Both the position numbers and the translations under genes were made by a program. This document shows positions 1-64,000 of a stretch of 64,000 nucleotides of DNA, piece after piece; positions within the stretch are counted from its first letter, which is position 1, and each line of letters begins with the position of its first letter. The stretch comes from an uncultured Bacilli bacterium (lineage in GTDB: Bacteria; Bacillota_I; Bacilli_A; RF39; UBA660): positions 266 to 64,265 of the forward strand of contig CANRFG010000004.1 in assembly GCA_947629815.1 (NCBI GenBank), in the 5' to 3' direction. The notes under the pieces are model-generated. The model made no database searches. It worked only from the letters and a program-made list of their open reading frames with translations, and was not told the DNA's origin.

Positions 1-99
1 AGAAATTCTACTATATTTTGGTCAAATAGATTAAAATTTTCTGTTTTTATGCTATAATATTTAACGAAACAAATATTAATTAGAAAGTTGGGCAATATT

Positions 100-1179
100 A
101 TGAAAATCAATTGTGATGGTATTGTGCATAATCCGCTTGGAGGGGCTTCGTATATGTTTGAAAAAGAAATAATACCATATATTTTAAAACAATATACAAA
201 AAATATAATTAAAATTAGTGTTGGTGCACAGCCTAATTCTTCACCACATTTTGGTACTTTAGAAACAATAGCACTATCTTTTGGACTGGCATCAAATATT
301 ATGAAATATGATAAAAACAAGAAAGTTATAATTTTATACGAAGTAATTGATTCAGCTCCAAGTGAAACATCAATAATTAATGAAATAAAATATCAAAAAA
401 GTCTAAAATATACGGGAAAAATAAATGAATTTTTCAATGAATATTTAGAAATTTTAAATTATTATAAGAATTTAACCGGTATTGATTATGAAATAAGGTA
501 TCAGAAAGAATTTAATAGCCAACCTGAAATATCTAACATTATTAAAAAGATTATTGAAAATAAAGAATATATCAGTTCAAGACTTGATCCAAAATATAAT
601 AAAATCAGAATTAGAATGTCTTGCCCAAAATGTGGATTAACTGATAAGAATAGTATTTTAAACAAATATGAAAATAACAAAATAATATTTAATTGTCCTA
701 TACATGGCGAGTATTATGCAGATTTAAACAAAGATACATCAATGTTAGAATACAATTCGCCATATAGAAATTTAATTAGATGCATTTATTATACTTTAGT
801 TAATAATAATTCTAATTACGATTATCAAATTATTAGAGTTACGGGAAGTGACTATGCAGGATTTTATCAAGAAGAAATGAGATATAAACTTGCTTCTTAT
901 TTAGGTTATCCAGCACATACGTTATCAATGATATTTTATGCTCCACTTATATTAGATTGGTCTGGTGCTAAAATGTCTAAATCGTTATATGTTAAAGAAG
1001 GTGCTTATTCAGATATTCCTACTGCATTTATTAATTATAAATATTTAAAACAGGAATATGGATTAAATGGTTTAAAAAAATTATATGATATTGTTTCTAA
1101 TTGGTTTGAAAATCCTTATATGCTTTTTAGGCATTATACAATTTATTATTTTATTAAGGAGTTTGAAGAAAATGAATAA
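100..1179 (+). CDS. Class I aminoacyl-tRNA synthetase catalytic-domain paralog (LysRS-I/GluRS-like Rossmann core) lacking an anticodon-binding domain
   Basis: N-terminal HIGH-like signature PNSSPHFGTLETIALSFG and C-terminal SGAKMSKSLYV (KMSKS). CxxC...CxxH knuckle (CPKCG...CPIHG) as in class I CP insertions. Only ~60 aa follow KMSKS. TTG at 88 is an alternative start; ATG at 100 preceded by GGG. Confidence 0.55.
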   Translation: MKINCDGIVHNPLGGASYMFEKEIIPYILKQYTKNIIKISVGAQPNSSPHFGTLETIALSFGLASNIMKYDKNKKVIILYEVIDSAPSETSIINEIKYQKSLKYTGKINEFFNEYLEILNYYKNLTGIDYEIRYQKEFNSQPEISNIIKKIIENKEYISSRLDPKYNKIRIRMSCPKCGLTDKNSILNKYENNKIIFNCPIHGEYYADLNKDTSMLEYNSPYRNLIRCIYYTLVNNNSNYDYQIIRVTGSDYAGFYQEEMRYKLASYLGYPAHTLSMIFYAPLILDWSGAKMSKSLYVKEGAYSDIPTAFINYKYLKQEYGLNGLKKLYDIVSNWFENPYMLFRHYTIYYFIKEFEENE

Positions 1180-1588
1180 TGCAATTTTTGTCAGTATTAA
1201 TCCTATAGCAGCAGATAAAATTGAAAAAGGAATAAAGACATATGAATTTAGAAATTATATTTCCAAAAAAGAGTTTAATAAACTTTATGTATATGTTACT
1301 ACTCCCATTTGTGAATTAAAATATATAATGGAGATAACCGATATAATTAGCACTCCTCAAAAAATAGAAATTGAAGGAGATGGCAATAAACTTTTTAATG
1401 AAGGAAAAAAATCAAAATACGCATATAAAATTGATAAAGTTTATAAGCTAACTCATCCTATAAAACTATCTACTTTAAGAGAGAAATTTTATTTCACTCC
1501 ACCACAAAGTTATGCATATGAAACAAGATATCAAGAACTATCTGTTTTTTTGGAAAGAAGTGACAAGAAATTAATATGGAAAAGATAA
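1172..1588 (+). CDS. ASCH-domain protein (PUA-like beta-barrel)
   Basis: GxKxxExR ASCH signature (EKGIKTYEFR). ATG at 1172 with AAGGAG RBS. ORF-track start at 1085 lies inside the upstream gene and is not supported. Confidence 0.6.
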   Translation: MNNAIFVSINPIAADKIEKGIKTYEFRNYISKKEFNKLYVYVTTPICELKYIMEITDIISTPQKIEIEGDGNKLFNEGKKSKYAYKIDKVYKLTHPIKLSTLREKFYFTPPQSYAYETRYQELSVFLERSDKKLIWKR

Positions 1589-2277
1589 TAAATTTAGATA
1601 TAAATGATCAAGCATTTAAAGCCATAAAAAATGGTATCAAAAAAGTAGAAATAAGAGTTACTACTAATAAAAAAAAGAAAGATTATGGTAATATTAATTC
1701 AGGAGATATAATTATTTTTTCAAATTCTAAAAATGAAAGATTAAGATGTAAAGTAATAGAAAACATATGGTATAAAAATGAAAAGGAATTATTAATGGTT
1801 GAAGGGACAAAATATACCTTATCATCTACAAATGATTTCCAAATAGGTGTCAAATCAATTAATTCGTTTAAAAATTATACTCAGGGAATAAAAGAAAACG
1901 GCATATATGCAATTCACATTAAATGTATAGAAGTTAATAATTTTGATATGAAGTTAAAAAAAGAATATTATAATTCTGTCATCAATGGAACTAAAAGAAT
2001 AGAATTAAGATTAAATGACGAAAAAAGGCAAAAAATAAAAATAAATGATACAATAACATTTCATTTATTTGATGATTATAATAAATTTTTTACAGTTAAA
2101 GTTGTTGGATTGTCTTACTATAAATCAATACGAGATTTAATAAATGATTATAAAATAGAAAATTTAATTTCCAATAATATTACATCAGAAGAATTAATTA
2201 ATATTTTTAATAGTATTTATAAATTAGAAGATCAAGAAAAGTATGGTATTTTAGGTATCAGTTTCGTTATTATTTAA
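1576..2277 (+). CDS. Tandem double ASCH-domain protein
   Basis: Two GxKxxExR motifs (NGIKKVEIR and NGTKRIELR). Start overlaps upstream gene by 13 nt, suggesting coupling. Confidence 0.6.
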   Translation: MEKIINLDINDQAFKAIKNGIKKVEIRVTTNKKKKDYGNINSGDIIIFSNSKNERLRCKVIENIWYKNEKELLMVEGTKYTLSSTNDFQIGVKSINSFKNYTQGIKENGIYAIHIKCIEVNNFDMKLKKEYYNSVINGTKRIELRLNDEKRQKIKINDTITFHLFDDYNKFFTVKVVGLSYYKSIRDLINDYKIENLISNNITSEELINIFNSIYKLEDQEKYGILGISFVII

Positions 2278-2434
2278 TTTTAAGACAAATTTGTTTTAAT
2301 AATTTATATGAATAAATTTACTAAATGTAAAATATGTAACATAATTATATTAGTTGGTAGTTATTACTACTTGATTATTGGCATAAGAAAAGTTATTCGA
2401 CTTCTTCTCTATATACTCCAATTTTGTTTATAAC

Positions 2435-2463
2435 TTGCACAAACATTAATTTTATGGTATTAT
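2435..2463 (+). promoter_or_regulatory. sigma-A-like promoter, unit 1 (TTGCAC-17nt-TGg-TATTAT)
   Basis: Near-consensus -35, 17-nt spacer, extended -10. Same architecture conserved in unit 2. Confidence 0.45.
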
Positions 2464-2469
2464 GTATTT

Positions 2470-2584
2470 GGCAAGAGAAATTGCATAAAATAAAAAGGGA
2501 ACGTTCAGTTTTTGCGAGTTGAATGTCTACCCAAAAAATTAGTTCGACATTTAATTCTTATGAATTAAGTGTCATTTCTTTATT
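2470..2584 (+). ncRNA. Candidate ~110-nt sRNA (putative type I antitoxin RNA), copy 1
   Basis: Bounded by the promoter at 2435-2463 and the intrinsic terminator at 2546-2584. No conserved ORF. Internal hairpin gggaacgttca/tgaatgtctaccc. Confidence 0.4.
2546..2584. terminator. Bidirectional intrinsic terminator shared by convergent sRNA and peptide ORF (copy 1)
   Basis: Stem gacatttaattc/gaattaagtgtc with loop ttatg. T-run follows on the + strand and an A-run precedes it (T-run on the - strand). Confidence 0.5.
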
Positions 2585-2664
2585 ACTACTATCATAATGA
2601 TAAGGAGAAATAAAATGATAGTAATGAACTTTAGAACTTTTATTGTAAAAGTCTTAGTTTTCAC
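2572..2664 (-). CDS. 30-aa hydrophobic KK-terminated peptide, type I toxin-like (MKTKTFTIKVLKFITIILFLLIIMIVVIKK)
   Basis: GTG start 8 nt downstream of GAGGAGG, which lies in the perfectly conserved block. Stop abuts the terminator. Paralog in unit 2 has identical length and conservative or synonymous substitutions only. Confidence 0.5.
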   Translation of the reverse strand: MKTKTFTIKVLKFITIILFLLIIMIVVIKK

Positions 2665-2895
2665 TATATCAAACCTCCTCTCTGTAAGAGATTTGGTAGA
2701 CACTCAACAACTGATATTCCCTATATGAATTATATATCGTATATAATTATAAAACAAGCGAACAGACTACAAAATGAAATAAAATTTTTAAAAATATTCT
2801 ATAATTATATTAGTTAGTAGCTATTACTACTTGACTTATTGGTATAAGATTAGTCATTTGACTTTTTCTCTATATATTTTAATTTTGTTTATAAT

Positions 2896-2924
2896 TTGCA
2901 TAAATACTAATTTTATGATATTAT
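2896..2924 (+). promoter_or_regulatory. sigma-A-like promoter, unit 2 (TTGCAT-17nt-TGa-TATTAT)
   Basis: Positional homolog of the 2435-2463 promoter. Confidence 0.45.
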
Positions 2925-2930
2925 GAATAT

Positions 2931-3044
2931 GTCAAGGAAACTTGAATAAAATAAAAAGGGAACATTCAGTTTTTGCAAGTTGAATGTCTACCCAAAATAA
3001 ATTTGTTTAGGCACTTATTCTAGCGAATGAGTGTCATTTTTTTA
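2931..3044 (+). ncRNA. Candidate ~110-nt sRNA (putative type I antitoxin RNA), copy 2
   Basis: Promoter at 2896-2924, terminator at 3012-3044. Homologous to copy 1 with compensatory stem changes. Confidence 0.4.
3012..3044. terminator. Bidirectional intrinsic terminator (copy 2)
   Basis: Stem cacttattc/gaatgagtg (includes one G-U pair), loop tagc, T7 run. Stem sequence differs from copy 1 but pairing is preserved. Confidence 0.5.
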
Positions 3045-3126
3045 TTACTATAACCATTATGATTAGGAGTAGTAAAATGATAGAAATAAGCCTTAGAATT
3101 TTTATAATAAAAATCCTTTTCTTCAT
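3034..3126 (-). CDS. 30-aa hydrophobic KK-terminated peptide, type I toxin-like (MKKRIFIIKILRLISIILLLLIIMVIVIKK)
   Basis: ATG start 8 nt after GAGGAGG. 93 nt with no indels relative to copy 1. 16 differing codons, of which 4 are synonymous and most of the rest conservative. Confidence 0.5.
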   Translation of the reverse strand: MKKRIFIIKILRLISIILLLLIIMVIVIKK

Positions 3127-3380
3127 TTATATCAAACCTCCTCTCTGTAAGAGATTTGGTAGACACTCAACAACTGATATTCCCTATACAAATTATATAT
3201 TATATATAATTATAAAACAAGCGAACAACTATAAAAATATAACAAAATTATTAATTAAATATAGATTAGTTATATAATTTTTTATTTTTAACTACAATTT
3301 ATTTATACAAATTATTGAATATTATTAGGTCTTTTTTTTTGTAAAAAAAAATTGTATAATTATCTATATGGAGGTAAATT

Positions 3381-4637
3381 ATGGTTAGAGGAGTAAAATT
3401 ACCTAAATTTAAATCAATTTCAAAAAATAAAAGAATAGGTTTTTATAATAAACCAAACTTTGTTTATATACCATTAATAAGTGGAAATGATGAAGACATT
3501 ACTATAACAGTAAAAAAAGGTGACTATGTTTATAAAGGTAGTGTAATTGGAAGAAGAAAAGGAAACTTCAAAATACCTATAAATTCAAGTATAAGTGGAA
3601 CAGTAATAGACTATGTTCAAAAAACTTATTCAAATGGAAAAAAAGTAAAATGTGTAGTAATAGAAAATGATTTCAAAGAAAAAGAAGAAATAAAAAAAGT
3701 AGTAAACAAAAAAATAAATGAATATACAAAAGAAGAATTTATAAAAACAATAAAAGATTGTGGAGTAGTAGGAATGGGTAGTGGTTATCCAACTTACTTA
3801 AAATACGAAACAGAAAATAAAATAAATACTTTAATAATTAATTGTACAGAATGCAGTTCATATGTAACAAGCGATTATGTTTTATTAGTAGAGAGATGTG
3901 AAGAAATACTAGAAACAATTGATGCAATGCTTGAAATAAACGAAATAGATAAAGCACTAATAGCAGTTAGAAAAAATGATTTAGAACTTTTAAACATTTT
4001 AAATTCATTCATAGGAACATATTTAAAAATCAAAATTGTAACAGTTCCTGATATATATCCAATAGGTTGGGAAAGAAATTTGGTAAAATATATTTTAGGA
4101 ATTAACTATAATGAAATGCCTATTGAAAAAGGAGTAGTTGTAAACAATGTTTCAACAATATATGCAATATATGAATCATTAAAATATAATAAACCTTTAT
4201 GCGAAAGAATAATAACATTTACAGGAGATGGAATAAAAAAACCACAAAATGTTTATGTAAAAATAGGAACTCCATTAATAGAAATAGTAAATAAAATAGG
4301 AAAGACAACAAGTAATATAAATATGATTGTTGGAGAACCAATGATGGGAAAATATATAGAAGACATAGAAGATGTTATCGCAACAACGGATACATCATGT
4401 GTAATTATTTTAAAAGAATTACAACAAAATAAAGAAACAGAATGTATAAGATGTGGACAATGTACAAAAAATTGCCCTGTGAAAATATCACCTGTTCTTA
4501 TAAAAGATAATCAAAACAATAAAGAAAAACTAAAACAATTAAATATTGATAAATGTATTCACTGTGGACTTTGTTCATATATATGCCCTGCAAAAATAGA
4601 TTTAAGAAGTATTATAGAAAAGGTGGGTGATAAATAA
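3381..4637 (+). CDS. rnfC: Electron transport complex subunit RnfC
   Basis: N-terminal RnfC_N barrel-sandwich. GMGSGYPT matches the RnfC GGAGFPT motif. Two C-terminal 4Fe-4S motifs (CIRCGQCTKNCP and CIHCGLCSYICP). Confidence 0.8.
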   Translation: MVRGVKLPKFKSISKNKRIGFYNKPNFVYIPLISGNDEDITITVKKGDYVYKGSVIGRRKGNFKIPINSSISGTVIDYVQKTYSNGKKVKCVVIENDFKEKEEIKKVVNKKINEYTKEEFIKTIKDCGVVGMGSGYPTYLKYETENKINTLIINCTECSSYVTSDYVLLVERCEEILETIDAMLEINEIDKALIAVRKNDLELLNILNSFIGTYLKIKIVTVPDIYPIGWERNLVKYILGINYNEMPIEKGVVVNNVSTIYAIYESLKYNKPLCERIITFTGDGIKKPQNVYVKIGTPLIEIVNKIGKTTSNINMIVGEPMMGKYIEDIEDVIATTDTSCVIILKELQQNKETECIRCGQCTKNCPVKISPVLIKDNQNNKEKLKQLNIDKCIHCGLCSYICPAKIDLRSIIEKVGDK

Positions 4638-5629
4638 TGAATACAAATGGACCTTTCATACACACTGAAAACACTTCCTTTAAAATAATGAAAAACATTT
4701 CCATTGCGCTTATACCAATAATAATATTTGCTATATATAAAAATGGATTAGTATTATTATTTAAAGGACAAACAGATTTTTTAAATAGTTTGTATCCATT
4801 GTTTATAATAATTATATGTGGACTATCTACATTTGTATTTGACACTTTATATACAATTGTTTTCCATAAAGAAAATGTAGATATAAAAGAATACATAAAA
4901 AATTCATTTTCATTTTTGCCAGGTATTATATTAAGTTTAGTTATTCCAATGAATACACCTATACTTGTAATAGTATTATCGTGTTTTATTTCAACAATCT
5001 TAGAAAAAATATTATTTGGAATTTCAAATAAACATATATTTAATACAGTCGCACTTTCATTCATTATAATATCCATATTTTCCCTTATAAATGGTGGATA
5101 TAGTTATTTAAATAAATTTGAAAGTACAAAATATAATAATGCACCACTTCAAAGTGAAATCCAGTCAAACTATGACTATGAAACAGTAGTAAAACCATAT
5201 GGAGATTTAAAACAATATTTTGTTGGAAATGTTCCAGGAGGAATTGGAGAAGTAAGCATATTATTTTGTATTATAAGTTTTATTTATCTTGCAATAAAAA
5301 AAGCAATTAAATATTTAATACCAATTTCCACTTTAATAACACTTTTAATTGGATTTTCAATTATAGGAATATTAAATAATTTTGATATATATTTTGTAAT
5401 ATTTAATCTATTTATAGGGTCAATTATATTTTCATTAATATTTATAAGTTCATCAACATACACAAGCCCTGTTACAAATTTAGGACAAGTAGTGTATGGA
5501 ATATTAATAGCGTTATTTACACTTATATTTAGATTTATACTACCATTTGCAGATATATTTTTATCTACGATTATTGCAAATCTATTAGTACCAATTATAG
5601 ATAATATTTGCGTAAAATTTGAAAAATAA
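4637..5629 (+). CDS. rnfD: Electron transport complex subunit RnfD (NqrB/RnfD family)
   Basis: Polytopic membrane protein. Four motifs align with E. coli RsxD: GPFIHTENTS-KIM vs SSPYTHNQRQTSRIM; KKAIKYLIPISTLITL vs QKAIRWHIPLSFLVTL; TSPVT vs TDPVT at the FMN-attachment site; ANLLVPIID vs ANITVPLID. Confidence 0.8.
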   Translation: MNTNGPFIHTENTSFKIMKNISIALIPIIIFAIYKNGLVLLFKGQTDFLNSLYPLFIIIICGLSTFVFDTLYTIVFHKENVDIKEYIKNSFSFLPGIILSLVIPMNTPILVIVLSCFISTILEKILFGISNKHIFNTVALSFIIISIFSLINGGYSYLNKFESTKYNNAPLQSEIQSNYDYETVVKPYGDLKQYFVGNVPGGIGEVSILFCIISFIYLAIKKAIKYLIPISTLITLLIGFSIIGILNNFDIYFVIFNLFIGSIIFSLIFISSSTYTSPVTNLGQVVYGILIALFTLIFRFILPFADIFLSTIIANLLVPIIDNICVKFEK

Positions 5630-5636
5630 AAACAAG

Positions 5637-5819
5637 TTAAGCGTTAGCTTTACTTGTTTTCTTTAATTCTCTTAATTCCCTTGCAGAAATCCTTACTGAT
5701 TTACCATTATCTAAAGTGATTTTTTGTAAATTTGGTTTTTGAGCATGTTTTGTAGCGTTACAAGCATGACTTCTTCTATTTCCGGACAAAGGTTTTTTAC
5801 ATGTTACTTTTTTAGCCAT
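5637..5819 (-). CDS. rpmB: 50S ribosomal protein L28
   Basis: MAKKVTCKKPLSGNRRSHA..NLQKITL matches L28. Strong AAGGAGGG RBS. Confidence 0.9.
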   Translation of the reverse strand: MAKKVTCKKPLSGNRRSHACNATKHAQKPNLQKITLDNGKSVRISARELRELKKTSKANA

Positions 5820-5938
5820 AAATGTCCCTCCTTATAAAATCTCTATGCCATATAACTTTATCACATTATTTTTAATAAGTCAAATATAATATTTTAAAAA
5901 ATAAAAAATATGGTAAAATTATAACTAGAGGTGATTAT

Positions 5939-8851
5939 ATGTATACACCATTATATATTAAAACTGATAATTCATTGTTATCAAGTTTGATAAACATTGA
6001 TTCATTAATAGATTATGCAGTTAAAAATAATATTAAATCACTTTCAATTACAGATAATAATATGTATGGTGTAATTGAATTTTATAATAAGTGTATATCA
6101 AATAATATTAAACCTATAGTAGGATTAGAACTAATAATAGAAGATAATCCTATAGTTTTATATTGTATCAATAATATTGGTTATAAAAATTTAATTAAAC
6201 TATCAACATTAACAACAGAAGACAAAATAAATTTTGATATATTAAAAGAATATAACAAATCGATTATATGTATAGTGCCTTTTAAAAGTTTATCTTTATA
6301 CGATAAGTTAGAAAAAATTTACGAAATAATTTACAAAGGATATAAAAATAAATATGAATTTGAAAATATAGATAAAAATAAAATATACTTAAATCAAATA
6401 TGTTACTTAAATGAACAAGATAATATTTATTTAAAATACTTAACAGCTATTAAAGATTCCATATTAATTGAAAATGTAGAAAATGTACTTATGAATAATA
6501 GCTTTATAAAAGAAGAAGAATTAATAAAATTAGGATATGATTTAAAAAACAATTATGAACTTACAAAAATTTGTAATATAAAAATAGAACATGAAGATAA
6601 TTTGATACCAAAATTTGTTTGTCCTGATAATTTAGATAGTTATTCTTACTTAAAAAAATTATGTATAGAAGGATTAAAAAAAATATTTGGAACAACAGTA
6701 TCAAGAATATATATGGATAGATTAAAAAAAGAATTAGAAATAATCAATAAAATGGGATTTTGTAATTATTTTCTAATAGTTTGGGATTATGTAAAATATG
6801 CAAAAGAACATAATATTTTAGTAGGTCCAGGAAGAGGTAGTGCAGCAGGCTCATTAGTATCATATGTACTTAATATAACTACTGTTGACCCAATAAAATA
6901 TAATTTATTATTTGAAAGATTTTTAAACCCTGAAAGAATTACTATGCCAGATATAGATATAGATTTTGAATATAGATATCGTGATGATATGGTAAATTAT
7001 GTAATAAATAAATATGGTATTAAAAATGTCGCACCAATTATTACATTTGGAACATTAGGTGCGAAACAAGCAATAAGAGATGTCGCACGAACTATGTCTA
7101 TAGAAGCAAACATGGTAGATAAATTATGTAGAATGATAAGTTCAAACTTAAACTTAGTAGAAAATTATAATACAAATCCTAAAATAAAAAAATACATAAG
7201 TTTAAATGATGAATTAAAAACATTATATAAAGTAGCTAGTAAGATAGAAGGACTTAAAAGACATACAAGCATACATGCAGCAGGTGTTGTAATGTGTGAT
7301 AAACCACTTGATGAAATAATTCCACTTGATAAATCACATAAACTTTTCTATGTTACAGGGTATTCAATGGAATATTTAGAAAGTTTAGGACTTCTTAAAA
7401 TGGATTTTCTCGCACTTAAAAATCTTACATTAATAAAAGATGTAATAGATGAAGCAAATATAGACTTTGATAGTATACCAATAAATGACGCTAAAGCTAT
7501 TAAAATATTCACTGATGTTAATACAATAGGTATATTTCAATTTGAATCAGAAGGTATGATGAATTTTTTAAAAAAATTTAAACCAGATAGTGTTGAAGAT
7601 ATAATTGCTTCAATCGCACTTTATAGACCTGGGCCAATGCAAAATATAGATTTATATATAAGAAGAAAAAGAAAGTTAGAAAAAATAGATTATTTGCATA
7701 ATGATTTATATGATATTTTAAAAGATACTTATGGAATTATAATATATCAAGAGCAAATAATGCTTATTGCTGTTAAAATGGCATCATATACATTAGGAGA
7801 ATCTGATGTACTTAGAAGAGCAATGAGTAAGAAAAAAGAAGATATTTTAATAAAAGAAAAAGATAAATTTGTTTCTAGATGTATTAAAAATGGATATGAT
7901 GAGGCAACAGCTATTAAAGTATATGATTTAATTTTGAAATTTGCTTCATATGGATTTAATAGGGCACATTCAGTATCTTATGCAATAATATCAATAAAAA
8001 TGGCTTATTTAAAATCCCATTATAGTTTATTATTTATGAAAAATTTACTTAATATGGTAATAGGTAACTCAATAAAAACAAATGAATATATTTATGAATG
8101 TAAAAAATTAGATGTAAAACTACATAAACCAGATATTAATATAAGTACAAATAAATATATTGAAAAAGATGGATTTTTGTATTTCCCACTTAATTCAATA
8201 AAAAATGTTGGTATAAGCACAGTTGAATCAATAATAAGTGAAAGAGAAAAAGGACAATTTGTAGATATATTTGATTTTGTAAATAGATGTTATGGAAAAA
8301 ATACGAATAGATCAACTATAGAAGCACTAATATATTCAGGCTGTTTTGATAATTTAGGATATAACAAAAAAACATTAATTAATAATTTAGATATAATAGT
8401 AAATTATGCTGAAATAGGAAGTTTACTTCAAGATGAGTTAAAACCTATAATAGAGCAAATAGAAGATTTTAAGCAAGATGAACAAATGAATTTAGAATTA
8501 GGAACATTTGGATTTTATATTAGTAGTCATCCAATAACTAAATATAAAGTAAAATATAATACACCTGCTATTAATGAAATAGAAAAATATTTAAATAAAA
8601 AAGTGGAACTAGTTTTATTAGTAAAAAGAGTATCTGAAACTACCACAAAAAAAGGAGATAAAATGGGCTTTATAACAGGTTTAGATGAAACAGAAAGTAT
8701 AGATTTAACTTTATTTCCAAGAATATATGAAAAAAATAATAATATACATAAATCAGATATTATTCATGTATGGGGAAATCTTGAAAAAAGGTATGATAAA
8801 CTTCAAATTATTGTAGATAATATAGAAATATTAAAAGAGGATTCAAATTGA
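5939..8851 (+). CDS. dnaE: DNA polymerase III alpha subunit, DnaE type
   Basis: N-terminal PHP domain. Polymerase core motifs (GPGRGSAAGS, PDIDIDF). Clearly distinct from the PolC further downstream. Confidence 0.85.
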   Translation: MYTPLYIKTDNSLLSSLINIDSLIDYAVKNNIKSLSITDNNMYGVIEFYNKCISNNIKPIVGLELIIEDNPIVLYCINNIGYKNLIKLSTLTTEDKINFDILKEYNKSIICIVPFKSLSLYDKLEKIYEIIYKGYKNKYEFENIDKNKIYLNQICYLNEQDNIYLKYLTAIKDSILIENVENVLMNNSFIKEEELIKLGYDLKNNYELTKICNIKIEHEDNLIPKFVCPDNLDSYSYLKKLCIEGLKKIFGTTVSRIYMDRLKKELEIINKMGFCNYFLIVWDYVKYAKEHNILVGPGRGSAAGSLVSYVLNITTVDPIKYNLLFERFLNPERITMPDIDIDFEYRYRDDMVNYVINKYGIKNVAPIITFGTLGAKQAIRDVARTMSIEANMVDKLCRMISSNLNLVENYNTNPKIKKYISLNDELKTLYKVASKIEGLKRHTSIHAAGVVMCDKPLDEIIPLDKSHKLFYVTGYSMEYLESLGLLKMDFLALKNLTLIKDVIDEANIDFDSIPINDAKAIKIFTDVNTIGIFQFESEGMMNFLKKFKPDSVEDIIASIALYRPGPMQNIDLYIRRKRKLEKIDYLHNDLYDILKDTYGIIIYQEQIMLIAVKMASYTLGESDVLRRAMSKKKEDILIKEKDKFVSRCIKNGYDEATAIKVYDLILKFASYGFNRAHSVSYAIISIKMAYLKSHYSLLFMKNLLNMVIGNSIKTNEYIYECKKLDVKLHKPDINISTNKYIEKDGFLYFPLNSIKNVGISTVESIISEREKGQFVDIFDFVNRCYGKNTNRSTIEALIYSGCFDNLGYNKKTLINNLDIIVNYAEIGSLLQDELKPIIEQIEDFKQDEQMNLELGTFGFYISSHPITKYKVKYNTPAINEIEKYLNKKVELVLLVKRVSETTTKKGDKMGFITGLDETESIDLTLFPRIYEKNNNIHKSDIIHVWGNLEKRYDKLQIIVDNIEILKEDSN

Positions 8852-9061
8852 ACCCTCTTTCATATTATTGCTTATAATATTTAAAATATTTTGTTTTTCA
8901 ACCTCATCACTATTTTTCCATAGTATTTCAAAAAATACTCCTAATCCTGGTAAAGTTATTTCATCATTTTCTTTTATAGAAGATGAAATTGAATCATTTA
9001 TTTCATCTTTTGAACTATCTTTAAAATTATTTATAATACTTTTTCTTATATCTATATTCAT
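8843..9061 (-). CDS. Small hypothetical protein with HU/IHF-like N-terminal helix and LPGLGVF turn but no beta-arm
   Basis: GAAAGGAAA RBS. Motif ITLPGLGVFFEI resembles the HU I-L-GFG-FEV segment. The DNA-binding arm (RKGRNP) is absent. Confidence 0.35.
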   Translation of the reverse strand: MNIDIRKSIINNFKDSSKDEINDSISSSIKENDEITLPGLGVFFEILWKNSDEVEKQNILNIISNNMKEGSI

Positions 9062-9112
9062 ATATATTTTCCTTTCTAATTATATAGTGATTAAAAACAA
9101 ATTATTTATTCA

Positions 9113-9388
9113 TTACATTATTTGAAAATTTGAAGAATTATATTTGTTTCCAACTAGTGCTTCTAAATTACTTACTCTTTTTTCAAGAGAAGAAACTTGA
9201 TTATTTAAATTTGATAATTGTTGTTCGATTGTATTAGAAGTCGTTTGATAATTAAAACTTTGACTTGGCATAGGCATTGGACCATTCATAGGAATAACAC
9301 TTCCTGGCATTACTGCTCCTGGCATCATTCCTTGATACTGAGGATAAATAGGATATGGAACATTTCCACAATTTCTGTCTTTTTTCAT
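9113..9388 (-). CDS. Small Pro/Met-rich protein with C-terminal coiled coil (hypothetical, possibly spore-associated)
   Basis: Strong AAAGGAGAG RBS. Low-complexity PYPIYPQYQGMMPG N-terminus followed by a heptad-like segment. Confidence 0.45.
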   Translation of the reverse strand: MKKDRNCGNVPYPIYPQYQGMMPGAVMPGSVIPMNGPMPMPSQSFNYQTTSNTIEQQLSNLNNQVSSLEKRVSNLEALVGNKYNSSNFQIM

Positions 9389-9492
9389 TTTACACTCTCC
9401 TTTAGTTCTAATTAATTATATGCTTAATAAAAAAATAGGTTCATATCTTTACTTTTTAACTTAAAAATGTAAAAATAAATAAGGAGGTTTTT

Positions 9493-10122
9493 ATGAGACT
9501 TAAAAAAGTAAAAGGCGCAGAAGAAAAAATAGATAAATCACTATATATAATTAAAAATCCAAGTTATTATAAAGGCAACTTTAAAAGTTTATTTGGAAAT
9601 GATAATCCTATTGAAATTGAAATAGGAATGGGTAAGGGTAATTTTATTATAAATAAAGCATTAAAAAATACTAATATAAATTATATTGGAATCGAAAAAT
9701 TTGATAGCGTTATGGTAAGAGCTGTTGAAAAATTAGAAAATTTAGAAATCAAAAATTTAAAGTTAATCAAAATAGATGCAATAGAAATAGATAATGTATT
9801 TGAAAAAGAAATAGATGTCATATATCTTAATTTTTCAGACCCTTGGCCTAAAACTAGGCATGAAAAAAGAAGATTATCTAGCTTAGATTTTTTAGTAAAA
9901 TACGATAATATATTTAAAAAAAGTAAAAGAATTATTATGAAAACAGACAATAGAAAATTATTTGAATATTCTATAAAATCATTTACAGATTATAATTATA
10001 AAATAGATAAAATTTCACTTGATTTATATAATGATGATATAAAAGAAAACATACCAACAGAATATGAAACTAAATTTGTATCAAAAGGTGAAAAAATATA
10101 TATGGTAGAAGTATATAAATAG
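9493..10122 (+). CDS. trmB: tRNA (guanine-N7)-methyltransferase
   Basis: IEIGMGKGNF SAM motif and FSDPWPKTRHEKRRL. AAGGAGG RBS. Confidence 0.85.
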   Translation: MRLKKVKGAEEKIDKSLYIIKNPSYYKGNFKSLFGNDNPIEIEIGMGKGNFIINKALKNTNINYIGIEKFDSVMVRAVEKLENLEIKNLKLIKIDAIEIDNVFEKEIDVIYLNFSDPWPKTRHEKRRLSSLDFLVKYDNIFKKSKRIIMKTDNRKLFEYSIKSFTDYNYKIDKISLDLYNDDIKENIPTEYETKFVSKGEKIYMVEVYK

Positions 10123-10251
10123 TTTATTTAAAAAAAATTAATATTTGTTAGTAAATATTGATTTTTTTAGTAATTAAAAAACTTTTGTGATAATTTTGTG
10201 TAATTGATGGAAAAAAAATATATTTAATGTTATAATTGTTATGGTGATGAT

Positions 10252-11350
10252 ATGGAACTCTATGAACTATCAAATATTTATAGCAATCTACTAAATAGAA
10301 TTAATGAATTATGGAGGTTACTTTGACCCAAATTCAAAAGAACAACAAATAAAGGAATTAGAATCAAAAACATTATTGCCAAACTTTTGGGATTCAAAAA
10401 AAGATAGTGAGAAAGTAATTTCACAATTAAATGAATTAAAAAATAAACTTGAAAAGACATCAAAACTAAAAGAAAAAATCGAATCTAATGTAGAAATATT
10501 AGAGTCAATAAAAAATGAAATGGACTTAGAAATAAAAGAATTATTAGAAAGTGAAATAGATTCTTTAACACAACAATTAGAAACATTAGAAATAGAAACA
10601 CTCCTTTCTAAGCCATATGATTCATGTAATGCTATACTTGAAATACACTCTGGAGCAGGTGGAACAGAAGCTTGTGATTGGGCAGAAATGCTTTATAGAA
10701 TGTATCAAAGATGGTGTGAAAAAAAAGGCTACAAAATAGAAGTAACAGATATTCAAAATGGTGATGAGGCTGGAATAAAAAGTTTAACAGCAATAGTAAA
10801 AGGAATAAATGCATATGGGTATTTAAAAAACGAAAAGGGAATACATAGATTAGTAAGAATTTCACCATTTGATTCAAATTCAAGACGACATACTTCTTTT
10901 GCAGGTGTAGATGTAACTCCACTTTTTGAAAACGAAAAAATTGATATAGAAATAAAACAATCAGATATAAGAATAGATGTATATAGAAGTAGTGGTTGTG
11001 GAGGACAAGGAGTTAATACAACAGATTCAGCTGTACGAATAACTCATATACCTACAAAAATAGTAGTCACTTGTCAAAACGAAAGAAGTCAAATTCAAAA
11101 TAAAGAAAAAGCAATGGAAGTCTTATTGAGTAAATTATATAAACTAGAGATAGAAAAAAGAAATGATGAATTAAAAAATATAAAAGGTAACTTAGATGAT
11201 ATAAATTTTGGGTCACAAATACGAAGTTATATAATGTGCCCATATACATTAGTTAAAGACCATAGAACAAATACAGAAGTAACTAATGTAGAAGATGTTT
11301 TAGATGGAAATATAGATGTATTTATAAATAGTGCTTTAAAGGAAGGTTAG
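10252..11350 (+). CDS. prfB: Peptide chain release factor 2 with programmed +1 frameshift at CTT TGA C (10321-10327)
   Basis: Frame-0 ORF from ATG 10252 encodes MELYELSNIYSNLLNRINELWRLL then in-frame TGA. Internal SD-like GGAGG sits upstream of CTTTGAC. The +1 frame continues DPNSKEQQ... with SPF and GGQ motifs. Confidence 0.85.
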
Positions 11351-11351
11351 T

Positions 11352-12230
11352 ATGTTTTTTAAAAAGAAAAATGGTCAAAAATTAATTTTACAAGAAATTT
11401 ATTCAAAAACGAGGTTAATTAGATATGCACAATTTTTAGCAGGTCTTTTACTTGTTTCAGTAGCATTTAACATATTTGTTTTACCATATGGCGTTGTATA
11501 TGGAGTAAGTGGACTTGGTGTAATATTAAACAAAACATTAGGTATAAATCCATCTTTAGTTATTTTAATTGGTTCAGTAATATTATTAGTTTTAAGCTTT
11601 TTAGTTTTAGGAAAGGACCAAACAAGGAACTCAATAGTAGGTTCACTTTTATATCCAATATTTGTTGAATCTACAAGTTGGATTATACAATATGTGGATT
11701 TAGGTTCAACAGAAATAATAGTAATAATAGTTTTTGGCGCAATTATAAGTGGACTTGGTCATGGATTAATATTTAAATCTGGTTTTACAACAGGTGGAAC
11801 GGATATTTTAAATCAAATAGTATCTACTAAGTCAAAAACATCAATAGGAAAGGCGATGGTATTTACAGATGGAGTAATAATACTTAGTTCACTATTTATA
11901 CTTGGTTGGCAAAACTTTATTTATTCAATTATAAATATGTATATAATAGGTGTTATTACAGATAAAGTAATACTTGGAATTTCAAATTCAAAAACATTCT
12001 ACATAATAACAGAACATGAAGATAAAGTAAAAGAATTTATTTTGCAATATTTAAGCCATGGTGTAACCATTTTAGAAGCAAGAGGAGGTTACACAAATTC
12101 AAAACAAAAAGTTATAATGTGTACAATACCAACGAAAGAATATTTTAAAGCAAAAGAAGGAATTCATGCAATCGATAAAGAAGCATTTTTCCTAGTTACT
12201 GATGCTTATGAGGTATATGGAGGAGAATAA
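11352..12230 (+). CDS. YitT-family membrane protein (DUF161 plus C-terminal DUF2179)
   Basis: Multi-TM N-terminus. C-terminal ILEARGGYTN...FLVTDAYEVYG is typical of DUF2179. Confidence 0.65.
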   Translation: MFFKKKNGQKLILQEIYSKTRLIRYAQFLAGLLLVSVAFNIFVLPYGVVYGVSGLGVILNKTLGINPSLVILIGSVILLVLSFLVLGKDQTRNSIVGSLLYPIFVESTSWIIQYVDLGSTEIIVIIVFGAIISGLGHGLIFKSGFTTGGTDILNQIVSTKSKTSIGKAMVFTDGVIILSSLFILGWQNFIYSIINMYIIGVITDKVILGISNSKTFYIITEHEDKVKEFILQYLSHGVTILEARGGYTNSKQKVIMCTIPTKEYFKAKEGIHAIDKEAFFLVTDAYEVYGGE

Positions 12231-12231
12231 A

Positions 12232-12927
12232 ATGGATTTAATTAGATTTCAGAAAGTAACAAAAAAATATAAAAATGGCGTAGTTGCTGTTAATGATATA
12301 GACCTTGCAATCGAAAAGGGAGATTTCGTATTTGTAATAGGTCAAACAGGTTGTGGTAAATCAACTCTTATAAAAATGTTATACAGAGAAGAAAGACCAA
12401 CAAGTGGAAAAATAATTGTTGGAGGAATCGATGTAGCAAAATTAAAAAATTGGAAAGTATTTAAAATAAGAAGAAAGATAGGTGTAGTATTCCAAGACTT
12501 CAAGTTATTACCTAAGCTTAATGTTTACGAAAATGTAGCTTTCGCACTTGAAATATTTGGACTACCAAAATCAGAAATATATTCAAGAGTTATGAAAGTA
12601 TTAGACCTCGTTGGGTTAAAATCTAAAGCAAAACAATATCCAACACAATTATCAGGTGGAGAACAACAAAGAGTCGCAATTGCTCGTGCTATTGTAAATG
12701 AACCAAAACTATTAATATGCGATGAACCAACAGGTAATCTAGATGAAGATACTAGTATGGAAATAATGTCAGTACTAGAAGAAATTAATAAATTAGGAAC
12801 AACAATAATAATGGTTACACATGATACAGAAATTGTATCAAAGATGAAAAAAAGAGTAATTTTACTTGATGCAGGTAGAATACTAAAAGATTATGAGAAA
12901 GGAACTTATGTACATGAAAGCAATTAG
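12232..12927 (+). CDS. ftsE: Cell division ATP-binding protein FtsE
   Basis: Walker A GQTGCGKST, ABC signature LSGGEQQR, Walker B LLICDEPT. GGAGGA RBS at ATG 12232. Confidence 0.85.
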   Translation: MDLIRFQKVTKKYKNGVVAVNDIDLAIEKGDFVFVIGQTGCGKSTLIKMLYREERPTSGKIIVGGIDVAKLKNWKVFKIRRKIGVVFQDFKLLPKLNVYENVAFALEIFGLPKSEIYSRVMKVLDLVGLKSKAKQYPTQLSGGEQQRVAIARAIVNEPKLLICDEPTGNLDEDTSMEIMSVLEEINKLGTTIIMVTHDTEIVSKMKKRVILLDAGRILKDYEKGTYVHESN

Positions 12928-13843
12928 AATTTTTGGAAGAAATATAAGAGATGCCTTTAAAAGTGTTTTTAGAAATTTTTCACTTTCATTTGCATCAATA
13001 TCATGTATAACTATAACATTATTAGTTGTTTCAATTGCTGTTATACTTTCTTATAATGTAAATAATTTCACTAGACTTGTTGAACAAGATGTAACCATAG
13101 TAGCGTTTTTAGATACAAAAACAGATGAGGATACAGCTAAACAATATTTAGAAAAAATAAAATCTATTGATGGTGTTGAGTCAGTTGAACATCAAACTAA
13201 AATACAAATTGCTGAAGAAATGATGGAATCTTCTGAAACATATAATAATATTATGAGTCAATGGAAAGTTGATGGTAAATGGGTAGAAGATGAGATACCT
13301 TTAAGACCAACTTTATTAGTAAGAGCAACATCACTTTCTAAAATAGATAATGTGGCAGATGAAATAGAAAAATTAGACCCTGAAAAAGAAACAATAAAAC
13401 TTGTACAATATGGGGAAGATATGGTAAAACAATTAATTTCATTATTTGATGTTATAAGAAAAATAAGCATAGGTGTAGTAGTTGCTTTAATACTTGTAAC
13501 AGCATTCTTAATTGCAAATACTATAAAAATAACAATTTTCTCAAGAAAAAGAGAAATAGAAATAATGAGATTAGTTGGAGCATCAAATATGAATATAAAA
13601 ATACCATTTGTATTTGAAGGTTTATTTTTAGGAATATTAGGTTCTATAATACCAATATTAGTAACAACATATGGATATGTTGCAATATTTGAAAACTTCA
13701 ATGGCCAAATATTCTCACCATTTATTAGATTAATAGCGCCAGAACCATTTATATATTTGGTTTCAGGTATATTACTATTAATAGGAATGTTAGTAGGTAT
13801 GTTTGGTAGTTTAGTAGCAGTAAAAAAACATTTAAAAATATAA
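12893..13843 (+). CDS. ftsX: Cell division permease-like protein FtsX
   Basis: Follows ftsE with overlap. N-terminal TM, extracellular domain, then 3 C-terminal TMs. Start ambiguous among 12893, 12908 and 12914. Confidence 0.8.
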   Translation: MRKELMYMKAIRIFGRNIRDAFKSVFRNFSLSFASISCITITLLVVSIAVILSYNVNNFTRLVEQDVTIVAFLDTKTDEDTAKQYLEKIKSIDGVESVEHQTKIQIAEEMMESSETYNNIMSQWKVDGKWVEDEIPLRPTLLVRATSLSKIDNVADEIEKLDPEKETIKLVQYGEDMVKQLISLFDVIRKISIGVVVALILVTAFLIANTIKITIFSRKREIEIMRLVGASNMNIKIPFVFEGLFLGILGSIIPILVTTYGYVAIFENFNGQIFSPFIRLIAPEPFIYLVSGILLLIGMLVGMFGSLVAVKKHLKI

Positions 13844-13845
13844 TA

Positions 13846-13873
13846 AAAATGGTTCAAATTGAACCATTTTTTA
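13846..13873. terminator. Bidirectional intrinsic terminator between ftsX and the convergent gene
   Basis: aaaatggttcaa-at-ttgaaccatttt perfect hairpin with an A-run on one side and a T-run on the other. Confidence 0.6.
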
Positions 13874-13877
13874 ATAA

Positions 13878-14408
13878 TTAAATAATATCTTTGTTTTTTT
13901 GTTTTGGTGTCATAAAGTATCCAACTATTGAAATAACAGAATAAATTATCATTATTAATCCAATTGAAGAAAATACTAAATTTGATTTAAGTATAACATA
14001 TAAACCAATAATAAGAAGTAGAATAGAAACTATCAATACTTTAATCCAATCATTAGATTTATCTTTCATATTGATTGCAATAACTAATTTATTAATACCT
14101 CCTATTAATATCCAGCCACCTATAAAAAATCTAAATACTATTTCAATTATAGGACCACAGAACATTAATACAATACCAATAACAATACATAATATTCCAA
14201 TTGTTAATTTAGCATTATAATTAGGAGTATTTTTACTTTTTGTTGCATTAAAAATTCTAAAAGCTCCAATAATTATTACAACAATTCCTATTAAGTATGC
14301 TATAAGAGATACTATTCCATTTGGATTAGCGAACAATATAATACCAATCAATAAAAATAAAACTGAATTAACAATACTAGATGGGTCTTTACTTAAAACT
14401 TTATTCAT
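13878..14408 (-). CDS. DUF308/HdeD-like small membrane protein
   Basis: Repeated short TM segments with Gly-rich periodicity. GAGGTGA RBS. Confidence 0.45.
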   Translation of the reverse strand: MNKVLSKDPSSIVNSVLFLLIGIILFANPNGIVSLIAYLIGIVVIIIGAFRIFNATKSKNTPNYNAKLTIGILCIVIGIVLMFCGPIIEIVFRFFIGGWILIGGINKLVIAINMKDKSNDWIKVLIVSILLLIIGLYVILKSNLVFSSIGLIMIIYSVISIVGYFMTPKQKNKDII

Positions 14409-14455
14409 ATATTCACCTCATACTTAATTTTACACCTTATTTAAGCAAAATACAA

Positions 14456-14884
14456 CTAATTTTCTATTTCACAAGAATAACCTTTTTCGATTAAATCTTT
14501 CTTTAAATAATTTAAAGACATATTTTTATTAATATTTATTTTTTCTAAAGAATCATCAGAAGAATTTATATTAATATCTATATTAGTAATAATACTATTA
14601 CTTGTTTTATTTATATTTGTACTAGAACCTTTTATATTTTCATTAACAACTATTAAATATTCATTGTAGTATTCAAATAAATTCTCTATATATTTAATCA
14701 TATCATTATCAAAATAAATAATTTTATTATTAGTATAATGTAAAAATTTATCATTTTTAAAATTATATGTTTCTGTTATAGTTTCTTTACCATAAATTGT
14801 TGAATAATTAACTTTAGAACATGTTAAAGTAGAACTAGAACAACCTGTTAAAAAAATTAAAATTATAAGTAATATTTTTTTCAA
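14456..14884 (-). CDS. Lipoprotein (hypothetical)
   Basis: Signal peptide with lipobox LTGC (MKKILLIILIFLTGCSSS). TTG start with weak RBS. Confidence 0.5.
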   Translation of the reverse strand: MKKILLIILIFLTGCSSSTLTCSKVNYSTIYGKETITETYNFKNDKFLHYTNNKIIYFDNDMIKYIENLFEYYNEYLIVVNENIKGSSTNINKTSNSIITNIDININSSDDSLEKININKNMSLNYLKKDLIEKGYSCEIEN

Positions 14885-14934
14885 ATTACATCACTACTTT
14901 AATTTATGTGATATAATTAAAATGGGTGAATGAC

Positions 14935-17520
14935 ATGGAAAAAATAATTCTAGTTGATGGTAATAACTTACTTTTTAGAAGCTATTATGCAACAGCATAT
15001 AGTGGAAATTTTATGAAAAATAGTAAAGGATTTCCTACTAATGCATTGTTTGGATTTACTAATATGATAAATAAAATTGTATTAGAAGAAAAACCAACAT
15101 ATATATTAGTTGCTTTTGATAAAGGTAAAACTTTTAGACATGAAAAATACAAAGATTATAAAGCCGGTAGAATGGAAATGCCAAACGAATTAAGAGAGCA
15201 GTTTCCTATTGCTAAAGAATTATTAACATTGATGGGTATAAAATATTATGAAATAGAAAATTATGAAGCAGATGATATAATTGGTACTTTTGCTCAATTT
15301 TGCGATAATACAAATTATGTAGGTACTATAATAAGTAGTGATAAAGATTTACTTCAATTAATATCTGATAGTGTAGATATTAAATTATTAAAAACAAGAG
15401 ATTATATAAGATATAATAAAGAAAGTTTTTATGAAGAATATAAAATAAATCCTATAAATATAATAGATTTAAAAGCATTAATGGGGGATACTTCAGATAA
15501 TATAAAAGGCGTTAAAGGAATAGGTGAAAAAACCGCTTTAAAACTATTACAAGATTATAAAACATTAGATGGTATATATGAAAATATAGAAAATATAAGT
15601 GGAAAAATAAAAGAAAAGTTATTAGACGGAAAAAATGATGCATATGAAAGTTATTATTTGGCTACCATAGTTAAAAATGTACCAATTGAAATAAGTTTAG
15701 AAGATATTGTTTACAAAGGAAATCAAAAAGGTCTTAACGATTTATATGAAGAATTAGAATTTTATTCATTCTTAAAAAATGAAAAAATAGAAGAAAAAAT
15801 AACAGAACCATTTGAAGTAAAAATAATTAAAAATGTAGATGAGATAAATATAGATAGTAAGTGCGCAGTATATTTAGAAATACTTGGAACGAATTACCAT
15901 AATTCTAAAATACTTGGAATGGGAGTATATAATGAAAATAATAGTATTTTTATACCATTTGAAGTATTAAAACAAAATCCAACTTTTTTAACAACAGTAG
16001 AAAAATATACATATGACATTAAGAAAGTTTATGTTGCATTAAAGTGGAATCAAATAAAAATCGATAATATGAATTATGACGCTATGCTTGCAGGTTATTT
16101 ACTTGACTACAATGTTAAAGATGATATAGCTTATTTAGCAAATCAATTTGACTATGATATTCCATTTTATGATGCTATTTATGGAAAACAAAATAAGTTA
16201 GTAGAACCAAATATAGATGTAATTGCTTATACATGTGTATCTAAAGCAAAATTTATTTATGAAACTCATGATATTTTAATTGATAAATTAAAAAAAGAAG
16301 AATTAATAACTTTATTTAATGATGTAGAAATACCTTTATCATATACATTAGGTGATATGGAATATAATGGAGTGATTGTAGATAAAGACATTTTAAATAA
16401 AATGGGAGTTGAATTTAAAGAAAAAATAGATGAGGTAGAAAAAAATATATATGAAGCAGCAGGGCATGAATTTAAAATAGCATCTCCAATACAATTAAGC
16501 ACAGTATTATTCGAAGAATTAAATTTACCACATGGTAAAAAAGGTAAATTTGGATATTCAACTGCTATAGAAATTTTAAATAAATTAGTTGATAAACACC
16601 CAATTATAAATATGATAATAGAATATAGAATGCTTACAAAACTTTATAGTACTTATATAGAAGGATTAATATCTTCTATACATTCAGATGGTAGAGTACA
16701 TACAATTTATACTCAAGCACTTACTCGTACAGGTAGACTTTCATCAATAGAACCTAATTTACAAAATATACCTGTAAGATATGAATATGGAAAACTTATA
16801 AGAAAAGCCTTTTTACCTTCTAAGGATTCTGTTATTTTAAGTTCTGATTATTCTCAAATTGAACTTAGAATTCTTGCTCATGTTTCACAAGTAGAAGCAT
16901 TAAAAGAGGCATTTAAAAATGATATAGATATTCATACTAAAACTGCTAGTGATATATTTAAAGTTGATATAAATGATGTTACTAAAGATATGAGAAGAGT
17001 AGCTAAGGCAGTTAATTTTGGAATAATATATGGAATTAGTGGATATGGACTTTCTGAAAATTTAGGAACGACTACTAAAGAAGCATCTAAATTTATAGAA
17101 GACTACTTAAACACTTATCCAGGTATAAAAAAATATATGGACGATACTATAAGAATCGCTCATGAAAATAATTATGTAAAAACTCTATTTAATAGGAAAA
17201 GGAATATACCTGAACTTTCTAATAAGAATGCTTCAATAAGAAAAAGTGCGGAAAGAATTGCTCTTAATACTCCAATACAAGGGACAAGCGCTGACATAAT
17301 TAAGATTGCTATGATAAATGCAGATAAAGAAATTAAAAGTCGAAATTTGAAATCTAAAATGATATTACAAGTACATGATGAATTAATATTTGATGTAGTT
17401 AAAGATGAATTAGAGGAAATAAAAAGTATTGTTAAAAACACTATGGAAAATGTATGTGATTTAACAGTTCCAATGAAAGTTGATATACAAACAGGTACTG
17501 ATTGGTATAACGCTAAATAA
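14935..17520 (+). CDS. polA: DNA polymerase I
   Basis: 5'-3' exonuclease N-terminus. Polymerase motifs DYSQIELRILAH, RRVAKAVNFGIIYG and QVHDELIFD. ATG 14935 after GGGTGA (GTG 14926 alternative). Confidence 0.85.
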   Translation: MEKIILVDGNNLLFRSYYATAYSGNFMKNSKGFPTNALFGFTNMINKIVLEEKPTYILVAFDKGKTFRHEKYKDYKAGRMEMPNELREQFPIAKELLTLMGIKYYEIENYEADDIIGTFAQFCDNTNYVGTIISSDKDLLQLISDSVDIKLLKTRDYIRYNKESFYEEYKINPINIIDLKALMGDTSDNIKGVKGIGEKTALKLLQDYKTLDGIYENIENISGKIKEKLLDGKNDAYESYYLATIVKNVPIEISLEDIVYKGNQKGLNDLYEELEFYSFLKNEKIEEKITEPFEVKIIKNVDEINIDSKCAVYLEILGTNYHNSKILGMGVYNENNSIFIPFEVLKQNPTFLTTVEKYTYDIKKVYVALKWNQIKIDNMNYDAMLAGYLLDYNVKDDIAYLANQFDYDIPFYDAIYGKQNKLVEPNIDVIAYTCVSKAKFIYETHDILIDKLKKEELITLFNDVEIPLSYTLGDMEYNGVIVDKDILNKMGVEFKEKIDEVEKNIYEAAGHEFKIASPIQLSTVLFEELNLPHGKKGKFGYSTAIEILNKLVDKHPIINMIIEYRMLTKLYSTYIEGLISSIHSDGRVHTIYTQALTRTGRLSSIEPNLQNIPVRYEYGKLIRKAFLPSKDSVILSSDYSQIELRILAHVSQVEALKEAFKNDIDIHTKTASDIFKVDINDVTKDMRRVAKAVNFGIIYGISGYGLSENLGTTTKEASKFIEDYLNTYPGIKKYMDDTIRIAHENNYVKTLFNRKRNIPELSNKNASIRKSAERIALNTPIQGTSADIIKIAMINADKEIKSRNLKSKMILQVHDELIFDVVKDELEEIKSIVKNTMENVCDLTVPMKVDIQTGTDWYNAK

Positions 17521-17574
17521 ATATTTACAAACTAATTAATATAAGGTATAATTTTACTAGAATTGAGGTATATT

Positions 17575-18252
17575 ATGAAAAAAAATGGATTGAAGATCTC
17601 TGTATTTATAATTATGTTACTTTTTTGTGTGGGGACTGTTTATGCAGAAGATTCTAGTCTTTCTGATGTAGTTTCATGTGGTGGGGGTATCGAATTACCA
17701 TCGAAATTAGTTAATTTAATTTCAATATTTATAACTGCATTACAGGTCGCTGTGCCAATTATATTGATTGTAATGGGAATGCTTGATTTTGCTAAAGCAA
17801 CAGCAGCATCTAAAGAAGAAGATATTAAAAAAGGTCAACAAACTTTTGTAAGAAGGTTAATAGCAGGTGCGTGTGTATTTTTCGTAATATTTGTTGTTAA
17901 AGTTACTATAGGTGCTTTAAATACAGATGATAGTAATCAATTACTTGCTTGCGTCGATAAACTATTAAATGGTACTTCTGGATTAAGTAAAGAAGAACAA
18001 TTTGAGATTCAACAAGGAACACTTAAATCAGAGTGCGAGGAATTATATGCAACAGGTGGTAATTGGAAAAAGTGTATATGTGAAGTTGCAATCGATGTAT
18101 ATTCAGCTAAAGGGGATATGTTTGAAGGAGTAGATGAAAAAGATATACCAGAATATATAAAGAATAATAGTGAATTTAGAGATATATTTGATATTTATGC
18201 AACAGAAGAAAAATCACAATATGGTTATTCAAATTGTGAACATCTTTATTAA
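17575..18252 (+). CDS. Secreted/membrane Cys-rich hypothetical protein
   Basis: Signal peptide MKKNGLKISVFIIMLLFCVGTVYA. Two hydrophobic helices follow, then a C-terminal domain with several Cys. GAGGT RBS. Confidence 0.5.
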   Translation: MKKNGLKISVFIIMLLFCVGTVYAEDSSLSDVVSCGGGIELPSKLVNLISIFITALQVAVPIILIVMGMLDFAKATAASKEEDIKKGQQTFVRRLIAGACVFFVIFVVKVTIGALNTDDSNQLLACVDKLLNGTSGLSKEEQFEIQQGTLKSECEELYATGGNWKKCICEVAIDVYSAKGDMFEGVDEKDIPEYIKNNSEFRDIFDIYATEEKSQYGYSNCEHLY

Positions 18253-18317
18253 TTTAAAGGGAATGTTATAGAATATTATTATACATACTCTTTTTCTATA
18301 TAAAGGAGGATATTAAA

Positions 18318-19607
18318 ATGATAGACATAAGATTAATAAGAGAAAATAAAGAAATGGTAAAAGAAAATATAAAGAAAAAATTTCAAGATAGTAAATTACC
18401 ATTAGTAGATGAAGTAGAAAAATTAGATATAGAACTTAGACAATTAAAATTAGAGGGCGATAATTTAAGACAAGAAAGAAATACAATCAGTAGTGAGATT
18501 GGTTCTTTAATGCGTGATAAAAAATTAGAAGAAGCAAATTCTAAAAAATTAGAAGTTGTAGAAATTAATAAGAAACTACAAACTATTGAAGAAAAAGAAG
18601 AAAAAATAAATCAAGAAATTAAAAGTAAAATGATGTTAATTCCTAATATAATTGATGAAAGTGTTCCAATTGGAAAAGATGATAGTGAGAATGTTGAGAT
18701 TGAAAAGTTTGGAGAACCAATCGTTCCAAACTATGAAATTCCATATCATGCAGACATAATGGAAAAGTTGTCAGGGCTTGATAAAGAATCTGCTGGAAGA
18801 ACAAGTGGTAATGGTTTTTATTATTTAATGGGTGATATTGCAAGACTTCATGAAGCAACAATTGCTTATGCAAGAGATTTTATGATTAATAAAGGTTTTA
18901 CATATTGTATACCTCCTTTTATGATAAGAGGAGATGTTGTTAATGGTGTAATGTCTTTTGCAGAAATGGATTCTATGATGTATAAAATAGAAAATGAAGA
19001 CTTATATTTAATTGGTACTTCTGAACATTCAATGATAGGTAAGTTTAAAGGCGAATTAATAGATGAAAAAGAGTTACCTATAACGATGACTTCTTATTCT
19101 CCTTGTTTTAGAAAAGAAGTAGGTGCGCATGGATTAGAAGAAAGAGGACTTTATAGAGTACATCAATTTGAAAAACAAGAAATGGTAGTTTTATGTAAGC
19201 CTGAAGATTCAATGGATTGGTATAATAAAATGTGGCAATTTACTGTTGAATTCTTTAGAAGCTTAGATGTCCCTGTTAGAACATTAGAATGTTGTAGTGG
19301 CGATTTAGCTGATTTAAAAGTAAAATCATGTGATGTTGAAGCATGGAGTCCAAGACAAAAAAAATATTTTGAAGTTGGCTCTTGTTCAACACTTGGAGAT
19401 GCCCAAGCAAGAAGATTAGGTATTAGAATGAAAACGGAAAGTGGCAATCAGTTCCTATCTACTTTAAACAATACTGTAATTGCAAGCCCTAGAGCGTTAA
19501 TAGCCATTATAGAAAATAATTATCAGGAAGATGGGTCAATAAAAATACCAAAAGTATTACAACAATATATGGGTGGAAAAGAGAAAATCGAAAAGAAGTA
19601 TATATAA
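18318..19607 (+). CDS. serS: Seryl-tRNA synthetase
   Basis: N-terminal coiled-coil arm. Class II motifs (RVHQFEKQEMV, GSCSTLGDAQARRL). AAGGAGG RBS. Confidence 0.9.
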   Translation: MIDIRLIRENKEMVKENIKKKFQDSKLPLVDEVEKLDIELRQLKLEGDNLRQERNTISSEIGSLMRDKKLEEANSKKLEVVEINKKLQTIEEKEEKINQEIKSKMMLIPNIIDESVPIGKDDSENVEIEKFGEPIVPNYEIPYHADIMEKLSGLDKESAGRTSGNGFYYLMGDIARLHEATIAYARDFMINKGFTYCIPPFMIRGDVVNGVMSFAEMDSMMYKIENEDLYLIGTSEHSMIGKFKGELIDEKELPITMTSYSPCFRKEVGAHGLEERGLYRVHQFEKQEMVVLCKPEDSMDWYNKMWQFTVEFFRSLDVPVRTLECCSGDLADLKVKSCDVEAWSPRQKKYFEVGSCSTLGDAQARRLGIRMKTESGNQFLSTLNNTVIASPRALIAIIENNYQEDGSIKIPKVLQQYMGGKEKIEKKYI

Positions 19608-19655
19608 AGGCTCTTTGAAAAAATTAAAGAATTATATAATACTTCTTTTTCCTTG
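19471..19655. repeat. serS 3' end plus terminator region (repeat copy 1, native)
   Basis: This segment recurs at 20293, 21663 and 23433 at about 85-90% identity. Confidence 0.8.
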
Positions 19656-19768
19656 TTCAACTATATTATTTATATTTTTAATGAGTTAGGTTATATTGAA
19701 GAAAAATGTCACAAGTGGCAAAAATCTTCAAAAAGTTTAAAGAATGATAGAAAGGAAGTTAGTTAACT

Positions 19769-20230
19769 ATGAAAGAAATTAAAAGAGATATTTACTTAAA
19801 CAGATTAATTAATCGAAAGGAAAATGGCTTAATTAAAATTATAACTGGTATTAGAAGATGTGGTAAGTCTTATTTATTAAATCCACTATTTAAAAATTAT
19901 CTACTTGATAGTGGTGTAAAAGAAAATCATATAATGGAAAATATTATATATAACGAATTAATGATAAGGGGCTATAATGTTGATGTAGGTGTAGTTGAAA
20001 TTAGAGATGAAAATAAAGATAGGAAGCAGTTAGAAGTTGATTTTGTATGCAATTTAGGAGATAAAAGATATTATATACAATCGGCATAAATTTAGAAACA
20101 AGAGAAAAAACAATACAAGAAGAACGACCTTTAATGAATATAAATGATAATTTTAAAAAAATAATTGTAGTAAAAGACAACATTAAGCATTGGTATACAG
20201 AAGAAGGTATATTAGTAATTGGGGTGAAGA
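19769..20230 (+). pseudogene. Degraded AAA_14/DUF4143 ATPase (internal deletion plus premature stop)
   Basis: 106-aa ORF has the N-terminal P-loop (GIRRCGKSYLL) fused directly to a C-terminal-type segment (EVDFVCNLGDKRYYIQ). The extreme C-terminus (IIVVKDNIKHWYTEEGILVIGVKNSC) is encoded out of the ORF at 20163-20240. Intact homologs are about 400 aa. Confidence 0.6.
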
Positions 20231-20292
20231 ATTCTTGCTAAATCAAAATAGTATGGATTTATAGTTTTATTGGTGTATATTGAAACTATAAG

Positions 20293-20528
20293 AAATATTG
20301 TAATTGCAAGCCCTAGAGCGTTAATAACTATTATAGAAAATAATTATCAGGAAGATGGGTGAGTAAAATACCAAAAGTATTACAACAATATATGGGTGGA
20401 AAAGAAATTATAAAAAAAGACATTAAATAGATTAACTATTTATGTGTTAAAAAGATTAGTCATTTATAAAAAAGAAGTATATAAAGATTCTTTCAAAAAT
20501 TGAAGAATTAGTTACATACTTCTTTTTA
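20293..20528. repeat. serS 3'-end/terminator repeat copy 2
   Basis: aatattgtaattgcaagccctagagcgttaata...tatgggtggaaaag plus a downstream aagaagtatataaag...tacttcttttt hairpin segment. Confidence 0.8.
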
Positions 20529-20545
20529 GTAATTTTTTTAATTGT

Positions 20546-21547
20546 TTAAACTTTATAATAACTTTGATTTTTGCTTGTTGGCTTTTCTGGATTAGTCATT
20601 TTTATAAGACCATTCGCAAGAGCTGGGGCTAGATAATTTTTTCTAAACGATAATCTTGATTTTAGACCTAATTTATCCATTAACTCTTTAGTTGACATAG
20701 CAGGTTGCCCTTCCATTGCGGTTAATAGTTTTTTAACATAAGTACTAATATGATTTGCCTCTATTGATGTACTTTCAATTAAGTTTTCTAAAATTTCATC
20801 AATCATTTTTAACATAAATTCAATGAATTCAGTTGAATTTCCCTTTAAATTACAATTATTGATAGTTTCATAATATTCATCCTGATATTCTTTTATTTGT
20901 GATTCAATTGGAACATATTCAAAGATATTTTCCCAATTAGATAGCTGTATGTTTTGCCATAGTCTTACAGTTCTTCCGTTTCCATCACTAAATGGGTGAA
21001 TAAAAACAAATTCATAGTGAAATACTGATGATAATATTAAAGGATGGATAGTATTTTTGTTTTCTTTCATCCAACTAAATAATTGCTCCATAAGTGAACT
21101 TACCATTTCAGGTTTAGGACACATATGAATACATTTATCTCCATCAAAGACGCCTTCATTACCTTTTCTAAATTCTCCTGATTCTTGAACAGTTAAAAAG
21201 GTCATTATGCCATGAATTTTTTTTAAATCTTTTATAGAATATGGATTTATTTCTTTCATCATTTCATAAGCTTTATAAGCATTTTTTACTTCTTGTATTT
21301 CTTTTTGATTGCCAATAACTATTTTCCCGTCGATAATATCTTTTACTTCTTTAAAAGATAAAGAATTATCTTCTATTGCAAGTGAAGAATGAATAGATTG
21401 AATTCGATTATTCCTTCTTAAAATTGGTAACTTACTTAAATCTTTATAATTATCTAATTTTCCTATCTTTTTCATTATGGAAGCAACCAAGTAGAGCATT
21501 TTATTTGTTATTTCAAAAGGTGGAGCATATTTATTCATTAAAATCAC
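20546..21547 (-). CDS. Fic-family protein with C-terminal winged-helix domain
   Basis: Canonical Fic motif HPFSDGNGRTVR. GAGGTGA RBS. Confidence 0.85.
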   Translation of the reverse strand: MILMNKYAPPFEITNKMLYLVASIMKKIGKLDNYKDLSKLPILRRNNRIQSIHSSLAIEDNSLSFKEVKDIIDGKIVIGNQKEIQEVKNAYKAYEMMKEINPYSIKDLKKIHGIMTFLTVQESGEFRKGNEGVFDGDKCIHMCPKPEMVSSLMEQLFSWMKENKNTIHPLILSSVFHYEFVFIHPFSDGNGRTVRLWQNIQLSNWENIFEYVPIESQIKEYQDEYYETINNCNLKGNSTEFIEFMLKMIDEILENLIESTSIEANHISTYVKKLLTAMEGQPAMSTKELMDKLGLKSRLSFRKNYLAPALANGLIKMTNPEKPTSKNQSYYKV

Positions 21548-21662
21548 CTCATTTTTAATACTATTATTATACTAAAAACAACTATAATAGTCAATCATCT
21601 TATATGTTTTTCTATATGCTATCTTGTATTCTAATATTATTTAAATTGGTGCAAATAGAAAA

Positions 21663-21945
21663 AATATTGTAATTGCAAGCCCTAGAATGTTAATAGCTAT
21701 TATAGAAAACAATTATCAGGAAGATAGGTCAATAAAAATATCAAAAGTATTACAATCATATATGGTGGAAAAGAAATTATAAAAAAGACTTAAAATAGAT
21801 TAAATATTTATGTTATATTTGTTATTTATTTAATAGGTATAAAAATGTTACATATAATCTCAAAAAAAGATTATTTGCTATAAAAAGGAGTATATATAAA
21901 GGTTCTTTTAAAAATTTAAAGAATTATATAATACTTTTTTTTAAC
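21663..21945. repeat. serS 3'-end/terminator repeat copy 3
   Basis: Homologous to 19471-19655. Shares an extra ttggtgcaaatagaaaaaat 5' extension with copy 4. Confidence 0.8.
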
Positions 21946-21966
21946 TTGTTTATTGAATTAAATAAA

Positions 21967-22005
21967 TTTATAGTGACATTTATAGTGACATTTATAGTGA
22001 CATAT
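21967..22005. repeat. 3 x 12-bp direct repeats (tttatagtgaca) about 30 bp upstream of the AlbA_2 gene
   Basis: Perfect triple tandem. Candidate operator/iteron. Confidence 0.6.
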
Positions 22006-22033
22006 GGTAATATTATAATGGAGGTAAAAATCA

Positions 22034-23359
22034 ATGCTAGGATTATTAGAGGATAAAAGAAATGAATTTAAAATAAAACTTACAGACACCCTTGAAAAAG
22101 AAGTAATTGCCTTTTTAAATACTGAAGGAGGAAATATATTTATAGGAATTGATGATAAAGGAAATATTAACGGGGTAACTGGTAATATTGATTTATTGCA
22201 AAGAACAATAAAAGATAGAATAAAAGATAACATTATGCCTTCAACTTTAGGTTTATTTGATGTTGTTGTAAATGAATTAAAAGGGAAGAAATATATTCAA
22301 ATTGTTGTAGCAAAAGGTGCAGAAAGACCATATTATTTAAGGGGAATGGGTATGACTCCAGATAGTTGTTTCATTAGAGTAGGGTCAGCTGTTGAAAGCA
22401 TGAATGGGGAAACGATTCTTAATTTATTTTCAAAACGTGCTAGAAATTCTTTAAAAAATATAAAGTCACCAAAACAGGATTTAGAATTTAAAACATTAAA
22501 AATATATTATCAAGAAAATGGTTTTGAAATAAATGATAATTTTTTAAAAAAATTAGATTTTTATGATGATAACGATGACTTTAATTATATTGCTTATTTA
22601 CTTTCAGACAACAATAATATATCCGTACAATTTGCAAAATATGCTGGAGACGATGTTTATAATTTGATAGAAAATGAAGATTTTGGTTTTTGTTCTTTAA
22701 TTAAAATAACAGACAATGTTTTAAATAAAATTATGATAGAAAATAAAACCTATACAAAAATAGAAACTCCAGTTAGAAAAGAAATAAAAATGTATGATTA
22801 TAATGCAGTAAAAGAATTGATTACTAATGCACTTATTCATAATGATTGGTGTAATGGTTATTCTCCAAAATTTGAAATGTTTGATAACAAGTTAGTTATA
22901 TCCTCAAATGGAGGGATACAAGAAGGAGTTAGTCAAGAAGAATTTTTAGAAGGTTTTTCTAATCCTAGAAATCCCGAATTAATGAGAATTTTTAGAGATT
23001 TAAATTTTGTGGAACAACTTGGAACAGGAATACAAAGAGTACTAAAAACGTATGATAAAAGTATTTTTGAATTTTTTCCTAATCACATACGAGTAACAAT
23101 ACCTTTTAATAATAATGAATTTAAAGATAATAATGAAGCTTCAGAAAATGTATCATTCAAATCTTTTAATAATTTACAAAAATCAATTATAAAATTAATA
23201 ATGGACAAACCATCAATAACTCAAGAAGAATTGGCTAGGTTGCTAGATGTAAATAAAAGGACTATTATAAGAAATTTTAAAATTCTTATTGAGTGTGATT
23301 ATATTGAAAGAGTGGGCGCCAATAAAAATGGTTATTGGAAAGTTAATCATAAATTATAA
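22034..23359 (+). CDS. AlbA_2 (Schlafen-like) + HATPase_c_4 + wHTH putative transcriptional regulator (RecG-C-like divergent AAA)
   Basis: N-terminus NEFKIKLTDTLEKEVIAFLNTEGGNIFIGIDDKGNI is typical of AlbA_2. C-terminal HTH (ITQEELARLLDVNKRTIIRN). GGAGGT RBS. Confidence 0.7.
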   Translation: MLGLLEDKRNEFKIKLTDTLEKEVIAFLNTEGGNIFIGIDDKGNINGVTGNIDLLQRTIKDRIKDNIMPSTLGLFDVVVNELKGKKYIQIVVAKGAERPYYLRGMGMTPDSCFIRVGSAVESMNGETILNLFSKRARNSLKNIKSPKQDLEFKTLKIYYQENGFEINDNFLKKLDFYDDNDDFNYIAYLLSDNNNISVQFAKYAGDDVYNLIENEDFGFCSLIKITDNVLNKIMIENKTYTKIETPVRKEIKMYDYNAVKELITNALIHNDWCNGYSPKFEMFDNKLVISSNGGIQEGVSQEEFLEGFSNPRNPELMRIFRDLNFVEQLGTGIQRVLKTYDKSIFEFFPNHIRVTIPFNNNEFKDNNEASENVSFKSFNNLQKSIIKLIMDKPSITQEELARLLDVNKRTIIRNFKILIECDYIERVGANKNGYWKVNHKL

Positions 23360-23432
23360 ATTAGAAATAAATGCATTTATATAAAACAAAAAAATAAGTG
23401 ACGTATTATAAACTTTTGGTGCAAATAGAAAA

Positions 23433-23545
23433 AATATTGTAATTGCAACTCCTAGAGTGTTAATAGCTATTATAGAAAATAATAATCAGGAAGATGGGTG
23501 AATAAAAATACCAAAAGTATTACAACTATATATGGGTGGAAAAGA
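23433..23545. repeat. serS 3'-end repeat copy 4
   Basis: Homologous to serS 19471-19600. Followed by its own terminator hairpin. Confidence 0.8.
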
Positions 23546-23562
23546 AAACATAAAATGCAGTT

Positions 23563-23595
23563 TTAAGACAATAAAATGACAAAGTTATTGTCATT
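23563..23595 (+). terminator. Intrinsic terminator
   Basis: gacaataa-aatgacaaag-ttattgtc followed by a T-run. Confidence 0.5.
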
Positions 23596-23638
23596 TTTAG
23601 TTTATTTGATATAATTTAATTAGGTTATTTAGAAAGAG

Positions 23639-24340
23639 GTGGTTTTGTTGCCATTTTTAATAGGAGTCATAATACTTATTACAGCAGTATTAATAGGTTA
23701 TTTCATAATAAGAAAAAAAATAAGAGATTTTTCAACACAATTTTTTGGTACTTCAAATATAAAATCAGCAATACAAAAATTAGAAATTGAAGCAGAAGAA
23801 ACGCCAAAATCCTTATCAGGTATGGAGTCTTTAGCGTTACCAATATTGCAAGAAGATTTTCCAGACCTTAATATAAATGAAATGAAATCTTTATGCGAAA
23901 ATAAAATATTAGAATGTTTTAAAAAAGTAAATGACGCAAATAATGATGAACATTTTGAATCACAAAAAATAGAAAATTGGGTTAAAGATAAAATATCAAA
24001 ATCAACTAAATATGATTCTATAAAAATACATAAGACAATATTAAATAAATATAATAAAGTAGATAATATTGCTACATTATCTTTTAGAACAGCTTTACAA
24101 TATATTTACAGTGATGATAAAATTAAAAATAAAAAAGTGCAAACTAGGTTTGAAACTGAATTTATATACATAATTGATTCATCAAAACTATCAGAAAATC
24201 AAAAAGGTTTAGCGCTTAACTGTCCAAATTGTGGCGCTCCAATAAAAAATTTAAAACAAAAGTATTGTGTTTACTGTAATTGTGGTATAATAGATGTAGT
24301 TAAAAAGGTATGGACTTTTAACAATATAAGAGAGTTTTAG
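23639..24340 (+). CDS. Membrane-anchored protein with C-terminal zinc ribbon
   Basis: N-terminal TM. C-terminal CPNCG...CVYCNCG. Directly precedes the SPFH-like gene. Start may be TTG 23645. Confidence 0.5.
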   Translation: MVLLPFLIGVIILITAVLIGYFIIRKKIRDFSTQFFGTSNIKSAIQKLEIEAEETPKSLSGMESLALPILQEDFPDLNINEMKSLCENKILECFKKVNDANNDEHFESQKIENWVKDKISKSTKYDSIKIHKTILNKYNKVDNIATLSFRTALQYIYSDDKIKNKKVQTRFETEFIYIIDSSKLSENQKGLALNCPNCGAPIKNLKQKYCVYCNCGIIDVVKKVWTFNNIREF

Positions 24341-24351
24341 GAGGAAAAGAA

Positions 24352-25608
24352 ATGGGATTAATTAAAGCTTTAACAAGTTCAGTGTCTTCAGGACTTGGGG
24401 ATCAATTCAAAGAGTATGTTGAATGTCCTCAAATTGAAAATGATGTAATTATTCAAAGAGGAATGGTTAGACACGGAGAAGGAAACAAAAATTATTCAGA
24501 AGGAATAATATCAAATGGAAGTACAATCGCAGTTCCAGAAGGAATGGCTATGATGATTGTAGATAATGGTAAAATTGCAGAATTTTCTGCTGAGCCAGGT
24601 ACATATACTTGGGATACAAGTAGTGAACCTAGTGTATTTACAGGAGGTTTCTTTAAAGGTGTTGGAGAAACTATAAAGAACATAGGTAATCGTTTTACAT
24701 ATGGTGGTCAAACTGCAAAAGATCAAAGAGTATATTTTGTAAATACTAAAATTATACCAGGTAATACATTTGGTTCAACACAACCTGAAACAGTATTTGA
24801 CCCTGTATATGGAAGTGTAGAAATAACTTACAATGGAGAATATTCAATTAGAATTGCAGACCCTGTAATGTTAGTAAGTAATGTAATTGGTGCAAATCCA
24901 AAGGATACATTAACATTTGATGATATATTTGTTTCAACAGGACAAAATATATTAAAATCAAAATTTGCTCAAAAAGTAAGTGAAGCAATTTCTAATATTA
25001 TGACAATGCATAATGTATCATTCAATAGAATTCAAAATTATAAATCAGATATTACTGAACAAATGAATGAAATTCTTGATAGCGAATGGATGCAAAAATA
25101 TGGAATTAGAGTAGAAGATGTTGCCTTAAGAATAAATGCAACAGATGAAGCTAGAAAAATTATTCAAGAAATGGATTCAGAAATTGCTAAAACAACTCGT
25201 ATGGGTCAAGTTTATAGTAATAATATGGCTGGAACAATGGCAGCAGCGAGTGCAGAAGCTATGAAGAATGCTGCAGGAAATCCAAATGGTTCAATGATGG
25301 GATTCATGGGAATGGGATTCGCTCAACAACAAGGCGCTAATATGATGGGTGCAGTTTCAGGTATGCCACAAGGACAACCAGAAAATCCAAATGCAAATAA
25401 TATGAATAGTGAAATGCCACAACCAGGAACAATTTTTGGAACACCTAATCAAGCACAACCAACTTCAGAACAAGCACAACCTACTCAAGAAACTGCACCA
25501 CAAGTATCAGAACAGACACCTACACAAACAGCTAAAAAATTCTGTACAAATTGTGGAGCTGAAGCAGTAGGAGCTTATTGTGGAAATTGTGGTCAAAAAA
25601 TACAATAA
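24352..25608 (+). CDS. SPFH/virion-core-protein-like domain protein (YdjI-like) with Q/P/M-rich linker and C-terminal zinc ribbon
   Basis: Resembles B. subtilis YdjI (PspA-associated SPFH-like protein). C-terminal CTNCG...CGNCG. AGGAGG RBS. Confidence 0.6.
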   Translation: MGLIKALTSSVSSGLGDQFKEYVECPQIENDVIIQRGMVRHGEGNKNYSEGIISNGSTIAVPEGMAMMIVDNGKIAEFSAEPGTYTWDTSSEPSVFTGGFFKGVGETIKNIGNRFTYGGQTAKDQRVYFVNTKIIPGNTFGSTQPETVFDPVYGSVEITYNGEYSIRIADPVMLVSNVIGANPKDTLTFDDIFVSTGQNILKSKFAQKVSEAISNIMTMHNVSFNRIQNYKSDITEQMNEILDSEWMQKYGIRVEDVALRINATDEARKIIQEMDSEIAKTTRMGQVYSNNMAGTMAAASAEAMKNAAGNPNGSMMGFMGMGFAQQQGANMMGAVSGMPQGQPENPNANNMNSEMPQPGTIFGTPNQAQPTSEQAQPTQETAPQVSEQTPTQTAKKFCTNCGAEAVGAYCGNCGQKIQ

Positions 25609-25688
25609 ATAAATTTATAAATATTTAAAAAGAATGAGTTAATTCATTCTTTTTTATGTTACAATATTTGTATACAAAAGGTGATTTT

Positions 25689-28004
25689 ATGAAGCAATAT
25701 ATAAATACAGGTCTTACTGATAAAGAAATAAAAGAAAGAATCGATAAAAATTTAGTGAATTACGATACTTCTTTACCAACAAAATCAGTAAAAAAAATAA
25801 TATTTGATAATATATTTACGCTATTTAATATAATAAATTTGGTGTTAGGCCTATTAATATTTCTAACAGGTTCTTACAAAAACATGCTTTTTTTAGGAGT
25901 AATAGTATGTAATACATTAATAAGTACAATACAAGAAATTCGTTCAAAAAAAACAATAGATAAATTATCTTTACTTGCAGAAACGAAAGCAAAAGTTATT
26001 AGAAATAGTAAAGAAATTGAAATAGATATAAATGATATTGTAAAAGATGATTTAATATTATTAAAAATAGGAAATCAAATAATGGTTGATTCTACAATAT
26101 TAGATGGAAGTGTAGAAGTTAATGAGTCATGCATAACAGGAGAATCAGAACTTATATATAAACAAAAAGGAGATATGTTATTATCAGGTAGTTTTATAGT
26201 AAGTGGTAAATGCAAAGCTAAAGTAGAACATGTTGGAGTTGAAAACTATTCATCAAAAATATCCACAGGTGCAAAATATGTAAAAAAAGTAAATTCTGAA
26301 ATAATGAATTCACTTGAAAAAATAATAAAAATTATATCAATATTAATAATACCAATAGCAGTATTACTATTTATAAATCAATATTATTTGATAAATAATA
26401 ATTTAAATGATTCCATAATAAATACTGTTGCAGCACTTATTTCAATGATACCAGAAGGTCTTGTATTATTAACAAGTACAGTACTTGCAGTAAGTGTTGT
26501 AAGATTATCAAAATATAATGTTTTAGTTCAAGAACTTTATTGCATTGAGACACTTGCTAGAGTAGATGTTATATGCTTTGATAAAACAGGTACATTAACA
26601 GAAGGAAAAATGGAAGTATCACAATATATAAATTTATCTAAAACAGATGAAAAAAAATACATAAAAGAATTTTGCAATGTTTTAAATGACAATATAACTA
26701 TGAATGCCATAACAGAAAAATATGGCACTTCTAATAATTTTATAGTAGAAGAAATAGTTCCTTTTTCATCTGAGAAAAAATGGTCTGGTGTGACATTTAA
26801 AAATGAAGGTACTTATGTAATAGGTGCTCCAGAATTTATATTAAAAGATACATCAAAAATAGATGATTATTTAAATAAATATGCTAAAGAAAATAGGGTT
26901 TTACTATTTGCGCATTCTAAAAATAAATTTATAAATAAAAATTTACCAAATAATATAGAAGTACTTGGATTAATATTACTTAATGATAAAATTAGAAAAG
27001 AATCATTAAATACTATAAATTATTTTAAAAAACAAGGTGTAGAAGTTAAAATAATATCTGGTGATAATCCTGATACAGTAAGTAATGTTGCAAAAAAATT
27101 AGGGATAGATTTTAAATCATCTGTAGATATGAGCAAAATAAAAGATGATGAAATTAAAAATTATATAGATACATCAATATTTGGCAGAGTAACACCTAAT
27201 CAAAAACAAGAAATTATAAAACAATTAAAAACAAAATATACAGTTGCATATGTAGGTGATGGTGTTAATGATGTTTTAGCGCTTAAAGAATCAGATTGTA
27301 GTATATCACCGATAAATGGAAGTGATGCAGCAAGAACCGTTTCACAATTGGTTTTAATGGATTCTAATTTTGATTCAATGCCTATAATAGTTGATGAAGG
27401 TAGAAAAACAATAAACAATATAGAAAGGTCAGCAAGTTTATTTATTGTTAAAACAGTATATGCAACATTACTTGCAGTAATATTCATATTTGTTAAATTA
27501 AAATATCCATTTATACCAATTCAACTAACACTTACAAGTGCACTTACAATAGGAATACCTTCTTTTGTTTTAGCGCTCGAACCTAATTATGAAAAAATAA
27601 AAGGTAATTTCTTCATAAATATTTTTAGTGCTGCTATACCAACCGCACTTACAATAGTAATAAATATATTAATTGCTGTAATACTTGGTAGTATATTAAA
27701 ACTAACAGAGGAGCAAGTATCAACAATTACAGTCATACTTACAGGTTTTGTAGGATTTATGCATATTTATAGAATGTGTAAGCCACTTAATACATTAAGG
27801 GCTTTACTATTGAGTGTACTTATAATTATATTTGTTGTAGGTATAGTTGGATTAAGAACACTTTTCTCACTTGCTTTTATTACTCCAAAATTATTAATAC
27901 TTACACTTATACTAATGTTAAATACTCTTTTGATATTTGTTTTTATGACAAATCTATTTTATAAATATATATATAAATTTATTAAAAGGATAAGTGAAAA
28001 ATAA
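25689..28004 (+). CDS. Cation-transporting P-type ATPase
   Basis: TGES (CITGESE), DKTGTLT and GDGVNDVLAL motifs. About 10 TMs. ATG 25689 after AAGGTG. Confidence 0.8.
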   Translation: MKQYINTGLTDKEIKERIDKNLVNYDTSLPTKSVKKIIFDNIFTLFNIINLVLGLLIFLTGSYKNMLFLGVIVCNTLISTIQEIRSKKTIDKLSLLAETKAKVIRNSKEIEIDINDIVKDDLILLKIGNQIMVDSTILDGSVEVNESCITGESELIYKQKGDMLLSGSFIVSGKCKAKVEHVGVENYSSKISTGAKYVKKVNSEIMNSLEKIIKIISILIIPIAVLLFINQYYLINNNLNDSIINTVAALISMIPEGLVLLTSTVLAVSVVRLSKYNVLVQELYCIETLARVDVICFDKTGTLTEGKMEVSQYINLSKTDEKKYIKEFCNVLNDNITMNAITEKYGTSNNFIVEEIVPFSSEKKWSGVTFKNEGTYVIGAPEFILKDTSKIDDYLNKYAKENRVLLFAHSKNKFINKNLPNNIEVLGLILLNDKIRKESLNTINYFKKQGVEVKIISGDNPDTVSNVAKKLGIDFKSSVDMSKIKDDEIKNYIDTSIFGRVTPNQKQEIIKQLKTKYTVAYVGDGVNDVLALKESDCSISPINGSDAARTVSQLVLMDSNFDSMPIIVDEGRKTINNIERSASLFIVKTVYATLLAVIFIFVKLKYPFIPIQLTLTSALTIGIPSFVLALEPNYEKIKGNFFINIFSAAIPTALTIVINILIAVILGSILKLTEEQVSTITVILTGFVGFMHIYRMCKPLNTLRALLLSVLIIIFVVGIVGLRTLFSLAFITPKLLILTLILMLNTLLIFVFMTNLFYKYIYKFIKRISEK

Positions 28005-28636
28005 TGAAATTTGAACTTGATGGTAAAGAATATGATGTCATAATACAAAAGAAAAACAACAAAAATACATATATAAGAGTTAAAGATGATTTAAAAATAT
28101 ATGTTACAACTTCATATTTTGTAAGTAAGCAATATATATTTAGATTATTAGATGAAAATAAAGACTATTTAAGAAAAGTAATTTCTAAAAAAGAAGAAAA
28201 AAAAGAAAATACATTATATAATTATTTAGGTAATAGTTATCAAGTTATAACTTGTAATTTATTTGATAAAATAGAATTTGATAATGATAAAATATATATA
28301 CCAAATTATAAAGAATTAGAAAAATTTATAAAAAATAAAATTAATACATTATTTAAAGAAAGATTAGACTATAATTATAATTTATTTATAGAAAATATAC
28401 CTTATCCAAAATTAAAAATAAGAAGTATGAAAACAAGGTGGGGTGTTTGTAATATAAAAGATAATTCTGTTACACTAAATTCAAAATTAATAGAATATGA
28501 CATAGAAGCATTAGATTATGTAATAGTACATGAATTATCGCATTTTATACATTTTAATCATTCAAAAGAATTTTGGCTTTTAGTAAGTAAATATAAACCT
28601 AATTATAAACAAATAAGAAAATATTTAAGAGATTAG
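28004..28636 (+). CDS. YgjP-like (DUF45/M48-family) metal-dependent hydrolase
   Basis: HExxH in VIVHELSHFIHFNHSKEFW. Confidence 0.7.
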   Translation: MKFELDGKEYDVIIQKKNNKNTYIRVKDDLKIYVTTSYFVSKQYIFRLLDENKDYLRKVISKKEEKKENTLYNYLGNSYQVITCNLFDKIEFDNDKIYIPNYKELEKFIKNKINTLFKERLDYNYNLFIENIPYPKLKIRSMKTRWGVCNIKDNSVTLNSKLIEYDIEALDYVIVHELSHFIHFNHSKEFWLLVSKYKPNYKQIRKYLRD

Positions 28637-28646
28637 TAGGTGTAGT

Positions 28647-29597
28647 ATGAATCATTTAATTTCAATAATTGTTCCAATTTATAATACTGAAAAATATTTA
28701 AAAAAATGTATTGAGAGTATATTGCATCAAACATATAAAAATATAGAATTAATATTAGTTGATGATAATTCGACTGATAGCAGTTTAGATATATGTAATA
28801 AATACTTAAAAGATAAAAGAGTAAATGTTTTTCATATAAAAAAAAGTGGTGTATCAAATACAAGAAATTATGGTTTAAAACAAGCTAAAGGAGATTTTAT
28901 AACATTTGTAGATTCAGATGATTATATAGATAAAGATTATATAAAGATTTTATATGATAATATTTTATATAGTAATTCTGATGTAAGTATTTGTAATTAT
29001 AATAATATTTATAAAAATAAAGTAGAAAAATTTTGTAAAAAAAATATAAAATTTGAAAATGAAGGTAATTGTTTAAATTTATTGTTAGAACATAAATATT
29101 TTAAAGGACAAGTATGGGGTAAGTTATATAAAAAAAGTATAATAGAAAATATAAAATTTTCATCTGATTTAGATTATTATGAAGATTTATTATTTAATTT
29201 TGAAGTTTTTAAAAAAGTTAATAAAGTAATTTATGATTCGACCCCACTTTATAATTATTTATATAAAGAAAATAGTTATAATTATAATAAATTAATGTTT
29301 ATAGATGTTTGTGGTGAATTTGAAAAATATTATATAGAAAAAAATTATAATCTAAGTGTTGTATATAGTTTAATAGATTACTTTTATATATGTAATATAA
29401 ATTCAATGTCAATTAATTTTAATAAAAATAATATAGATAAATATAAGTTATTAGTAAAACATATTAGAAATAATATATTAAGAATAATATTTAAAGATAA
29501 GATGAATTTTAAATATAAAATTGCTGCATCTATAATATTTATAAATAAAAATTTATATATAAAATTGTCAAAATATATAAATAAGGATAAGGTGTAA
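28647..29597 (+). CDS. Family 2 glycosyltransferase
   Basis: ISIIVPIYNTEKYLKKCIESILHQTY and DDNSTDSS. DXD motif FVDSDD. Confidence 0.8.
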   Translation: MNHLISIIVPIYNTEKYLKKCIESILHQTYKNIELILVDDNSTDSSLDICNKYLKDKRVNVFHIKKSGVSNTRNYGLKQAKGDFITFVDSDDYIDKDYIKILYDNILYSNSDVSICNYNNIYKNKVEKFCKKNIKFENEGNCLNLLLEHKYFKGQVWGKLYKKSIIENIKFSSDLDYYEDLLFNFEVFKKVNKVIYDSTPLYNYLYKENSYNYNKLMFIDVCGEFEKYYIEKNYNLSVVYSLIDYFYICNINSMSINFNKNNIDKYKLLVKHIRNNILRIIFKDKMNFKYKIAASIIFINKNLYIKLSKYINKDKV

Positions 29598-29598
29598 T

Positions 29599-30969
29599 AT
29601 GAAAAATTTAAAGGAAAAATTAAAAAAAATTGATTATAAATTTTTAATAATTAATTTAATAATAATAGTTTCATATGTATTAATTTTAAGTGCTTTTGGA
29701 TTACATGGACATGATGATGAATTTGCGTATACTTATTATTCAAATCCAGCTATATCATTTATAGGTAAAATAAAACAAATTCTAGGTAGAAGTATAAATT
29801 GGAATCTTAGAATAGGAGAATTATTATATTTTACATTTGGAGCTTTTCCACTTTGGGTTTCATATATAATGCATTCTATTATTATGATAACTTTTTTGAA
29901 TTTAGTTGTTTACTATGCTTTAGGCTATGATAAATATAAAAAAAGTAATATTAAAAATATTTTACTTATAGTAACTTTTTTAATATTTATGTTAGTTAAT
30001 CCAATAATATCTGAGGTGTTTTTTTGGACAGGTGGAATATTTAATCATTTATTTTCTATTGTCATAATATTGCTTGTTGGTATTCCTTTTAGAAATCTAA
30101 TGGATAATTATGATAATCTAAATTGTTTTAATAAAAAATATATTTTATATTTAATATTCTGTTTTTTAGCTAGTTTTAATGTTGAATCTACGGTAGCAAC
30201 TTTAATAGTTGGTTTATTTGTTATAAATCTAGTGCTGCTCATTAAAAATAAAAAAATTGATATTTTAAAATTACTTCCATTAATTGTGTTATGTATTGGT
30301 TTTTTAATGCTTTTATTGTTATCTAAAAATCGTGTTATTGCCCAATCGATGAATAGTTATAATGTTTATACTAAAGAAAATATGTTTTCATTATTTATGG
30401 CTAATAGGTTATTACAAATAATTATGCTTGTGGCTATGACTTTGTTATATTTTATAGTATTCAAATTGAATAATATAAATCAATACAAGAAAAGACTTTA
30501 CATTTTACTTGTTTCTTTTTCATCCTTTATAGCTATGATGTTTTCTCCATATTATGTCGATAGGGGTGTTCTAATACTAGATGTTGGAATTGTTATATAT
30601 GTAATATATATTTTATATAAAATTATTGATAAAATAAAAAACAAATTTGTATTTGTACCTATATATATTTTACTTACTATAGTAATAATTTTTGTAACTT
30701 ATAATTATAGACAATTATTTATAGATTATAATGAGTTTGACAAAATAAGAGATTCATACATAAGAGAACAAATAAAAGAAGGAAAAGAGTTCATCTTTTA
30801 TACCTATGATAATAAATATAATATTAAACTTATATATAAATTTAGTGAAAGGTTAATAAATATCATTGATGGTAATTCTTCAACTACGGGGGCAATCGAG
30901 TTTAAGTATGGTTATAAAGGTAATTACTATACAGAATGGGATAAAAATAATATAATTTTAAGAAAATAA
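29599..30969 (+). CDS. Polytopic membrane protein (putative polysaccharide polymerase/GT-C-like)
   Basis: About 12 predicted TMs. Sits between GT2 and lipoprotein genes. No diagnostic motif recognised. Confidence 0.45.
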   Translation: MKNLKEKLKKIDYKFLIINLIIIVSYVLILSAFGLHGHDDEFAYTYYSNPAISFIGKIKQILGRSINWNLRIGELLYFTFGAFPLWVSYIMHSIIMITFLNLVVYYALGYDKYKKSNIKNILLIVTFLIFMLVNPIISEVFFWTGGIFNHLFSIVIILLVGIPFRNLMDNYDNLNCFNKKYILYLIFCFLASFNVESTVATLIVGLFVINLVLLIKNKKIDILKLLPLIVLCIGFLMLLLLSKNRVIAQSMNSYNVYTKENMFSLFMANRLLQIIMLVAMTLLYFIVFKLNNINQYKKRLYILLVSFSSFIAMMFSPYYVDRGVLILDVGIVIYVIYILYKIIDKIKNKFVFVPIYILLTIVIIFVTYNYRQLFIDYNEFDKIRDSYIREQIKEGKEFIFYTYDNKYNIKLIYKFSERLINIIDGNSSTTGAIEFKYGYKGNYYTEWDKNNIILRK

Positions 30970-31023
30970 GTTGATGTTTTTTTATAAATATGATAGTATG
31001 TTTTCTAGAATAGGAGTAGATGT

Positions 31024-32316
31024 ATGAAATATTTAAAAAAATTTTTTGTGTTGTTTTTTGTTGCAATATTTATTTGTGGTTGTAGTATTAAAACAGAAGT
31101 TTCAATGAATATAAAAAATGATAAGTCTATGGATTTCTCTTATTTAATAGCTTTAGATGATGAGTTGATTAATGCTGCAATGTCTATGCAAAATAGTATC
31201 GGAACTGAAGACTCAGAAAATAATGAAGTTAAAGAGTATACAGAAGAAGAAAAATGGAAATTTATTGAAGATGAAATTTCTGAACAATATAGTACTCAAG
31301 GTTTTCAGAAAGAAAAATATGAGCAAGATGGATATAGAGGATTTAGATTTACTAAGAAAATATCTAATATAGATTATATATCAGGTGATGAAATTAATTT
31401 TAATTTTTCTGATTTTTCAAATATTGACAAATCAATAGTTTTTATAAAAGATGGCGATACATATACTGCAAAGTTTTCTTCAGCAGGAATTGTTAATGAA
31501 AATTCACAAGACTTGGATGGAAGTTCACAGCCTTTAGATGAAAATTCACAGGATTTTGGCGAAGGTACTCAGGATATGCCTAGTATTAAATATGATACAA
31601 AATTTATAGTAACTTTACCAAATAAATCAATAAGTAATAATGCAGATGAAGTATCTAAAGATGGAAAAACTTTAATATGGGATTTATCTAGTTCTGAAGA
31701 TAAAGACCTAAATTTTTCATTTAAGTTTTCAGGAATAAGTATGGATACTATCGTGTACATAGTACTTGGTGTATTAATTATAGGTATATCAATTGGAATT
31801 TTATTTGTTATCAAAAAAGGAAAACATAATAAATCTAATCTTAATAAATCTAATAATGTCAATGACCAAAATTTTGATAATAATATAAATGAGATACAAG
31901 GGATTCAAAATCAACAAGTAAATATGATGAATCAAACACCAATCATGCCAGAGCAACAAATAAATACGATGAATCAAACACCAATTATGCCAGACCAACA
32001 ACTAAATATAATGAATCAAACACCAATTATGCCAGACCAACAAGTAAATATGATGAATCAAACACCAACTATGCCAAATCAACAAGTAAATATGATGAAT
32101 CAAACACCAATCATGCCAGACCAACAAATAAATATGATGAATCAAACACCAATCATGCCAGACCAACAAATAAATGCGATGAATCAACCAAATACACCAC
32201 AAGAACAACCATTTGATGTTAATGCAATGATAGAACAATCGCTTAATTTAAATAACACACAAAATAACTTAAATGATAGTTCAAATAACCAATCTAATGA
32301 TTCTATAAATATGTAA
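31024..32316 (+). CDS. Lipoprotein with internal TM and Q/N/M-rich tandem-repeat C-terminus
   Basis: Lipobox FICGCS. Six to seven 14-aa repeats QQ(V/I)NMMNQTPIMPD. Confidence 0.6.
   Translation: MKYLKKFFVLFFVAIFICGCSIKTEVSMNIKNDKSMDFSYLIALDDELINAAMSMQNSIGTEDSENNEVKEYTEEEKWKFIEDEISEQYSTQGFQKEKYEQDGYRGFRFTKKISNIDYISGDEINFNFSDFSNIDKSIVFIKDGDTYTAKFSSAGIVNENSQDLDGSSQPLDENSQDFGEGTQDMPSIKYDTKFIVTLPNKSISNNADEVSKDGKTLIWDLSSSEDKDLNFSFKFSGISMDTIVYIVLGVLIIGISIGILFVIKKGKHNKSNLNKSNNVNDQNFDNNINEIQGIQNQQVNMMNQTPIMPEQQINTMNQTPIMPDQQLNIMNQTPIMPDQQVNMMNQTPTMPNQQVNMMNQTPIMPDQQINMMNQTPIMPDQQINAMNQPNTPQEQPFDVNAMIEQSLNLNNTQNNLNDSSNNQSNDSINM
31911..32200 (+). repeat. 42-bp in-frame tandem repeats (~7 copies) inside the lipoprotein gene
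   Basis: caacaa(g/a)taaatatgatgaatcaaacaccaatcatgccagac units with point variants. Confidence 0.85.
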
Positions 32317-32390
32317 TTTTAAAAGGAGTTTAATTACTTCTTTTTTTCATAAAATAAAATATTTTTTCATATAATTAAGTGGGTGATTTT

Positions 32391-33158
32391 ATGGATTTTG
32401 AAATAGGTGATTTAGTAACAAGAAATTCTCATGGCAATGATTTAATATTTACAATTACAGATATAATTGATGACATATATTATTTAAAAGGATTAAATAT
32501 TAGACTTATAGCTGATGCAGAAAAAGAAGATTTAAAATTATATGAAGATGGAGATATTGAGGAAGAACAAGAATTTTTAGATAGAATAAAACCAATTAAT
32601 GATTTAGATAGAAGTGATTACTTTTATCTCCCAGGTAAAATACTTCATATAGATGGAGATAAAGAATATTTAGATAGATGTTTAAAATATTATGAAGAAG
32701 CAAATATTTGGGCAATGGGAATAAATGAAACAGAAGAAAATATTCCTTTTAAAATAAGAGAACTATTAGAAGAATATAGACCAAATATAGTAATAATAAC
32801 AGGTCACGATGCTTACTATAAAAACAGAAATGGAGAATATAAAAATAGTGATAATTTTGTGAATGCAGTAAAAGAAGCAAGAAAATATGAAAAAGAGCAT
32901 GATAAATTAATAATAATTGCAGGTGCATGCCAATCAAATTATGAAGAATTAATAAGAGCAGGCGCTAATTTCGCATCAAGCCCAAAAAGAATAAATATAC
33001 ATGCACTAGACCCTGCAATAATTGCTACTAAGATAAGTTTAACAGATGTAAATAAAGAGATAGATGTAAAAGCAATAATAAAAGAAACAAAATATGGTGA
33101 ATCTGGAGTAGGTGGAATAATTACAAAAGGTACCATGTATGTTGGTTATCCTAGATAG
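32391..33158 (+). CDS. yabG: Sporulation-specific protease YabG
   Basis: Extensive identity to B. subtilis YabG (ITGHDAY, IIAGACQS..ELIRAGANFASSP.RINIHALDP). Confidence 0.85.
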   Translation: MDFEIGDLVTRNSHGNDLIFTITDIIDDIYYLKGLNIRLIADAEKEDLKLYEDGDIEEEQEFLDRIKPINDLDRSDYFYLPGKILHIDGDKEYLDRCLKYYEEANIWAMGINETEENIPFKIRELLEEYRPNIVIITGHDAYYKNRNGEYKNSDNFVNAVKEARKYEKEHDKLIIIAGACQSNYEELIRAGANFASSPKRINIHALDPAIIATKISLTDVNKEIDVKAIIKETKYGESGVGGIITKGTMYVGYPR

Positions 33159-33166
33159 GAGATAAA

Positions 33167-33388
33167 ATGAAATTAGAAGAAATTAAGATGAAGCTTAATG
33201 AATATGTTGGAAAAAAAGTTACAATAAAATATAATTTAGGTAGAAATAAATTTGAAGAATACGAAGCAAAAATAAAAGAATTATATAACAATGTCTTTTT
33301 AGTTGAACTTGATAATAAAGAAAATAAAGAAATAAAGTCTTTCTCATATACAGATATAATAACAAAAACAATAAAAATAAATTATTAG
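33167..33388 (+). CDS. veg: Veg protein
   Basis: Matches Veg (VFLVELDNKENKEIKSFSYTDII vs [24 protein letters not shown]). AGGAGA RBS. Confidence 0.8.
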   Translation: MKLEEIKMKLNEYVGKKVTIKYNLGRNKFEEYEAKIKELYNNVFLVELDNKENKEIKSFSYTDIITKTIKINY

Positions 33389-33505
33389 TGCAAAATAATG
33401 TAAAATAATGGAAAAATGTATTGATTTTTAATGTTTCATATTATATAATCAAATTGTAACATATGAACAATGTAAATTTTGCATTGACTGAAGGGAGAGA
33501 TTTGC

Positions 33506-33763
33506 TTGAAAATTACATCTGTAAATGTTCGTAAAGTTGAAAAAGAAGATTCAAGAATGAAAGGAATAGCATCTGTTTTAATAGATGATTGTTTTGCAGT
33601 TCATGATATTAGAATCATTGAAGGAGATAATGGATTATTTATCGCAATGCCTAGTCGTAAAACTGCAACAGGTGGTTATAGAGATATAGCGCATCCAATT
33701 AATCAAGAAGTAAGAACTCTATTTGAACAAGAAATTCTAAAAGCATATAACGAAGCAGAATAA
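33506..33763 (+). CDS. spoVG: Septation/sporulation regulator SpoVG
   Basis: RMKGIASVLIDDCFAVHDIRIIEGDNGLFIAMPSRKT...RDIAHPIN is near-identical to SpoVG. TTG start after AGGGAGAGA. Confidence 0.9.
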   Translation: MKITSVNVRKVEKEDSRMKGIASVLIDDCFAVHDIRIIEGDNGLFIAMPSRKTATGGYRDIAHPINQEVRTLFEQEILKAYNEAE

Positions 33764-33827
33764 ACTCTTATAGAGTTTTTTTCATATATATTTTTTTTCT
33801 TCATATAATTTTATAGGAGGAAATTAT

Positions 33828-34112
33828 ATGGACAAGGATAATATATCATTAAATCATAGTATAGTAATTAACGAAAGAAAAAATATAAGTATAACAGGAG
33901 TAAAAAAAATTGACAATTTCGATAATGAAGAATTTTTAATGGAAACAAATATGGGATATGTAGTAATAAAAGGTGAGGATTTAGAAATATTAAAATTAGA
34001 CACATATCAAGGTAATGTAATGATAAAAGGAAAAATAAATAGTTTAGCGTATGTAGAAGGAACAAGTAAAAAAAATAAAGAAGATGGAATCTTCAATAAA
34101 TTATTCAAATAA
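33828..34112 (+). CDS. yabP: Sporulation protein YabP
   Basis: Matches YabP (ITGVKKIDNFDNEEFLMETNMGYVVIKGEDLEILKLD). AGGAGG RBS. Confidence 0.8.
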   Translation: MDKDNISLNHSIVINERKNISITGVKKIDNFDNEEFLMETNMGYVVIKGEDLEILKLDTYQGNVMIKGKINSLAYVEGTSKKNKEDGIFNKLFK

Positions 34113-34396
34113 TGGATATTAATACACAATTTGTAACAATTGGGATTTCCTTTCTATTTGGTATAATATTTTCATTACAATTATCTTTAACTTATAAATT
34201 TATATATTCAGATAAAAAAATATACAAGATTATCTTTACTTTTTTATTAGTATTAGTAAACACATTATTATATTTCATATTACTTAAAAAATTTAATAAT
34301 GGCATTCTACACCCATATGGTATACTTTTTATAATAGTAGGTTTTATTGTAGAAATATTTGTAAAAACATTGGTTGTAAAAAAATTACATAAATGA
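34112..34396 (+). CDS. yabQ: Spore cortex biogenesis membrane protein YabQ
   Basis: Small 3-TM protein immediately after yabP with overlapping start, as in Bacillus. Confidence 0.6.
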   Translation: MDINTQFVTIGISFLFGIIFSLQLSLTYKFIYSDKKIYKIIFTFLLVLVNTLLYFILLKKFNNGILHPYGILFIIVGFIVEIFVKTLVVKKLHK

Positions 34397-34425
34397 TATA
34401 ATTTATCATAAGGTAGGTGTGTTTG

Positions 34426-34845
34426 ATGGTAAAAAGAAAAGTTTCAAAAAAATCAAAAAGACGATTAGTTATTTTTGGCATACCTTCTTTAATTATAATT
34501 GCATATGCAATATCAACAACTATATATTATAGTGTTAATTTATTTAAAGTAAAAAATGAAAATAAAGCTTTAGAAACAGAGTTGAAACAATTACAAAATG
34601 ATGAAGAAAATTTAAGAATACAAATTCAAAAATTAAAAGACCCAGAATATGTCGCTAGATATGCAAGAGAAAATTATTTATATTCAAAAGATGGAGAATA
34701 TATAATAAAATTAGATTCAAAAAAAGAAGATGAAAAAGAAGTAGAAGAACAAGAAAATAATTATATTTACTATGCAATTATCGGTGTATGTGTAGTTGCA
34801 ATATTAGTTGTAATAATACCTAAAAAAAATAAACCTGTGGAATAA
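34426..34845 (+). CDS. divIC: Septum formation initiator DivIC/FtsB family
   Basis: TM plus coiled coil plus DPEYVARYARENYLYSKDGEYIIKL. ATG 34426 after AGGTAGGTG. Confidence 0.7.
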   Translation: MVKRKVSKKSKRRLVIFGIPSLIIIAYAISTTIYYSVNLFKVKNENKALETELKQLQNDEENLRIQIQKLKDPEYVARYARENYLYSKDGEYIIKLDSKKEDEKEVEEQENNYIYYAIIGVCVVAILVVIIPKKNKPVE

Positions 34846-34854
34846 TCACAGGTT

Positions 34855-35397
34855 TTATAGTCTGAAATCATTTATTATTTCGTCGTCCATATTTTTTCCA
34901 TCATAATAAGTTTTCTTCTTGAATCTAAATATTAAAGCAACAAGTACAGATGGAAAGCAATTAACATATTTATTATAATCAGTTATGATATCATTATAAT
35001 ACTTTCTTAATGCAGACATTTCAACTTCAGATTGACGAATTGTTAAATCTATTTTCATGAATTCCTCATTATCTCTTAAATTACTATGTCTTTCTTTAAA
35101 TGTATTGAATTCATTAATACAATCATATAATTTTCTATCTAATTCAAAATTAGTTAATTTTTTACTTCTTAAGTTAGCTATGTTTTCTAATACTTCAGTT
35201 TCTTTAGTATTTTCTTTTATAATATTTATTGATTTATTTAAAAGGTCATATCTTTTTCTTAATGTAGAATCTATATTTGCTTCAGCTTCATTTGCTCTTA
35301 TAATAAATTCTTGAAATCTGTTATAACAACCAACTGCCCATAGAGCAATTAAGCCTAATATAGCTATTACAAATAAACCTACCATAAAAAAATTCAT
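34855..35397 (-). CDS. lemA: LemA family protein
   Basis: N-terminal TM plus CYNRFQEFIIRANEAEANIDSTLRKRYDLL signature. Confidence 0.8.
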   Translation of the reverse strand: MNFFMVGLFVIAILGLIALWAVGCYNRFQEFIIRANEAEANIDSTLRKRYDLLNKSINIIKENTKETEVLENIANLRSKKLTNFELDRKLYDCINEFNTFKERHSNLRDNEEFMKIDLTIRQSEVEMSALRKYYNDIITDYNKYVNCFPSVLVALIFRFKKKTYYDGKNMDDEIINDFRL

Positions 35398-35438
35398 ACT
35401 ATCACCTTAAATAATTATAACAAACAAGTGTTTAAAAA

Positions 35439-35792
35439 TCAATTATTTGGTATAAATTCTTGGCTATAGTTTATTTTTTCTTCAAATGTTATAAAGTCAA
35501 CATATATCATTAATAATAAGTACCAAGCTCCTGTTGTTGGGTCACTTAATATTATATGGTCCCTTCCAGATTGTTCTATAACTCCACGAAATTCTCTGTC
35601 CCTAAACTCATTAGAATCTGGGAAGGTCATATGTACAGTAACCTTTTTACCTTTGTTTAATCTTAAAATATTTTCAATATAAGATTGTTCCATTGGCAAC
35701 TCAGTATTGGTTACTATTGATTGGTTAGGTGTTGGTACATTTCCTGCATATAATGGATTACCCGGAAATATATTTTTATAAGCATTATTCAC
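35439..35792 (-). CDS. gerQ: Spore coat protein GerQ
   Basis: QSYIENILRLNKGKKVTVHMTF...FRGVIEQSGRDHIILSDP..YLLLMIYVDFITFEE matches GerQ. Likely GTG start 35792 after AAAGGAA. The longer ORF to 35891 would overlap the divergent pduL-like gene. Confidence 0.65.
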   Translation of the reverse strand: MNNAYKNIFPGNPLYAGNVPTPNQSIVTNTELPMEQSYIENILRLNKGKKVTVHMTFPDSNEFRDREFRGVIEQSGRDHIILSDPTTGAWYLLLMIYVDFITFEEKINYSQEFIPNN

Positions 35793-35866
35793 AAAATCAT
35801 TCCTTTCATTTAAGTATATTAATAATATATAAAAATATGATATAATCATTGTGGAGAGTGAAATAA

Positions 35867-36433
35867 ATGGAAATAAAAGTAGGTGTTTCAAATAGACATA
35901 TTCATTTATGTAAAGAAGATTTAGAAAAACTATTTGGAAATAATTATGAACTTGTAAAATTAAAAGATTTAACTCAGCCAGGTCAATTTGCTTGTAATGA
36001 AGTAGTTACAATAAAGACTGAAAAAAATGAAATTGAAAAAGTTAGAGTAGTAGGACCTGTTAGAAATTATACACAAGTAGAAATTTCAAAAACAGATGCA
36101 TATATTTTAGGAATCAATCCTCCTATTAGAGATTCAGGAGACTTAAAAAATAGTAGTGGTATTACTGTAATAGGACCAAAAGGAAGTATTGATTTAAAAG
36201 AAGGCTGTATTATACCTAACAGACATATACATGTAACAAAAGAAGATATAAAAAAATATAATTTAGACGAATCTAAATTATATGATGTAATAATAAAAGG
36301 TGAAAAAGGTGGAGTAATAAGTAAAGTTAAACTTAAAGTAGACGACAATTATTTATTTGAATTACATATAGATACTGATGACGCTAATGCACACCTTGTT
36401 AAAAATGGAGATATATTAGAACTTAAAAATTAA
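35867..36433 (+). CDS. PduL-like phosphate acyltransferase (PTAC family)
   Basis: Two PduL repeats: VGVSNRHIHLCKEDLE and CIIPNRHIHVTKEDIK. Confidence 0.7.
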   Translation: MEIKVGVSNRHIHLCKEDLEKLFGNNYELVKLKDLTQPGQFACNEVVTIKTEKNEIEKVRVVGPVRNYTQVEISKTDAYILGINPPIRDSGDLKNSSGITVIGPKGSIDLKEGCIIPNRHIHVTKEDIKKYNLDESKLYDVIIKGEKGGVISKVKLKVDDNYLFELHIDTDDANAHLVKNGDILELKN

Positions 36434-38403
36434 TTTTCATATTTTATAGTAGGAATTGAATCATCTAAAGAAACTTCTTTAGCAGTAGGTTCAGTTCCTT
36501 TTATGTAGTAAAGTATTTTTTTGTTCTTACTTTCTTCAGTTGCAAGTTCTCCATTTATAGGATTTACTAAAACTCCAACTACATTTGAAGGAATTTCATA
36601 CCAATTATCTTTTTTATCTTTAAGACAACCTTCTATTGTTTCTAACCATATATTTTGTGATATTTTTTTATCTTCACTAGGTGTTGGTTTATTATCATCA
36701 TATCCTGTCCAAACTCCTACTACTAAATCTTTATTATATCCAAATATTAATCTATCATAATCTGTAGTACCTGTTTTAATAGCGTATTTTTTAGTCATTT
36801 TATCTTTATAATTTATCATAGTAGGGTAACTATAATCATTAAAACTAGGAGAATAAGTATTTGTTAAAAGTTCATTTAAAATAAACACTAAACTTTTATT
36901 TAATACATTTGTTTTTTCTTCTTCATGTTGATATAAAATATTTCCATCTAAATCTGTAACTTTTTCTATTAGATATCCATCTACTTTATATCCTTCGTTA
37001 GCGAATGTTGAGTATGCTTCTGTCATATCAATTAAGTTTATTTCTTGTGAACCTAAAGCTAAAGATGGTATTGGGTCTAGTTTTTCATCTATTCCAATTC
37101 TATTTGCAAAATTAACAAGTGTTTCTTCACCTAAAAATAAGTGTGTTTTAACTGCATATATATTGTCAGAATAAGCGATAGCAGCAGCCATTGTTATAGG
37201 TTTTTCTGCATAAATGTTTCCATAATTTTGTGGACTATAAGTTTTATCATAAGAAAAAGTAAAGGTAGTTTTTTCACTCGTAAAAGTAGTACTTGAAGTA
37301 AATCCATTTTCAAGTGCTGCATAGTATAAAAATGGTTTCATTGTTGAACCTACTTGTCTTTTTGAATTAACAGCTCTGTTATATTGACTTTTAGAATAAT
37401 TTTTCCCACCTACGAGCGCTAAAATCTTACCTGTATTTGGGTCCATTACAACGCTAGCGACTTGTATCTCAGCATTTTCACTTGTGTTTTTAGTAACACT
37501 TTCTTCTAATATTTTTTGATATTCTAAATTAATATTTGTATATATTTTTAATCCACCTGTTTCTAAAAATGAAGTTGGAATTGTTTTAATACTTTTTAAT
37601 TCTTCAATAACAGCATCTTGATAATACATTACAGATGACATATCATTTAATGGATTCCTTCCATAAAATACTAATTCTTCATTTAGAGCATCATTTTTTT
37701 CTTCTTGAGTTATATATTTATTTTCAACCATAGAATTTAAAATTAATTTTTGTCTTGCTTTTGCATTTTCTAAATTAGATATTGGATTGTAATAAACAGG
37801 CGATTTAGGTATTCCAGCAAGTATTGTTGCTTCAGCTAAAGTTAAATCCTTGCTACTTTTATTAAAATAGTATAAAGAAGCATTTTCTATACCAAAAACT
37901 CCACCATAGTTAATAGTATTTAAATATCCTTCTAGTATTTCATCTTTAGAATAGTGAGATTCTAATCTAATAGTAAGCCAAGCTTCTTCTATTTTTCTTT
38001 CCCAAGTTTTATCAAAAGTTAAAAATAAATTTTTTGCGTACTGTTGTGTAATCGTGGAAGCCCCTTGCATATTTTTCCCACTTTTAAAATCAATATATAA
38101 AGATTTAAGTATTCTTAAATAGTCAAAACCTATATGTTCGTAAAAATGTTTATCTTCAATAGATATAGTTGCGTTTATTAAATTTTGTGAAATATCACCT
38201 AGACTAACCCAATTATCATTATTTCCATTGTATAAATTTTCGTCTACATCATAAAAATAATAATTGTTAGCTGAATTTATGGAAAGTTTAGGAGTGAGTC
38301 TTGCATATACATATAATCCTATATAAAATAAAAGTAAAATACCAATTATAATTAAAAAAGTAATAAATATTTTTTTTAAGACTTTCATTTTATCACGCAC
38401 CAT
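36430..38403 (-). CDS. Class A penicillin-binding protein (glycosyltransferase + transpeptidase)
   Basis: GT51 motif GASTITQQYAKN. Transpeptidase SxxK STMKPF. KTGT. N-terminal TM. Start could be the Met 5 codons downstream. Confidence 0.8.
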   Translation of the reverse strand: MVRDKMKVLKKIFITFLIIIGILLLFYIGLYVYARLTPKLSINSANNYYFYDVDENLYNGNNDNWVSLGDISQNLINATISIEDKHFYEHIGFDYLRILKSLYIDFKSGKNMQGASTITQQYAKNLFLTFDKTWERKIEEAWLTIRLESHYSKDEILEGYLNTINYGGVFGIENASLYYFNKSSKDLTLAEATILAGIPKSPVYYNPISNLENAKARQKLILNSMVENKYITQEEKNDALNEELVFYGRNPLNDMSSVMYYQDAVIEELKSIKTIPTSFLETGGLKIYTNINLEYQKILEESVTKNTSENAEIQVASVVMDPNTGKILALVGGKNYSKSQYNRAVNSKRQVGSTMKPFLYYAALENGFTSSTTFTSEKTTFTFSYDKTYSPQNYGNIYAEKPITMAAAIAYSDNIYAVKTHLFLGEETLVNFANRIGIDEKLDPIPSLALGSQEINLIDMTEAYSTFANEGYKVDGYLIEKVTDLDGNILYQHEEEKTNVLNKSLVFILNELLTNTYSPSFNDYSYPTMINYKDKMTKKYAIKTGTTDYDRLIFGYNKDLVVGVWTGYDDNKPTPSEDKKISQNIWLETIEGCLKDKKDNWYEIPSNVVGVLVNPINGELATEESKNKKILYYIKGTEPTAKEVSLDDSIPTIKYEN

Positions 38404-38532
38404 TCTATTGTTATTATTAATAAAATCAACAATTTTATAATAAAAATTAAAACTAATATAAAAAAATTTAAAATATTAGTTGCAAATATCTAGATGTATG
38501 CTATAATTAATGCGGGAAAAAGTAGGTGATGT

Positions 38533-38895
38533 ATGTCAAAAATAAATATAAAAGTTTCACTTACTTGTAATGAAAGTATAATATATAATGACCATAAGTT
38601 TATAGGAATAAAAACATCAAATGAAATAAAATACAAAGAAAATGATGTAATGGTTACTATTAAAATAAATGAAAATCAAATTGAAATTCAAAGACGAAAT
38701 AATGAATATAAATTAGATTTAATTTTCATTGAAAATAAAGAAACAACTTGTTTATATGAACTTAATAAATATGGTACTATAAAGTTAGAATTATTTACAA
38801 AAAAAATAATTTGTGATAATCATATTAGTATAGAATATTATATAAATAAACAAGATGAACTTTATAAATTTGATTTATACTATGAGGTGATATAG
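38533..38895 (+). CDS. DUF1934-like small protein upstream of argS
   Basis: About 120 aa. Position immediately upstream of and abutting argS, as with ywiB-type genes in Firmicutes. AGGTGA RBS. Confidence 0.45.
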   Translation: MSKINIKVSLTCNESIIYNDHKFIGIKTSNEIKYKENDVMVTIKINENQIEIQRRNNEYKLDLIFIENKETTCLYELNKYGTIKLELFTKKIICDNHISIEYYINKQDELYKFDLYYEVI

Positions 38896-40565
38896 TGGAC
38901 ATAAAAGAACAATTAAAAAATGATGTATATGAAGTATTAAAAGATTATGTAAAAAAAGAAGACATAATAATAGAAAAACCTAAAATAAGGGAAATGGGAG
39001 ATTATGCTTTACCTTGTTTTACATATTCAAAAATACTTAGAAAATCTCCAAATGATATAGCTAATTTAATAAAAGAAAATCTAAAAAATTATGAAATTAA
39101 TGTAATAAATGGATATGCTAATGTATTTATAAATAAAAAAGATTTTTCTAAAAATATATTAAATAAAATATTACTTGATAAAGAAAATTATGGTAGTTCA
39201 AATATAGGCAATAATAAAAAAATAGTAATTGAATATTCATCCCCTAATGTAGCGAAACCATTTGGAGTAGGACATTTAAGAAGCACTGCAATAGGTGAGG
39301 CTTTAAAAAATATATGCTTAAAAACAGGATATAAAGTTTATACAATAAATTACTTAGGTGATTATGGAACACAATTTGGGAAACTTATATATGCTTATAA
39401 AAAATGGGGAAATGAAGAAGAAGTTAAAAAAAATCCAATTGTCGAACTTAAAAAACTTTATGTTAAGTTTCATGATGAAGCAAGTATTAATCCATCTCTT
39501 GAAGATGAAGGAAGAAAATGGTTTAAAAAGTTAGCTGAAAATGATAGTGAGGCTTTAGAACTTTGGAATTGGTTTAAAGAAGAATCAATAAAAGAATATG
39601 AAAAAACTTATAATTTGTTAGGAATAAATAAATTTGATTCATATATAGGGGAATCATATTATAAAGATGCTTGTAATGATGTTGTAAAAGAAATAGAACA
39701 AAAAGGTCTTTCTAAAATAAGTGAAGGCGCAACCATAGTTGATTTAGGAGAAGATAAAGTACCTGCTATTATTAAAAAAAGTGATGGAACTACTCTTTAT
39801 ATAACTAGGGATATTGCTGCTTTATTAGATAGAAAAAAAACATATGATTTTGATGAGATGTTATATGTAGTAGGAACTGAACAAAAGTTGCATTTTGAAC
39901 AATTAAAAGAAGTATTAAATAAAATGGGATATGATTATAATATTACTCATATTGGATTTGGAATGGTTTTACAAGATGGTAAGAAAATGTCTACTAGAGG
40001 AGGTAAAACTGCTTCATTAGAAAGTTTATTAAATGATTCTATTGATTTAGCGCGAAAAATAATAGATGAAAAAAATCCTAATTTAAAAAATAAGGAAGAA
40101 GTTATAAAACAAGTAGGTGTAGGCGCTGTAATATTTAATGATTTAAAAAATTATAGAATTAATGACATAGAATTTAAATTAGAGGATATATTAAAATTTG
40201 AAGGTGAAACAGGTCCTTATGTTCAATATACACATGCAAGGATAAATTCACTTATAAAAAATATGAATAATATTAACATAAATTATGATTTAATAAATAT
40301 TAATGAATATGAATGGAATGTATTATTTAGTCTAGGGGAATTTAAAGATGTTATTGTTAAATCAAAACTTAATTATGACCCTAGTTTGATTGCTAAATAC
40401 ATTATTGATTTAGCTCAAGATTTTAATAAGTTATATGCTAATTATAAATTTATAATTGAAGATGAAAATTTAATGGAATTTAGATTACAAATAGCTTATT
40501 GTACTAAAATAATTCTTAAAGAAGGAATGCGTTTACTTGGAATAAATGCACCAGATGAAATGTAG
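38895..40565 (+). CDS. argS: Arginyl-tRNA synthetase
   Basis: SSPNVAKPFGVGHLRST (HIGH region). Class I core. C-terminal DALR-like domain. GTG start after GAGGTGA. Confidence 0.9.
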   Translation: MDIKEQLKNDVYEVLKDYVKKEDIIIEKPKIREMGDYALPCFTYSKILRKSPNDIANLIKENLKNYEINVINGYANVFINKKDFSKNILNKILLDKENYGSSNIGNNKKIVIEYSSPNVAKPFGVGHLRSTAIGEALKNICLKTGYKVYTINYLGDYGTQFGKLIYAYKKWGNEEEVKKNPIVELKKLYVKFHDEASINPSLEDEGRKWFKKLAENDSEALELWNWFKEESIKEYEKTYNLLGINKFDSYIGESYYKDACNDVVKEIEQKGLSKISEGATIVDLGEDKVPAIIKKSDGTTLYITRDIAALLDRKKTYDFDEMLYVVGTEQKLHFEQLKEVLNKMGYDYNITHIGFGMVLQDGKKMSTRGGKTASLESLLNDSIDLARKIIDEKNPNLKNKEEVIKQVGVGAVIFNDLKNYRINDIEFKLEDILKFEGETGPYVQYTHARINSLIKNMNNININYDLININEYEWNVLFSLGEFKDVIVKSKLNYDPSLIAKYIIDLAQDFNKLYANYKFIIEDENLMEFRLQIAYCTKIILKEGMRLLGINAPDEM

Positions 40566-40575
40566 GAGGGAAAAT

Positions 40576-41016
40576 ATGAAATTAAAAAACATGACTAAGG
40601 AAGAAATTGAGGCTCTTTCTTATACTGATTTAACTTTTATTTTATTAACTGAAAACAAGAAACCAATGTCAACAGCAGAAATTTTTAAAAAAATATGTGA
40701 ACTTTTAGATTTTACTGATGAAGAATATTCAGAAAAAATAGGAGATTTTTATACATCACTTACTATAGATAAAAGATTTGTTTTACTTGATGACGCTAAA
40801 TGGGATTTAAGACAAAACCATGCAATAGAAATAACTGTTGATGAAGATGATGAGGAAGTAGAAGATGAAGAAGAACAAGAAGAAGATGTAGAGGATGACG
40901 AAATGGAAGAAGACGATAGTATAGAAGATTCTATAGATGATGAAGATATAGATGTAGATGATGATTTAGATGATTTATCAGTATTACCAGATGAAGAATT
41001 AGAAGAAGAAAGCTAA
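40576..41016 (+). CDS. rpoE: RNA polymerase delta subunit
   Basis: N-terminal HARE-HTH-like domain matching RpoE. Highly acidic D/E C-terminal tail. Confidence 0.8.
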   Translation: MKLKNMTKEEIEALSYTDLTFILLTENKKPMSTAEIFKKICELLDFTDEEYSEKIGDFYTSLTIDKRFVLLDDAKWDLRQNHAIEITVDEDDEEVEDEEEQEEDVEDDEMEEDDSIEDSIDDEDIDVDDDLDDLSVLPDEELEEES

Positions 41017-41126
41017 TTCTTTTTTTTAATGTGAAATTATAATTATTGTAAAATAACATATATTATGGTATCATGTATAATGAATTTTAATTAATAAATT
41101 TTATTAATTTGTTGAGGAGAAAAAAT

Positions 41127-42182
41127 ATGATAGAGAGATTAGATGCTATAGAAAAAAGATATAATGAATTATCAGAAGAAATGGTTAAACCAGATGTCAT
41201 TTCAGATATTAAAAAAACACTTGAATTAACTAAAGAACAATCTTCACTTAAAGATGCATATGAGATATATCAAACATATAAAACAGTTTTATCAGATATT
41301 TCAACTGCAAAAGAAATGGTAAAAGACCCAGAAATGAGCGAATTTGCTAAAGAAGAACTAAATACTTTAGAAGAAAAAAAATCAAAATTAGAAAATGAAA
41401 TAGAAATACTTTTATTACCAAAAGACCCTAACGACAATAAAAATGTTATAGTTGAAATAAGAGGAGCAGCAGGTGGAGATGAAGGAAATATATTTGCTGG
41501 AGACTTATTTGATATGTATAAAAAATATTGTGAAAATAATGGTTGGAAAGTAGAAGTATTAGAAGAAGAAAAATCAGAAGCAGGTGGATATTCATTAATA
41601 AGTTTTTCAGTAAAAGGTGATAATGTTTATTCTAAACTAAAATACGAAAGTGGAGCGCATAGAGTACAGAGAGTACCTGTAACAGAAACACAAGGGAGAG
41701 TACATACATCAACTGCAACAGTTCTTGTAATGCCTGAAGCAGAGGAAGTCGATTTTGAACTAGACATGAACGAAGTTAGAATCGATATTACAAGAAGTAG
41801 TGGATGTGGAGGACAAGGCGTTAATACAACAGATTCAGCAGTAAGACTTACACATATACCAACAGGAATTGTTGTTTATTCTCAAACTGAAAGAAGTCAA
41901 ATAAAAAATAAAGAAAAAGCTATTAAAATTTTACAAACTAGATTATATGATTTAAAAATGCAAGAAAGAGAAAAAGAATTAGGAGAAGAAAGAAAAAGTA
42001 AAATAGGTACAGGTGACCGTTCAGAAAAAATAAGAACATACAATTATCCACAAAATAGAGTAACAGACCATAGAATTGGATTTACATTAAATACTCTTGA
42101 TAGAGTAATGAATGGTGAAATAGGTAAAGTTATAGATGCACTTATAGTAGAAGACCAAAATAGAAAATTAAGAGGAGAATGA
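41127..42182 (+). CDS. prfA: Peptide chain release factor 1
   Basis: PVT tripeptide, GGQ (SGCGGQGVNTTDSAVR). GAGGAG RBS at ATG 41127. Confidence 0.9.
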   Translation: MIERLDAIEKRYNELSEEMVKPDVISDIKKTLELTKEQSSLKDAYEIYQTYKTVLSDISTAKEMVKDPEMSEFAKEELNTLEEKKSKLENEIEILLLPKDPNDNKNVIVEIRGAAGGDEGNIFAGDLFDMYKKYCENNGWKVEVLEEEKSEAGGYSLISFSVKGDNVYSKLKYESGAHRVQRVPVTETQGRVHTSTATVLVMPEAEEVDFELDMNEVRIDITRSSGCGGQGVNTTDSAVRLTHIPTGIVVYSQTERSQIKNKEKAIKILQTRLYDLKMQEREKELGEERKSKIGTGDRSEKIRTYNYPQNRVTDHRIGFTLNTLDRVMNGEIGKVIDALIVEDQNRKLRGE

Positions 42183-42238
42183 CAAAATATTTTGTCATTT
42201 TAATTTATGTGGTATAATTTTATATAGTAGGTGATAGT

Positions 42239-43315
42239 ATGAGTAAAAGAGAAGCAGTGTTAGATAATAAATGTCCAAATTGTGGCGCTACCCTTGCTTT
42301 TGACCCTAAAATAGGAAAATGGAGTTGCAAATATTGTGATGGTGTATTTACACTAGAAGAATTACAAAAACATAATAATGCAAGTTCTGTTAAAAATAAT
42401 GCAAATGAAAATAAAGACGATGTAGATATTTCACATGTTTCATATCATTGTAATAATTGTGGAGCAGAAATAATTGCAGATGAACAAACAGCTGCAACAT
42501 TTTGTGTTTATTGTGGAAATACTGCTATACTTAAAAGTAAATTATCAAATAAATTCGCACCAAATAGAATAATACCTTTTAAAACAGAAAAAAAACAAGC
42601 AATAGAAGCCTTTAAAAAATTAGCGAAAGGAAAACCTCTAGTTCCAAAAGATTTTGTAAGCGAAAAAAACATAGAAAAAATAAGAGGAATTTATATACCA
42701 TTTTGGTTATATGACATAAAAGTAGAAGGAAACTTAGATTGTGATGCACAAAAAATAAGCACATGGACTGTTGGAAATACTCATTATACAAAAACAAGTA
42801 TATATAAATTATATAGAGCAGGGTCTATGGAATTTTATGGTGTACCTGTAGATGGCTCTACTAGATTTGCAAACGATATTATGAATACAATAGAACCATT
42901 TAGGTATGAAGATTTAACAGAATATAATCATGCTTATTTGTCAGGATTTTATGCTGAAAAATACGATGTAAATTCAGATACAGCATTTGAAGATGCTAAA
43001 AAAAGAAGTTTAGAATCAGCTAAAGAAATAATGATGAATGATAGTTTAGGATATACATCAAAAGTTGTTACTCAAAATACTTTATCTCCTTCTATTACAA
43101 AAACAGAATATATATTACTTCCTGTTTGGATGGTTAATGTAAAGTATAAAAATGAAATGTATCTTTTCGCAATGAATGGTCAAACAGGTGAGTTTGTAGG
43201 TAATATACCTCTTGATAAAACAAAAGCAGTAGTGTATGGAATAATAACTTTTGTAATATCTGTTTTAATTTGTATATTAGTTAGTTACTTGATATTTTTA
43301 GGTGGAGGGTATTAA
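42239..43315 (+). CDS. Double zinc-ribbon protein with C-terminal TM (YdjG-like)
   Basis: CPNCG..CKYCDG and CNNCG..CVYCGN. C-terminal hydrophobic anchor. Confidence 0.55.
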   Translation: MSKREAVLDNKCPNCGATLAFDPKIGKWSCKYCDGVFTLEELQKHNNASSVKNNANENKDDVDISHVSYHCNNCGAEIIADEQTAATFCVYCGNTAILKSKLSNKFAPNRIIPFKTEKKQAIEAFKKLAKGKPLVPKDFVSEKNIEKIRGIYIPFWLYDIKVEGNLDCDAQKISTWTVGNTHYTKTSIYKLYRAGSMEFYGVPVDGSTRFANDIMNTIEPFRYEDLTEYNHAYLSGFYAEKYDVNSDTAFEDAKKRSLESAKEIMMNDSLGYTSKVVTQNTLSPSITKTEYILLPVWMVNVKYKNEMYLFAMNGQTGEFVGNIPLDKTKAVVYGIITFVISVLICILVSYLIFLGGGY

Positions 43316-43316
43316 T

Positions 43317-44249
43317 ATGAAAACAATTAAAAAAATTATATGCTTATTTATAGTATTTTTTACAGGTATTACAATATCTAATGCATCAACACAAACTTTT
43401 GATAGACAACAACTTAATAATTATGGTGTAAATAAAAAATGGAATATAAATTCTAATAATTTATCAAATGTTTTAAACACATATAAAGTAGATGCAAGCG
43501 AAAAAATATATGATTATTCTGATATATTAACAGATGAAGAAGAAAAAGAATTATATGATAAAATAAATAAATTTATAAGTAAAACAAATATAGATATGGT
43601 TCTTGTTTCAGTAGATTTACCATATTATAGTGATAAAACAAATGAAGACTTTGCTGCTGATTTTTATGACTATAATGATTTTGGAATAGATTTTAAAAAT
43701 TATAGTGGAGTTTTACTATTAAGAAATACATATGAAAAGGATCCTTATTTTAATATATATACATTTGGGGATGCACAATTATATTTTTCATATAATAGAT
43801 TAGAAAGAACCTTAGATTATATATATAGTGATTTTCATAGTGGGTATTATTATGATGGAATTGATACATTTATAAATAGAATGACTTCATATTATAATTC
43901 AGGAATACCAAATGAAATGAAAGGATACAAAGTAAATGAAGATGGATATTTATATAAAATATATAGAGTGCCATTTATACCTGTTATATTAATATCTGGA
44001 ATAATTACTTTAATCTCTACTTTAATAATGGTACATAAAAATAAAATGGTCTTTACTGCTAAAAAAGCAACAGAATATTTAGATAAGAGTACAATTAACT
44101 ATACGAACAAACAAGATAATTTTATAACTTCTCATACTAGTAGTTATGTAATGTCTTCATCAAGTGGTGGTTCTGGTGGAGGAAGTTCTCATTCTTCTGG
44201 TGGAAGTAGTGGTGTAGGCCATAGTTCTGGTGGAGGACGCCATGGATAA
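43317..44249 (+). CDS. TPM-domain protein (YgcG/YdjH-like) with TM and Gly/Ser-rich tail
   Basis: Signal/TM. YDYSDILTDEEEKELYDKI is typical of TPM. C-terminal SSGGSGGGSSHSSGG. Confidence 0.7.
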   Translation: MKTIKKIICLFIVFFTGITISNASTQTFDRQQLNNYGVNKKWNINSNNLSNVLNTYKVDASEKIYDYSDILTDEEEKELYDKINKFISKTNIDMVLVSVDLPYYSDKTNEDFAADFYDYNDFGIDFKNYSGVLLLRNTYEKDPYFNIYTFGDAQLYFSYNRLERTLDYIYSDFHSGYYYDGIDTFINRMTSYYNSGIPNEMKGYKVNEDGYLYKIYRVPFIPVILISGIITLISTLIMVHKNKMVFTAKKATEYLDKSTINYTNKQDNFITSHTSSYVMSSSSGGSGGGSSHSSGGSSGVGHSSGGGRHG

Positions 44250-44298
44250 AAATATTGATTATTTCAATATTTTTTTTTATAATTAAAATGGTGGTATT

Positions 44299-45018
44299 AT
44301 GACTGATATAGAATATTTGAAAAAATATTTACCTAGTGATGAATTAGAAGAAGGAATAAAAAAATTAAAAAAAGGAATTCCTGTACAATATATAGTTGGT
44401 AATGTAGATTTCTATGGATATAAAATAAATGTCAATAAAAATGTTTTAATACCAAGATTTGAAACAGAACAATTAGTTTCTATAACAATCGATTATATAA
44501 ATAAAATGTTTGATAAAAAGATAAATATTTTAGATATAGGAACAGGTAGTGGTTGTATTTCCATAGCTTTGAAAAAAAAGCTTAATGCAGATGTAACTGC
44601 AATAGATATATCAGATGAAGCTTTAGAAGTTGCTATTAATAATGCAAAAGAAAATGATTGTGAAATAAATTTTATTAAGAGTGATTTATTTAACAATGTA
44701 CATGATAAATATGATGTTATAATAAGCAACCCACCATATATAAGTTATGATGAAGAAATAATGGATATAGTTAAAAATAATGAACCACACATTGCTCTTT
44801 ATGCTGAAGATAATGGATTATATTTTTATGAACAGATAATAAGTAAGTGTAGTAGTTATTTAAAAGAGAAAAGTATTATTGCTTTTGAAATAGGATACAC
44901 TCAAGCTTCAGCAATAAGTAAGATAGCTAAAATATATTTTCCAACATCAAAAATAATAGTAGAAAAAGATTTACAAGGAAAAGATAGGTTTTTATTTATA
45001 ATAAATAAAGGAGATTAG
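44299..45018 (+). CDS. prmC: Release factor glutamine N5-methyltransferase PrmC/HemK
   Basis: NPPY motif (ISNPPYIS). SAM-binding DIGTGSGCI. Confidence 0.8.
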   Translation: MTDIEYLKKYLPSDELEEGIKKLKKGIPVQYIVGNVDFYGYKINVNKNVLIPRFETEQLVSITIDYINKMFDKKINILDIGTGSGCISIALKKKLNADVTAIDISDEALEVAINNAKENDCEINFIKSDLFNNVHDKYDVIISNPPYISYDEEIMDIVKNNEPHIALYAEDNGLYFYEQIISKCSSYLKEKSIIAFEIGYTQASAISKIAKIYFPTSKIIVEKDLQGKDRFLFIINKGD

Positions 45019-45019
45019 T

Positions 45020-45496
45020 ATGAAGAATGAAATTAATATAACTATAGATAATAAAAATGATTTTTACAATAAATTTGATAATACTAAATTATCAGAAGAT
45101 TTAGGTAATTATATTCATTCCCAAAGTTTAGGAATGACACTTAAAAATAATTTTGTAATAAACATTAAAACTAGTTTTAAATTAAGTTCTAAAGAAATAA
45201 ATGATATAACTGATATGATTAGACAATATTTTGGTTTACAAGTACAAGAAACACTTATATATAATAAATTTGATAACTTAAAAAGAATTTTTTTGTCTAT
45301 TTTAGGAATAATACTTATTTTTATTTCACACTTTGTAGAAATAAAAAATGAGTTTCTAATTTCTGAAGTATTTTTAATAGTAGGTTGGGGAGCAATATGG
45401 GAAGTATTTGATAATGTACTTCTTAGTAATAATAAACAAAAATATAATTTAAAGTTATTAAAAAAATTAGTTAAAAGTAAAATTTCATTTGTATAG
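45020..45496 (+). CDS. Hypothetical membrane protein
   Basis: AAAGGAG RBS. Two C-terminal TM helices. Confidence 0.45.
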   Translation: MKNEINITIDNKNDFYNKFDNTKLSEDLGNYIHSQSLGMTLKNNFVINIKTSFKLSSKEINDITDMIRQYFGLQVQETLIYNKFDNLKRIFLSILGIILIFISHFVEIKNEFLISEVFLIVGWGAIWEVFDNVLLSNNKQKYNLKLLKKLVKSKISFV

Positions 45497-45596
45497 ATTT
45501 ATCAAAGTTACATTTCCATATAAAAATCATAAGTTTGAATTTGATATAGGTATAAAAATAGTGTAAAATGTAGTTGTAAAAAAGGAGTGAATTAAA

Positions 45597-46682
45597 ATGA
45601 ATGAAGAAAATAATTTAAATGAAATTAATAATTCAGTAGATAATAGTTTAAATAAAAATGAAAATCAGATAAATATAAATCAAGAAAATAACAATCAATT
45701 AAATAACAATATAAGTAATCAAAAGAATAACAAAAATACATTAAAAGTAATATTAATAGTAATACTTACAATACTATTAATAGCAGCATTAAGTTTTATA
45801 GTATATGATAAGTTTATCAATAAGGATGAAGTAAATAGTAATACAAACACTGAAGAAAATAGTAATCAGGGAAATAATACTCAAGCAAATGATGATAAAC
45901 AAAACAATAATCAAGAGAATAATAATCAACAAAATATAGAGGAAAATGACAATGCCAATAATTCTTCAATTGTTGTTGATGGAAATTTGCAGTACATGAT
46001 TAGTGATAAGGAAAAAGATTTGATAAAAAATCTTACATTTCCATTTAGTTATGTTAATTGGATTGGTAGTTCGTATGGAATAGTATCTCCAACCAATTTT
46101 AATGTTTCAAATATGACTAAGAATGATAAGATGTGGTTTACTCTTTCATTAACGGACAAATATAATGAATCTGGGGAGAGCAATCCAGATTGTAAAGACT
46201 GCACTTTGACAATTGGTGATGAATATTATAATACTTCTATAAATGAAGAAGAAGTCAAGAAGACATACGAAAAAATTTTTGGATATGAAACACCATTTGA
46301 AAATATGGATATAGATACAAAAGGTGGCATTCCTTGCTACACACCATATAAATATGATGCTAATACAAAGAGATATTGGGGAAATAGTAGTTGTGGAGGA
46401 GATACCTGTTCAATGTCTTTCAATATTATAACGAAAGTAGAGGAAGGTAACGATGAAATAATTGTTTATTTCCAATCTGGAATTTTTAATCCCTGTGAAG
46501 AGCCAGCTAAGATTGAAATGATAAATTATGATAAAGTGTTGTGGACAGGAACAAATAATATTGATATTGTAAACTCTGCTATAATAAATTTAGCGAAACA
46601 AAATAAATTAGATACATATAAGATAACATTTAAAAAACAAAGTGATGGAAAATACTATGTATATAGTGGAGAATGGCAATAG
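45597..46682 (+). CDS. N/Q-rich single-pass membrane protein with Cys-rich variable ectodomain (paralog A)
   Basis: N-terminal ~95 aa and C-terminal ~20 aa shared with 46793..48193. Central domain unrelated. Confidence 0.6.
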   Translation: MNEENNLNEINNSVDNSLNKNENQININQENNNQLNNNISNQKNNKNTLKVILIVILTILLIAALSFIVYDKFINKDEVNSNTNTEENSNQGNNTQANDDKQNNNQENNNQQNIEENDNANNSSIVVDGNLQYMISDKEKDLIKNLTFPFSYVNWIGSSYGIVSPTNFNVSNMTKNDKMWFTLSLTDKYNESGESNPDCKDCTLTIGDEYYNTSINEEEVKKTYEKIFGYETPFENMDIDTKGGIPCYTPYKYDANTKRYWGNSSCGGDTCSMSFNIITKVEEGNDEIIVYFQSGIFNPCEEPAKIEMINYDKVLWTGTNNIDIVNSAIINLAKQNKLDTYKITFKKQSDGKYYVYSGEWQ

Positions 46683-46732
46683 TCATTCTTTTTCCAATTT
46701 ACACAAAATCTGTAAAGAAAATAACCCCAAAC

Positions 46733-46763
46733 TTGACAAAGATTGGGGGGGGGAGTGTACAAT
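46733..46763 (+). promoter_or_regulatory. Candidate promoter TTGACA-19nt-TACAAT with G9 homopolymer (46745-46753) in the spacer
   Basis: Consensus -35. Spacer is 2 nt longer than the optimum solely because of the G tract. 30 bp upstream of ATG 46793. Confidence 0.45.
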
Positions 46764-46792
46764 ATAATTGTACAAAAAAGGAGTGAATTAAA

Positions 46793-48193
46793 ATGAATGA
46801 AGAAAATAATTTAAATGAAATTAATAATTCAGTAAATAATAGTTTAAATGAAAGTGATAATCAGCAAAATGTAAATCAAGAAAATAACAATCAATTAAAT
46901 AACAATATAAGTAATCAAAAGAATAACAAAAATACATTAAAAGTAATATTAATAGTAATACTTACAATACTATTAATAGCAGCATTAAGTTTTATAGTAT
47001 ATGATAAGTTTATTAATAATGATAAAGTAAATAGTTCAACAAATACTGAAGAAAATAGTAATCAGGGAAATACGAATGGGAATGAATTTTTAGGAAATAG
47101 TCAATACTCTTTAATAAATCTTTCTGAGGAAGAAAAAGCATTTTTAGAAAAGTATTCTATTTTATCATATGAACCATCATTGTCAGACGATAACAGATGG
47201 ATAAATATTTATTATGGTTTTGAAGATTCTAATACAATATGCTACAATTGTAAGAATAGTGATAAAAAAACTATAAAATTAAACGAAGAAATTCTTTATG
47301 GTACTTCATTTTCCTATGGATTTACTTATGGACTTGTTTTTTTAACAGAATCTGGTAACTTATATTTCTGTGATGATGAATGTTTACAAAATGGTAATGG
47401 CATTGATGATATGTATTTCATTTTAAATGATAAAAATATACTTGGTTTAAATTATATATATAATGATGATAGCATGTTCGCACTTTTAGTTGTTAAGACA
47501 AATAGTGGATTAAAAAAAATTTATTATAGTGATGTAAATGACCCTAACAATGAAGATTTAAAAAATGAAAATCATATAAATAGAATCGTTGAAATGCTAG
47601 ATGGTTCTATGTGCCCAACTAGAGAGACACAGACTAACACTGATTGTGATAAAGCACTTAATCCAAATAACAAAAATAGACTTGTTAATATGCTAGAATT
47701 AGCTATTTCTACACTCAATTATTATGAGGATAAAGTAGTTGGTAATACTTCTTATGGTTCATTTGATGCAAAACAAGTAGAGGAACACTTTAGAGAAATT
47801 TTTGGACCAGATGTTGAGTATAAAAACATGGATATTAGAAATGAAAAAGATAGTTTCTTAACATATGATTCAGAGACAAACATGTATAATGAAGGTAGTA
47901 TTATGGTAGGAGATACACCATATGAAAATAGAATTGAATTATATAAACAAGAACATGATAATGAAAATGAAATAAGTATATATTGGTACTCATATGGAGT
48001 TAATTATGCTTGTAATGAAGAATGTGAATATTTGACAGTAGATTCAAAAGGAAAAGAGTATAAAGTATCAAATGATAATATGGAAAGTGATATTGCTAAA
48101 TTAAAAAAAGAGGGAAATATTGCTATATATAAAATAACATTAAAAAAACAAAGTGATGGAAAATTCTATGTATATAGTGGAGAATGGCAATAA
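46793..48193 (+). CDS. N/Q-rich single-pass membrane protein with Cys-rich variable ectodomain (paralog B)
   Basis: First ~285 nt are about 93% identical to paralog A. C-terminus KITLKKQSDGKFYVYSGEWQ is shared. Confidence 0.6.
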   Translation: MNEENNLNEINNSVNNSLNESDNQQNVNQENNNQLNNNISNQKNNKNTLKVILIVILTILLIAALSFIVYDKFINNDKVNSSTNTEENSNQGNTNGNEFLGNSQYSLINLSEEEKAFLEKYSILSYEPSLSDDNRWINIYYGFEDSNTICYNCKNSDKKTIKLNEEILYGTSFSYGFTYGLVFLTESGNLYFCDDECLQNGNGIDDMYFILNDKNILGLNYIYNDDSMFALLVVKTNSGLKKIYYSDVNDPNNEDLKNENHINRIVEMLDGSMCPTRETQTNTDCDKALNPNNKNRLVNMLELAISTLNYYEDKVVGNTSYGSFDAKQVEEHFREIFGPDVEYKNMDIRNEKDSFLTYDSETNMYNEGSIMVGDTPYENRIELYKQEHDNENEISIYWYSYGVNYACNEECEYLTVDSKGKEYKVSNDNMESDIAKLKKEGNIAIYKITLKKQSDGKFYVYSGEWQ

Positions 48194-48218
48194 TAAAAAT
48201 CTTTTATAAAAGGATTGA

Positions 48219-48246
48219 AAAGCATTTACTAAAATGCTTTTTTTTT
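48219..48246 (+). terminator. Intrinsic terminator
   Basis: aaagcattt-act-aaatgcttt followed by T9. Confidence 0.6.
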
Positions 48247-48270
48247 GATATACTTATTAAGGTGATAAGT

Positions 48271-51200
48271 ATGCATGATAAATTAAAACTTTTATTAGAA
48301 CAAATAAATTTACCAATAGAAAACTACCAATATTTTAAAGATGGAAATTTAGTAAAAATAATTTCTAATAAAAATAAAGATTCATATGTTTTTATAATAC
48401 AAATAAAAAACATATTACCTGTTAATATATATGATTTATTTATAAAATTATTAAAAGAAAGATATAAAACAGTAGAAAATGTAGATGTAAAATTTGAAGT
48501 TTTAAATAAAGATTTAAATTTAATAAAAGATTATTATAAATACATAATAACAAATAAAAAAGAAGAAAATCCATTATTAGAAACATTTATAGACTATAAT
48601 GCATACTTAGAAGATGAAAAATTATATATAGAGTGTGCGAATATAGCAGAACAAATGAAATTAGAAACAATAACAAAAGATTTAGAAAATTTATTTTCCT
48701 CTGTAGGATATGGCAATATAAAAACTAATATAAAAATAAATCCTTCGTTAAATGAGGATTTACTTGAAGAAGTAAAACAAAGTTTAGTTGTAGAAATACC
48801 TAAAGAAGAAATAAAAAAAGAAATAGTTGAAGAAAAACCAAAACAAAAATATAATGGAATGCATAGAAGAGTAAAAACAGAAGATAGTCCTAATGTTGTT
48901 TTAGGAAGAACAATAGATTCTATTGCAACTGATATAAGAAACATAAAAACAGAAATAGATGATGTAACAGTAGATGCAAATGTATTTGGAATAGATTATT
49001 TCGAATCAAGCAAATCAAATTTTAAAATAATAACACTTAAAATAACAGATTTAACTGATAGTATATATTGTAAAATATTTTCAAAAGATGATGAAGAATA
49101 TAATACATTAAAAAGTAAATTAAAAGAAGGAAAATACTATAAAATAAGAGGATATACAAAAAATGATATATACTCAAAAGAATTAGTATTAAATGCAAGA
49201 GATATAAATATATTAGATAAAGTAATAGAACCAAGAAAAGATGAAGCAGAAATAAAAAGAGTTGAATTACATGCACATACTATGATGAGTCAAATGGATG
49301 GATTAACTAAAGTAGATTTAGGAAAACATACATGTGAACTTGTTAGTAGAGCAATTGATATGGGATATAGAGGAGTTGCAATAACAGACCATAATGGTTG
49401 TCAAGCATTTCCAATTGCATATGGAATAATAAATTCTTATAATAAAAAAATAGAAGATAAAGATAAACATTTTAAAGGTTTATATGGAACAGAATTAACG
49501 CTCGTAGATGATACAGTTAATGTTGTAGTAAGACCTACTGATTTACCACTTAAAGAAACTACATATGTCGTATTTGATACAGAAACAACAGGATTTAATG
49601 CAGCAGGAGAAGACCAAATGATAGAAATAGGCGCAGTTAAAATATGTAATGGAGAAATAATCGATAGATTTGATGAATTAATAGACCCAGGTAGACATAT
49701 ACCAGATAAAATAACAGAACTTACTTGTATAACTGATGAAATGGTAAAAGGTAAAGACAATGAAGAAACTGTAACACGCAAATTTTTAGAGTGGGCAAGT
49801 GATTTACCAATGGTTGCTCATAATGCTAAATTTGATATTTCATTTATAGAAATGTCAATGAAAAAATACAATATTGGACAATTTAAAAATACAGTAATTG
49901 ATACATTAGAATTATCAAGAACATTAGACCAAGGATTTGCTCGTCATAGTTTATCAGCTTTAGTAAAAAGATATGATGTTGAATGGGACGAAGATGCACA
50001 TCATAGAGCAGATTATGATGCACAAGGTACTGCATATGTATTCCACAAAATGTTACAAAAATTAACTGCTCAAAACTTTAAAAAAATAAGTGATTTAGAT
50101 AAACTAATATCAAAAGATGAAATACATAAATTTGGTAGAACTTTTCATTTTAATGCGATAGCAGTTAATAAAAAAGGACTTAAAAACTTGTTTAAAATAA
50201 TTTCACTTGCAAATACAGTTTATTTATATAAAACACCTAGAATACTTAGGAGTAAATTAGAAGAATTAAGAGAAGGCTTACTTATAGGTAGTGGTTGTTA
50301 TGAATCAGAAGTATTTATAGAAGCAAGAAGTAAAGAAGGACAAGAATTAACAAACATTATAAACTTTTATGATTATGTAGAAGTTCAACCTCCAGAAGTA
50401 TATGGTCATTTAATTCAAACAGGAGATTTTAATAATGAAATAGAACTACAAAACCATATTAAAAAAATAATAGAAGAAACAAAAAATGCAGGAAAAATAA
50501 TAGTCGCAACAGGAGATGTACATCATTTTGATAGAGAAGATAAAATATATAGAGAAATAATTATAAATCAAAAAGTTCCAGGTGGAGGAAGACACCCACT
50601 TTGTAAAAAAAATATAACAGAAATACCTTCACAACATTTTAGAACAACAGAAGAAATGTTACAAGATTTTAGTTTTCTAGATAAAAAACTTGCTTATGAA
50701 ATAGTTGTTGAAAATACAAATAAAGTACTAGACATGGTAGAAGAAATAGAAGTAATAATAGATACAGGCGGAATACCTTTTTCACCAAGGGTAAAAAGTG
50801 ATGATGGTAAGTCTTATCTTGATTGTCCAAGTGTAGTAACAGAACTTGTTTATTCAAAAGCTAAATCATGGTATGGAGATAATTTGCCATATAATATAGA
50901 AGAAAGAATAGCTAAAGAATTATATGGTGATATTGTATATAAATGTTGGAATGAAAAAATAAAACTTGAAAATCCAAATATGACAGAAGAAGAAATAGAA
51001 AAAAATACATTTTTAAACTTACATGAAAACATATTAAAAGGATTTGATTCAGTAAAAGAAACAATAAGGAATTACTTAAAAGAAAATTGGAGTGAAGAAG
51101 AATTTAGTGATGAACTACTAGAAAAGAAAGTAAAAAAAGAACTAGGTGGAATAATAGGTGGTGGATTTGACCCTATATATTTAATTGCCCAAAGACTTGT

Positions 51201-52932
51201 AAAACACTCCAATGATGAAGGATATCTAGTAGGTTCCCGTGGTTCAGTTGGTTCGTCTTTTGTTGCTACTATGATGGGGATAACAGAAGTAAATCCACTT
51301 CCCGCACATTACAGATGTTTAAAATGTAGAACAAGTATATTTGAAGATGAATCTGGAAAAGCATTAGGTGCAACATACTCATCAGGATTCGATTTGCCTG
51401 ATAAAATGTGTCCAAATTGTAGCGAAAAGATGTATAAAGATGGTCAAGATATGCCATTTGCTACATTCTTAGGTTTTAATGCAGATAAAGTACCTGATAT
51501 AGACCTTAATTTTTCAGATTTAAATCAAGCTTCTGCTCACGATTATACTAAAGTACTATTTGGTGTTGATAATGTTTATAGAGCAGGTACAATTGGTACT
51601 GTTGCAGATAAAACAGCCTTTGGATTTGTAAAAGGATATTGTGAAGAAAAAGGAGTATCTTTGCGTACTGCAGAAGTAGAAAGACTTGCTTTAGGTTGTA
51701 CAGGAGTTAAAAGAACAACAGGACAGCACCCTGGAGGAATAGTAGTTGTACCAGATTATATGGATGTTTCAGATTTTACCCCTTTTCAATTTCCGGCAGA
51801 TGATGCAACTTCTCCTTGGAGAACAACACACTTTGATTACCATGCAATCGACCAAGATTTATTAAAACTTGATATATTAGGTCATTCAGACCCAACTCAA
51901 CTTCGTATGATACAAGATTTAACTAAAACAGATATTCTAAAAGTACCTTTAGATGATAAAGATACTATGAGTATATTTACTTCCACTGCAGCGTTAGGTG
52001 TTACAAATGAACAAATTATGTGTCCAACAGGAACATTGGGTATACCTGAATTTGGTACACCATTTACAATAAGTATGGTTGAAGAAACTAAACCAACAAC
52101 ATTTGCTGAATTAGTAAAAATTTCAGGTTTATCTCATGGTACTGATGTTTGGCTTGGAAATGCACAGGAATTAATTAAAAATAATATTGTTCCATTTAAA
52201 GAAGTAATAGGTTGTCGTGATGATATTATGGTTTACTTAATGTATAAAGGTGTTGAACCAATTAAAGCATTTAAAATAATGGAATTTGTTCGTAAAGGAA
52301 AAGCCAGCAAATCACCAGATGAATGGGCTTTACATAGAAAGACGATGGAAGATGCTGGAATCGAAGAATGGTTTATTGACTCATGTCAAAAAATAAAATA
52401 CATGTTCCCAAAAGCACACGCTGCTGCATATGTCATTAGTGCATTTAGAATAGCTTGGTATAAAGTGCATATGCCAGTATACTTTTATGCATCATGGCTT
52501 ACTTCTAAAGCAACAGATGTAGATGTAGAAACTATGATAAAGGGATACGATGATATAAAAAATAAAATAATTGAAATAGAAAATAAAGGTTATGATGCTA
52601 CTAACAAAGAAAATGGTCAATTAGAAAGTTTAAAGGTAAGTTTAGAAGCAACAGCAAGAAATATTAAATTTTTACCTGTAGACTTAAATAAGAGTTTAGC
52701 AAGTACTTGGGATGTAGCAGATGAAACATCAATTTATCCACCTTTCTCATCTATAGATGGACTTGGTGATACAGTTGCTCAAAATATAGTTGAGGAAAGA
52801 GAAAAGAAAGAATTTTTAAGTATAGAAGACCTACAAAGAAGAGCTAAAATATCTACAACATTGATAGAAAAAATGAAATCTATGGGTATTTTAGATGGCA
52901 TGGAAGAATCTAGTCAATTAACTTTATTTTAA
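48271..52932 (+). CDS. polC: DNA polymerase III PolC-type
   Basis: OB domain, PHP, DEDD 3'-5' exonuclease (VVFDTETTG..., HNAKFDISF) and polymerase core. ATG 48271 after AGGTGA. ORF-track start 48184 overlaps the upstream terminator. Confidence 0.9.
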   Translation: MHDKLKLLLEQINLPIENYQYFKDGNLVKIISNKNKDSYVFIIQIKNILPVNIYDLFIKLLKERYKTVENVDVKFEVLNKDLNLIKDYYKYIITNKKEENPLLETFIDYNAYLEDEKLYIECANIAEQMKLETITKDLENLFSSVGYGNIKTNIKINPSLNEDLLEEVKQSLVVEIPKEEIKKEIVEEKPKQKYNGMHRRVKTEDSPNVVLGRTIDSIATDIRNIKTEIDDVTVDANVFGIDYFESSKSNFKIITLKITDLTDSIYCKIFSKDDEEYNTLKSKLKEGKYYKIRGYTKNDIYSKELVLNARDINILDKVIEPRKDEAEIKRVELHAHTMMSQMDGLTKVDLGKHTCELVSRAIDMGYRGVAITDHNGCQAFPIAYGIINSYNKKIEDKDKHFKGLYGTELTLVDDTVNVVVRPTDLPLKETTYVVFDTETTGFNAAGEDQMIEIGAVKICNGEIIDRFDELIDPGRHIPDKITELTCITDEMVKGKDNEETVTRKFLEWASDLPMVAHNAKFDISFIEMSMKKYNIGQFKNTVIDTLELSRTLDQGFARHSLSALVKRYDVEWDEDAHHRADYDAQGTAYVFHKMLQKLTAQNFKKISDLDKLISKDEIHKFGRTFHFNAIAVNKKGLKNLFKIISLANTVYLYKTPRILRSKLEELREGLLIGSGCYESEVFIEARSKEGQELTNIINFYDYVEVQPPEVYGHLIQTGDFNNEIELQNHIKKIIEETKNAGKIIVATGDVHHFDREDKIYREIIINQKVPGGGRHPLCKKNITEIPSQHFRTTEEMLQDFSFLDKKLAYEIVVENTNKVLDMVEEIEVIIDTGGIPFSPRVKSDDGKSYLDCPSVVTELVYSKAKSWYGDNLPYNIEERIAKELYGDIVYKCWNEKIKLENPNMTEEEIEKNTFLNLHENILKGFDSVKETIRNYLKENWSEEEFSDELLEKKVKKELGGIIGGGFDPIYLIAQRLVKHSNDEGYLVGSRGSVGSSFVATMMGITEVNPLPAHYRCLKCRTSIFEDESGKALGATYSSGFDLPDKMCPNCSEKMYKDGQDMPFATFLGFNADKVPDIDLNFSDLNQASAHDYTKVLFGVDNVYRAGTIGTVADKTAFGFVKGYCEEKGVSLRTAEVERLALGCTGVKRTTGQHPGGIVVVPDYMDVSDFTPFQFPADDATSPWRTTHFDYHAIDQDLLKLDILGHSDPTQLRMIQDLTKTDILKVPLDDKDTMSIFTSTAALGVTNEQIMCPTGTLGIPEFGTPFTISMVEETKPTTFAELVKISGLSHGTDVWLGNAQELIKNNIVPFKEVIGCRDDIMVYLMYKGVEPIKAFKIMEFVRKGKASKSPDEWALHRKTMEDAGIEEWFIDSCQKIKYMFPKAHAAAYVISAFRIAWYKVHMPVYFYASWLTSKATDVDVETMIKGYDDIKNKIIEIENKGYDATNKENGQLESLKVSLEATARNIKFLPVDLNKSLASTWDVADETSIYPPFSSIDGLGDTVAQNIVEEREKKEFLSIEDLQRRAKISTTLIEKMKSMGILDGMEESSQLTLF

Positions 52933-52948
52933 TAAAAAATTTATAAAA

Positions 52949-53010
52949 AAATGTCAGTTATCGACCAAAAATTGATAGTATAGTGCTAAAATTGGTCGAT
53001 AACTTGACTT
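52949..53010. repeat. Near-perfect 16-17 bp inverted repeat (tcagttatcgaccaa ... ttggtcgataacttga) with 27-nt spacer
   Basis: Located 17 bp after the polC stop. No T-run follows. Confidence 0.5.
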
Positions 53011-53216
53011 TAAAGTATTTTCAATATATAATTTATTTGTTTCTGATTTAATATTACAAAAAAATATTGATGGTATCAATAATATTAATATTGTTGACTT
53101 TATATATAATAATAGTGATTTAAAATAATATTTGTTTGTAACTTTATTTATAAATCTACAATAAAAATGTAGATTTATTTTTTTAGTTATGTTAAAATTA
53201 ATAGTAGGTGACTAAT

Positions 53217-53756
53217 ATGTTAGAGGATATAAGAATTTCTTTAGATAATAACTTGAATTTAACAAGAGAAGTTAAAGCAAGATTATTTGAATTAGTAGTA
53301 ATATTTAATGACAAATTTCCAAAAGTAAATTTACAAAACTTAAATAATCGCCTAAAAACATTAAAAATACAAAAAAATGATAAATTTTTAAATGATGATG
53401 TATCAATGTATGATTTTAAAAATAACATATTATATTTGAATACAAAAGAAATGGAAAAACCATATGATATGCGTCATGTACTAATGTTTGAACTTATTAA
53501 CATGATATCTGCTACAAACTATTATATGGGATTTGATACAGATGGAAGATTAGAATCTTTAAATATAGGTTATACAGAGGTTTTGGCTAATTATTTAGTT
53601 GGTAATAGTGGAGAAATACAAGTTTATCCAGAGGAAGCTATAATGGCTAACATGGTATCAATAATAGTTGGTTCTGATAATATGTTTAATTCTTACATAA
53701 ATAACGATTCAAAAATTTTACTTAATAAATTAGTAGAAGCGGGGGTACAATTATAA
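53217..53756 (+). CDS. Hypothetical protein
   Basis: AGGTGA RBS. No recognisable motif. Confidence 0.45.
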   Translation: MLEDIRISLDNNLNLTREVKARLFELVVIFNDKFPKVNLQNLNNRLKTLKIQKNDKFLNDDVSMYDFKNNILYLNTKEMEKPYDMRHVLMFELINMISATNYYMGFDTDGRLESLNIGYTEVLANYLVGNSGEIQVYPEEAIMANMVSIIVGSDNMFNSYINNDSKILLNKLVEAGVQL

Positions 53757-54001
53757 TGGGGTTTTATAAGGCAAATGCATTAGCAAACAACAGATTAAAC
53801 GAAAAGAGAAGAGGAAACAATATAACAACTTCTTATACAGAAGTTATGATTGAATTACTTTCAGCTTTTCCAGATTTATATTTTAGAATGGTTGAACATT
53901 CTGTTCCAACTAAAGGTCAAGTAATTGGCACAGATGAAAATTTAGATGGATTAAAAGAATATATGGAAGATAGAGCAAGTATGAAAGTAAGACACAGATG
54001 A
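53756..54001 (+). CDS. Hypothetical small protein (translationally coupled, TAATG overlap)
   Basis: Start overlaps upstream stop by 1 nt. Confidence 0.4.
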   Translation: MGFYKANALANNRLNEKRRGNNITTSYTEVMIELLSAFPDLYFRMVEHSVPTKGQVIGTDENLDGLKEYMEDRASMKVRHR

Positions 54002-54061
54002 CCAAATGGTCATTTTTTGCATAATAAAACATAATGAAATCATAATAATAATGGTGATTTT

Positions 54062-54556
54062 ATGTATTATGCAAAATATTTCTTTATAACATCAGTACTC
54101 GGTTTTATAATAGAATCATTCGTATATGGTAACTTTGGTGGCAAAAGTGGTATATTATATGGACCATGGACAATAGTATATGGATTTGGAACAATATTAA
54201 TACTTTTAGTAGATAAAATCGTATCTAAAAAAATAAACAATAAAATTCTAAAAGCTTTTTTAATATTTACAATATGCATGCTAATACTTACAATATTAGA
54301 ATTAACAGGTGGAATATTAATTGAAAAAATATTTAATGTAGTATATTGGGACTATTCAAATTGTAAATTTAATATTGGTAAATATATATGTTTAGAAATG
54401 GCTTTACTTTGGGGAGTTGCTTCTTTAGCGTTCGTTTATATTTTTAAACCTATAGTAGATAAAATATTAAAATACATTCCAAACTTTTTAATCTATATAC
54501 TTGTAGTATTAATGATATGTGATTTTATACTAACTATTTTATTTAAGAAGTTATAA
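54062..54556 (+). CDS. Small polytopic membrane protein (CmpB-like putative transporter component)
   Basis: Five TM helices with WDYS motif. GGTGA RBS. Confidence 0.4.
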   Translation: MYYAKYFFITSVLGFIIESFVYGNFGGKSGILYGPWTIVYGFGTILILLVDKIVSKKINNKILKAFLIFTICMLILTILELTGGILIEKIFNVVYWDYSNCKFNIGKYICLEMALLWGVASLAFVYIFKPIVDKILKYIPNFLIYILVVLMICDFILTILFKKL

Positions 54557-54660
54557 AATTAAAAAAAATTAATAAATTAGTAATAAAAATATTAAGTAAT
54601 TATATTATTTAATTGATTTTTATTACTTTTTTTTTTATAATATCTAAAGAGGTGTTGGGA

Positions 54661-57150
54661 ATGTTAAAACGTGAATATAAAAACATATTAATATTATTTT
54701 TAATTTTACTTTTAATAATAGTAATACCAACAGGATTCAATTTATTTGGGTCAGATACTGATTGGTTAAATCAACATACAATATTCCCAGAATACTTTAG
54801 ACAACTTTTTTACGATACAGGTAATTTAATACCTAATTTTTCATTAAATTATGGAGCTGGGCAAAATATGTTTAATTTTGCTTATTATGGATTATTAAAC
54901 CCTATAATACTAATTTCATATTTATTGCCTTTTATAGAAATGCGTTACTATATTATAGGAATAAATATAATTATATTATTTGTATCAATAGTTTTATTTT
55001 ATAAATGGCTTAGAAGTAATGAATTTACATCAAAATTATCTTTAATTACATCAATAATATTTATAACAGCAGGACCGATTATATTTCAAATGCATAGACA
55101 TATAATGTTTGTAAATTATATACCTTTTTTACTACTTGGACTTATAGGAACAGATTCATACATAAATAAAAATAAAAAAATATTACTTATAATAAGTGTA
55201 TTTTTAATGATAATGACAAGCTTTTATTATAGTGTAGGTGGAATAATTGTACTTATTTGTTACTTTATATTCAAAAAAATAAAAGTAAGAAAAAAAATAA
55301 ATATGAAATTATTTTTAAAAGAAATTTTATTTTATGTTTTAAATATATTAGTTTCAATACTTATGAGTTCAATACTTTTATTACCTGTCTTTTATACAAT
55401 ATTACAAACTAGAATAGGTAGTAATTATGATTTACTTAGTTTATTTATAATTGATATTGAACCTACTAAAATATTATATGGAGCATATTCGTTAGGACTA
55501 ACAGCTATCGCATTTATTTCTATATTATGGTTTATATATGTAAAGAAAAAAAATTATAGATTTTTAGGAATTACTTTATTTTTAATATTTTTTATTCCAA
55601 TATTTACATGTCTATTAAATGGAGGGCTTTATTTTAGAGCAAAAGTATTTATACCATTTATACCGCTTGTATGTATGATGATAGGACTATTTTTAAAAAA
55701 TTTAACTGAAAATAAAATAAAAATAGAAAATTTTGTAATATTTTTGTTTATCGCAAACATTTTAGTGCTAGCTAGTCAAACAGATTCAATATTATATTAT
55801 CTTGACTTTTTTGTATTTATATTAATATTAATATTATTTAAAAGATTCAAAAGACCATATATAGTTTATATACCTGTTGTTTTATTAAGTTTATTTTCTG
55901 GTTTTTATATGAATTTTACAGAAGATTATGTGAGTTTTGATGAATATGATAAAATATTCAATATAGATTCTAAAACATTATTAAAAGATATAGATACAAA
56001 CTATAGAGTAAACAATTTAGTTAATTCAAATTATACAGTAAATAAAATATATAATTCAAAATACTATACAACAAATATATATTCATCAACATATAATAAT
56101 AAATATTATAATTTTGTCAGAAATGAATTTAATGTAAGCAATCCATATTATAATAGTTTCCTATTAGGCTCAACTAATAATATATTATTTGATACATATA
56201 TGGGAAATAAATATTTAATAAGTGATATAGATACTAACCTAATTGGATATAATTTAAAAAATGAAGTTGATGGAATAAAACTATATGAAAATAAAAATGT
56301 ATTACCACTTGGATTTGTAAATAGTAATATGATGAGTGAAGAATATTATAATAATTTAGAATATCCATACAATTTAGAAGCACTTATAAATAATACAATA
56401 GTAGATAAAGAAGTTGATGGTAAATATGATACAAGTATAGAAAAAGTTAATTTACGATATACAAGTAAAAAACAAGGAATAAAAATGCGCAAATCTACAT
56501 CTAGATATACAATAACAGTAGAAGAAAAAGGAACAATAGATATAAAATTAAATAGACCCCTTGAAAATAAAATATTGATTATTTCTTTTGATGGAGTAAA
56601 ACCAAATGATTGTTCACAAAAAGAAGTAGCAATTACAATAAATGGAATAAAAAATAGTATTACTTGTGATACATGGATTTATCCAAATAATAACAATACG
56701 TTTCATTATGTAATATCAGAACAAAATTTACAAAATATTAAAGTAGAATTTAGTAAAGGCAATTTTATTATAGAAAATTTAAATGTTTATACTCTTGATT
56801 ATGATAAAATAATAAAAGATTATGATAAATTTAATATATCACAAATTAAAGATAATAAAATAGAAGGAACAATAAATGTAACAAAAAAAGGTTACTTTAA
56901 TTTGACAATACCATATGACAAAGGTTTTACAATATATGTAGATGATAAAAAAACAGATTATGAATTAGTAAACAAAGCTTTTATTGGTTTTCCAATAGAA
57001 GAAGGAGAACATACAATAAAAATAATATACAATTCTCCATTATTGTTACAAGGAAAAATATTATCTTTAATTGGATTTATTATATTTTTGGGTATTATTG
57101 GAAAAGAAGTAGAAGTTGGTAAATATTTTAAGAAAGTGAAGTGGAAGTAA
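54661..57150 (+). CDS. YfhO-family membrane glycosyltransferase-like protein
   Basis: About 830 aa. N-terminal ~420 aa carry 12+ TMs. Large extracytoplasmic C-terminal domain and final TM. AGAGGTG RBS at ATG 54661. Confidence 0.55.
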   Translation: MLKREYKNILILFLILLLIIVIPTGFNLFGSDTDWLNQHTIFPEYFRQLFYDTGNLIPNFSLNYGAGQNMFNFAYYGLLNPIILISYLLPFIEMRYYIIGINIIILFVSIVLFYKWLRSNEFTSKLSLITSIIFITAGPIIFQMHRHIMFVNYIPFLLLGLIGTDSYINKNKKILLIISVFLMIMTSFYYSVGGIIVLICYFIFKKIKVRKKINMKLFLKEILFYVLNILVSILMSSILLLPVFYTILQTRIGSNYDLLSLFIIDIEPTKILYGAYSLGLTAIAFISILWFIYVKKKNYRFLGITLFLIFFIPIFTCLLNGGLYFRAKVFIPFIPLVCMMIGLFLKNLTENKIKIENFVIFLFIANILVLASQTDSILYYLDFFVFILILILFKRFKRPYIVYIPVVLLSLFSGFYMNFTEDYVSFDEYDKIFNIDSKTLLKDIDTNYRVNNLVNSNYTVNKIYNSKYYTTNIYSSTYNNKYYNFVRNEFNVSNPYYNSFLLGSTNNILFDTYMGNKYLISDIDTNLIGYNLKNEVDGIKLYENKNVLPLGFVNSNMMSEEYYNNLEYPYNLEALINNTIVDKEVDGKYDTSIEKVNLRYTSKKQGIKMRKSTSRYTITVEEKGTIDIKLNRPLENKILIISFDGVKPNDCSQKEVAITINGIKNSITCDTWIYPNNNNTFHYVISEQNLQNIKVEFSKGNFIIENLNVYTLDYDKIIKDYDKFNISQIKDNKIEGTINVTKKGYFNLTIPYDKGFTIYVDDKKTDYELVNKAFIGFPIEEGEHTIKIIYNSPLLLQGKILSLIGFIIFLGIIGKEVEVGKYFKKVKWK

Positions 57151-57425
57151 TGTCAAAGTATTGTTCTGATTGTACATATTTTAATCCAAATGATAAGAAA
57201 GCACCAGGTTATTGCAAATGCTCCAAAATAGGTAAAAATGTTTTTGGAAATCAACCAAGATGTGAGAAATTTTCTGAAGCTTATGCAAGAGGATGGTATG
57301 AAAAAGAAAAGCTATATGATGACGCAATAGAAACGCAAAAAAAGGGAAGTGATTCAAATATACCATTTATATTTGGAATACTATTATTTGTTTTCGCACT
57401 TATTATTTTCTTTTTCTTTACTTAA
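57150..57425 (+). CDS. Small zinc-ribbon protein with C-terminal TM
   Basis: CSDC...CKC...C motif. Start overlaps the yfhO-like stop. Confidence 0.4.
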   Translation: MSKYCSDCTYFNPNDKKAPGYCKCSKIGKNVFGNQPRCEKFSEAYARGWYEKEKLYDDAIETQKKGSDSNIPFIFGILLFVFALIIFFFFT

Positions 57426-57489
57426 ACCTTGAAATAAAATTAGTTTATGATATAATACTTAATAGTTAAAAGTTATGACGAAAAAGTAG

Positions 57490-57678
57490 TAATAAAATAA
57501 GTTATTTAAAGAGAGCTAGTGTAGGTGTGAATCTAGTAATAACATTTTATGAATTCATTTTCTGAACTTTATAATGCAAAGTTATAACGGTAACGCGTTT
57601 TAGTTAATGAGGTAGTATAATCTACGAATTAAGGTGGTACCACGTAATCACGTCCTTATAATAGGATGTGATTTTTTT
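57490..57678 (+). promoter_or_regulatory. T-box riboswitch leader for pheST
   Basis: T-box sequence aattaaggtggtaccacg (57627-57644). Terminator atcacgtcc-ttataata-ggatgtgat plus T6. Upstream extended -10 TGaTATAAT. Confidence 0.75.
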
Positions 57679-57692
57679 AATAGGAGGATATT

Positions 57693-58730
57693 ATGAATAA
57701 TGAAGAAATATTAAAAGAATTAGAACAAAAAATTAAGAAAGTTACAAATCTAAATGAATTAAATGATGTAAAAATAGAGTATTTGAGTAAAAAAGGTATT
57801 ATTAGTTCTTTAACTAGTAAATTATCTTCTTTGCCTGTTGAAGAAAAGAAAAGTTTTGGTGCGAAATTAAATGAATTAAAAGATAAAGCATCAACTATGA
57901 TAGAAGAAAAAAGAAGTGAAATAGAAACAAAATTATTAAATGAAAAATTAAATAATGAAAGTATTGATATAACACTTCCATCAACAAAAATACCTTCGGG
58001 TGTTCCTAATATATTAGAAAAAATAGTAGAAGAAGTAGAAGATTTATTAATGTCTATGGGATATGATGTAGTAGATGGACCTGAGATAGAAGAAGATAAA
58101 TTTAACTTCGAACTTTTAAATATACCAAAAGGACACCCAGCTCGTGATGCACAAGATACATTTTACATAAAAGATGAGGAAATATTACTTCGTAGTCAAA
58201 CTTCACCTGTACAAGCTCGTACTATGCTTGAAGGAAAAGGAGAAGTTCCAATAAGAATGATTTGTCCTGGAAAAACATATAGAAGAGATGATGATGACGC
58301 AACACATTCACATCAATTCATGCAAATAGAAGGCCTACTTGTAGATAAAAATGTAAGTTTGTCAGATTTAAAAGGAACTTTTGATTTAATAGCTAAAAGA
58401 TTATTTGGTGATGATTGTAAAACAAGATTTAGACCAAGTTATTATCAATTTACAGAACCATCAGTAGAAACAGATATAAGTTGCTTTAATTGTCATGGAC
58501 AAGGTTGTAATATTTGTAAAAACACAGGCTGGATTACAGTTGCAGGAGCAGGTATAGTTCACCCCAATGTATTAAGAAATTGTGGATATGACCCTGATGT
58601 TTGGACAGGTTTTGCTTTTGGTTTTGGCGCTGAAAGACTTGCAATGTTGAAATATGGAATAAACGATATAAGAACATTTTATTCAACAGATTTAAGAGAA
58701 GTAAAAACATTTGATAGAAAGGACATGTAA
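57693..58730 (+). CDS. pheS: Phenylalanyl-tRNA synthetase alpha subunit
   Basis: Class II motifs (FRPSYYQFTEPS, GAGIVHPNVL, GFAFGFGAERLAM). Confidence 0.9.
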   Translation: MNNEEILKELEQKIKKVTNLNELNDVKIEYLSKKGIISSLTSKLSSLPVEEKKSFGAKLNELKDKASTMIEEKRSEIETKLLNEKLNNESIDITLPSTKIPSGVPNILEKIVEEVEDLLMSMGYDVVDGPEIEEDKFNFELLNIPKGHPARDAQDTFYIKDEEILLRSQTSPVQARTMLEGKGEVPIRMICPGKTYRRDDDDATHSHQFMQIEGLLVDKNVSLSDLKGTFDLIAKRLFGDDCKTRFRPSYYQFTEPSVETDISCFNCHGQGCNICKNTGWITVAGAGIVHPNVLRNCGYDPDVWTGFAFGFGAERLAMLKYGINDIRTFYSTDLREVKTFDRKDM

Positions 58731-58731
58731 T

Positions 58732-61104
58732 ATGATTAGTTTAGATTGGGTTAAAGATTATATAGATTTAGAAAATGAAGATTTAAAAGAATTGGCTGTA
58801 AAAGTAACACAAGCAGGAGTTAATGTAGAAAAAGTAATAACTAATCATATAGATAATTTAGTTATAGGAAAAGTTATTGAATGTTATGCTCATCCGGATA
58901 GTGACCATCTTCATATATGTAAAGTAGATGTTGGAAATGAAACTTTACAAATTGTTTGCGGCGCTCCTAATGTTAGAGAAGGTATAAAGGTTATAGTTGC
59001 GCTTCCAGGTGCAGTTTTACCAGGAGATTTTGAAATCAAAAAAGGAAAAATTCGTGGTGAAGAGTCTAATGGAATGATATGTGCTTTATTTGAACTTGGT
59101 TTAGAAGAAAAAACAGAAGAAAATTATAACAAAGGTATACATGAATTAGGAAATGATGCGATAGTTGGTTCTAATCCTTTTGAATATTTAGGTTTAGAAG
59201 ATACTTTATATGAATTAGATGTACATAAACATCGTAACAATGACTGTTATTATCATATTGGTTTTGCTTATGAAATCGCTTCTATATTAAATAAAAAAGT
59301 AACACTTCCTTCTACATCATCAAATAGTATTAGTGATGACATTAAAAATCATTTTGAGTTATCAGTAGAAACAAATAAATGCCCATACTATTTAGCTAAA
59401 ATGGTTACAGATGTTAAAGTAAAAGAATCTCCAGAATTTATTAAAAGAAGATTATCATCTGCAGGAATGCGTTCTATCAATAATGTAGTAGATATATCAA
59501 ATTATGTAATGTTAGAATTTGGTCAACCTTTACATTTCTTTGACAAAGACAAATTAGGTAATAAGGTAGTTGTAAGAGATGCTAAAGAAAAAGAAGAAAT
59601 TGTAACTTTAGATGGAAAAAATAGAATTTTAAAATCAAGTGATATTGTTATCACTGATGGAGTAAAACCTGTTTGTATAGCTGGTGTTATGGGTGGAGAA
59701 AATACAGAAGTAGATGAAAATACAAAAACAATTTTAATAGAAAGTGCGATATTTGACGCTACTAGTATAAGATATACTGCAAATAATTTAAATTTAAAAA
59801 GTGAAGCTTCAATTCGTTATGGTAAAGGTTTAAATTATGAATATACCGATTTAGCGATTAATAGAGCTTGTCATTTGTTAGAAAAATATGCAGATGCTAA
59901 AGTACTTTCTGGTATTGTAAAACACGATAAAGTCGATAAAACTCCTAAAAAAGTTTCATTTACAAATAAAGATATAAATTCTATATTAGGTATTGAAATA
60001 AGTTTAGAAGATGTAAAAAAAGAACTTGAAAGATTAGATTTTGATTATAAAGTAAATAATGGTGTTTTTGAGGTTACTATACCTAATAGAAGACTTGATA
60101 TTGACCCTAATGTAAATGATATTGCAGAGGAAATAGGTAGATTATATGGATATCATAATTTAGTATCTACTTTACCTATTGCAAGTATTAAAAAGGGTGA
60201 ATATAAAGGTGATGTAAAATATAGGAAAATGATTTCTAAAAGACTTAGAAGTTTAGGCATAAATGAGTCAAAAACTTATACTTTAGTATCACCTGAGATG
60301 TCTAAGTTATTTAAATATGATAATAAAGATAATGTAGTTTTGCCAAATCCTATGAGTGTAGATAAATCTATTGTAAGAACTACTATATTACCATCTTTAT
60401 TAAATGTTTATGAGTATAACAAAGCAAGAAAAGTAAAAGATGTTTTAATATATGAAATAAGTAAGACTTATGATTCTACACTTACTGAAGAAACTAAAAT
60501 AGCTATTTTAATGAAAGGAAATTATATAACTAATAGTTGGCAAAATAATAGTGTTAAAGTCGATTTTTATTTAGTGAAAGGCATAGTTGAAAATATACTT
60601 GATTATCTTGGACTTAAAAATAGATATTCATTTGAAAAAGATACTATACCTGATTTACATCCAGGCATTTGTGCGAATGTAATTCTTGATAAAGAAAAAG
60701 TAGGAATAATTGGTAGAGTTCATCCAACTTTAAAGAAAGATGAAATTTATGTATGTGAGTTATCACTTACTAAACTTATTAAAACTGTAAAACCAATTAA
60801 ATATAAACAAGCATCAAGATATCCAGAAATTGTTAAAGATTTAGCTTTTATAGTAGATGAAAATGTAACTTCACAACAATTAGTTAATCAAATTAAAAAA
60901 TCTGGTGGAAGACTTTTAACTGATATTGATGTTTTTGATGTATATGTTGGTGAAAATATAGAAAAAGGTAAAAAATCTATTGCTTATTCTTTAACTTTTA
61001 GCGATCCATCTCGTACACTTAATGATTTAGAAGTAACAGAAATATTTAATAAAATAATAGATGAAGTACAAGAAAAATGTAATGCAAAAATAAGAGATAA
61101 TTAG
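58732..61104 (+). CDS. pheT: Phenylalanyl-tRNA synthetase beta subunit
   Basis: N-terminal tRNA-binding domain, B3/4, B5 and C-terminal FDX-ACB domains. Immediately follows pheS. Confidence 0.9.
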   Translation: MISLDWVKDYIDLENEDLKELAVKVTQAGVNVEKVITNHIDNLVIGKVIECYAHPDSDHLHICKVDVGNETLQIVCGAPNVREGIKVIVALPGAVLPGDFEIKKGKIRGEESNGMICALFELGLEEKTEENYNKGIHELGNDAIVGSNPFEYLGLEDTLYELDVHKHRNNDCYYHIGFAYEIASILNKKVTLPSTSSNSISDDIKNHFELSVETNKCPYYLAKMVTDVKVKESPEFIKRRLSSAGMRSINNVVDISNYVMLEFGQPLHFFDKDKLGNKVVVRDAKEKEEIVTLDGKNRILKSSDIVITDGVKPVCIAGVMGGENTEVDENTKTILIESAIFDATSIRYTANNLNLKSEASIRYGKGLNYEYTDLAINRACHLLEKYADAKVLSGIVKHDKVDKTPKKVSFTNKDINSILGIEISLEDVKKELERLDFDYKVNNGVFEVTIPNRRLDIDPNVNDIAEEIGRLYGYHNLVSTLPIASIKKGEYKGDVKYRKMISKRLRSLGINESKTYTLVSPEMSKLFKYDNKDNVVLPNPMSVDKSIVRTTILPSLLNVYEYNKARKVKDVLIYEISKTYDSTLTEETKIAILMKGNYITNSWQNNSVKVDFYLVKGIVENILDYLGLKNRYSFEKDTIPDLHPGICANVILDKEKVGIIGRVHPTLKKDEIYVCELSLTKLIKTVKPIKYKQASRYPEIVKDLAFIVDENVTSQQLVNQIKKSGGRLLTDIDVFDVYVGENIEKGKKSIAYSLTFSDPSRTLNDLEVTEIFNKIIDEVQEKCNAKIRDN

Positions 61105-61158
61105 TTTTTTACAAAAATAAGGATAGTAATTCAATTATTTGTATAAAATTTTATTTTA

Positions 61159-61188
61159 ACTTCACTTTAATAAGTGAAGTTCTATTTT
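61159..61188 (+). terminator. Intrinsic terminator after pheT
   Basis: aacttcactt-taat-aagtgaagtt followed by a T-rich run. Confidence 0.5.
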
Positions 61189-61285
61189 GTATAGAAATAT
61201 TTTATATAATTTTTAATATAGCAAAAACAAAATTAATTTTTCTTTTTTTTATAATAATGTTATAATAAAAATGAGGAGAATAAAC

Positions 61286-62425
61286 ATGAAAATATTAGTT
61301 ATACCAAGTTGGTATCCAAGTGAAACAAATAAAGTATGGGGAAATTATTTTATAAAGCAAGCAGAAGCTTTAAATAATTATGTAGAAGTATCATTTTTAA
61401 ACATAAATAGAGTTGGAATAAAAGAATTCAGTAAATTATTTAAAGAAAAAAAACAAGATGGATATACTAATAAAAAATATCCATTCCATTTTTATCAAAA
61501 ATCAATATTAAATGTTAAAGGAATAAATTTAGAATGGTCGTATAAAAAGTATCAAAAAGCTGCATATAAAGCATATAAAAAATTAGAAAAGAAAATAGGA
61601 AGAGTAGATATAATACTAGTAGAATCAATTTTACCTGCTGGTCTTGGAGCATTATATATATCAAAAAAAGAAAATATACCTTATATAATACATCATCATA
61701 GTAAAGATGTACTTACAAATCCACTATATGTAAAATATGATGCAGAAATAATAAAAAACGCTAAATACTGTATGGTGGTACAAGATGAAATAAAAGATGT
61801 TATAGAGTCTTATGGTAAAAAATGTGAAATAATTCCAAACTATATAGATGTAGAAAAATTTAAAATAAAACAAAATAAAAATAAAAATTTTACATTAATA
61901 AATATTTGTAATTTTTATAAAGTAAAAGCATTAGAAATACTATTACAAGCATTAAGTAAAGTAATTTATGAAGATAATATAAAAGATATAAGATTGAACA
62001 TAGTTGGAACAGGGGATTATGAATCATATTATAAAAATGTTTGTAATGAATTAAAATTAAATAAATATGTACAATTTTTAGGTTATATTCCTAATGAAAA
62101 TATACCAAATATAATATCAAAAAGTGATTGTTTATGCGTTTCAAGTAGAAAAGAAACCTTTTGTATTCCAATATTAGAAGCATTTGCAAGTGGTAAACCT
62201 GTAATAACTACTGCATGTGGTGGGCCAAATAAATTAGTAAATGAAAAAAGAGGAATAAAAGTAGAAATAGATGATGTAGAAGGTTATAGAACTGCTATCA
62301 AAAAAATGAAAAAAAGTCATGAAAAGTATGATTCAGAACAATTAAGAAAATTTGTTTATGATAACTATGATAAAGAAGTTGTATGTAAAAAAATAATTAA
62401 TATATGTAAAAAGGTTATTCAATAA
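61286..62425 (+). CDS. Family 4 glycosyltransferase
   Basis: GT4 C-terminal EAFASGKPVITTACGGPNKLV. GAGGAG RBS at ATG 61286. Confidence 0.75.
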   Translation: MKILVIPSWYPSETNKVWGNYFIKQAEALNNYVEVSFLNINRVGIKEFSKLFKEKKQDGYTNKKYPFHFYQKSILNVKGINLEWSYKKYQKAAYKAYKKLEKKIGRVDIILVESILPAGLGALYISKKENIPYIIHHHSKDVLTNPLYVKYDAEIIKNAKYCMVVQDEIKDVIESYGKKCEIIPNYIDVEKFKIKQNKNKNFTLINICNFYKVKALEILLQALSKVIYEDNIKDIRLNIVGTGDYESYYKNVCNELKLNKYVQFLGYIPNENIPNIISKSDCLCVSSRKETFCIPILEAFASGKPVITTACGGPNKLVNEKRGIKVEIDDVEGYRTAIKKMKKSHEKYDSEQLRKFVYDNYDKEVVCKKIINICKKVIQ

Positions 62426-62433
62426 TGAATAAC

Positions 62434-63129
62434 CTATTCTTTTGACATACATTTAACATAAGTATCATATGCTTTTTCTTCTAGTGAAAAATCAAATTTT
62501 TTAAATTTAAAACTTTTATCCTTTTCTAAAACTAATTTTGTAATTATATATTTAAGTAAATCAGTATTTCTAATTAATATTGGACCTAATAAGTAAGTTG
62601 CATAAAAGTTTTTATAATGAATTCCTTCTTTAATATTATTTTTATCTTTAAACATAGGATTATATTTATTGTTATCTATAATACAATCATGATTTTCAAA
62701 ACCTATTATAGATTTTTTTATAAATTCACATTTTAAAGTACATTCTTTTACAATTCTTTTATCTTGTTTAATACTTTCATAATTAAAAATATTTAAACAA
62801 TTAATTTTATCATTATCTATTATTTGTTTTCCAAATAATTCAATACTATTACCTGTTGCGAATAAAAATTTATTATTTTCAATATATTTTGTAATTTCAT
62901 CTTTATATTTCATTAAATGTGATAAAGCTAGTTTTTGATTATTTTCAGTACCAGAACCTATATAAACAAAATCATATTTTTCAAAATTTAAGTTATCATT
63001 TATTGATAAATTTAAAACATTAACTTTAATATTTTGATTTTCAAGATTTTTTACTAAAGCTTTTATATTACCACTATCACCATAAAGATTAAGCAAATCA
63101 TAATAAAGGTTAGCTATAGTTATTTTCAT
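62434..63129 (-). CDS. gatD: Lipid II isoglutaminyl synthase glutaminase subunit GatD (CobB/CobQ-like GATase)
   Basis: LNLYGDSGNI, GFENHD and KEGIHYKN...GPIL align with S. aureus GatD. Confidence 0.8.
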   Translation of the reverse strand: MKITIANLYYDLLNLYGDSGNIKALVKNLENQNIKVNVLNLSINDNLNFEKYDFVYIGSGTENNQKLALSHLMKYKDEITKYIENNKFLFATGNSIELFGKQIIDNDKINCLNIFNYESIKQDKRIVKECTLKCEFIKKSIIGFENHDCIIDNNKYNPMFKDKNNIKEGIHYKNFYATYLLGPILIRNTDLLKYIITKLVLEKDKSFKFKKFDFSLEEKAYDTYVKCMSKE

Positions 63130-64000
63130 TATTTATCACATCCATTCATTAAATTAGTAAATGGTATTACATAATCAAAATTTAGTATTGCATATATATT
63201 TCCATTAGTGTTTTTCTTTATATAATCAGTTGCTTCATCCAAAGTTTGTATAACTTTTATTTTTTTATTATCTATATTTGCATATTTTATTCTTGTTGCT
63301 ATATCATATCTATTTGGACCAACACATATGATTTTATCCATATCATGTTTTTTTAGTAATTCAAATTCTATATCATATAACCAAGATAAATCATCAAAAT
63401 TATATCTTCTACTGATTTCTTTCCAACCAATTATTATAGTTTTTTTATCTTTTTTTTCATCTAAAAATAATAAAGATTGATTAAATGAAGCAGAGTTTTC
63501 ATTTTTATTATTAAGTATAAAACATTTTCTATTATTAAATTCATAAAATCCATATGTTGTTTTTTTATTTGAAGATAAATACTTACATATTTCATTTTCA
63601 TTTATTCCAATAAGAGATAATGTAGTATATGCAGCAAGTGTATTATATGCTGAATAAAGTATATCACTACAATTATTAATTGTGTATTTATCGTTTATAA
63701 TTAATTCGTTTTTATCATAATTTAATTTAGTAGCAAGAAAATCTATTTTAGGTGTCTTAAAATCACAATTACTACAATAATAATTACCTAAATATTCAAA
63801 ATTATAAAAATTATAATTTAATTTTGAACTACATCTAGGACAATAATTTATATTTAAATTGGAAAATTTATTTTTAGTGTATGAGTATTTATTTTTATCT
63901 ATTCCATAATATGTAATTTTAAAATTTTTTTCAAGGTTAAATTTTTGTAAATAAGGGTCATCACCATTTAATATTAGATGCATATCATTAGTTAATGCTT
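63129..64000 (-). CDS. murT: Lipid II isoglutaminyl synthase MurT (partial, runs off the window end)
   Basis: LILNGDDP and Cys4 ribbon CPRCS...CSNCDF. C-terminal DUF1727-like. The ORF stays open through 64000, so the N-terminal Mur ligase domain lies outside the window. Confidence 0.7.
   Translation of the reverse strand, partial: ALTNDMHLILNGDDPYLQKFNLEKNFKITYYGIDKNKYSYTKNKFSNLNINYCPRCSSKLNYNFYNFEYLGNYYCSNCDFKTPKIDFLATKLNYDKNELIINDKYTINNCSDILYSAYNTLAAYTTLSLIGINENEICKYLSSNKKTTYGFYEFNNRKCFILNNKNENSASFNQSLLFLDEKKDKKTIIIGWKEISRRYNFDDLSWLYDIEFELLKKHDMDKIICVGPNRYDIATRIKYANIDNKKIKVIQTLDEATDYIKKNTNGNIYAILNFDYVIPFTNLMNGCDK

What the first reader, a model, noticed from the sequence alone, without database searches (positions are those of the whole stretch)
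88..2277. Operon of a truncated class I aaRS catalytic-domain paralog with three ASCH (PUA-like) domains
ORF 100-1179 carries a HIGH-like SPHFGT signature, a C-terminal KMSKS and a Cys/His knuckle. Its H-x-G-x-x-x-E-x-x-x-A layout resembles class I LysRS/GluRS. It ends about 60 aa after KMSKS, so it has no anticodon-binding domain. The genuine serS, argS and pheST are elsewhere in the window, so this is a paralog.
It overlaps the start of two genes encoding three ASCH domains (GxKxxExR motifs). ASCH is a PUA-like RNA-binding fold. At least one member, E. coli YqfB, is an amidohydrolase acting on N4-acetylcytidine.
Standalone aaRS catalytic-domain paralogs with known roles, such as GluQRS and PoxA, do RNA or protein aminoacyl modification. 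This co-operonic arrangement suggests an uncharacterised tRNA or RNA aminoacylation/modification module. That is inference only.
Basis: partly seen in the sequence, partly recalled or inferred. Interest (0 to 1): 0.65.

Follow-up and report, generated by a model that had tools for sequence, protein, structure and literature searches.

The report
Synthetase-like ligase paired with ASCH proteins
A three-gene operon encodes a shortened relative of lysyl-tRNA synthetase and three ASCH (cytosine/RNA-binding) domains; this undescribed pairing recurs, sometimes fused, in bacteria, archaea, plasmids and phages, and most likely attaches an amino acid to a cytosine-type nucleoside rather than charging tRNA.

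Summary
g1 (100-1179) has the class I aaRS catalytic fold. Its best structural match is class I LysRS, with invariant HIGH-like and KMSKS motifs, a Cys3His knuckle and no anticodon-binding domain. g2 (1172-1588) is a ZmASCH-type ASCH protein, and g3 (1576-2277) is two Pyrococcus-type ASCH domains. All three carry GxKxxExR.

The pairing is far beyond chance. g2 lies directly downstream of g1 in 53 of 61 informative species genomes, spanning gut Bacillota, CPR bacteria and DPANN archaea. g1 is fused to an ASCH domain at least twice independently. A 21%-identical pair sits in a Streptomyces prophage.

No Pfam, NCBIfam, PDB or literature entry covers the family.

Extended versions of the cluster sit on mobile islands and plasmids beside nucleoside-antibiotic genes. 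One island has the blasticidin/mildiomycin set: CGA synthase, a BlsE-type radical SAM enzyme, DegT, a CMP-hydrolase-like gene and an ABC-F. Others have ATP-grasp ligases, NTP pyrophosphatases, LOG-type nucleosidases and exporters.

My best reading (about 0.4, inferred) is a two-subunit (amino)acyl ligase acting on a cytosine-bearing nucleoside or nucleotide. The extra ASCH domains would act as amidohydrolases. RNA base acylation is the main rival.

The parts
31..58 (+). Promoter-like site (TTAAAA, 16 nt spacer, TG-TATAAT) upstream of g1
   Evidence: This is a consensus match only, and the count of such sites is not above shuffles in this AT-rich DNA.
100..1179 (+). g1: 359-aa class I aaRS-like catalytic core (LysRS-I-like), with no anticodon-binding domain
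   Evidence: AF2 model has pLDDT 89.9 and pTM 0.90. Foldseek top hit is 1irx class I LysRS at E 1.6e-9, followed by BshC, GluRS, ArgRS, MetRS and GluQRS. Pfam tRNA-synt_1f scores 15.7 bits, below the cut-off of 27. There were 312 close homologues and 473 clusters at 50% identity.
241..258 (+). HIGH-like motif S-P-H-F-G-T (residues 48-53)
   Evidence: Read from the sequence. H50, G52 and T53 are invariant. The motif aligns with PHIGT of phage Picard gp28.
622..705 (+). Cys3His metal knuckle: C175-P-K-C178 ... C199-P-I-H202
   Evidence: Invariant across the superfamily. Whether the metal is Zn or an Fe-S cluster was not determined.
970..984 (+). KMSKS motif (residues 291-295)
   Evidence: K291, S293 and K294 are invariant. 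The loop has low pLDDT (residues 289-294), as expected for a mobile KMSKS loop.
1172..1588 (+). g2: 138-aa ASCH protein, type A (ZmASCH-like); start overlaps the g1 stop by 8 nt
   Evidence: Family profile hits PDB 5gus at 1.5e-11. PADLOC PDC-M11B 6.6e-14. phrog_3136 1.2e-13. K22, E25, R27, Y41, P111 and Q112 are invariant. It is fused to g1 in P0054, P0059, P0063 and P0070.
1576..1935 (+). g3 N-terminal ASCH domain, type B; start overlaps the g2 stop by 13 nt
   Evidence: Pfam ASCH 8e-4 for this half alone. It is the separate third gene of the cassette in 26 of 50 loci. The family profile hits Pyrococcus ASCH 2z0t at 6.8e-24.
1936..2277 (+). g3 C-terminal ASCH domain, type C
   Evidence: Pfam ASCH 3e-8. 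phrog_19935 4.6e-28. It is a separate gene, often on the opposite strand, in 15 of 50 loci. The same type is fused to or paired with g1-like genes in actinomycetes and in phage Picard.

Best explanation
g1 and g2 form a two-subunit ligase, which is a single chain in some organisms.

Proposed mechanism:
1. g1 uses its intact HIGH and KMSKS ATP site to activate a carboxylate, most likely an amino acid, as an acyl-adenylate.
2. Instead of an anticodon-binding domain, it relies on the type-A ASCH protein g2. The conserved Lys/Glu/Arg pocket of g2 holds a cytosine-type nucleobase carried by a nucleoside or nucleotide.
3. The activated acyl group is transferred to an amine of that substrate, giving an aminoacyl- (peptidyl-) nucleoside.
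4. The two ASCH domains of g3 are amidohydrolases of the N4-acylcytidine-deacylase type. They reverse, trim or proof-read the product.

In elaborated versions the pair is one step of a cytosyl peptidyl-nucleoside antibiotic pathway, or its self-protection branch. The bare three-gene cassette in this window has no sugar-building genes. It would therefore act on a ready-made cytosine nucleoside or nucleotide, either endogenous or an imported antibiotic.

Shown: folds, motifs, gene linkage and fusions, and the neighbourhoods. Inferred: adenylation, the identity of donor and acceptor, the g1-g2 complex, and hydrolysis by g3.
For: Fold and ATP motifs:
- g1 has the class I aaRS fold.
- Its ATP motifs are invariant.

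Obligate link between g1 and ASCH:
- g2 is adjacent in 53 of 61 loci.
- The starts overlap.
- g1 is fused to ASCH-A in at least four protein clusters.
- g1-like is independently fused to ASCH-C in Streptomyces and Prauserella plasmids and in many Pseudonocardiaceae.
- Phage Picard gp28/gp29 form a pair at 21% identity; hhalign gives 99.4%.
- A 30%-identical g1-like gene still sits in a cluster with an ASCH-A gene.

Nucleoside context:
- The island L026/L066 carries a Nuc_deoxyrib_tr gene (CMP-hydrolase family), a CGA synthase (TIGR04467, 5.7e-49), a BlsE-type cytosylglucuronate decarboxylase (TIGR04466, 2.6e-49), DegT aminotransferases, an APH kinase, a MazG-like gene and a ribosomal-protection ABC-F. 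g1 is the only recognisable ligase.
- Macrococcus plasmids carry two ATP-grasp ligases, then g1 and g2, plus an MFS gene.
- A Pantoea plasmid carries a methyltransferase, a g1-like gene, a LOG nucleosidase, a DMT exporter and a Ham1 NTP pyrophosphatase.
- A MazG-like gene lies beside the cassette in a second lineage.

Literature:
- GKER-type ASCH proteins hydrolyse N4-acetylcytidine, free and in tRNA, with K and E essential (bioRxiv 10.64898/2026.02.27.708502).
- BshC, an aaRS-fold Cys ligase acting on a small molecule, is the second-best fold match.
- aaRS-like enzymes are known in nucleoside natural-product pathways (PMC12945691).
Against: - There is no biochemical evidence, and neither donor nor acceptor is identified.
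- The window cassette has no transporter and no biosynthetic genes. In CPR and DPANN genomes it sits among unrelated housekeeping genes, so the small-molecule context is known only for a minority of loci and for more distant relatives.
- g2's closest solved relative, ZmASCH, binds and cleaves single-stranded RNA. Its nucleic-acid-binding residues Tyr47 and Ser128 align with conserved g2 positions. This favours an RNA substrate.
- Class Ib synthetases (LysRS-I, GluRS, ArgRS) normally need tRNA to activate their amino acid (my own knowledge).
- The fused-protein model has only moderate inter-domain confidence (pTM 0.73), and I could not inspect its geometry.
Confidence: 0.4

Rival explanations
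1. RNA base acylation writer/eraser module. g1 activates an amino acid or small acid, and, guided by the RNA-binding ASCH g2, transfers it to a base of tRNA or another RNA. An example is N4 of a cytidine, as TmcAL does with acetate, or a hypermodified base, as GluQRS does. The g3 ASCH domains would remove the mark.
For: - g1 has the aaRS fold with a C-terminal helical segment after KMSKS.
- GluQRS is among the fold matches (4a91).
- The TmcAL precedent shows an adenylate-forming, aaRS-related enzyme making ac4C (PMC12514573).
- All tested ASCH proteins, including GKER types, remove ac4C from tRNA.
- g2 conserves the nucleic-acid-binding residues of ZmASCH.
- An ABC-F ribosome-associated ATPase is inserted between g1 and g2 in three species.
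Against: - No tRNA gene, T-box or other RNA element is consistently linked.
- g1 does not match the TmcAL or GluQRS families by sequence.
- The distribution is patchy, rare and mobile: 63 of about 185,000 species genomes by the motif scan, plus plasmids, a prophage and a recombinase-bounded island. This is unusual for a translation-tuning modification.
- Neighbours such as exporters, ATP-grasp ligases, CGA synthase, NTP pyrophosphatases and nucleosidases have no role in RNA modification.
Confidence: 0.25
2. Mobile-element conflict system (anti-phage defence, or a toxin with its antidote). The ligase makes a toxic acylated nucleotide, or damages an RNA, on infection. One ASCH domain senses or neutralises it.
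For: - g2 matches the PADLOC defence-candidate protein PDC-M11B at 6.6e-14.
- The pair lies in the lysogeny/moron region of temperate phage Picard, between the endolysin and the integrase.
- It occurs on actinomycete and Macrococcus plasmids.
- Its taxonomic spread is patchy with high sequence identity, 45-50% between bacteria and archaea.
- There is no conserved neighbour beyond the cassette.
Against: - g1 matches no PADLOC model.
- No close relative was found in 2.9 million viral contigs.
- The window locus and its near relatives lie next to housekeeping genes such as nrdD/nrdG and rnfC, without other defence genes.
- No effector such as a nuclease, pore or NADase is linked.
- This rival names a biological role, not a chemistry, and it overlaps with the other explanations.
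Confidence: 0.15
3. g1 is not an ATP-dependent activator but an aminoacyl-tRNA-dependent transferase. It would resemble SbzA, or the blasticidin leucyltransferase BlsK, which holds a [3Fe-4S] cluster on three cysteines. It would move an amino acid from charged tRNA to a nucleoside antibiotic held by the ASCH partner, as a pro-drug or self-resistance step.
For: - Exactly three invariant Cys plus one His are conserved across the superfamily.
- g1/g2 flank the resistance-type genes (MazG-like, ABC-F) in a blasticidin-like island.
- BlsK is described as a [3Fe-4S], tRNA-dependent aminoacyltransferase giving self-protection (PMC12710036).
- Class I aaRS-like SbzA uses aminoacyl-tRNA (PMC12945691).
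Against: - Strict conservation of HIGH-like and KMSKS residues argues for ATP binding.
- Homology of g1 to BlsK was not tested. No BlsK sequence was available and the paper is not held. No protein named BlsK appeared among the best 120 of 860 hits.
Confidence: 0.12
4. Split, non-canonical lysyl- or other aminoacyl-tRNA synthetase. g1 charges the 3' end of a tRNA, and g2 replaces the missing anticodon-binding domain. It could serve, for example, as an antibiotic-insensitive backup enzyme.
For: - The best fold and Pfam matches are to class I LysRS.
- g2 belongs to an RNA-binding ASCH subfamily.
- aaRS copies in antibiotic gene clusters are a known resistance strategy (my own knowledge).
Against: - Identity to LysRS-I is only 12-16%. 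All members fall below the Pfam cut-off (best 26.6 against 27), and no NCBIfam aaRS model matches.
- Fungal members and the Pantoea and Pacearchaeota variants lack any ASCH partner.
- Two further ASCH domains would have no role.
- There is no T-box, whereas pheS in the same window has one.
Confidence: 0.05

Closest known systems
Class I lysyl-tRNA synthetase (LysK; Pfam PF01921; PDB 1irx)
   Same: It is the best structural match (E 1.6e-9). It is also the only Pfam family hit, by the window protein and several homologues. Shared features are the Rossmann catalytic core, HIGH and KMSKS, and a Cys/His knuckle in the insertion.
   Different: Identity is 12-16%, and scores are always below the Pfam cut-off. 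g1 ends 64 residues after KMSKS, so the anticodon-binding and C-terminal domains are absent. It is genetically tied to ASCH proteins, and its distribution is rare and mobile.
GluQRS (YadB), the truncated GluRS paralogue that glutamylates queuosine in tRNA-Asp
   Same: It is a class Ib catalytic core without an anticodon-binding domain that modifies a base rather than the 3' end (PMC9437257). It is a fold match (4a91).
   Different: There is no sequence-family match. GluQRS works alone, with no ASCH partner, and it is chromosomal and vertically inherited in proteobacteria.
MshC / BshC, aaRS-fold cysteine ligases of mycothiol and bacillithiol synthesis
   Same: They have the class I aaRS fold and ligate an amino acid to the amine of a sugar-type small molecule. 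BshC is the second-best fold match (4wbd, E 4.8e-6).
   Different: They belong to the CysRS lineage, not the LysRS/GluRS lineage. They have no ASCH partner, and their acceptors are GlcN derivatives rather than nucleosides.
TmcAL, the tRNA-Met cytidine acetate ligase
   Same: It performs the chemistry proposed here. An aaRS-related enzyme makes an acyl-adenylate and acylates N4 of a cytidine (PMC12514573), which is the bond that ASCH enzymes hydrolyse.
   Different: There was no sequence hit, and TmcAL is not among the top 50 fold hits. It uses acetate, acts on tRNA-Met C34, and has no ASCH partner.
ASCH amidohydrolases and RNA-binding proteins (YqfB, TthASCH, EOLA1, TRIP4-ASCH, ZmASCH, Pyrococcus PH0355)
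   Same: g2 resembles ZmASCH (1.5e-11; TM 0.68). The g3 domains resemble PH0355, PF0455 and PF0469 (6.8e-24). All have the GxKxxExR octapeptide, whose K and E are catalytic in ac4C deacetylation.
   Different: None of the studied ASCH proteins is linked or fused to an aaRS-like enzyme. YqfB itself has Thr where these domains have Glu.
Blasticidin S / mildiomycin-type cytosyl peptidyl-nucleoside pathways (BlsM, BlsD, BlsE, BlsH; BlsK leucylation)
   Same: One branch of the family sits in an island with a CMP-hydrolase-family gene, a CGA synthase, a BlsE-type radical SAM enzyme, DegT aminotransferases and an ABC-F.
   Different: The hosts are gut Bacilli and Erysipelotrichaceae, not Streptomyces. 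The amide-forming enzyme would be the LysRS-like g1 with an ASCH subunit, a combination not reported for these pathways. The window itself has none of the sugar-building genes.

Membership tests
Class I aminoacyl-tRNA synthetase superfamily (catalytic domain) | Rossmann-fold catalytic core with an inserted CP region | tested here: met
   The AF2 model (pLDDT 89.9) matches 1irx, GluRS, ArgRS, MetRS and CysRS with probability 1.0.
Class I aminoacyl-tRNA synthetase superfamily (catalytic domain) | HIGH and KMSKS ATP-binding signatures | tested here: met
   P-H-F-G-T and A-K-M-S-K-S are present. H, G, T, K, S and K are invariant in 37 homologues and align with those of phage gp28.
Class I aminoacyl-tRNA synthetase superfamily (catalytic domain) | ATP-dependent amino-acid activation and transfer to the tRNA 3' end | not testable with these tools
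   This needs ATP-PPi exchange and aminoacylation assays.
Class I lysyl-tRNA synthetase (PF01921 / LysK) | Score at or above the Pfam gathering cut-off (27 bits) | tested here: not met
   The window protein scores 15.7 bits, and the best homologues 25.8-26.6 bits. No NCBIfam model matches.
Class I lysyl-tRNA synthetase (PF01921 / LysK) | Anticodon-binding and C-terminal domains after the catalytic core | tested here: not met
   The protein ends 64 residues after KMSKS. It is 359 aa against 507-508 residues in the 1irx chains.
GluQRS (YadB) | Membership of the GluRS catalytic-domain sequence family | tested here: not met
   There is no Pfam or NCBIfam hit to GluRS or GluQRS models. Only a fold-level match exists, to 4a91 at E 2.7e-4.
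TmcAL (tRNA-Met cytidine acetate ligase) | Sequence or close fold match to the TmcAL family | tested here: not met
   There is no Pfam or NCBIfam hit, and TmcAL is not among the top 50 PDB fold matches.
ASCH domain (PF04266) | Profile match above the cut-off (21.2 bits) | tested here: met
   Whole g3 scores 47.5 bits in two stretches. The C half scores 34.7 and the N half 20.5, just under the cut-off when scored alone. g2 does not hit PF04266, but its profile hits the ZmASCH structure at 1.5e-11 and the fold superposes with TM 0.68.
ASCH domain (PF04266) | GxKxxExR octapeptide with catalytic Lys and Glu | tested here: met
   The motifs are GIKTYEFR (g2), GIKKVEIR (g3 N half) and GTKRIELR (g3 C half). 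K, E and R are invariant in both families.
ASCH domain (PF04266) | N4-acylcytidine amidohydrolase or RNA-binding activity | not testable with these tools
   This needs enzyme and binding assays.
YqfB-type (GKTR) amidohydrolase | Thr at the sixth position of the octapeptide | tested here: not met
   All three domains have Glu there, so they are of the GKER type.
PADLOC candidate defence system PDC-M11 | Presence of both components, A and B | tested here: not met
   Only g2 matches, to PDC-M11B. g1 and g3 match no A component.
BlsK-type [3Fe-4S] tRNA-dependent aminoacyltransferase | Sequence homology to BlsK and an Fe-S cluster on three Cys | not tested
   No BlsK sequence was available and the paper is not held. 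The three invariant Cys are only a lead.
Fungal arginine-containing cyclodipeptide synthases (RCDPS, AnkA/AvaA) | Catalytic C193, DDxxE, Y392 and Y515 motifs | tested here: inconclusive
   No DDxxE is visible among the conserved columns of the family, including the fungal members, whose conserved motifs are of the HIGH and KMSKS type (RCDPS residues from PMC11610942). No RCDPS sequence was available for a direct comparison.

The most novel reading that the evidence does not exclude
The LysRS-like/ASCH pair is a previously unrecognised enzyme system that writes, and with the extra ASCH domains erases, an aminoacyl group on cytosine. The target could be free cytidine nucleotides or RNA. This would give a new class of N4-aminoacyl-cytidine metabolite or RNA modification. 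It would be used as a portable module by gut Firmicutes, CPR bacteria, DPANN archaea, actinomycetes, their plasmids and phages, and, without ASCH, by mushroom-forming fungi.
Probability: 0.2. Interest if true: 0.85.

Novelty: new variant of a known kind. Interest (0 to 1): 0.68.

Why it matters
Truncated synthetase paralogues have repeatedly turned out to perform unexpected chemistry: GluQRS on queuosine, PoxA on EF-P, MshC and BshC on thiols, TmcAL on tRNA. A 2022 survey of such paralogues lists no class I LysRS-derived one (PMC9437257).

This family has at least 470 clusters at 50% identity and 860 hits with the wider profile. It is spread across three domains of life and has no curated model and no name.

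Its obligatory partnership with ASCH domains gives those domains a genetic context. They were only recently shown to deacylate N4-acetylcytidine. The partnership also gives a directly testable hypothesis: an acyl-cytosine ligase/hydrolase pair.

A side product is a candidate blasticidin/mildiomycin-like nucleoside-antibiotic island in gut Bacilli. This would be a new source and a new amide-forming enzyme for that drug class, and possibly a transferable resistance cassette.

Tried and rejected
- Sequence search of g1 and of its family profile against PDB chains found only chance coiled-coil hits.
- NCBIfam has no family for any of the three proteins.
- IMG/VR viral contigs hold no close relative of g1.
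- A T-box, riboswitch or other Rfam element before g1 was sought in ten related loci and in the window. None was found; the only T-box is the pheS leader.
- The fungal RCDPS idea was rejected on published catalytic motifs.
- A mixed alignment of fusions, g1 and g2 (A2) was misaligned by MAFFT and discarded.
I therefore folded a natural fusion with a shallow ASCH alignment. Its coordinates cannot be inspected, so nothing is known about the domain interface.
- hhalign of the g2 family against the g3 families is weak (probability 4.9%). They are distinct ASCH subfamilies linked only through the fold and the motif.
- The 311-aa protein and the whole 699-aa protein (no match for its N-terminal part either) of the island gave nothing against PDB.
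- The BlsK paper is not held, and the search for PDC-M11 was uninformative.
- Literature searches for ASCH together with aaRS-like enzymes found no description of this pairing.


Full report
**What is in the window**

Three overlapping genes lie on the + strand.
- g1 is 100-1179 and encodes 359 aa. The ATG at 100 matches the start of all homologues.
- g2 is 1172-1588 and encodes 138 aa. Its ATG overlaps the g1 stop by 8 nt.
- g3 is 1576-2277 and encodes 233 aa. Its ATG overlaps the g2 stop by 13 nt.

A promoter-like TG-extended -10 site lies at 31-58. This is a consensus match only.

The DNA is 22-25% G+C throughout, so the cassette is not compositionally foreign. The rest of the window is an ordinary low-GC Bacillota chromosome. 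It carries rnfC/D, polA, serS, argS, a PBP1A gene and pheS/pheT behind a T-box. Near-identical loci come from rabbit-gut 'uncultured Bacilli' MAGs, where nrdD/nrdG lie upstream.

**g1**

- S-P-H-F-G-T at residues 48-53.
- K-M-S-K-S at residues 291-295.
- A knuckle formed by C175, C178, C199 and H202.

Pfam gives only a sub-threshold hit to class I LysRS: 15.7 bits against a cut-off of 27. Several homologues reach 25.8-26.6 bits. NCBIfam and PDB sequence searches give nothing.

An AlphaFold model built on 37 homologues is confident (pLDDT 89.9, pTM 0.90). The KMSKS loop is the one low-confidence segment. Foldseek places the model firmly in the class I synthetases:
- First is 1irx, class I LysRS, at E 1.6e-9.
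- Then come BshC, many GluRS, ArgRS, MetRS, GluQRS and CysRS.

The protein stops 64 residues after KMSKS, so it has no anticodon-binding domain. H50, G52, T53, K291, S293, K294, the three Cys and many acidic or aromatic residues (E81, D251, Y252, Y256, Q257, E258, E259) are invariant. Across a superfamily alignment at 20-30% identity the following remain invariant: Q and G-T of QPNxxPHxGT, the three Cys and the His, R of RNL, GxD, and G-K-x-x-K of GAKLSKS. That alignment includes fungal, phage and plasmid members. This pattern fits a working ATP site, not a decayed pseudo-enzyme.

**g2 and g3**

g3 is two ASCH domains (PF04266). A profile of both halves and their relatives hits the Pyrococcus ASCH structures PH0355, PF0455 and PF0469 at up to 6.8e-24.

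g2 misses Pfam ASCH, but three results place it in the fold:
- Its family profile hits the Zymomonas ASCH structure at 1.5e-11.
- The C-terminal part of a natural g1-g2 fusion model superposes on that structure with TM 0.68.
- ZmASCH residues reported to matter for nucleic-acid binding, Tyr47 and Ser128, align with conserved g2 positions.

All three domains carry GxKxxExR with invariant K, E and R. A 2026 preprint shows that K and E of this 'GKER' octapeptide are essential for removal of N4-acetylcytidine by ASCH proteins. The g2 and g3 families are only weakly related to each other.

**Is the arrangement conserved?**

Very strongly. The family is small: 312 close hits, 473 clusters at 50% identity, and 860 hits with a broader profile.

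A motif scan of one genome per species found 63 loci. They come from:
- gut Bacilli and Clostridia;
- Saccharibacteria, WWE3 and Peribacteria;
- Woese-, Pace-, Nano- and Iainarchaeota;
- Methanosarcinales and Halobacteriales;
- Planifilum and Thermoactinomyces.

Of 61 informative loci, g2 lies directly downstream of g1 in 53. It lies about 2 kb downstream in 3, upstream in 1, and is absent in 4. Of the 50 loci with enough downstream sequence, 35 have a further ASCH gene of the g3 type. No other gene family is shared by more than a handful of loci.

The link is also shown by fusions and distant pairs:
- g1 and g2 are one polypeptide in at least four protein clusters.
- Independently, a g1-like domain is fused to a g3C-type ASCH domain in Streptomyces and Prauserella plasmids and in many Pseudonocardiaceae. 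These proteins are annotated only as 'ASCH domain-containing protein'.
- In temperate Streptomyces phage Picard, a 21%-identical 'tRNA synthetase' (hhalign 99.4%, with all motifs aligned) overlaps an ASCH gene. The pair sits between the endolysin and the integrase.
- A 30%-identical relative in a Ruminococcaceae MAG still has a g2-type ASCH gene in its cluster.

Fungal (Agaricomycete) homologues exist, some tandemly duplicated, without ASCH.

**What do the neighbourhoods say?**

The bare cassette sits in unrelated contexts. Where it is embedded in a larger operon, the extra genes point to nucleoside or nucleotide small-molecule chemistry on mobile DNA.

1. In three to five gut Bacilli and Erysipelotrichaceae species, an island of roughly 17 kb splits a Peptidase_S11 gene. 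It ends with an ISL3 transposase and a large serine recombinase. In order, it carries:
   - a PHP phosphoesterase;
   - DegT;
   - a radical SAM enzyme matching BlsE-type cytosylglucuronate decarboxylase (2.6e-49);
   - a second DegT;
   - an unknown protein;
   - an APH(3')-like kinase;
   - a 699-aa protein whose C-terminal half matches cytosylglucuronate synthase (5.7e-49);
   - a nucleoside 2-deoxyribosyltransferase-family protein, the family of the CMP hydrolases of these pathways (my own knowledge);
   - g1;
   - a MazG-like protein;
   - a ribosomal-protection-type ABC-F, which scores above its curated cut-off;
   - g2.

   This is the gene set of blasticidin/mildiomycin-type cytosyl peptidyl-nucleoside antibiotics, and g1 is the only recognisable ligase.
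2. Two Macrococcus plasmids carry two ATP-grasp ligases, then g1 and g2, with a divergently transcribed MFS transporter and regulator.
3. A Pantoea plasmid carries a methyltransferase, a g1-like gene, a LOG-family nucleotide nucleosidase, a DMT exporter and a Ham1 NTP pyrophosphatase.
4. A MazG-like gene flanks the cassette in a separate clostridial lineage.
5. More distant relatives sit with ABC exporters, methyltransferases, DegT and radical SAM/SPASM enzymes. One is fused to an AdoMet-decarboxylase-type domain.
6. Actinomycete versions are preceded by an AAA_28 P-loop protein.

**Interpretation**

The safe conclusions are these:
- g1 is a divergent, truncated class Ib synthetase-like enzyme with an intact ATP site.
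- It works physically with ASCH domains.
- The module is mobile and undescribed.

On mechanism, I favour an (amino)acyl-adenylate-forming ligase whose acceptor is presented by the ASCH partner. That acceptor would be a cytosine-type nucleoside or nucleotide, and the g3 domains would be the matching amidohydrolases. The reasons are the following:
- ASCH pockets are documented to bind and deacylate N4-acylcytidine.
- The only richly informative contexts are cytosine-nucleoside pathways and nucleotide-cleaning enzymes.
- aaRS-fold enzymes that acylate small-molecule amines (MshC, BshC) and aaRS-like enzymes in nucleoside antibiotic pathways are established precedents.

In the window itself no sugar-building genes are present. 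The cassette would therefore act on an existing cytosine compound, whether an endogenous nucleotide or an imported antibiotic. In the latter case it would be a modification or resistance cassette, echoing the leucylation of blasticidin intermediates.

I put this at about 0.4. The main rival, at about 0.25, is acylation of a base in tRNA or another RNA, in the manner of TmcAL or GluQRS. It is supported by the ZmASCH-like RNA-binding residues of g2 and by the tRNA ac4C-eraser activity of ASCH proteins. The remaining rivals, each partly overlapping the others, are listed below:
- a conflict or defence role;
- a BlsK-like aminoacyl-tRNA-dependent transferase (three invariant Cys; not tested);
- a split genuine synthetase, which I consider unlikely.

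**Novelty**

I found no paper describing an aaRS-like/ASCH pairing. The 2022 review of synthetase paralogues lists only class II LysRS derivatives. No Pfam or NCBIfam model covers g1.

This is a new variant of a known kind, namely a catalytic-domain synthetase paralogue recruited to non-translational acylation. It has an unusual obligatory partner and an unusually wide, patchy distribution.

Noticed in passing
L066 1-19086 (also L026, L028, L029, L067): A roughly 17-kb mobile island in gut Bacilli/Erysipelotrichaceae MAGs splits a Peptidase_S11 gene and ends with an ISL3 transposase and a large serine recombinase. It carries a blasticidin/mildiomycin-like gene set: a CMP-hydrolase-family gene, CGA synthase, a BlsE-type radical SAM enzyme, two DegT genes, an APH kinase, a MazG-like gene and a ribosomal-protection ABC-F. 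It is a candidate cytosyl nucleoside antibiotic cluster outside the actinomycetes.
   Followed up: partly
L069 4134-8048 and L073 4563-8477 (Macrococcus plasmids pML2573_1 and p19Msa0383-2): Mobilizable staphylococcal-family plasmids carry an operon of two ATP-grasp ligases, g1 and g2. An MFS transporter and an HTH regulator lie next to it on the other strand. It looks like a small peptide- or nucleoside-type product cluster.
   Followed up: partly
L071 6419-9365, L072 6227-9356, L074 4471-7438: The actinomycete version of the module is a roughly 300-aa unknown protein, an AAA_28 P-loop protein, and a single 478-496-aa g1-like/ASCH fusion. The PLSDB table annotates only the ASCH end of the fusion. 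It occurs on plasmids and chromosomes.
   Followed up: partly
L068 5918-8439 (Streptomyces phage Picard gp26-gp29): A temperate phage carries an HATPase_c_2 (anti-sigma-like) gene, an unknown gene, the aaRS-like gene and an ASCH gene. They lie between the endolysin and the serine integrase, a typical place for lysogenic-conversion or defence genes.
   Followed up: partly
proteins P0125, P0126, P0129, P0130, P0153: Agaricomycete fungi (Jaapia argillacea, Abortiporus biennis) encode homologues of g1, some with two tandem catalytic domains (800-980 aa). They have long N-terminal extensions and no ASCH domain. All are annotated as hypothetical.
   Followed up: partly
protein P0211: A divergent g1-like domain is fused to a pyruvoyl-type AdoMet/arginine decarboxylase domain (PF02675, 8.4e-19). 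This hints that in this lineage the acceptor or donor is a decarboxylated amine.
   Followed up: no
L048 5947-7813 (Pacearchaeota) and L070 6174-7969 (Pantoea plasmid): In these loci a class I SAM methyltransferase sits directly next to the g1-like gene and no ASCH gene is present.
   Followed up: no
g1 residues 6-20 (window 115-159): The N-terminal peptide D-G-x-V-x-x-P-L-G-G-A-S-Y-x-F is nearly invariant from bacteria to fungi. It is also conserved in the second repeat of the fungal tandem proteins. Yet it is modelled with low confidence (pLDDT 55-74). It may be a lid or a partner-binding segment.
   Followed up: no
window 2278-3380: A 1.1-kb stretch between g3 and rnfC has no convincing ORF; its only ORF of 50 aa or more is a low-complexity 72-aa one at 3059-3277. 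It has two terminator-like hairpins (2546-2573 and 3010-3035) and no Rfam match at E up to 1.
   Followed up: partly
window 57466-57660: A T-box leader (94 bits) lies upstream of pheS/pheT. It is the only Rfam family found in the window.
   Followed up: yes
L064 5878-8195 (Woesearchaeota): A 25%-identical g1-like gene seems to lack the His of the HIGH motif. It lies next to a full CysRS-type gene, a DegT aminotransferase and two radical SAM/SPASM genes.
   Followed up: no

What the first reader, a model, noticed from the sequence alone, without database searches (positions are those of the whole stretch)
2341..3245. Tandem pair of unannotated type I toxin-antitoxin-like modules (convergent sRNA plus 30-aa KK-terminated hydrophobic peptide)
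Two ~460-bp units repeat in tandem. Each shows three linked elements:
(i) On the + strand, a near-consensus sigma-A promoter (TTGCAC/TTGCAT-17-TGn-TATTAT) lies about 110 nt upstream of an intrinsic terminator. This makes a small non-coding transcript.
(ii) The terminator stems differ in sequence between copies (gacatttaattc:gaattaagtgtc versus cacttattc:gaatgagtg) but keep perfect pairing. That is RNA-level covariation. A- and T-runs flank the hairpin, so it is bidirectional.
(iii) On the - strand, GAGGAGG sits inside a 59-nt block that is 100% identical between units. It is followed at 8 nt by GTG (2664) or ATG (3126) and a 30-codon ORF ending exactly at the shared terminator.
The two peptides are MKTKTFTIKVLKFITIILFLLIIMIVVIKK and MKKRIFIIKILRLISIILLLLIIMVIVIKK. 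They differ at 16 codons with no indels; 4 differences are synonymous and most of the rest are conservative (K/R, V/I, F/L, T/S). That is a signature of purifying selection on a basic-hydrophobic-KK membrane peptide.
Convergent transcription with 3' overlap at a bidirectional terminator is the architecture of Fst/TxpA/BsrG-class type I TA systems. A ucucu-uac-agaga hairpin abuts the SD and could sequester it.
The ORF track instead shows only a spurious + strand ORF (3059-3277). Its reading frame is not conserved across the identical block.
Basis: seen in the sequence. Interest (0 to 1): 0.8.

Follow-up and report, generated by a model that had tools for sequence, protein, structure and literature searches.

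The report
New type I toxin-antitoxin-like family

Summary
Two tandem ~460-bp units (core 2426-2778 and 2891-3239) each carry a minus-strand 30-codon ORF behind GAGGAGG and a plus-strand ~113-nt RNA gene with its own promoter and terminator.

A genome scan and an independent metagenome scan found about 270 further copies, mostly in uncultured gut Bacilli/'Tenericutes' assemblies. They sit between unrelated housekeeping genes and are often in tandem arrays of 2-4.

- **Peptide ORF:** intact in 105/112 and 72/77 distinct copies. The plus-strand ORF that gene callers annotate is not conserved.
the hairpin is not a shared bidirectional terminator. The mRNA most likely runs on to a second conserved hairpin plus U-run, so the sRNA is antisense to about 95 nt of the mRNA 3' end.
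- **New feature:** the mRNA 5' end pairs with that 3' region in a ~27-bp long-range helix, next to a sequestered Shine-Dalgarno sequence. All 112 copies fold this way, with 29 covarying arm combinations and a G·U strand bias.

This matches bsrG/SR4 of Bacillus subtilis in design. No Rfam, Pfam, NCBIfam or protein-database match exists.

Verdict: a new family of a known kind. Toxicity and transcription remain untested.

The parts
2435..2463 (+). Unit 1 sRNA promoter: TTGCAC, 17 nt, TGn-TATTAT
   Evidence: Read. The family consensus TTGACA-17-TGnTATTAT is conserved at 60-99% per position.
2470..2582 (+). Unit 1 predicted antisense sRNA (~113 nt): 5' hairpin 2471-2484, hairpin 2, linker, terminator hairpin 1 and U-run. 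Ends are inferred.
   Evidence: MFE -29 kcal/mol, z = -4.05. The terminator scan found 2 sites against 0.1 expected.
2497..2532 (.). Unit 1 hairpin 2. On the minus strand it is followed by UUUUUAUUUU (2484-2496), making it the likely mRNA terminator. It is also the 3' arm of the long-range helix and part of the sRNA.
   Evidence: 94% of cells paired, 6/10 pairs compensatory. The U-run is 91-97% conserved.
2533..2545 (.). Unit 1 linker. It is single-stranded in both predicted RNAs and is the most variable segment. Proposed cognate-recognition seed.
   Evidence: 38-45% identity against 80-97% for its neighbours. Unpaired.
2546..2573 (+). Unit 1 hairpin 1, the sRNA terminator. It overlaps the peptide stop codon. 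The Lys-Lys codons supply its U-run.
   Evidence: 10/11 pairs compensatory. The G·U bias favours the plus strand (63 vs 16).
2572..2664 (-). Unit 1 peptide ORF with GTG start: MKTKTFTIKVLKFITIILFLLIIMIVVIKK, then TGA
   Evidence: GRAVY 1.66, net charge +6.
2602..2608 (-). Unit 1 internal anti-SD UCUCCUU (Leu-Leu codons). Its complement is the false RBS of the spurious plus-strand ORF.
   Evidence: Nearly invariant at synonymous sites. It pairs with the SD in closed CCUC-type mRNAs.
2674..2694 (-). Unit 1 SD GAGGAGG (2674-2680) with the upstream anti-SD AAAUCUCUU (2686-2694) in a hairpin
   Evidence: SD unpaired probability 0.02.
2695..2721 (-). Unit 1 5' arm of the long-range helix: GGGAAUAUCAGUUGUUGAGUGUCUACC
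   Evidence: (z = -7.6).
2729..2757 (-). Unit 1 mRNA promoter: TTGTTT (2752-2757), 17 nt, TATAAT (2729-2734). TSS about 2722.
   Evidence: Read. TTG and TATAAT are ≥90% conserved.
2488..2722 (-). Unit 1 predicted toxin mRNA (~235 nt). Ends are inferred.
   Evidence: MFE -71.4 kcal/mol, z = -7.56.
2896..2924 (+). Unit 2 sRNA promoter: TTGCAT, 17 nt, TGn-TATTAT
2931..3045 (+). Unit 2 predicted antisense sRNA, with hairpin 2 at 2958-2993 and terminator hairpin 1 at 3010-3035
3034..3126 (-). Unit 2 peptide ORF with ATG start: MKKRIFIIKILRLISIILLLLIIMVIVIKK, then TGA
3137..3184 (-). Unit 2 SD (3137-3143), anti-SD, and 5' arm of the long-range helix (3158-3184)
   Evidence: z = -7.41. Lies in the identical block.
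3192..3220 (-). Unit 2 mRNA promoter: TTGTTT (3215-3220), 17 nt, TATAAT (3192-3197). TSS about 3185. The mRNA runs to about 2949.

Best explanation

**The mRNA.** The minus strand gives a ~235-nt mRNA for a 30-residue peptide. The peptide has a basic N-terminus, one hydrophobic helix and a C-terminal KK, and is the presumed membrane toxin. The mRNA is born locked in two ways.
- Its first ~27 nt pair with the hairpin-2 region just before the 3' U-run, so both ends are buried in a long helix.
- Its Shine-Dalgarno sequence is held in an adjoining hairpin by an upstream anti-SD. A second anti-SD lies inside the ORF.

**The sRNA.** The plus strand gives a ~113-nt sRNA from a near-consensus extended -10 promoter. 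It ends at hairpin 1, whose U-run is encoded by the peptide's Lys-Lys codons. The sRNA is fully complementary to the last ~95 nt of the mRNA. Its hairpin 2 has nearly the same sequence as the mRNA 5' end, so the two compete for the same mRNA 3' arm.

**Proposed action (inferred).**
1. Pairing starts at the variable single-stranded linker and the hairpin-1 loop. These differ between paralogues and keep tandem copies specific.
2. Pairing spreads into hairpin 2 and ejects the mRNA 5' end.
3. The resulting duplex is a substrate for RNase III, as for txpA/RatA and bsrG/SR4.
4. In family members whose anti-SD (ACCUCU) overlaps the 5' arm, ejection should also tighten SD sequestration. In the window's two copies the SD is sequestered either way, so decay is the more likely route.

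**Shown versus inferred.** Shown here: the sequence anatomy, ORF conservation, promoter conservation, covariation and strand bias. Inferred: the transcripts, their ends, toxicity and the role of RNases.
For: **ORF**
- Intact in 105/112 distinct genome copies and 72/77 distinct metagenome copies.
- Third codon positions vary most. pN/pS is 0.49, the lowest of the six frames.

**Promoters**
- Both are conserved family-wide.

**Hairpin 1**
- 10/11 pairs are compensatory.
- Its wobble pairs fit the plus strand (63 vs 16).

**Long-range helix**
- z = -7.6 and -7.4 for the two window mRNAs.
- RNAalifold predicts it independently.
- 99% and 90% of cells are paired in its two parts, with 15/26 pairs compensatory.
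- G·U outnumbers A·C 233 to 62, which fits folding on the mRNA strand.
- It is present in the MFE structure of 112/112 copies, against 13/112 with a shuffled 5' end.
- A set retrieved without using either arm has 29 distinct arm combinations, nearly all 13-14/14 paired.

**SD sequestration**
- SD unpaired probability is 0.02 in both window copies.
- In CCUC-type members it falls from 0.14 to 0.009 when the 3' region is masked (52/53 copies).

**Recognition region**
- The linker and hairpin 1 are the least conserved segments.
- Cognate and non-cognate duplex energies are -158 and -106 kcal/mol.

**Distribution**
- Tandem arrays occur in 27 loci.
- Flanking genes are unrelated: 358 flanking ORFs fall into 307 clusters.
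- About a third of copies lie at contig ends.

**Precedent**
- In bsrG mRNA, helix P1 between nt 1-35 and 232-262 is opened by SR4 binding, with RNase III cleavage (PMC3834814, PMC6562991).
- SD/anti-SD pairing and 5'-3' long-distance interactions are hallmarks of type I toxin mRNAs (PMC8594479).
Against: - There is no expression data for either strand and no toxicity test.
- The peptide matches no toxin family.
- For the window's own 5' UTR type, masking the 3' region does not increase SD sequestration in silico.
- The simple terminator scan did not call hairpin 2 on the minus strand, because its stem has an internal loop.
- The antisense frame also has a lowish pN/pS (0.56), so the codon statistics alone are not decisive.
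- The genome set was retrieved with a pattern that fixed the 5' arm. This is mitigated by secondary copies and by the independent metagenome set.
Confidence: 0.7

Rival explanations
1. It is a real peptide-plus-antisense module, but the peptide is a benign small membrane protein (a regulator or structural component) whose level is tuned by the antisense RNA. It is not a toxin-antitoxin system.
For: - All the sequence-level evidence for the ORF and the sRNA fits this reading equally well.
- No toxin-family match was found.
Against: - The module is multi-copy and forms tandem arrays that mix subfamilies.
- Flanking genes are unrelated.
- Decayed copies and copies reduced to the sRNA part exist.
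- The mRNA is heavily locked against translation.
- These are traits of selfish type I loci, not of housekeeping small proteins.
Confidence: 0.17
2. Only the peptide gene is functional. The plus-strand 'sRNA' is not made, and hairpins 1 and 2 serve only as mRNA 3' structure and terminators.
For: - There is no direct transcript evidence.
- Promoter-like hexamers are common in 24% GC DNA: 11 found against 11.2 expected.
Against: - TTGACA-17-TGnTATTAT is conserved at a fixed position across the family.
- Hairpin 1 is followed by a U-run only on the plus strand.
- Its wobble pairs fit the plus strand (63 vs 16).
- sRNA-only partial copies persist next to full copies.
Confidence: 0.07
3. It is a non-coding structured repeat or miniature mobile element bounded by inverted repeats, and the short ORF is incidental.
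For: - An inverted repeat (2497-2532 vs 2695-2721) flanks the ORF.
- Copies are scattered and often lie at contig ends.
Against: - The ORF is intact, with fixed length, start, SD and stop, in more than 90% of copies.
- Conservation extends beyond the repeats into both promoters.
- The repeat tolerates G·U on one strand only, which points to RNA-level rather than DNA-level selection.
- No match was found in plasmid, phage or viral collections.
Confidence: 0.04
4. The plus-strand ORF (2597-2728 and 3059-3277) that gene callers annotate is the real gene.
For: - It has GGAG 8 nt before an ATG.
- It is open in 73/85 copies.
- It is called as a 66-aa gene on the source contigs.
Against: - Its frame differs between the two window units.
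- Across the family it shifts with the 7-11-nt SD-start spacing of the opposite strand.
- It stops after 4 codons in the MKKREYNIKLL subfamily.
- It lies directly downstream of the sRNA terminator.
- Its 'RBS' is the complement of the internal anti-SD.
Confidence: 0.02

Closest known systems
bsrG/SR4 (Bacillus subtilis SPβ prophage; PMC3834814, PMC6562991)
   Same: - Convergent genes with a long 3' overlap.
- A small hydrophobic peptide ending in lysines.
- The mRNA 5' end pairs with a 3' segment complementary to the antitoxin (helix P1), and antitoxin binding opens it.
- The SD sits in a short helix.
- The recognition route (terminator loop, then the single-stranded stretch next to it) matches the loop and linker proposed here.
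   Different: - No sequence similarity in peptide or RNA.
- Here the 3' arm of the long helix is the mRNA terminator hairpin itself, not a segment upstream of it.
- The sRNA hairpin is a near copy of the mRNA 5' end.
- The peptide is 30 aa rather than 38 aa.
- The module is chromosomal, multi-copy and tandem, with no prophage context seen.
- SD-helix extension is predicted only for one 5' UTR subtype, not for the window's.
txpA/RatA (Bacillus subtilis skin element)
   Same: - 3'-overlapping antisense RNA.
- SD in a helix that antitoxin binding does not change.
- Control by RNase III-dependent decay. This is the route I favour for the window's two copies.
   Different: - TxpA is 59 aa and unrelated.
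- There is no Rfam match to RatA.
- I know of no description of a comparable 5'-3' helix that mimics the antitoxin; this rests on my own knowledge.
hok/Sok and aapA1/IsoA1 (Gram-negative; PMC8594479, PMC6733600)
   Same: - The full-length toxin mRNA is closed by a 5'-3' long-distance interaction.
- Anti-SD sequences include ones embedded in the ORF.
   Different: - Their antisense RNAs overlap the 5' part of the mRNA, not the 3' end.
- Activation by 3' trimming is known there and only speculative here.
- The peptides are unrelated.
fst/RNAII (par of pAD1, Enterococcus faecalis)
   Same: - Convergent transcription in a Firmicute.
- A ~30-aa hydrophobic peptide.
- A sequestered SD.
   Different: - par overlaps only at a shared bidirectional terminator and relies on 5' direct repeats for pairing.
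- Here the repeat is inverted, so it acts within one molecule.
- No sRNA-5' UTR pairing beyond chance.
- No Fst Pfam match.

Membership tests
Type I toxin-antitoxin systems (generic kind) | Small (<60 aa) hydrophobic, membrane-type peptide ORF | tested here: met
   30 aa, GRAVY 1.66-1.93, hydrophobic core of ~16-20 residues, net charge +6/+7. Conserved in more than 90% of ~190 distinct copies.
Type I toxin-antitoxin systems (generic kind) | Cis-encoded antisense RNA with its own promoter and terminator, complementary to the toxin mRNA | tested here: met
   Met at sequence level only. The promoter is conserved. The terminator shows covariation and plus-strand wobble bias. Transcription was not observed.
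Type I toxin-antitoxin systems (generic kind) | Toxin mRNA structure that blocks translation (SD/anti-SD pairing, 5'-3' long-distance interaction) | tested here: met
   The hallmarks are as listed in PMC8594479.
Type I toxin-antitoxin systems (generic kind) | Peptide is toxic when expressed, and the RNA neutralises it | not testable with these tools
   Needs inducible expression with and without the sRNA.
bsrG/SR4 | Homology to the BsrG peptide or SR4 RNA | tested here: not met
   No Rfam family reaches E ≤ 10 on 1500-4500, either strand. No Pfam, NCBIfam or PHROG match.
bsrG/SR4 | 5'-3' helix whose 3' strand lies in the region complementary to the antitoxin | tested here: met
   compared with PMC3834814.
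bsrG/SR4 | Antitoxin binding extends the helix that sequesters the SD | tested here: inconclusive
   In silico it holds for CCUC-type members (52/53) and fails for the window's CCAA-type.
fst/RNAII (par) | Fst-family toxin (Pfam Fst_toxin) | tested here: not met
   No hit at E ≤ 10.
fst/RNAII (par) | Overlap limited to a bidirectional terminator, plus complementary 5' repeats | tested here: not met
   The conserved minus-strand U-run follows hairpin 2, not hairpin 1. sRNA versus mRNA 5' duplex energy is no better than shuffles (69/200 and 40/200).
txpA/RatA | TxpA-family toxin or RatA RNA homology | tested here: not met
txpA/RatA | RNase III-dependent decay of the 3' duplex | not testable with these tools
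   About 95 nt of perfect complementarity is available (inferred transcript ends).
hok/Sok | Hok peptide, and an antisense RNA against the 5' leader (mok) | tested here: not met
   No Pfam hit. The antisense gene lies at the 3' end.

The most novel reading that the evidence does not exclude
The antitoxin is a structural mimic of the toxin mRNA's own 5' end. Three partners compete for one mRNA 3' arm: the local terminator arm, the mRNA 5' end and the sRNA. sRNA binding would switch the mRNA from a doubly end-protected, stable, silent form to an open form that is degraded or, in one subtype, re-locked at the SD. The hypervariable hairpin-1 and linker segment would act as an address that keeps tandem paralogues from cross-talking. 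The family would then be a naturally diversified set of orthogonal RNA switches. It would also be spreading between gut species with no recognisable vehicle.
Probability: 0.35. Interest if true: 0.6.

Novelty: new member of a known kind. Interest (0 to 1): 0.55.

Why it matters
- It adds a large, well-defined family of candidate type I toxin-antitoxin modules to a lineage with no cultured models: AT-rich uncultured gut Bacilli/'Tenericutes'. Such loci are invisible to annotation there. The peptides are absent from a 15-billion-protein collection, and gene callers annotate a false ORF on the wrong strand.
- With about 270 natural variants, the family gives an unusually rich covariation record of a toxin mRNA's long-range fold and of its antisense recognition region. 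That record could guide experiments on how 3'-overlapping antitoxins act.
- It could also guide the design of orthogonal RNA regulators.
- A practical point: these repeats break assemblies and seed mis-annotations in gut MAGs.

Tried and rejected
- **Rfam:** no family at E ≤ 10 on the region. Only a T-box elsewhere in the window.
- **Peptide family searches:** Pfam, NCBIfam and PHROGs gave only chance transmembrane hits or nothing.
- **Protein databases:** Exact look-up of 8 peptide variants found none. The 43-aa extended ORF found one unnamed 63-aa protein.
- **Mobile-element collections:** the viral contig pattern scan gave 0 hits. PLSDB plasmids and INPHARED phages gave no match.
- **Synteny:** the ASCH and RnfC neighbours are not kept (1 weak hit). 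There is no recurrent neighbouring gene.
- **Fst/SprA1-style pairing:** trans pairing of the sRNA with the mRNA 5' region is not better than shuffles.
- **SD opening or closing on sRNA binding:** not supported in silico for the window's 5' UTR type.
- **Literature:** a peptide motif search found no paper. The held, truncated supplements of the human-microbiome small-protein survey contained no family member.
- **Taxonomy:** the look-up of a named host was uninformative.
- **Plus-strand ORF:** considered and rejected.
Full report
**What is there**

The window is 22-30% GC and chromosomal. The region lies between an ASCH-domain gene (1576-2277) and rnfC (3381-4637). Long intact ORFs under table 11 show that TGA is a stop codon here.

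Two units repeat head to tail with a 460-463-bp period. Identity is uneven along the unit:
- 100% over 61 nt (2665-2725 = 3128-3188);
- 79% over the ORF;
- almost none in one hairpin stem.

Minor corrections are given in the observation check. No Rfam family matches the region.

**It is a large family**

A scan of one genome per species used CCTCCTC-N(8-22)-GGTAGACAYTCAAC. Almost all were uncultured gut or rumen MAGs titled Bacilli, Tenericutes or Firmicutes, plus Clostridium sp. CAG:594 and Candidatus Ventrenecus.

A profile built from these loci finds 152 copies and delimits a ~350-bp conserved core. The core corresponds to 2426-2778 and 2891-3239 in the window.

A second, independent scan of metagenome contigs was keyed on the U-run and sRNA 5' region instead. 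It gave 118 loci and 123 copies.

Distribution of the copies:
- 27 loci hold 2-4 copies in the same orientation, often of different peptide subfamilies.
- Flanking genes are unrelated housekeeping genes. The 358 flanking ORFs fall into 307 clusters, and the largest cluster has 6 members.
- About a third of copies abut contig ends, as expected for a multi-copy repeat.
- Nothing similar is in plasmid, phage or viral collections.

**Which strand codes**

After the SD, a 25-33-codon ORF is intact in 105/112 distinct genome copies, and 85 of these are exactly 30 codons. It is also intact in 72/77 distinct metagenome copies.

Typical peptides are MKTKTFIIKVLKLIAIILFLLIIMIVVIKK, MKKREYNIKLLRYISLILLLLTLLVLVIKK and a 27-aa MSKKDFLISILL...LK type.

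Diversity by codon position is 0.27/0.18/0.36, and pN/pS is 0.49, the lowest of the six frames.

The plus-strand ORF fails for four reasons:
- Its frame differs between the two window units.
- It shifts with the 7-11-nt SD-start spacing of the opposite strand.
- It is cut after four codons in one subfamily.
- It sits just downstream of a terminator.

Its apparent RBS is the complement of a conserved UCUCCUU inside the peptide ORF. That element pairs with the SD in many family members, so it is an internal anti-SD. This explains why gene callers annotate a 66-aa plus-strand ORF on the source contigs. The true peptides are absent from a 15-billion-sequence collection.

**Two convergent transcription units, staggered terminators**

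On the peptide strand the family consensus reads, in order:
1. TTGttt, 17 nt, TATAAT
2. about 7 nt, then AGGGAAUAUCAGUUGUUGAGUGUCUACC
3. anti-SD
4. GAGAGGAGG
5. ATG and 30 codons
6. TGA, overlapping hairpin 1
7. a variable linker
8. GGGUAGACAUUCAAC-loop-CUGAAUGUUCCC (hairpin 2)
9. UUUUUUAUUUU

Beyond that lies the reverse complement of TTGACA-17-TGnTATTAT.

Hairpin 1 is followed by a U-run only on the plus strand, and that U-run is encoded by the Lys-Lys codons. Hairpin 2 is followed by a U-run only on the minus strand.

Wobble pairs give independent evidence of strand:
- In hairpin 1 they fit the plus strand (63 vs 16).
- In the long-range helix they fit the minus strand (233 vs 62).

So hairpin 1 is the sRNA terminator, not a bidirectional one. 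The mRNA most likely reads through it to hairpin 2. The ~113-nt sRNA is then antisense to about 95 nt of the mRNA 3' end. Transcript ends are inferred, not observed.

**The long-range helix**

Folding the full predicted mRNAs gives -71.4 and -70.3 kcal/mol, with z = -7.6 and -7.4. The first ~27 nt pair with the hairpin-2 region, ending GGG:CCC right at the U-run.

Supporting results:
- RNAalifold recovers this helix on its own.
- Pair counts show 99% and 90% pairing in its two parts. Compensatory changes occur at 15 of 26 pairs, including positions that are unpaired in the local hairpin.
- All 112 sequences form the helix in their MFE structure, with a median of 27 bp. Only 13/112 do so after shuffling the 5' end.

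The first set had one arm fixed by the search pattern, so I repeated the test on the metagenome set. It contains 29 distinct arm combinations, and nearly all are 13-14/14 paired despite up to 6 changes per arm. Examples are GTTGAGTACTTGCC/GGCGAGTACTCAAC and TCCGAGTGTCTACC/GGTAGACATTCGGC.

The mRNA 5' end is in effect the sRNA's hairpin 2 with the loop removed, which can be read directly from the sequence. The sRNA and the mRNA 5' end therefore compete for the same 3' arm.

**Translation control**

The SD is predicted to be paired in both window copies (unpaired probability 0.02).

Masking the 3' overlap serves as a proxy for sRNA binding. The result depends on the 5' UTR subtype:
- **CCUC-type members:** SD accessibility drops from 0.14 to 0.009 (52/53 copies). 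Here the anti-SD ACCUCU shares bases with the 5' arm.
- **The window's CCAA-type:** masking does not reduce SD accessibility, because the anti-SD AAAUCUCUU is separate from the 5' arm.

For the window I therefore favour sRNA-triggered decay, with a constitutively locked SD.

**Specificity**

The linker and hairpin 1 are the only parts of the overlap that are not tied up in the long helix. They are by far the least conserved segments, at 38-45% and 60-66% identity against 80-97% for their neighbours. The linker is single-stranded in both predicted RNAs.

Cognate and cross-unit duplex energies are -158 and -106 kcal/mol. I infer that this segment is the recognition address that keeps paralogues apart.

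**Comparison with known systems**

The design matches the Gram-positive 3'-overlap class (PMC8594479, PMC6562991) and most closely bsrG/SR4. In bsrG mRNA, nt 1-35 pair with nt 232-262 in helix P1. SR4 binding makes nt 1-33 single-stranded and remodels the SD hairpin (PMC3834814).

- Membership in the bsrG, txpA, fst or hok families fails on sequence.
- The fst-type mechanism through 5' repeats fails a direct test.

It is therefore a new family of a known kind.

**Limits**

There are no transcript or toxicity data. Promoter and terminator calls are consensus-based, in very AT-rich DNA. Folding energies are predictions.

My statement that the hosts are RF39-like rests on record titles and memory, not on a test.

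Noticed in passing
window 57466-57660 (+): T-box leader (Rfam RF00230, 94 bits against a gathering score of 93). It is the only Rfam family above threshold in the 64-kb window.
   Followed up: no
L009 1212-1409 and 3305-3545, insertion 1410-3304: One family copy is split in the middle of its ORF region by a 1.9-kb insertion. The insertion encodes a 604-aa ISL3-family transposase with DDE_Tnp_ISL3 and Zn_ribbon_ISL3 domains.
   Followed up: partly
L015 4973-5142; L055 4956-5104; L117 4394-4527: Partial copies that keep only hairpin 1, hairpin 2 and the sRNA promoter lie next to full copies. They have no 5' UTR or ORF. They may be orphan antitoxin genes or decay remnants.
   Followed up: no
window 2602-2608 and 3064-3070 (minus strand): The Leu-Leu codons CUC CUU (CUC CUA in unit 2) are nearly invariant at synonymous sites across the family. 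They act as an internal anti-SD in predicted folds of many members. Their complement creates the false GGAG RBS of the plus-strand ORF. The neighbouring invariant UCAUUUUA remains unexplained.
   Followed up: partly
L028, L087, L099, L015, L021 and the window: Tandem arrays usually combine different peptide subfamilies (MKTKTF..., MKKR..., MxKKDFL...) rather than recent identical duplicates.
   Followed up: no
L001, L022, L074: Three copies are on contigs binned as Muribaculaceae (Bacteroidota) MAGs, each within ~125 nt of a contig end. These contigs are probably mis-binned rather than evidence that Bacteroidota carry the family.
   Followed up: no
window 88-1179 (+): A 363-aa ORF has HIGH-like (PHFGT) and KMSKS motifs reminiscent of class I aminoacyl-tRNA synthetases. 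It has no Pfam match at E ≤ 0.001.
   Followed up: no
L120 2697-2897; window 3077-3277 (+): Public gene calls on the source metagenome contigs annotate a 66-aa plus-strand ORF across unit 2 and miss the conserved minus-strand peptide.
   Followed up: yes

What the first reader, a model, noticed from the sequence alone, without database searches (positions are those of the whole stretch)
19471..23600. Four-fold repetition of the serS 3' end plus terminator delimiting three cargo islets
The last ~130 nt of serS plus its hairpin terminator recur at 20293-20528, 21663-21945 and 23433-23545. The copies are 85-90% identical. Copies 2-4 share an extra 5' extension (ttggtg...aatattg) that is absent from the native copy.
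Between successive copies lie three small islets:
(a) a degraded AAA_14/DUF4143 ATPase pseudogene;
(b) a Fic protein with the HPFSDGNGRTVR motif;
(c) 3x12-bp iterons followed by an AlbA_2/HATPase_c_4 regulator.
This is the footprint of repeated site-specific integration into the serS 3' end. Each element brings a replacement att copy. No integrase or recombinase remains in the window, which suggests decayed elements or trans-mobilised islets. The repeats may be a lineage-specific integration hotspot that could be used to find more cargo in related genomes.
Basis: seen in the sequence. Interest (0 to 1): 0.6.

Follow-up and report, generated by a model that had tools for sequence, protein, structure and literature searches.

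The report
Gene cassettes stacked behind serS
Three single-gene islets, at least two of phage-defence type, were inserted one after another at one exact nucleotide position near the end of the essential serS gene of an uncultured gut Bacilli bacterium, each leaving a dead copy of the gene's tail; related species use the same spot and share the same cassettes, but the enzyme responsible has not been found.

Summary
The last ~113 nt of serS (18318-19607) recur three times downstream. The copies are 87-93% identical, and each pseudo-copy carries a stop codon or a frameshift. Each is preceded by a 20-27-nt arm (TTGGTG...AAAT) that the native gene lacks.

The repeats bound three one-gene islets:
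- a deleted PDC-S01-type ATPase;
- a SoFic-type Fic protein;
- an AlbA_2/HTH regulator with 3x12-bp iterons.

Related species (SerS 75-82% identical) have one-gene cassettes at the same nucleotide (AAT|ACTGTA). Cargo varies, and the same arm is present in most. The AlbA_2 and ATPase cassettes are 94-96% identical between species whose serS is ~78% identical, which indicates horizontal transfer.

Two other species carry a larger element with its own complete serS. It is inserted at the same position and truncates the host gene at codon ~389. This makes the position a real attachment site.

No recombinase was found in the window or in the 131 loci held. The only tyrosine recombinases found are Xer-like genes in three loci, none inside a cassette.

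Best reading: tandem accretion of recombinase-less mini-elements, mobilised in trans. Recombination by host homologous recombination is the main rival. This is a new variant of a known kind.

The parts
18318..19607 (+). serS (429 aa), the target gene. Its last 135 nt form repeat copy c1.
   Evidence: Pfam Seryl_tRNA_N and tRNA-synt_2b.
19473..19585 (+). c1 core, the functional copy. The recombination junction lies between 19472 and 19473 (AAT|ACTGTA).
   Evidence: and the junction table.
19590..19650 (+). Long terminator-like hairpin plus T-run after c1. It overlaps the last serS codons.
   Evidence: Fold -17.4 kcal/mol, z -4.7. Homologous hairpins follow c2 and c3 (family D2).
19651..20269 (+). 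Islet a: ATPase-A1 cassette (AAA_14/DUF4143, PDC-S01 type), now a pseudogene at 19769-20251 with an internal deletion of ~730 nt at ~19935. It carries the palindrome TTGAAGAAAAATGTCACAAGTGGCAAAAATCTTCAA at 19696-19731.
   Evidence: Pfam weak hits. About 96% nt identity to the intact L057 cassette. PADLOC PDC-S01 at 8.5e-118 for the intact homologue.
20270..20296 (+). Cassette end arm, type 1: TTGGTGTATATTGAAACTATAAGAAAT.
   Evidence: It is conserved across species and cargo types.
20297..20527 (+). c2: pseudo-copy of the serS end (core to ~20408, with TGA and a frameshift), then tail, spacer and hairpin (20469-20527).
20546..21538 (-). Islet b cargo: Fic protein (330 aa from the ATG). A promoter-like site lies at 21594-21566.
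   Evidence: Pfam Fic and Fic-like_C. PADLOC SoFic 4.9e-41. Promoter scan. A 93%-identical protein sits behind serS in another species.
21646..21665 (+). Cassette end arm, type 2: TTGGTGCAAATAGAAAAAAT, 7 nt shorter than type 1.
21666..21943 (+). c3: pseudo-copy (core to ~21777, frameshift), then spacer and hairpin (21881-21943).
21967..22002 (+). Three TTTATAGTGACA iterons at the left end of islet c. I infer they are the operator of the AlbA_2 regulator.
   Evidence: The same iterons lie before AlbA_2 homologues in L076, L106, L112 and L118.
22034..23359 (+). Islet c cargo: AlbA_2 (Schlafen-like) / HATPase_c_4 / winged-HTH protein, 441 aa.
   Evidence: Pfam. The cassette is 93.6% nt identical to L076 over 1506 nt.
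23416..23435 (+). Cassette end arm, type 2, identical to the arm at 21646.
23436..23615 (+). c4: last pseudo-copy (core to ~23548, in-frame TGA). It has its own tail, a different short hairpin (23573-23597) and the promoter-like site of the next gene (23588-23615). I infer it is the displaced original 3' end of serS.

Best explanation
The stretch is a tandem array of three recombinase-less, single-gene mini-elements. They accreted by site-specific recombination at one attachment site inside serS, at AAT|ACTGTA (window 19472|19473, codon ~386).

**What each mini-element consists of:**
- a serS-end mimic (core, tail and usually a long terminator hairpin);
- one cargo gene with its own promoter or operator;
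- a 20-27-nt right-end arm, TTGGTG...AAAT.

**Proposed mechanism.** Integration exchanges strands at the left edge of the ~113-nt core. serS stays intact because it reads into the copy supplied by the element. The previous 3' end is pushed downstream as a pseudo-copy carrying the arm on its left. Three rounds give c1 - ATPase - c2 - Fic - c3 - AlbA_2 - c4. In this scheme c4 is the original chromosomal end.

The recombinase is supplied in trans. The most likely source is a larger serS-targeting element such as the one in L005 and L013. Afterwards the repeats exchange sequence by gene conversion, which keeps the cores host-like.

**What is shown:** the repeats, the common junction, variable and horizontally shared cargo, the absence of a recombinase in cis, and a larger element at the same nucleotide.

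**What is inferred:** the order of the events, the trans-acting recombinase, the exact point of strand exchange, and the gene conversion.
For: 1. **Common junction.** Junctions from 9 other loci and the window's 3 copies align at AAT|A within about 3 nt.
2. **A larger element at the same nucleotide.** In L005 and L013 the host serS is cut at codon ~389.
   - The two host copies are only 74% nt identical. The L013 flank is syntenic with L021 at 80-86%.
   - At that nucleotide the sequence switches to an element end that is ~95% identical between the two hosts.
   - A complete second serS follows, 89% aa identical between the two hosts.
   - A phage-type replication-initiator-like gene and, in L013, tet and ant(6) genes also follow.
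   - That makes two independent insertions at one position joined to non-serS DNA. Homologous recombination does not produce this.
3. **Conserved arm.** The arm is 70-96% identical across species and across six cargo types. Four-fold degenerate sites of serS are 40-55% identical between the same species.
4. **Horizontal movement of cassettes.**
   - AlbA_2 cassette: 93.6% nt identity against 78.1% for serS.
   - ATPase-A1 cassette: 95.8% against 77.3%.
   - The high-identity block ends at the arm|core boundary for ATPase-A1 and at the TTGGTG start of the arm for AlbA_2.
   - The AlbA_2 and Fic cassettes also lie behind serS in further species, L106 and L124.
5. **c4 looks original.** Only c4 has a different terminator, and it carries the next gene's promoter. 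c1-c3 share a hairpin that follows serS in only about 10 of 81 loci, most of which carry cassettes or relics.
6. **No recombinase in cis**.
Against: - No recombinase was seen. The far end of the L005/L013 element lies outside the DNA held, so it is unknown whether that element has an integrase or carries the same arm.
- The serS-like cores cluster by genome (0.88-0.97 within, 0.65-0.83 between), although the cargo is near-identical between species. The model needs conspecific donors or later gene conversion to explain this.
- Mosaic features point to homologous exchange among the repeats: c2 and c4 share the TGA, c3 and c4 share the short arm, and L009 has a 105-nt perfect block.
- The AlbA_2 cargo with identical iterons also sits behind valS in three species, flanked by 32-39-nt repeats made of local sequence. 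One serS-specific enzyme cannot explain that.
- No circular form or empty site was found. IMG/VR and JGI scans for the arm gave nothing relevant.
Confidence: 0.55

Rival explanations
1. No dedicated recombinase is involved. Each cassette carries a ~113-nt mimic of the conserved serS end. Host homologous recombination (RecA) loops cassettes out between the direct repeats, re-inserts the circles by a single crossover (insertion-duplication), and swaps cargo by double crossover in the flanking repeats after DNA uptake. This would be a 'minimal mobile element' that brings its own second flank.
For: - No recombinase lies in or beside the cassettes in any of the 131 loci held.
- Cores are host-specific while cargo is shared.
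- Relics of cassette left arms and mosaic repeats are present.
- The same architecture occurs at valS, with repeats made of local sequence.
- In L009 and L106 the junction is shifted by a few nt (AAC rather than AAT).
- Minimal mobile elements are an accepted concept (PMC3787668).
Against: - Crossovers by homology should scatter through the core. All junctions instead sit at its left edge.
- The L005/L013 junction joins serS to non-homologous DNA at that same nucleotide in two hosts.
- The valS repeats are only 32-39 nt long, which is short for RecA.
- serS differs by 20-25% between species, which strongly suppresses homologous exchange.
- The model does not explain how the first copy, or the conserved arm, arose.
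Confidence: 0.25
2. The islets are the decayed stumps of three ordinary integrase-bearing islands or prophages. Each lost its integrase and almost all its genes by deletion. This is a CIME in the strict sense.
For: - Tandem accretion followed by decay is the textbook route (PMC5704250).
- Islet a is visibly decaying.
- Relics of left arms exist in L025, L038 and L073.
Against: - The same one-gene units with the same ends occur intact in several species: ATPase in L057 and L009, AlbA_2 in L076 and L106, Fic in L124.
- No fragment of an integration, replication or transfer gene was seen in any islet.
- Independent decay would not stop at the same boundaries each time.
Confidence: 0.1
3. The cassettes are Xer-exploiting elements (IMEX-like) that use the host chromosome-dimer recombinase on a dif-like sequence at the serS junction.
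For: - IMEX elements have no recombinase of their own and form tandem arrays (my own knowledge).
- In IMG/VR contigs L133 and L134 a Xer-like recombinase gene lies next to serS, with a microvirus prophage downstream.
Against: - By eye, and from remembered consensus sequences, the junction matches the B. subtilis and E. coli dif sites poorly.
- GC skew stays positive across the whole window, so there is no replication terminus here.
- The microvirus prophage lies 0.4-0.9 kb past serS, not at the junction.
Confidence: 0.05

Closest known systems
Tandem accretion of integrative elements and cis-mobilizable elements (CIMEs), e.g. ICESt1-related arrays at the 3' end of fda in Streptococcus thermophilus (PMC5704250)
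   Same: - Direct repeats of a housekeeping gene's 3' end bound successive elements.
- The inner elements lack integration genes.
- A new element integrates into an att site of the resident one.
   Different: - The units here are single genes of 0.6-1.5 kb, not decayed islands.
- They recur intact with a conserved 27-nt arm across species.
- No integrase-bearing partner was seen in the array.
- The identity segment is unusually long, ~113 nt plus a hairpin.
Prophages that integrate into a protein-coding gene and carry a substitute 3' end, e.g. phage 21 and e14 in icd of E. coli (own knowledge, not tested here)
   Same: The element supplies a diverged replacement for the end of an essential or important gene. 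The displaced end remains as a pseudo-copy.
   Different: Those elements encode their own integrase. Here none does, and the L005/L013 element replaces the whole gene rather than just its end.
Integron gene cassettes
   Same: One-gene, recombinase-less units are stacked in an array at one site. Each carries a short conserved recombination end, and cargo is exchangeable between hosts.
   Different: - There is no IntI, attI or common promoter next to the array.
- Cargo genes have their own promoters, and one (Fic) is inverted.
- The repeat is a mimic of a gene end, not an attC. Membership tests are not met.
Minimal mobile elements of Neisseria (PMC3787668)
   Same: Whole-gene cassettes without mobility genes vary at a fixed chromosomal place and are shared between lineages.
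   Different: There the cassettes sit between two conserved genes and move by homologous recombination in both. Here the right-hand flank is a pseudo-copy of the left-hand gene, downstream synteny is not conserved, and a precise junction exists.
Core-genome defence hot spots / defence islands (own knowledge)
   Same: Single-gene defence candidates (SoFic, PDC-S01) are clustered behind a core gene.
   Different: The hot spot here has a defined nucleotide junction and repeat scaffold. It is not just a variable interval.

Membership tests
CIME / tandem accretion at an att site | The element is flanked by direct repeats (attL, attR) that include the 3' end of the target gene. | tested here: met
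   Four copies are 87-93% identical, and all junctions fall at AAT|A.
CIME / tandem accretion at an att site | No integration or transfer genes lie inside the element. | tested here: met
   Pfam on the islet ORFs, a recombinase motif regex, and jackhmmer with a Xer seed over 1739 ORFs.
CIME / tandem accretion at an att site | The element derives from an ICE or IME by decay. | tested here: inconclusive
   No gene remnants were found. The same one-gene units are intact in other species, which argues against decay but cannot exclude an old origin.
CIME / tandem accretion at an att site | A related recombinase-bearing element uses the same att site and can mobilise the element. | tested here: inconclusive
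   A larger element is inserted at the same nucleotide in L005 and L013. Its recombinase and right end are not in the DNA held. Excision is not testable with these tools.
Integron cassette array | An integron integrase gene with attI and a common promoter lies next to the array. | tested here: not met
   Upstream lie serS, a 229-aa protein without Pfam hits, and polA. No tyrosine recombinase is present in the window.
Integron cassette array | Each cassette ends in an attC imperfect palindrome, and the cargo is promoterless and co-oriented. | tested here: not met
   The hairpins are terminator-like and lie on the serS-mimic side. Fic is inverted with its own promoter-like site, and AlbA_2 has iterons and a promoter-like site.
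IMEX (Xer-dependent integrating elements) | Integration occurs at the chromosomal dif site near the replication terminus. | tested here: not met
   GC skew is positive across all 64 kb and the genes are co-oriented. Comparison with dif consensus sequences was by eye and from memory only.
Minimal mobile element (homologous cassette exchange) | Variable cassettes lie between two conserved flanking genes, with no mobility genes. | tested here: inconclusive
   The left flank (serS) is conserved and no mobility genes are present. Genes downstream are not syntenic across species. The right flank is a serS pseudo-copy.
Minimal mobile element (homologous cassette exchange) | Movement occurs by transformation plus RecA-dependent recombination. 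| not testable with these tools
   This needs genetics or read-level crossover mapping.
SoFic defence protein (cargo of islet b) | Match to the SoFic models. | tested here: inconclusive
   PADLOC SoFic gives 4.9e-41 over residues 7-293. The NCBIfam SoFic equivalog gives 53 bits against a cut-off of 550. The protein is a Fic-family member, but SoFic orthology is not shown.
PDC-S01 defence candidate (cargo of islet a) | Full-length match to a PDC-S01 model and an intact gene. | tested here: not met
   The intact homologues L057 and L009 match at 1e-118 to 1e-131. The window copy is a deleted pseudogene.

The most novel reading that the evidence does not exclude
Uncultured RF39-like gut Bacilli may have an integron-like economy of single-gene cassettes, mostly of defence type, that carry no recombinase. 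Each cassette would travel with a short mimic of the end of an essential aminoacyl-tRNA synthetase gene (serS, and in a parallel family valS), plus a terminator and a conserved end arm. That mimic would serve as its landing module. Insertion, stacking and exchange would be driven in trans, either by an as yet unseen recombinase of larger elements that carry a complete spare serS, or by the host's own recombination machinery.
Probability: 0.3. Interest if true: 0.7.

Novelty: new variant of a known kind. Interest (0 to 1): 0.5.

Why it matters
- **A precise marker for finding cargo.** The arm plus AAT|ACTGTA gives an easily searched marker for accessory and defence genes in a poorly known, uncultured gut lineage whose assemblies break at exactly this array.
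- **An unusual form of gene mobility.** Gene-sized units without any mobility gene are shared between species at one nucleotide position. This raises the question of which enzyme serves them.
- **Possible links to other elements.** If the larger serS-carrying element with tet and ant(6) genes supplies the enzyme, then resistance elements and defence cassettes would share one integration system. Disrupting an essential gene while carrying a whole replacement copy would be an unusual integration strategy.
- **If host recombination does the work,** this would be a clean example of cassettes that carry their own homology to a conserved essential gene.

Tried and rejected
- **Assembly artefact or simple tandem duplication.** Rejected. 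Independent contigs from four samples share the junctions. The copies differ by 7-13%, and the arm is not present in the native gene.
- **Strain-level empty site.** Exact-protein look-ups of SerS, the SPFH neighbour and AlbA_2 returned only the same arrangement. Presence/absence within the species could not be tested.
- **Arm pattern in IMG/VR.** No hits.
- **Arm pattern in JGI metagenomes.** One hit inside an ABC-transporter gene of an unrelated genome, which is a chance match.
- **Other DNA patterns in IMG/VR.** The serS-end pattern and the L005 element-end pattern each gave no hits.
- **L013 element DNA against plasmids.** No match.
- **Recombinase hunt.** The motif regex and jackhmmer from a Xer seed over all ORFs then held found only a Xer-like gene 6 kb upstream of serS in L025. 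A later phmmer run showed two more Xer-like genes, next to serS in L133 and L134. Pfam on about 45 window and neighbour ORFs found none.
- **The arm as a vertically inherited neutral relic.** Rejected. It is far more conserved than four-fold degenerate sites.
- **The hairpin and the GGKEKIEKK tail as strictly cassette-borne.** Only partly upheld. The hairpin is associated with cassettes, but similar tails are common in cassette-free species.
- **ATPase-A2 as serS-specific.** Rejected. An 80%-identical copy sits behind a peptidase gene without repeats, and another sits behind serS without any remnant.
- **Rfam.** No match in the region.
- **Literature.** Searches found no description of serS as an integration site in this lineage. 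The DUF4143 search was uninformative.

Full report
**Observation.** The window is 24.4% G+C. serS lies at 18318-19607 (Pfam Seryl_tRNA_N and tRNA-synt_2b).

- The repeat finder returns a four-copy family at 19453-19579, 20277-20403, 21646-21772 and 23416-23542.
- I anchored the shared core at 19473, 20297, 21666 and 23436. Over 113-117 nt the copies are 87-93% identical in all pairs, in a star-like pattern.
- Translated in the serS frame, c2 and c4 carry the same TCA>TGA stop. c2 and c3 each carry a 1-nt deletion.
- Each pseudo-copy is preceded by an arm the native gene lacks. The arm is TTGGTGTATATTGAAACTATAAGAAAT at 20270, and a version 7 nt shorter at 21646 and 23416. A degenerate pattern for it hits only these three sites, with none expected by chance.
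- c1-c3 are followed by homologous long hairpins with T-runs (z -3.6 to -4.7). c4 has a different short hairpin and the best promoter-like site for the next gene.
- Contigs from four metagenome samples carry the same junctions, so this is not an assembly artefact.

**Organism and relatives.** The 80 best SerS relatives among species-representative genomes are uncultured 'Bacilli' or 'Tenericutes' gut MAGs, 75-82% identical. Gene order downstream of serS is poorly conserved.

A serS-end pseudo-copy downstream of serS, with one gene in between, occurs in these loci:

| Locus | Cargo |
|---|---|
| L009, L057 | intact AAA_14/DUF4143 ATPases |
| L066 | GNAT acetyltransferase |
| L074 | 472-aa zinc-ribbon membrane protein |
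| L084 | 338-aa protein without Pfam hits |
| L076 | AlbA_2 |

- L012 and L023 keep decayed remnants.
- L025, L038 and L073 keep relics of cassette left arms.
- Look-ups of cargo homologues added L106 (AlbA_2, 97% aa) and L124 (Fic, 93% aa). Both lie directly behind serS with a remnant.
- PADLOC assigns the Fic protein to SoFic (4.9e-41) and the ATPases to candidate system PDC-S01 (1e-118 to 1e-131).

**Anatomy of a unit.** A remnant has five parts:
1. The arm.
2. A ~113-nt core, AYTGTAATTGCA...GGTGGAAAAGA.
3. A divergent tail.
4. Sometimes a spacer.
5. In one sub-family, the long hairpin.

All remnant junctions align at AAT|A within about 3 nt. The arm is itself a diverged, in-frame piece of serS (LVYIETIRN against ..YVHTLNN). 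It is 70-96% identical across species and cargo types, while four-fold degenerate sites of serS in the same species pairs are 40-55% identical. It is therefore either constrained or spread horizontally.

**Mobility.**

| Cassette and comparison | Cassette nt identity | serS nt identity |
|---|---|---|
| AlbA_2, window vs L076 | 93.6% over 1506 nt | 78.1% |
| ATPase-A1, window vs L057 | 95.8% over 380 nt (~96% from 19697 to 20297, apart from the window's ~730-nt deletion) | 77.3% |
| Fic, window vs L124 | 85.7% | 77.2% |
| AlbA_2 block, window vs L106 | 89.3% | 75.4% |

On the right, the high-identity block ends at the arm|core boundary for ATPase-A1 and at the TTGGTG start of the arm for AlbA_2. 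By contrast, the cores cluster by genome (0.88-0.97 within a genome, 0.65-0.83 between). Each remnant is closest to its own host's serS, with L074 the clear exception. L009 has a perfect 105-nt block with a sharp right edge.

**A larger element at the same nucleotide.** L005 and L013 each contain two serS genes.
- The upstream copy stops at residue 389.
- The upstream copies are 74% nt identical between the two loci and belong to different host lineages. L013's copy is 88% aa identical to L014 and L021, and its upstream flank is syntenic with L021 at 80-86%.
- At AAT| the sequence switches to CCTGTAGTAGGCTTATGCAC.... This is ~95% identical between the two loci for about 120 nt.
- A complete serS follows that is 89% aa identical between the loci.
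- After that comes an HTH_36 protein resembling phage replication initiators, XRE repressors and a UvrD-like helicase in L005. In L013 a tet-like ribosomal-protection GTPase, ant(6) and PadR also follow.
- No displaced host 3' end lies within the 10 kb held, so the element is longer and its recombinase is unseen.

These are two independent insertions at one nucleotide, joined to non-serS DNA. That is the signature of site-specific integration, and the position is the same one used by the cassettes.

**Recombinases.** No recombinase lies in or beside any cassette.
- The motif regex found only a Xer-like gene 6 kb upstream of serS in L025.
- jackhmmer from that seed over 1739 ORFs of all loci then held, plus the window, found nothing else.
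- A later phmmer run showed two more Xer-like genes, next to serS in L133 and L134.
- Pfam on the window's ORFs, and the annotations attached to identical contigs, show none.

**Complications.** AlbA_2 homologues at 81-87% aa, with the same iterons, lie directly behind valS in three other species. They are flanked by 32-39-nt near-perfect repeats of the last ~20 nt of valS plus its terminator. L113 shows an array there. So the habit of sitting behind a synthetase gene between repeats of its end is not limited to serS. One serS-specific enzyme cannot explain everything. ATPase-A2 homologues also occur behind serS without remnants, and behind a peptidase gene.

**Interpretation.** I favour tandem accretion of recombinase-less mini-elements at a real att site, with strand exchange at the left edge of the core, a recombinase supplied in trans, and later gene conversion among the repeats (0.55). 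The main rival is recombination by the host's homologous machinery acting on the 113-nt mimic (0.25). That rival explains the host-like cores, the mosaics and the valS parallel. It does not explain the fixed junction or the L005/L013 junction. Decay of three full islands (0.1) and Xer-dependent integration (0.05) fit less well. For the Xer case there is no terminus in the window, and the junction matches dif sites poorly (comparison from memory).

**Comparison with known systems.**
- The closest concept is tandem accretion with CIMEs (PMC5704250). It differs in unit size, in the recurrence of intact one-gene units with a conserved arm, and in the lack of a visible helper in the arrays.
- Integron membership fails on the defining features.
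- The minimal mobile element concept (PMC3787668) matches only the rival mechanism.
- I found no paper describing serS as an integration site in this lineage.

**Verdict.** This is a new variant of a known kind. Interest is moderate at 0.5, and would be higher if the recombinase-free or trans-served cassette economy at synthetase gene ends is borne out.

Noticed in passing
L005 7606-10275 and L013 8610-11281 (related loci): Two serS genes lie in tandem. The host copy is truncated at codon ~389 by a mobile element that carries a complete serS of its own. The element also carries a phage-type replication-initiator-like gene and, in L013, tet-like and ant(6) resistance genes. Its far end and recombinase lie outside the DNA held.
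   Followed up: partly
L108 6883-8421; L112 3883-5352; L118 3892-5418; L113 2600-5400: AlbA_2/HATPase_c_4 genes with the same TTTATAGTGACA iterons sit directly behind valS in other species. They are flanked by 32-39-nt repeats of the valS end plus terminator. In L112 the AlbA_2 reading frame ends inside the duplicated valS codons. L113 has an array of such units.
   Followed up: partly
L132-L134 (IMG/VR contigs): Microviridae (gokushovirus-like) prophage genes lie 0.4-0.9 kb downstream of serS. A 349-aa Xer-like tyrosine recombinase gene lies divergently upstream of serS. Short repeats, TTTTACGCAAAG(A/T)TAT, occur in the spacer.
   Followed up: partly
window 31837-32232: Seven or more tandem copies of a 42-nt unit (14-aa repeats) lie inside the 430-aa ORF 31024-32316, which has no Pfam hit on record.
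   Followed up: no
window 2323-3254: A tandem duplication of ~460 nt (81-89% identical) lies in a stretch without ORFs of 100 aa or more, between 2277 and 3381. It has no Rfam match.
   Followed up: no
window 45578-48193: Two adjacent paralogous genes (361 and 466 aa, no Pfam hits) have first 299 nt, including 19 nt upstream, that are 95% identical. Their last 120 nt are 76% identical.
   Followed up: no
window 19696-19731; L057 7160-7275: The palindrome TTGAAGAAAAATGYCACAAGTGGCAAAAATCTTCAA lies at the left end of ATPase-A1 cassettes. In L057 two copies bracket a promoter. ATPase-A2 cassettes instead carry two AAAGTTTTTCCAATTCAACCAAAAAA iterons. These are probably operators.
   Followed up: no
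window 20360-20368 and 23499-23507; 21646-21665 and 23416-23435: c2 and c4 share the same TCA>TGA stop, while c3 and c4 share the shortened arm. This mosaic pattern suggests gene conversion among the pseudo-copies.
   Followed up: partly
window 57466-57660: A T-box leader (94 bits, just above the gathering score) lies upstream of pheS. serS itself has only a 65-nt leader and no T-box.
   Followed up: no
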